A model generated the notes under the pieces. That model ran no database searches and was not told the origin of the DNA. It saw nothing but the letters and a program-made list of their open reading frames with translations. A DNA stretch of 13,733 nucleotides. Origin: Candidatus Iainarchaeum sp. (lineage in GTDB: Archaea > Iainarchaeota > Iainarchaeia > Iainarchaeales > CSSED10-239). The position numbers and the translations under genes are program-made. Below are positions 1 through 13,733 of this stretch, in pieces. Each line of letters opens with the position of its first letter. Within the stretch, counting starts at the first letter, position 1. The stretch is from positions 1 to 13,733 of the forward strand of contig JAQVTI010000016.1 in the NCBI GenBank assembly GCA_028700115.1, written 5' to 3'.

Positions 1-2
1 GT

Positions 3-260
3 ATTACTTCTTATGATATTTTGACTAATTTAAATAGTTTAAGTTATAAAGATGTTTTTTTAATAAATAAAAATTATGATACTAGTGATGGAATTGGTGC
101 TTTTTATAGTGATAGAGGGGATAATATGGGTGATCGTGCCTTTCTTGTGGGTGGTGGTTGGAGCGATGGTTCTTATGCCGGGGTTCTATCTCGGGATTTG
201 TTCTATGGTCCTTCGTTCCGGAACTATAGGATCGGCTTTCGGTGTGTAGTAGTTCCATAA
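3..260 (+). CDS. 3' end of a longer gene whose 5' end lies off-window: C-terminal C-type-lectin / FGE-sulfatase-like domain protein, candidate DGR target
   Basis: The frame is open from the window edge (ATT ACT TCT TAT GAT ATT precede the track's TTG at 21 with no stop), so the 79-aa ORF is a fragment. The C-terminus GGGWSDGSYAGVLSRDLFYGPSFRNYRIGFRCVVVP* fits the GGxW...R...P-xx-R-xxx-[IV]GFRC scaffold of SUMF1/FGE-type CLec folds. Stop is TAA at 258-260. Confidence 0.6.
   Translation: MTSYDILTNLNSLSYKDVFLINKNYDTSDGIGAFYSDRGDNMGDRAFLVGGGWSDGSYAGVLSRDLFYGPSFRNYRIGFRCVVVP
114..257 (+). other. Candidate DGR variable region (VR): a compositionally aberrant, adenine-depleted 3' end of the CDS
   Basis: Hand count for nt 141-240: 50 G+C and only 11 A per 100 nt. 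This compares with 20% GC in nt 21-100 of the same ORF and 14% GC in nt 301-400. Arg codons here are AGA, CGT, CGG, CGG, AGG and CGG, while orc1/cdc6 in this window uses AGA almost exclusively. Many codons have the NNY form (AGC GAT GGT TCT TAT ... GAT .. TTC TAT GGT ... AAC TAT), as expected if they were templated by AAY codons. No TR or RT is visible in the window. Confidence 0.4.
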
Positions 261-297
261 AAAAGGATTTGATATTTTTGTCTTATAAATTTTTATT

Positions 298-804
298 TTA
301 TTTTTCATTTTTTATATATTCTAAAAATAATATAAATATTATTATTCCAAATATAAACCATAAACTAATATGTGCTATTTTTGCAAGTTTATAACTAATT
401 TTTTTTGCTAAGACTATAAAAATTATTCTTAATAAGTTTATTTTTAATAATATAAATAAAATTAATATATTTTTAATTATTTTTTTATTATATTTTTTTT
501 TAATATTTTGGTATATGCTACTACTACTTTGGTTTTTAGTAGATATTTTAGGTTTACTCTTTTTTTTTGAAAGATGATAGGCTATAATTAAACCAAAAAA
601 TAAACTAATGGTTAAAATACCACTACATTCAGGCACAAAAATAAATCCATTTAAATTAATTATTTTTCCAAATAATAAGTTTATTATTTTTTCTTCAAGA
701 AATATTAATTTTTTACCTATACTTAATATTAATATTTTTGATAATAATAAATATGTTATTATAAAAATTAATATGAATTTTATATATTCTTTATATTTTT
801 TCAT
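298..804 (-). CDS. Short exosortase/archaeosortase-family membrane protein (mini archaeosortase-like)
   Basis: 168 aa and polytopic. Three family-like motifs lie at helix ends in the expected order: VPECSGIL (Cys60), KINLLRII (Arg126) and AHISLWFIFG (His145). A K/S-rich loop (KKKSKPKISTKNQSSSS) lies between the Cys and Arg helices. ATG start at 804. Confidence 0.6.
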   Translation of the reverse strand: MKKYKEYIKFILIFIITYLLLSKILILSIGKKLIFLEEKIINLLFGKIINLNGFIFVPECSGILTISLFFGLIIAYHLSKKKSKPKISTKNQSSSSIYQNIKKKYNKKIIKNILILFILLKINLLRIIFIVLAKKISYKLAKIAHISLWFIFGIIIFILFLEYIKNEK

Positions 805-938
805 AATAAGATATATTGTCTAAAAAGTATATATTTGTTTTGTATAATTTTATTTTTTATAAATATTTATAGTAATCTAAAATATTTTTTTTGCTTAGAA
901 ATGAAGTTATTTTGTAATTTAAATTTATCTAAAATATA

Positions 939-1631
939 TTAGATTATAATTGTATAAATTATAATTATTATAATTCCTGTAATTAAAGTAGATATAAAAT
1001 TATTCCAATTATTATTTATTTTTTGATTTTTATTTTCAATTATAGCTCCAGTAAAACTATCTATTAATGATCCAATAATTCCAGAAATAGATATTAATAT
1101 AATAAATAAATAATTATATTCTATAATTATGAAAAATATTGCAGTTATTAAAGATCCTAATAAAGCTCCAATTATTCCAATTAAACTAATTGCCCCATTT
1201 GTTCCTTTTTTTACTTTTTTAAAAGTATTAATCATTCTAGGGTTTTTTATAGATAATAATCCGATTTCAGAAGAAAGTGTATCTGAAAATGCTGCAGAAA
1301 TTGTAGCAAGTGAAGCAATTATAAACATTTCTAGATTTACATATAATAATTTGTTTAAAATAAATCCTGTTATAAAAATTACAAGACTTGCCCCACAGTT
1401 TCCTAATACATTTTTATAATCTCTTTTTCCATGTTTTTTGTTTAATATCATTGTAATTATTTCTGCAATTCCAAAAAACATTATAACATATATTACTGCA
1501 TATATATCTATAAAATATAAAAATATACTACATACAATATATACTATAGAAATAGTAAATAAATCATACTTTCTAGTTATATTTAAAAATAATCCTATTA
1601 GTATGAATATTAAAAAATATAAAAAAAACAT
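939..1631 (-). CDS. DUF92 / TMEM19-family integral membrane protein
   Basis: 230 aa, multi-TM. Motifs match DUF92 (PF01940) as I recall it: NVLGNCGASLVIF, AAFSDTLSSEIGLLS (the ADTWASEIG-type motif), KKGTNGAISLIGIIGALLGSL and GSLIDSFTGAIIE. Confidence 0.75.
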   Translation of the reverse strand: MFFLYFLIFILIGLFLNITRKYDLFTISIVYIVCSIFLYFIDIYAVIYVIMFFGIAEIITMILNKKHGKRDYKNVLGNCGASLVIFITGFILNKLLYVNLEMFIIASLATISAAFSDTLSSEIGLLSIKNPRMINTFKKVKKGTNGAISLIGIIGALLGSLITAIFFIIIEYNYLFIILISISGIIGSLIDSFTGAIIENKNQKINNNWNNFISTLITGIIIIIIYTIII

Positions 1632-1641
1632 AAAAGATCAT

Positions 1642-2217
1642 TTAGATTATTTTTGCTCTAACAACCATAATCTTATTTATATAACCAAGTTTTACTAATT
1701 TCTTTTTAAGTTTTTCACAAATTTTTTTATTTAGAATCTCATTCCATGTTTCTGATAATGTTTTTGTAGATATTTCATTTAAAAAATATTCTTCTATTAA
1801 GTTTCTAGATTCTTTTCTTAAAGTTGTTGTAAATTTTGTTCCAGTTATAAAAAGTGTTTTTAATTTTAGTTTTACTCCATCTTTTGTAGTTACATAAATT
1901 ATATTATCGATTTTAGATTTTCCTCTTCTTGCAAGTCTTTTTATATTTCCTGGTTTTGTATTAAATTCTTGCAATTTTGTTTCTGCTTTTGTTGCAGTTA
2001 CTTTATCAATTTTAAATAATAGAGTGTATGCAGAGTCTCTAAAACTATTTGTAATTTGATCAAGAGTTTTTTTAATAGTTCTTCCAACTAGTTCTTTACT
2101 ATCAAGTGCAACTGTTTTTCCAATTTCTTTATTTTCAAAAACAGAATCTGATTCTATAATATACCATTTTTTCTTTTTCCAGTTATCTACTGTTTTTTTT
2201 TTATTTACTTTTGCCAT
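1642..2217 (-). CDS. rps3ae: 30S ribosomal protein S3Ae (eS1)
   Basis: 191 aa. The N-terminus MAKVNKKKTVDNWKKKKWYIIESDSVFENKEIGKTVA is typical of archaeal S3Ae. A GGTG sits about 9 nt upstream of the ATG. Confidence 0.92.
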   Translation of the reverse strand: MAKVNKKKTVDNWKKKKWYIIESDSVFENKEIGKTVALDSKELVGRTIKKTLDQITNSFRDSAYTLLFKIDKVTATKAETKLQEFNTKPGNIKRLARRGKSKIDNIIYVTTKDGVKLKLKTLFITGTKFTTTLRKESRNLIEEYFLNEISTKTLSETWNEILNKKICEKLKKKLVKLGYINKIMVVRAKII

Positions 2218-2241
2218 GTATTCTACACCATTTTATTAATA

Positions 2242-2655
2242 TTATTTAATTAGTAATTTTGCTGTTTCTTTTGAATATCTCCAATTTTGAGGTATTTTTC
2301 CTTCTTTTATATAATATTTTTTAAGTCTATTTATTTTAGATACAGTTAATTGATATCCTCTTTTTGCAGATGTATCTTTTTTATTTATATCTTGATGTTT
2401 TAATAAAGTTACTGCTTTTTTTATTAATGCCATTAAGTCATCTGGTAATTTATCTGAACTAATTACTTTTAATTCTGTTTGTATTTGTGTAATTCTTTTA
2501 CCAATTGTTTTTTTTGTGTTTTTTATATTATTTTTTTTAAGTTCTAGTCCAATTAACGCAGCTGGAGTTGCTTTTTTACTCATTTCTTCTATTTTAGAAT
2601 AGATTTCTTCTTTTCCAAATTTATTTTCTTTTGTTTTTTCTACCATATTAATCAT
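2242..2655 (-). CDS. rps15: 30S ribosomal protein S15 (uS15; S15P/S13e)
   Basis: 137 aa. The C-terminal half HQDINKKDTSAKRGYQLTVSKINRLKKYYIKEGKIPQNWRYSKETAKLL matches the archaeal S15P/S13e signature. The true start may be the second ATG at 2646 (MVEKT...), which lies 9 nt after an AGGT. Confidence 0.9.
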   Translation of the reverse strand: MINMVEKTKENKFGKEEIYSKIEEMSKKATPAALIGLELKKNNIKNTKKTIGKRITQIQTELKVISSDKLPDDLMALIKKAVTLLKHQDINKKDTSAKRGYQLTVSKINRLKKYYIKEGKIPQNWRYSKETAKLLIK

Positions 2656-2803
2656 ACCTTTTAAATTTAATTTATATAGAATTATTTGATTTTTTTAAAA
2701 TAATTTTGTTTTTAAAAAAAAATATAGTTATATAATATATATTATTATTGCGATTACTTTATATATATTTTTATTTTGAAAAATAAATTTTTTTACAGAA
2801 TTT

Positions 2804-3373
2804 TTATAAATACCTACCTCTTTTTTCAATTTCTTTTATCTTTTCTAATATTTTTTTATTTTTAGTATTTTCTATATACCCTTTTTTTATTTCTATCCAT
2901 ATTTTTTCAGTTTTTTTATTACTTAGTAAGGTTTTTTTGAATACTAATAAATCTGTTGCTTTATCTTCTATTTTATTTGTTGTTGTTGCAAGTCCAAAAT
3001 CAATAAAATAAATATTTTTTTTATAAGTAATTATATTTATTAAATTTAAATCTCCATGCATTATATTATTATCATGCATTTTTGAAATTTCTTGACCAAT
3101 TTTTTTAGCTTGTTTTATATGAGTATTATTATTTTTTATATATTCCATAATTATTTTATCTTCTGATACATAATATATATAAGGAGCATTTAATCCTATT
3201 TGTTTTATTTTTTTTAATATATTTGCTTCTTCTTTATTTCTTTGTTTTATAATTTTTTGATTTAATATTTTGTTTCTATATTCTTTATATATTCTTTGTT
3301 TAATAATTACATCTTGTCCAAATATTTTTGTTTTAAATATTTTTGCTTCTGCTCCATAACTAATTTGTTTCAT
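2804..3373 (-). CDS. bud32: Bud32-type small atypical protein kinase (KEOPS subunit, Kae1-associated kinase)
   Basis: 189 aa. It has a glycine-loop-like ISYGAEAKIF, a VIIKQR lysine, a catalytic HGDLNLINII (HGDLTTSN-type) and IDFGLA. Size and domain truncation are typical of stand-alone archaeal Bud32. Confidence 0.85.
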   Translation of the reverse strand: MKQISYGAEAKIFKTKIFGQDVIIKQRIYKEYRNKILNQKIIKQRNKEEANILKKIKQIGLNAPYIYYVSEDKIIMEYIKNNNTHIKQAKKIGQEISKMHDNNIMHGDLNLINIITYKKNIYFIDFGLATTTNKIEDKATDLLVFKKTLLSNKKTEKIWIEIKKGYIENTKNKKILEKIKEIEKRGRYL

Positions 3374-3876
3374 TAACTATCACAAATAGGGTTTTTTTTA
3401 ATTTCTGATTTTAATAATAGAAAATCATAGTTTGTTTCTAAGTCATATATATATTTATCCCAAAAAATATATTTAATATATTCTTTATTATCTTCTTCTT
3501 CTTTAAATAATGCTAATACTTTATTTTTTTTAAGATAAATTGTTTCTGTTTTTAATAAATATTCTTTAGATATACAACCATTTCCATAACTTAAATTTAA
3601 TTTATATATTTTTTCAAGTTCTTTATTTGATTCTATAAATTTTATATATTCAATTATTGCTTCTGCTGCAGTTTTATTTTTGGATTCTGATAAAAGTGCA
3701 ATATATTCTATATTATCTTCAGAATATAATTTATTTTCAGAAATATTATAATTTTTATTTATTTTTTGAATTTGTTTAAGATCATTTATTTTTATTTGCT
3801 GTGTAATTATACAAATAAATATAATAATTACAATTATTATTAATAATTCTCCAATAAAGCTGTTTTTTTTATCCAT
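3373..3876 (-). CDS. Hypothetical protein with an N-terminal membrane anchor
   Basis: 167 aa. One N-terminal hydrophobic helix (FIGELLIIIVIIIFICIIT) is followed by a soluble K/E/N-rich domain. Its stop overlaps the bud32 start (TAATG, 1 nt shared at 3373). I recognise no family. Confidence 0.6.
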   Translation of the reverse strand: MDKKNSFIGELLIIIVIIIFICIITQQIKINDLKQIQKINKNYNISENKLYSEDNIEYIALLSESKNKTAAEAIIEYIKFIESNKELEKIYKLNLSYGNGCISKEYLLKTETIYLKKNKVLALFKEEEDNKEYIKYIFWDKYIYDLETNYDFLLLKSEIKKNPICDS

Positions 3877-3951
3877 TTTTATTTACCTTTTTTTCAAATT
3901 GTTTTTATATTTATATATTTCATTTTAAAAGTCTTTTTATTCTTTTTTATT

Positions 3952-4572
3952 TTATAATTTTTTAATAATTTCTATTATTTTGGAATTAATTTTTTTTTTT
4001 ATAATTTGTTCTTCAAGTTTTATTTTTAATTGAGCAATTTTATGTTCTGCATTTTTTTCTTTAAATTCTTGTTTTTTTTTACTATAATCTCCAATTTGTG
4101 AATTTTTATAAACTATTGAATTATTTATTGTTTCTTTTAATTTTTGTCTATAATCTGGATCTATTAAAAAAGTATTAAATAAATTTTTATATTGTGGATC
4201 CATTAAAACTATATCTTCTAATTTAGATTCTTGTAAATCTTTTTTGTATTCTTTGTCTACTAAACTTTTTATTTTGTGTTTCCAAAATTTTTTATTTAAT
4301 AACATATATAAAGGTATAATTTTATGATATTTATGTGCGTTATTTTTTTCTTTTTGCCAATAGTGTATATTTTTTTTTAGTTCTTTAATTTTTTTATTTA
4401 TATATTCTGTTTCTTCTTTTAACTCTTTTATTTCAGGATATATTATTTTATTATTTTTTATTTGCATTGTTTTTTTTTTGAAAAATAAATCTATATATTT
4501 TTTATTTTCTGAATTTATTTTTTTTTTTAAAAACTCTTCTAAATCTTTAGTTTTATTAATTGTATTTTTCAT
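3952..4572 (-). CDS. Hypothetical lysine-rich, probably coiled-coil protein
   Basis: 206 aa, ATG start, no TM segment. K/E-rich stretches at both ends (KELKEETEYINKKIKELKK; AQLKIKLEEQIIKKK) look helical. I recognise no family. Confidence 0.5.
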   Translation of the reverse strand: MKNTINKTKDLEEFLKKKINSENKKYIDLFFKKKTMQIKNNKIIYPEIKELKEETEYINKKIKELKKNIHYWQKEKNNAHKYHKIIPLYMLLNKKFWKHKIKSLVDKEYKKDLQESKLEDIVLMDPQYKNLFNTFLIDPDYRQKLKETINNSIVYKNSQIGDYSKKKQEFKEKNAEHKIAQLKIKLEEQIIKKKINSKIIEIIKKL

Positions 4573-4698
4573 ATTTTTCGCATATTTTTATGTTTTATAA
4601 TTGAATATATTATACCTTAGTTTATTTAAATATTTTTAATCTATATATTTAATATTTATTTTGTTTATTTTTAAAACATTATAAAAAATGGAGTTAAT

Positions 4699-5049
4699 GT
4701 GATAAATATGTTTCCAAATATGGGTGGATTAGATCCAAGACGAATGCAAAGTATGATGAAGCAAATGGGTATTGAAAATAAAGAAATTTCCGCAAAAAGA
4801 GTAATTATAGAAACTAATGATTCTAAAATAATTATCTTAGAACCTCAAGTTACAAAAATAACTATGCAAGGACAATCTTCTTTTCAAATATCTGGAGATA
4901 TTCAAGAAAGTAAAGAATTAATTATTCCTCAAGAAGATATAGATATGGTTTCAACTCAAGCAAATATTTCAAAAGAAAAAGCAAAAAAGCTTTTAGAAGA
5001 AACAAAAGGAGATATTGCTAAAGCAATTTCTCTAATTGATTTAGATTAA
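4699..5049 (+). CDS. nac: Nascent polypeptide-associated complex protein (archaeal NAC, NAC domain plus C-terminal UBA)
   Basis: The sequence includes LDPRRMQSMMKQMGIE, a NAC beta-core (RVIIETNDSKIIILEPQVTKITMQGQSSFQISG) and a UBA-like tail (EDIDMVSTQANISKEKAKKLLEETKGDIAKAI). The GTG at 4699 has GGAG 5 nt upstream; an alternative ATG is at 4708. Confidence 0.9.
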   Translation: MINMFPNMGGLDPRRMQSMMKQMGIENKEISAKRVIIETNDSKIIILEPQVTKITMQGQSSFQISGDIQESKELIIPQEDIDMVSTQANISKEKAKKLLEETKGDIAKAISLIDLD

Positions 5050-5054
5050 TTTTT

Positions 5055-6353
5055 TTATTTTTCTATTTTTCCAAGTTGTGCTAAAATTATTTCAGTTCTT
5101 GAAACATATGCTTGTAAATTTAGGTTAAATTTAATTTTATTAATATCTTCTGGATAATCTAACCATGCTTCTGTAAATTGGTCTTTATAGTTGTATGTAA
5201 TTTCTTTTATTGTTATTTCTGATATATTAAATATACCTTTTTTCTTTATTTTTTCTAATTTTATTCCTAAATTAATTAATTTTTGTTTATTTTCTTCAAT
5301 TTCAGAATCATTTATTATAATTTCTATTTTTGTATATGGTTTTTCTAGAATTTCAGTTATATTTTCTAATTTAAGTTTTTCTATAATTTCATTATATTTG
5401 TTTATATTTAAATCATTTAATGTTATTTCTAATATATTTTCATCAATTATGTATTTTTCTGTATTATTTTCATTTTCTTCTTGTTTTATTATGAATTTAT
5501 TAACATCTTCTATATTTTTATTATTTATATTTAGTTTTATTTTTTTAATATCATTAAATGAAATTTCTATATTTTTATCTAATGCTTTTTTGATTGTATT
5601 TTCATCAATTTGGTTTTCTATTTCTTTTTTAAATATATATAAATAACTTTCTTCAAAATGATCTATTTCTAAATTTATATCGTCAAAAAGTAGTTGAGGT
5701 TGTGCTGTTATATTTTGTGTTTCTAAGAATAATATTGTTGTAGGTGTATCTTTTTTAAATATTACTTGTAATTGTCCATTTACATTGTCTTCTATTTGTG
5801 TTTCTATTCCTATAATTGCTTCTGCTCTCCCAGTTGTAAAATAATATGTTTTACTAATATTTTTATCAGATATAAGTTCTATTTCTTCATCTGGCAAATA
5901 AATTGTAGCATTTTTATAAAATTCAGTAGTTAAAAAATATTCTATTTGGGTAATATTTTCTAAAATTTCTTTTTCTTTATTAATATCATTTATTTTAAAT
6001 CTTGAAATTACAATAAATTCATTTCCATCAATATTATAATTTACTCCTTCTAAATTTATTTCTTTATTTTTAAGTAACTCTTCTTCAATTTTGGTTTTAT
6101 CATATTCATTTGTTGTTGCTATTAATATATATTGTGGATAAATATTTGCAATTTCTGCATTTATTTGTGCAAAATAATTTTCTTCAGTATGTTCTTCTAC
6201 ATCTATATTATTTTGATCAGAATTATTTAAATTTTGTCTAATATTTTCTGTTCTATCTCCTCCCATTAAAGCCATTCCAAAAATAGATCCTACAAAAAGA
6301 ATCACTACAATTATTGAAAATATGTTTTCTGTATTCCATTTCATTTTTATCAC
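5055..6353 (-). CDS. Hypothetical signal-anchored, acidic extracytoplasmic protein
   Basis: 432 aa. An N-terminal helix (IFSIIVVILFVGSIFGMALMGG) is followed by a long E/N/I/K-rich domain with no recognisable motifs. The track start is GTG at 6353; ATG at 6344 (MKWNTEN...) is an equally plausible start. Confidence 0.65.
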   Translation of the reverse strand: MIKMKWNTENIFSIIVVILFVGSIFGMALMGGDRTENIRQNLNNSDQNNIDVEEHTEENYFAQINAEIANIYPQYILIATTNEYDKTKIEEELLKNKEINLEGVNYNIDGNEFIVISRFKINDINKEKEILENITQIEYFLTTEFYKNATIYLPDEEIELISDKNISKTYYFTTGRAEAIIGIETQIEDNVNGQLQVIFKKDTPTTILFLETQNITAQPQLLFDDINLEIDHFEESYLYIFKKEIENQIDENTIKKALDKNIEISFNDIKKIKLNINNKNIEDVNKFIIKQEENENNTEKYIIDENILEITLNDLNINKYNEIIEKLKLENITEILEKPYTKIEIIINDSEIEENKQKLINLGIKLEKIKKKGIFNISEITIKEITYNYKDQFTEAWLDYPEDINKIKFNLNLQAYVSRTEIILAQLGKIEK

Positions 6354-6357
6354 TTTT

Positions 6358-6394
6358 AAATTTATAATTTTTTAAAAATTTAATAATTTTTTAA
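6358..6394. repeat. Tandem imperfect direct repeat in a divergent promoter spacer
   Basis: AAATTTATAATTTTTTAA (6358-6375) is followed immediately by AAATTTAATAATTTTTTAA (6376-6394), identical except for one inserted A. It lies between the divergent 432-aa orphan and dus. The sequence is low-complexity, so significance is uncertain. Confidence 0.35.
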
Positions 6395-6476
6395 CTTTTT
6401 AATTATTATATTTTTTAAAATTATATATATTTATGTTTCAATTCTTTTATATTTATTATGGCTCCTTTTTATATTT

Positions 6477-7448
6477 ATGACAAATGTAAAAATAGGGAAT
6501 ATTTCTATTAAAAAAAAAGGTGTATTAGGACCTATGTTGGAATATACTACTCATCCATATAGACTTTTATGTAATGAATATGATTGCGGTCTTTGTTTTT
6601 CTGAAATGGTTTATATCAATCAATTAGTTTATGCACCTGAAAGTTTAAATAATTCTTCTCTTCTAAATTCTTCAAAAAAAGATTCTCCATCTGCCTTTCA
6701 ATTAGTAGGTGATTTTTCTGATTCTGTTCTTTCTTTAAAGGCTGTAGAGTTTATAGATAATTATAACTTTTTTGATATTATTGATTTTAATACTGGTTGT
6801 CCATCTAATAGAGTTATTAATGGGAATTCTGGTTCAGGTCTTTTAAAAAATATTGATTCTATTCTTTCAACTTTAAAAAATGCAAAAGGCATTTCAAAAA
6901 AACCTATTACTGTTAAAACAAGACTTGGATTTGATAAGGTTGATATTTTTAATAATGTTGAAAAATTAGTAAATACAGGTATTGATGCTATTACTATTCA
7001 TGCAAGAAAAGCAATTGATAGTAATAATATTTCTTCTGATTATAATATTGTTAGGAAATTAAAAAAAGAGTTTTCTTTACCAATAATTTATAATGGAGAT
7101 ATTACTGATGATAATTTTTTTGAATTTTTTGATTTTGATTTATTAATGGTTTCTAGAAATGCTTTAGGAAATCCTTTTGTTTTTAAAAAAATTAATTATT
7201 TTGAAAAAAAAAATTCTTTTTTAGAAAAAAATTTTCTAGAAAATTTAAATGCTCTTAAAAGATTTCATGAAATTGAAAAAAAAAATCCAATTAATTTTGT
7301 TAAAAAAAAAAATATGGCTTTACAATTTATTAAAGATTTTCAAGGGGCTTCTTTTTTTAGAAATAAAATTTGTGTTTCTAAATCTGATTCTGATTTAGAA
7401 AAAATTTTTATAGAAATAGAACATAAATTATTAGAGTTACAGCAATAA
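6477..7448 (+). CDS. dus: tRNA-dihydrouridine synthase (Dus family, TIM-barrel flavoenzyme)
   Basis: Dus motifs occur in order: LGPMLEYTTHPYRLLC, FSEMV, FQLVGDF, IDFNTGCPSNRVINGNSGSGLL (catalytic Cys), ITVKTRLG, AITIHARKA and IIYNGDI. Confidence 0.85.
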   Translation: MTNVKIGNISIKKKGVLGPMLEYTTHPYRLLCNEYDCGLCFSEMVYINQLVYAPESLNNSSLLNSSKKDSPSAFQLVGDFSDSVLSLKAVEFIDNYNFFDIIDFNTGCPSNRVINGNSGSGLLKNIDSILSTLKNAKGISKKPITVKTRLGFDKVDIFNNVEKLVNTGIDAITIHARKAIDSNNISSDYNIVRKLKKEFSLPIIYNGDITDDNFFEFFDFDLLMVSRNALGNPFVFKKINYFEKKNSFLEKNFLENLNALKRFHEIEKKNPINFVKKKNMALQFIKDFQGASFFRNKICVSKSDSDLEKIFIEIEHKLLELQQ

Positions 7449-8154
7449 TCCATATAATTATTGAAAAATTTGTATAAACTTTTTTAATCATCCAAATTAT
7501 TCCAAATATGATTTCTTTAAAAAAATTAATTGTATATGTTCCAATATTTTTAGGATCCTTAAGGTCTTCTAACATTTCAGAAAATAGTTCTTTATTTGTT
7601 TTTTTTCTATCAATAATTTTATCTAGGTCATTAACTTTTCCTTCAATTGCATCTAATTTTATTTTTATATTTTTTATTTCTTTTGTATTTAGTTCTGTTT
7701 TCCAATTTGGAACATATATAGTTTCTATTCCACTAAGAGATATTGTATTTTTTTCTGTAAGATATTTTGAAATTAAATATTTGATTATACTTTGTTCTGC
7801 GCATTCTTCTTTTATTACTGGTTTTTTAATAATTATATTTGTTTTTTCTGTTTTTGGGACATTTAGTTCTTCATATATTTTTGGTTTTGCATATTTAAAT
7901 AGTTCAATAACTTTTTCATTTATAGAGTTATTTACAAGATTAATTGCAATTTGTCCTCTAATATGTTCAAATGAATTATTATTTTTTAAAATATCATAAA
8001 AACAGAATAAGTAAGGGGTAATTTTTAAATAAATGGCTTGTTTTTTTATATCAATGTTTTTATAGCCTTTTTTTTTAAGGCTATTTTTTAAAACATCAAT
8101 TACTTCTTTTGGTCCAATTTTTATTGGAAATCTTTTTTTATTTTCTAAATCCAT
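7408..8154 (-). CDS. Hypothetical protein with a hydrophobic C-terminus (tail-anchor-like), immediately downstream of sepF
   Basis: 248 aa. A soluble N-terminal ~200 aa is followed by a hydrophobic C-terminus (FFKEIIFGIIWMIKKVYTNFSIIIWIIAVTLIIYVLFL*). It starts 7 nt after the sepF stop on the same strand. Its 3' end overlaps the dus 3' end by 41 nt. I recognise no family. Confidence 0.6.
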   Translation of the reverse strand: MDLENKKRFPIKIGPKEVIDVLKNSLKKKGYKNIDIKKQAIYLKITPYLFCFYDILKNNNSFEHIRGQIAINLVNNSINEKVIELFKYAKPKIYEELNVPKTEKTNIIIKKPVIKEECAEQSIIKYLISKYLTEKNTISLSGIETIYVPNWKTELNTKEIKNIKIKLDAIEGKVNDLDKIIDRKKTNKELFSEMLEDLKDPKNIGTYTINFFKEIIFGIIWMIKKVYTNFSIIIWIIAVTLIIYVLFL

Positions 8155-8161
8155 TTATGAT

Positions 8162-8512
8162 TTACTTATTAATTTTTTTTATTATTTTTACTTTTTCAGG
8201 AACTAATAATAATTTTGTTTTAGACATCATTGCTAAATCTCCACCTTTATCATCAATATATATTTTTAATTGACTTATAAATTGTTTTGCTTTTTGTGGA
8301 TTTCTTTTAGATATTCCATCTATATCTAAAATTACTATGTTTTTTTGTGCAAGTTCTCTGATTGTCATTTCAATTTCTACATTTGATTGTAAATTTATTG
8401 GTTTTACATAAAAATCGATTTCTTCAGGTTCTTCTTCTACATCCATATTATTTAAGAAATCATCAATATCAATTTCTTCTTTTTTTGTAAACATTTTTTC
8501 AAAAATAGCCAT
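8162..8512 (-). CDS. sepF: Cell division protein SepF (DUF552), archaeal type
   Basis: A short amphipathic-looking N-terminus (MAIFEKMF) and an acidic linker precede a SepF core (FYVKPINLQSNVEIEMTIRELAQKNIVILDIDGI...QLKIYIDDKGGDLAMMSKTKLLLVPEKVKI). I place the start at ATG 8512 rather than the track's TTG at 8527, because GAGGTG lies 7 nt upstream of that ATG. Confidence 0.78.
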   Translation of the reverse strand: MAIFEKMFTKKEEIDIDDFLNNMDVEEEPEEIDFYVKPINLQSNVEIEMTIRELAQKNIVILDIDGISKRNPQKAKQFISQLKIYIDDKGGDLAMMSKTKLLLVPEKVKIIKKINK

Positions 8513-8519
8513 TTTTCCC

Positions 8520-8525
8520 CACCTC
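8520..8525 (-). promoter_or_regulatory. Shine-Dalgarno-like ribosome binding site for sepF
   Basis: The minus strand reads GAGGTG GGGAAAA ATG, a 7-nt spacer. It is one of the few G-rich hexamers in an intergenic context in this window. Confidence 0.5.
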
Positions 8526-8713
8526 AAAATTGAATAAATTTATTTTAAATATTATTTTATTATATTATTATGTAACAAAATATTTAAAAAGATAGATATA
8601 TTTTTTTATAACATTTTTTCATATTTTTTTTAAAATCATTCTTTTTATATATTTATTTATACTTAATATAATTATATTTAAAGTATAGTTCTTTATTTAA
8701 ATAGTGTGTTTTT

Positions 8714-9883
8714 ATGCAGAGATATTTAGTAATTCATTATAATGAAATTGGTCTTAAGGGAAAAAACAGACCTTTTTTTGAAAAAAAACTAGAATATAAT
8801 ATTAATAGATTACTTTTTAAGGATCTTGATAAAATTCAAAGAAGATATGGTTTGATTTATTGTAAATTAAAAGATTCTTTTGTTTTAGACAACTATTTAT
8901 TTTTTTTAGAAAATTTTCCAGGTATTTCAAAGTCATATCTTTCCGTTGTTGCTAATTATGATGTAGAAGATATCAAAGAAAAGGCATTATTTTTAATTAA
9001 TGAAAAATTATTACATTCAAATTTTATTTCTTTTAAAATAAATTCTAAAAGGAGTTTTAAGTCTTTTAAATATACTTCTTTAGATTTAAATATTATTATT
9101 GGAAAATATATTGAAGAAAAAACAAATCTTTGTGCAGATTTAAAAAATCCTCAAATTATTTTAAAAATTGAAGTTGGTGAAAAAGAAATATTTATTTCTT
9201 TAGATGAAATTAAAGGTATAGGTGGACTTCCAATAGGTACTACGGGAAAAGTAATTAGTTCTCTTTCTGGAGGAATTGATAGTCCAGTAGCATCTTTTGA
9301 GGTTTTAAAAAGAGGTTGTGAAGTTATTTTTGTTCATATTTATAATAATACTTTAGTTAAAGGCGAGATTATTAATAAAATTAAAAAAATAGTTTTTCAA
9401 TTAAATAATTTTCAACAAAAATCAAAATTATATATTGTTCCTTTTTCTGAAATTCAAAAAAATATAATTTCTTTTATTCCTTGTGATTATAGAATGATAA
9501 TATATAGAAGATATATGTTAAAGTTAATGGAACATATTGCATTAAAAGAAAATGCAAAAGCAATTGTAACTGGTGATTCATTAGGTCAAGTTGCTTCACA
9601 GACATTAGATAATTTAGGAAATATTTTTTCTTCTATTAATATGCCTATTATTTCTCCATTAATTACTTTTAATAAAGATGAAATTGTTAAAATTTCTAAA
9701 AAAATTAAAACTTTTGAGATATCTATTATCCCATATCCAGATTGTTGTTCTTTTATGATTTCTAATCATCCCCAAACAAAAGCACGGCTGGAAGATATTT
9801 TAAAATTTGAAGATATAATAAAATCTAAAGAAGCTTTATTAATTTCTAATGCAATTTCTTCTTCAGAAGTTTTTGTTTTTTGA
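8714..9883 (+). CDS. thiI: tRNA 4-thiouridine synthase ThiI (ferredoxin-like domain, THUMP and PP-loop ATPase; no rhodanese domain)
   Basis: N-terminus YNEIGLKGKNRPFFE, PP-loop SLSGGIDSPVA, TGDSLGQVASQT and the PDCCSF motif. The protein ends at 389 aa with no C-terminal rhodanese extension. Confidence 0.9.
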   Translation: MQRYLVIHYNEIGLKGKNRPFFEKKLEYNINRLLFKDLDKIQRRYGLIYCKLKDSFVLDNYLFFLENFPGISKSYLSVVANYDVEDIKEKALFLINEKLLHSNFISFKINSKRSFKSFKYTSLDLNIIIGKYIEEKTNLCADLKNPQIILKIEVGEKEIFISLDEIKGIGGLPIGTTGKVISSLSGGIDSPVASFEVLKRGCEVIFVHIYNNTLVKGEIINKIKKIVFQLNNFQQKSKLYIVPFSEIQKNIISFIPCDYRMIIYRRYMLKLMEHIALKENAKAIVTGDSLGQVASQTLDNLGNIFSSINMPIISPLITFNKDEIVKISKKIKTFEISIIPYPDCCSFMISNHPQTKARLEDILKFEDIIKSKEALLISNAISSSEVFVF

Positions 9884-9955
9884 TATTAATTTTAATTTTT
9901 TTTGTTTTTTAAATAAGTAAGTTATAAAAAACCTTTTTAAGTAAAATATATTATT

Positions 9956-11167
9956 ATGGCTGATAATATTTTTTATGAATTTTTAAATCAAGATTCTGTT
10001 TTTATAGATAAAAATAAGATTTCCCCACATTATACTCCAGACAAGCTTCCTTTTAGAGATGATCAAATAAAAGATTTATCTATGTGGCTTTCTCCTGCTT
10101 TAAAATCTCAAAAACCACATAATGTTTTTATTTATGGTAAGGTAGGTACAGGTAAAACTTCTGTTGTAAGGCATGTTGTTAATCAATTAGATCAGATTTC
10201 TATTGAAAACAAATTTCCTCTTTATCCAGTTTATTTAAATTGTAGAAATTATCAAACAAAATATGCTGTTTTATTTTATTGTGTTCAGTTATTTTATCCT
10301 GATAAAAATTTTATTGGTTATTCAAGATCTTTTATTTATGATAAGTTTTTAACATTTATTAAGGATAATAAATTAAATTTTTTAATAATTTTAGATGAAA
10401 TTGATAAAATTAAAGATAAAGAAATTGACGATATAATTTATACTCTTACTAGAAGTAATGATGAGTTATTAGTTGGTTCTGTTTCAATGATTGGGATTTC
10501 AAATAATCTTTTTTTTAAATCTAGACTAGATCCTAGAACTAAAAGTTCATTATGTGAACAAGAAGCTGTATACCCTCCATATAATGCACAAGAACTTAGA
10601 GAAATATTAACTCAAAGAGTAAATGTTGCATTTAAACCAGGGGTTGTAACTTCTTCTGCAATTAATTCTGCAGCAGCTTTTGCTGCAAAAGAATCTGGAG
10701 ATGCAAGAACTGCAGTTATGTTTCTTTTAAAGGCTGGTGAAATTTCTGATAGAGATAAATTAAAACAAGTAACAGATGTAGAAGTTTTAAAAGCTAAGGA
10801 AAAAGTAGAACAAGAAGTTATTAAAAGTATGGTTTTAACTTTACCTGTTCAGTTACAATTAGTTTTGTTAGCAATAACTCATAAATCAGATAATCCAAAA
10901 GGAATATTAAAAATAGATGGTTCTTTTGAAGAAAATGTTTTATATTCTGGAGAAATTTATGAAATGTATTCTTTATTAGCAGAAAAGTATGATGAAAAAC
11001 CTGTTTCTATGAGATGGTTTAGAGAATATATTACAGAACTTGAAACATATGGTTTTATTACAACTATGCAATCTGGAAAAGGTGTTAAAGGTAATACTAC
11101 TTTAATAAAATTAGGTGTTGATTCTAAAACTATTCAAAATTTATTATTAAAAGAGTTTGAGGCTTAA
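9956..11167 (+). CDS. cdc6: Orc1/Cdc6 replication initiator (AAA+ plus winged helix)
   Basis: N-terminus YTPDKLPFRDDQIKDL, Walker A FIYGKVGTGKTS, Walker B LIILDEID, sensor region GISN, GDARTAV, and a C-terminal winged-helix-like region (YITELETYGFITT). Confidence 0.93.
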   Translation: MADNIFYEFLNQDSVFIDKNKISPHYTPDKLPFRDDQIKDLSMWLSPALKSQKPHNVFIYGKVGTGKTSVVRHVVNQLDQISIENKFPLYPVYLNCRNYQTKYAVLFYCVQLFYPDKNFIGYSRSFIYDKFLTFIKDNKLNFLIILDEIDKIKDKEIDDIIYTLTRSNDELLVGSVSMIGISNNLFFKSRLDPRTKSSLCEQEAVYPPYNAQELREILTQRVNVAFKPGVVTSSAINSAAAFAAKESGDARTAVMFLLKAGEISDRDKLKQVTDVEVLKAKEKVEQEVIKSMVLTLPVQLQLVLLAITHKSDNPKGILKIDGSFEENVLYSGEIYEMYSLLAEKYDEKPVSMRWFREYITELETYGFITTMQSGKGVKGNTTLIKLGVDSKTIQNLLLKEFEA

Positions 11168-11187
11168 TTTTTTATTTTAAAAATAAT

Positions 11188-11895
11188 TTATCCAAATAAT
11201 GTTAATTTTAAATATCCAATATATGGTATTTTTCCAATTTTTTTACCAATAAGTCTTTCTATGTTTACGGGATATACATTTAGGCATGGTTTTCTAATAG
11301 TTTGTGTATTTATATCTATTTCACAGTCTTGATCAATTAATTTATTTGTTTCTTGGTTATCTCCTTTTGTAATAACAAATGTACCATCATTTGCTTCTAT
11401 TATTAAAATTATTCTGTGAATTATTGCTTTTCCATTTATATTTGATTTATAAACTACAACATCATATTTATTTTTTATAGCATCTTCTACAAGATATATT
11501 TCTTCATTTATTTTTAATGATTTTACTTCTAATGTTTGATTTTCATATATATATTCTATTTCTGCAAATTCCGCTAAATCTTTATAAGTTATATTATCAT
11601 TTATTTTTACTTTTTGTGCATGTAGATTTTTTGCTCCTGATAAAATTACTATGTCTCCTCTATAAAAAGATGGTTCCATAGATCCAGATACAACTGTTGC
11701 AAAAGGAAGTGTTGTTGCAAGAATTAGTCCTGCTAGTTTATAAATTATAAATGCAAGAATAAATGAATATAATAAATATACAATCCAATATATTATTTTT
11801 ATTTTTAGTTTTTTAGGTTCCCCAAAGTGTTTTAATAAAAATATATCTATATATGTATAAGGGTCTATATATTTTAAATATTTTTTTAGATTCAT
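11188..11895 (-). CDS. Signal peptidase I, archaeal/eukaryal S26B (Sec11) type
   Basis: An N-terminal TM helix is followed by the catalytic Ser box VVSGSMEPSFYRGDIVIL, the His box AIIHRIILI and ITKGDNQETN. The start is 1 nt after the rpoL stop. Confidence 0.85.
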   Translation of the reverse strand: MNLKKYLKYIDPYTYIDIFLLKHFGEPKKLKIKIIYWIVYLLYSFILAFIIYKLAGLILATTLPFATVVSGSMEPSFYRGDIVILSGAKNLHAQKVKINDNITYKDLAEFAEIEYIYENQTLEVKSLKINEEIYLVEDAIKNKYDVVVYKSNINGKAIIHRIILIIEANDGTFVITKGDNQETNKLIDQDCEIDINTQTIRKPCLNVYPVNIERLIGKKIGKIPYIGYLKLTLFG

Positions 11896-11896
11896 T

Positions 11897-12181
11897 TTAT
11901 TCTTTTTTTGAAATTGCTTTTTCTAATTGATCTAATATATTTTCTAGGTTTTTTTCTGCTTCTTCGATATAATTTAATAATAAGTCTTTTGCATTACCTG
12001 TTTTTACTTTCATATAAAAATTAAATTCTGGTTTTAAATGATCTGCTTTTTTAATTGCAACAAATTCTACTTCTTTTTGATTGTTTGCAATTTCTTCTAT
12101 TAATTTATAGATTGCAATATCTTCTTCTTTTATAGTTAATTCTATTTCTTCTTTTGATATGTTATTTATTTCAATTTCCAT
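11897..12181 (-). CDS. rpoL: DNA-directed RNA polymerase subunit L (Rpo11)
   Basis: 94 aa. The layout is as in RpoL/Rpb11: ELTIKEED...YKLIEEI...VEFVAIKKADHLKPEFNFYMKVKTG. It occupies the conserved archaeal position directly downstream of csl4. The HTLxN motif is degenerate here, so confidence is reduced. Confidence 0.72.
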   Translation of the reverse strand: MEIEINNISKEEIELTIKEEDIAIYKLIEEIANNQKEVEFVAIKKADHLKPEFNFYMKVKTGNAKDLLLNYIEEAEKNLENILDQLEKAISKKE

Positions 12182-12188
12182 ATTTTAT

Positions 12189-12602
12189 TCACATTTTACC
12201 TACTTTTCTTGGTTGTAAAGTTTTACAATATAAACATTTTATTTGAGTTGTATTTAAATTTAGTGGTTTTTTACATTTAAAACAATTTGCTTTTACTACG
12301 CCTAATCCATCATTATTTGTTGTAACTTTATATCCATATTTATCTTTTTCTGTTATTAATACTTTTACAATATCATCTTTTTTAATTAAATCACTTGCTT
12401 TTTCAACATATTCATTTGTAATATTGCTTACAAATAAAATTGCAGTTGTACTTGGTGTTAATACTTGATTTTTATTTGTAGTTTGTAGTTCAATTATTGC
12501 AATTTTATCAGTTACATTTAATACTTTTCCAAAAACAATATCTCCTTCTTTAATAATTTTTTTTTTTGGAATATTTTCTATAATTTTTTTTTCTTGGTTC
12601 AA
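12189..12602 (-). CDS. csl4: Csl4-like exosome RNA-binding protein (S1 domain plus C-terminal zinc ribbon), N-terminally short
   Basis: S1-like GDIVFGKVLNVTDKIAIIEL...ILFVSNI is followed by CFKC-x12-CLYC. The gene is adjacent to rpoL. The only available canonical-type start is TTG at 12602: an in-frame TGA lies at 12609-12611, and the first internal Met codon is the last residue. Confidence 0.72.
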   Translation of the reverse strand: MNQEKKIIENIPKKKIIKEGDIVFGKVLNVTDKIAIIELQTTNKNQVLTPSTTAILFVSNITNEYVEKASDLIKKDDIVKVLITEKDKYGYKVTTNNDGLGVVKANCFKCKKPLNLNTTQIKCLYCKTLQPRKVGKM

Positions 12603-12727
12603 ATAATATCACATATTTTTACTTTTTATATTTTTTAAATTAGATTTAATAAAATAAGTTTTTAATATATTATTTATAATTGGAAATATTTATATAGAGT
12701 TTCTTTATAATAATTATTTGATAAACT

Positions 12728-13585
12728 ATGGTTTTAGAATTAATTACAAATTTTTCAAGATTAAGGCATAGACCTTTTTTAATGTTTTTTGAAGCATTTT
12801 TTATAACTATTATTTCTGTTATTTTTTCTACTTTGCTTTTTCCAAAAGAATTTTGTTCTATTGGTATTCTTGCTTTTATAACTATTGGTATTTTACCTTT
12901 ATTTAATAAACTTTATTCTTATGATTCTTATATTTATAGTTTTAATAGATCTTTTTTTAAAAGGCATGAAAAAATAATTAAATTATTATTTTATTTTTTT
13001 TTAGGTGTTTTTTTAGCATTAGTTTTAATTTTTTTTATATCTTCCCCTCAAATTAAAGAAAAAATGTTTTATACTCAAATTACTGAAGTTTCAGAAATTT
13101 CTGAAATTAGAGCACAAATAACTGGAGATTTTAATTTTAATTCAGTTTCTTCTTTTCAAAAAGCTTTTATAGAGATTTCAAAAAATAATTTAGGAGTAAT
13201 GTTTACTGCGATTTCTTTATCTTTTTTTTATGGGGCAGGAGGTTTATTTTTAATTGTTTGGAATGCATCTATTCTTTCCTTTGTAGTTATTCAAGATATT
13301 CTTTTATCTTTTGCTTCTGTATCGCAAACTGGTATTTTATATTTTTTAAAGGGTATTTTTTATTCTTTTATTAATTTTTTAGGATATTTACCTCATGGTA
13401 TTTTTGAATTTTTAGCATATTTTTTTGCATCTGTTGCAGGTGCTATTTTTGCAAGAGATTTATTTAAAGGTATTTTTTCTACAGAGTTTGCAGGTATTGC
13501 ATTAAAGGATTTTTTATTAATGATTATAATTGCTTTAATTTCTTATTTTTTAGGAGTTTTAATTGAATCTTTGTATTTTTTATAG
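12728..13585 (+). CDS. SpoIIM/DUF95-family integral membrane protein
   Basis: 285 aa, multi-TM. NNLGVMFTAISLSFFYGAGGLFLIVWNASIL and YLPHGIFEFLAYFFASVAGAIFA resemble the stage II sporulation protein M family signature (PF01944). Confidence 0.65.
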   Translation: MVLELITNFSRLRHRPFLMFFEAFFITIISVIFSTLLFPKEFCSIGILAFITIGILPLFNKLYSYDSYIYSFNRSFFKRHEKIIKLLFYFFLGVFLALVLIFFISSPQIKEKMFYTQITEVSEISEIRAQITGDFNFNSVSSFQKAFIEISKNNLGVMFTAISLSFFYGAGGLFLIVWNASILSFVVIQDILLSFASVSQTGILYFLKGIFYSFINFLGYLPHGIFEFLAYFFASVAGAIFARDLFKGIFSTEFAGIALKDFLLMIIIALISYFLGVLIESLYFL

Positions 13586-13651
13586 TTTTTTTTAAATACC
13601 CTTAACCCATACCTATTTAAATCTTTTTTTTAATATTATTTTTGATAACTT

Positions 13652-13733
13652 ATGTTTTTAAACTTTTTACCCTTTTCAAAATCCAAATCTATAAGTCCAT
13701 TGATCGCAACCGTTTTAATAATTTTAATATCTT
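13652..13733 (+). CDS. 5' end of an archaeal type IV pilin-like protein (class III signal peptide, DUF1628-type N-terminus); 3' end off-window
   Basis: The ATG at 13652 opens MFLNFLPFSKSKS-ISPLIATVLIILIS..., which runs to the window edge. K-S / I-S-P-L-I-A-T-V-L matches the archaeal prepilin peptidase (PibD/FlaK-type) site and the conserved ISP[VL]IATVLLI hydrophobic core. The ORF track missed it because it is truncated. Confidence 0.55.
   Translation, partial: MFLNFLPFSKSKSISPLIATVLIILIS

Follow-up and report, generated by a model that had tools for sequence, protein, structure and literature searches.

A GC-rich, adenine-poor gene end at a contig edge of a Candidatus Iainarchaeum genome is very probably the variable region of a remote diversity-generating retroelement target

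The stretch of DNA analysed here, which is referred to as the window, comprises 13,733 nucleotides of Candidatus Iainarchaeum sp. (contig JAQVTI010000016.1 of assembly GCA_028700115.1). At its left end an open reading frame (ORF) occupies nt 3-260 of the forward strand in frame 3; it is cut by the contig end, remains open there, and extends over 85 codons to a TAA stop codon at 258-260. This fragment is the NCBI protein MDD3976334.1 (PHN22_04195, partial) from a MAG named 'Candidatus ainarchaeum sp.', and both translation and homology identify it as the 3' end of a target gene of a diversity-generating retroelement (DGR). The encoded C-terminus reads ...GDRAFLVGGGWSDGSYAGVLSRDLFYGPSFRNYRIGFRCVVVP*, and the peptide quoted in the preliminary description of this DNA is indeed the translation of the frame-3 ORF. 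Convergent with the target gene, on the reverse strand at 298-804, lies an unusually short gene of the exosortase/archaeosortase family, which encodes a 168-aa membrane protein (TIGR04178, 28.9 bits at a cut-off of 23). The other genes of the window are archaeal housekeeping genes, namely those for S3Ae, S15, a RIO/Bud32-type kinase, NAC, Dus, SepF, ThiI, Cdc6/Orc1 and an RNA polymerase subunit. In addition, sizeable ORFs that have no significant Pfam or NCBIfam match are located at 3373-3876, 3952-4572, 5055-6353 and 7408-8154 on the reverse strand and at 12728-13585 on the forward strand; one of them encodes a 432-aa protein whose N-terminal part includes a hydrophobic segment.

The ORF at the contig end changes its composition abruptly. 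The GC content is 20% at nt 21-100, 50% at nt 141-240 and 14% at nt 301-400, and the segment 141-240 contains exactly 11 adenines; the recount reproduces all the values that had been counted by hand when the switch was first pointed out. In the whole window, which has 20.3% GC, both the maximum of GC over 100 nt (0.53) and the minimum of the A fraction over 100 nt (0.10) fall in this segment, and a GC content above 0.40 is found at one other spot only, at about 10637-10739. The switch in codon usage that had been claimed together with the composition is confirmed as well. Arg is encoded by AGA 71 times, by AGG seven times and by CGN twice in the 18 other long ORFs of the window, where GC3 is 7%, as against CGT, CGG (three times) and AGG in the last 41 codons of the target ORF, where GC3 is 42%. 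The upstream part of the ORF, at 3-134 of the forward strand, is AT-rich and of native composition, and alignment with two paralogues shows that its protein is near-identical among the three.

The GC-rich end of the gene coincides with a variable region (VR) of 120 nt, located at 135-254 of the forward strand, which can be aligned without gaps to the template repeat (TR) of the DGR of this genome. The TR is a non-coding repeat of 120 nt and lies at positions 1081-1200 of L082, a contig of the sister assembly GCA_028691725.1. The homology begins at CGTGCC (window 135) and ends 4 nt before the stop codon, which replaces the boundaries of about 114-257 proposed earlier. There are 18 mismatches between the two sequences, and 15 of them are at TR adenines (hypergeometric P = 4.4e-9), which is the relationship that had been predicted, namely a near-identical copy that differs from the gene end at its own adenines. 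From the 28 adenines of the TR, 13 are kept in the window VR and 15 are changed, eight to G and seven to T; at the third-position adenines of the TR codons TCA and GGA the changes in the window copy (VR1) are silent. The three mismatches outside adenines, C>G, T>C and C>T at TR positions 96, 102 and 105 (window 230, 236 and 239), are clustered 16-25 nt from the 3' end of the VR, and two of them are synonymous transitions. The translation of the TR is RAFLVGGNWNNGSNAGVLSRNLNNSPSNRNYNIGFRCVVV. The TR sequence was read in L082 and in the Logan contig L083, a second dataset in which it is identical; for the window's own assembly (PHN22) the same TR is inferred from an RT protein that is 100% identical and from DNA that is identical between the window and L002, another contig of the sister assembly.

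Directly after the VR, the 23 nt at 255-277 of the forward strand, CCATAAAAAAGGATTTGATATTT, include the stop codon and equal L082:124-146, which is the sequence after the VR next to the cassette. They are not shared with the TR, which is followed by the unrelated sequence TTTTCCTTTTAGG. These 23 nt are thus an IMH-like target-marking sequence with a putative role in homing, and the contrast with the TR side is the one expected between IMH and IMH*. Beyond the 23-nt flank, the window locus and the cassette VR locus diverge entirely.

On L082, the sister-assembly reading starts with the cassette-proximal VR (1-125). It is followed by an Avd-like ORF as the first accessory gene (321-689), an Avd gene at about 692-1024 (NF033474 DivGenRetAVD, 86.6 bits at a cut-off of 80, with a match to PF22296 bAvd), the TR (1081-1200) and a gene for a reverse transcriptase (RT) at 1411-2472, which contains an RVT_1 domain and the motifs IGNLTSQ ([ILV]GxxxSQ) and YVDD. 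This RT, P0194, was found by a search with the RT of L006, a DGR locus of Ca. Forterrea multitransposorum. It is annotated in 'Candidatus ainarchaeum sp.' as MDD3178412.1 in the sister MAG GCA_028691725.1 and as MDD3975738.1 in the PHN22 MAG, and its closest relatives adjoin TR/VR pairs. MDD3975738.1 is located three genes after the target MDD3975735.1 (P0003) on an 81,820-nt contig of PHN22, the same MAG that holds MDD3976334.1 of the window. The RT that had been predicted to accompany the gene end is annotated in the window's own MAG, and it is of the DGR type. Within the 13.7-kb window no RT domain was detected among the ORFs and no TR-like repeat was detected either, the repeats present there being AT-rich chance matches. 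Extending the contig upstream, which had been recommended as the way to find the TR and the RT, would recover the remainder of the target gene but need not lead to them because the target is remote. Neither the window nor L082 gave a match in Rfam. A second Ainarchaeum RT (P0212, on L084) was considered as the source of a better TR and rejected, since it is part of another DGR, the TR of which is unrelated.

Some features of the cassette and of related loci are recorded here as separate observations. Relative to the TR, the cassette VR of L082 has a 1-nt deletion (TCTCG-ACTTTGA) that leads to a frameshift and a TGA codon, while the PHN22 version (P0003) is intact; the frameshift may belong to a genuine pseudogene allele, or it may have arisen as a consensus artefact where the VR is polymorphic. 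In this archaeal DGR lineage the cassette-proximal VRs are followed by a conserved non-coding module, which is found at L082:150-260 and also immediately after the VRs of L004, L006 and L007, with variants in L014, L022 and L084. Its first part is a run of four tandem units, each about 9 nt long (GACGGGATAGACGGCCAGACGGCAAGACGGG); a GC hairpin, CCTCTTGCCGTAAGGCAAGG, whose loop is GTAA, comes next, and TTTTTGC follows. The GTAA-loop hairpin is nearly identical in L003, and tandem units of the type CCTGGACCACTG are present instead in another sublineage. In the Ca. Iainarchaeum genome represented by L005, two copies of a 261-nt target 3' end (4890-5150 and 11241-11501), about 6.3 kb apart, are 100% identical. 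Both in L005 and in L012 (L012:5579-5695) a VR-like segment is followed by sequence that resembles the post-TR sequence of L004 and L006 (CTCCTTATT...), and this layout may reflect a different cassette arrangement.

Two more partial target proteins are located at contig ends in the same MAG, P0002 on a 30.9-kb contig and P0003 on the 81.8-kb contig. The three paralogues are near-identical over the upstream 50-60 residues, and 12 of their last 40 residues vary. Every one of the 12 varying codons in the stretch covered by the TR sits among the 18 A-containing codons of the TR (40 codons altogether); nine of the corresponding TR codons are AAT or AAC and the others are AGT, TAT and ATC. This agrees well with the earlier expectation of AAY codons at the variable positions. 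Moreover, each residue seen at the 12 columns is reachable from the TR codon by adenine changes alone, VR2 and VR3 (those of P0002 and P0003) being analysed here as protein only. The differences upstream of the VR (A/V, M/I and G/D) lie outside the TR homology and therefore represent ordinary divergence.

All three paralogues are cut at contig ends, two of them at exactly the same residue (SEWLEY...). Other assemblies also break in this region: L002 ends at window 85 and the Logan contig L001 at window 250. The paralogues have in common both the coding sequence upstream and a stretch of 36 nt around the stop codon that is longer than the Logan k-mer. Such repeats explain the breaks at the targets, and near-identical paralogues that break the assembly account for the truncation of all three targets in the MAG. 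The Logan break at window 249 was also considered as a sign of hypervariability, and this was rejected because the 36 nt shared by the paralogues explain a branch in the k=31 graph. The pattern of truncation implies that the upstream repeat common to the targets was collapsed, so that the MAG lacks it and with it the N-terminal two-thirds of the target genes. Apart from the break, L002 is identical to the window at 90-4034; at its ends it differs at one base (window 89) and at nine positions in the last 70 nt (4035-4101), where L002 always has T, and these mismatches look like contig-end artefacts. A codon-degenerate scan of the GTDB representative genomes for the VR/TR pattern gave 0 matches, which indicates that the genome of this species is absent from that collection, and a scan of viral contigs with the 95-aa paralogue found no relatives.

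Taken alone, the 85-aa fragment of the window has no Pfam or NCBIfam match. A profile of the three C-termini retrieved 159 proteins (E <= 1e-3) among 1.84 billion representatives, and in nearly all of these homologues the matching segment is the extreme C-terminus; in GTDB genomes, 230 loci encode relatives. The homologues match FGE-sulfatase (PF03781) with up to 37 bits, the cut-off being 23.3. To this can be added an AF2 model of the homologous domain of P0023, which shares about 41% identity with the window fragment over the length of the latter. The model, obtained from a 72-sequence alignment, has a pLDDT of 95, and its best Foldseek match is TaqVP (5VF4; E = 1e-10, probability 1.0), with FGE and then Mtd among the lower fold matches. 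The best PDB match of the fragment by sequence is the VR of Mtd (residues 337-374), which is weak (E = 0.42). By homology, the end of the window protein is predicted to be the C-terminal part of a domain with the FGE-sulfatase/C-type-lectin fold; the lectin/FGE fold that had been proposed for it gains support through the PF03781 matches of the homologues and the AF2 model of one of them.

Full-length homologues possess an N-terminal archaeal pilin-like hydrophobic signal (PF07790 at 14-22 bits, below the cut-off of 25.2). The targets are probably displayed via this pilin-like N-terminus, and by homology with these proteins surface display and ligand binding can be suggested. The neighbouring archaeosortase-family gene might suggest a functional link, but no sign of one was found. 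The target end ...IGFRCVVVP* contains no C-terminal sorting signal (PGF-CTERM-like motif, TM helix, basic tail), the relatives use the N-terminal pilin-like signal, and the other paralogues have flanks different from the archaeosortase neighbour. The adjacency of the two genes looks coincidental.

The results support the view that the GC-rich, adenine-poor gene end is the VR of a DGR whose TR, Avd and RT sit on another contig of the same genome. With a probability of roughly 0.92, the segment 135-254 is a DGR variable region at the 3' end of a target gene that belongs to a set of at least three paralogues in a DPANN genome, and the window VR belongs to a remote target that is served in trans by the cassette adjoining one of the paralogues. 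How TR and VR are related, what the cassette contains, that it is part of the same MAG and to which fold family the protein belongs are all shown by the data above, and established DGR biology suggests a homing mechanism to go with them. TR RNA would be reverse-transcribed with random misincorporation opposite adenines, and the sequence at the VR 3' end would direct the cDNA to take the place of the VR. The sequence of the VR would in this way be dictated by the TR and not by the codon usage of a host with 20% GC. The scaffold codons of the TR avoid A (for example, CGG and CGT instead of AGA, GCC instead of GCA, GGT instead of GGA), the variable TR positions are AAY, and mutagenesis would have turned 15 of the 28 adenines into G or T, leaving the VR poor in adenine. 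The abrupt switch in composition can be explained by copying of the VR from a TR whose invariant codons are free of A, given that the host prefers AGA, GGA, GCA and ATA.

Foreign composition at a contig end naturally raises other explanations. The assembly could have joined foreign GC-rich sequence to the end of an AT-rich contig as a chimera, particularly as contigs of two other assemblies break within or beside it. However, the same in-frame junction between AT-rich and GC-rich sequence is present in the independent assembly L002 and in two paralogues, homologues from many genomes carry both parts as one domain, and the contig breaks are explained by the repeats of the paralogues, so that an assembly artefact can be dismissed almost completely. 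A lectin-type domain that was acquired horizontally, with its foreign composition persisting and no retroelement involved, would agree with the composition and with a fragment that lacks a Pfam or NCBIfam match of its own. Yet the composition island coincides to the base with the homology to a TR that lies beside the RT and Avd, the differences are adenine-specific, and the RT and accessory genes of the cassette themselves have the AT-rich composition of the host. Acquisition without a retroelement is therefore disfavoured and considered very improbable.

Accepting the segment as a DGR variable region, one may ask whether the window copy is still being rewritten, which is uncertain, with roughly even odds. 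Comparison of two assemblies shows about 10 codon differences in the cassette-proximal VR, which indicates that the element has recently been active in the population, while VR1 is identical in the same two assemblies. A hairpin or cruciform downstream of the VR is seen in several characterised DGRs and is not universal among targets. The cassette VR of L082 has a structured GC-rich module downstream (z = -3.5), whereas window 255-340 folds no better than its shuffles (z = 0.42). Two scans of JGI metagenome contigs, with the VR1-specific flank and with the TR/VR core, gave 0 matches and no extra alleles.

It could be that the window copy is a fossil VR, meaning that a duplicate of the target next to the cassette carried along a diversified VR together with its flank, is no longer rewritten and now undergoes ordinary point mutation, its differences from the TR at adenines being historical. 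On the one hand, the constancy of VR1 beside a changing cassette VR fits this explanation, as does the absence of the GACGG tandem repeats and the GC hairpin of the cassette-proximal VRs after the window VR. The three non-adenine substitutions, with their two synonymous transitions, also point in this direction because they lie near the VR 3' end, in a segment that homing should overwrite; a remote homologue in a related genome, L012, likewise has 6/25 non-A mismatches when compared with the TR of L007. On the other hand, the reading frame continues unbroken across the VR, the 23-nt flank matches that of the active locus at every base though everything beyond it has diverged, the replacements are found only at positions that vary in the paralogues and are A>G or A>T alone, and action in trans on non-adjacent DGR targets is documented (PMC5758913). 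A fossil VR is considered a real possibility that falls somewhat short of an even chance. It is rather unlikely that the remote copy is still rewritten in trans without the module of tandem repeats and GC hairpin that comes after every cassette-proximal VR of this archaeal lineage. If this were nevertheless the case, the three non-A differences would show the point at which the cDNA begins to integrate at remote sites. Recognition of a target by an archaeal DGR would then need nothing beyond the 23 nt that follow the VR, and a single retroelement would generate diversity in a small family of pilin-like lectins that a DPANN episymbiont uses.

Two aspects of the locus have a wider meaning. For the organism, the sequences suggest a small family of hypervariable lectin-fold proteins, which are candidates for attachment to a host or ligand in a reduced DPANN archaeon. 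For the recognition of DGRs, an anomaly of composition at the edge of a contig, even with nothing else to go by, can point to a DGR target that has its cassette elsewhere. The usual criterion in surveys is that the target adjoins the cassette. The window target does not adjoin it; the cassette is located on a different contig, which makes the target remote and does not exclude it. Remote targets are missed by cassette-based surveys (Roux et al. 2021, PMC8144416).

No new mechanism is revealed by this locus, since DPANN DGRs, CLec/FGE targets and non-adjacent targets have already been described (PMC6349945, PMC5758913, PMC8144416); the DGRs of DPANN archaea and CPR bacteria were described by Paul et al. 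(2015, 2017), as cited in PMC6349945 and PMC5758913. Among the closest known systems are the DPANN DGRs of Ca. Forterrea multitransposorum (L004, L006) and Ca. ainarchaeum STF1_257 (L007), which share the order target, two small ORFs, TR and RT, the RT in L006 having 343 aa. The Forterrea RT is 55% identical to the RT of the window genome, the targets belong to the same family, with an FGE-sulfatase domain and a VR at the extreme C-terminus ending in GFRC or GLRC, and the TRs of the Forterrea lineage show the same AAY-codon design as the TR of the window genome. The window VR differs in that it is not beside the cassette, and the Forterrea-lineage TRs are about 73-76% identical to the TR of the window genome. 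Furthermore, the window VR has three non-A mismatches, whereas the cis VRs of the Forterrea lineage and of Ca. ainarchaeum STF1_257 have none. In the closest archaeal loci (L003, L006, L007 and L014) the TR is about 1.1 kb downstream of the VR, and 18/18 or 20/20 mismatches are at TR adenines.

The DGR of Bordetella phage BPP-1 and its target Mtd show a C-terminal VR on the ligand face of a C-type lectin, adenine-specific changes and an Avd, and the same elements are present here. The host in the present case is a cellular archaeon, there are several targets and no GC hairpin directly follows the VR; the sequence similarity of Mtd to the window fragment is not significant on its own. TaqVP of Thermus aquaticus (PDB 5VF4) matches the modelled homologue best in structure, and both have an FGE-type CLec fold with a DGR VR; the TM-score of about 0.5 and the identity of about 20% refer to the P0023 domain and not to the window protein. 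The arrangement as a whole has its counterpart in the remote-target DGRs (Wu et al. 2018, PMC5758913, section 'Non-adjacent target genes'), where one TR and RT are accompanied by one adjacent target and by further targets that keep the sequence at the VR 3' end, as is the case here. There is no categorical difference between those systems and the present one, and the window provides another example of them in an Iainarchaeota-type genome.
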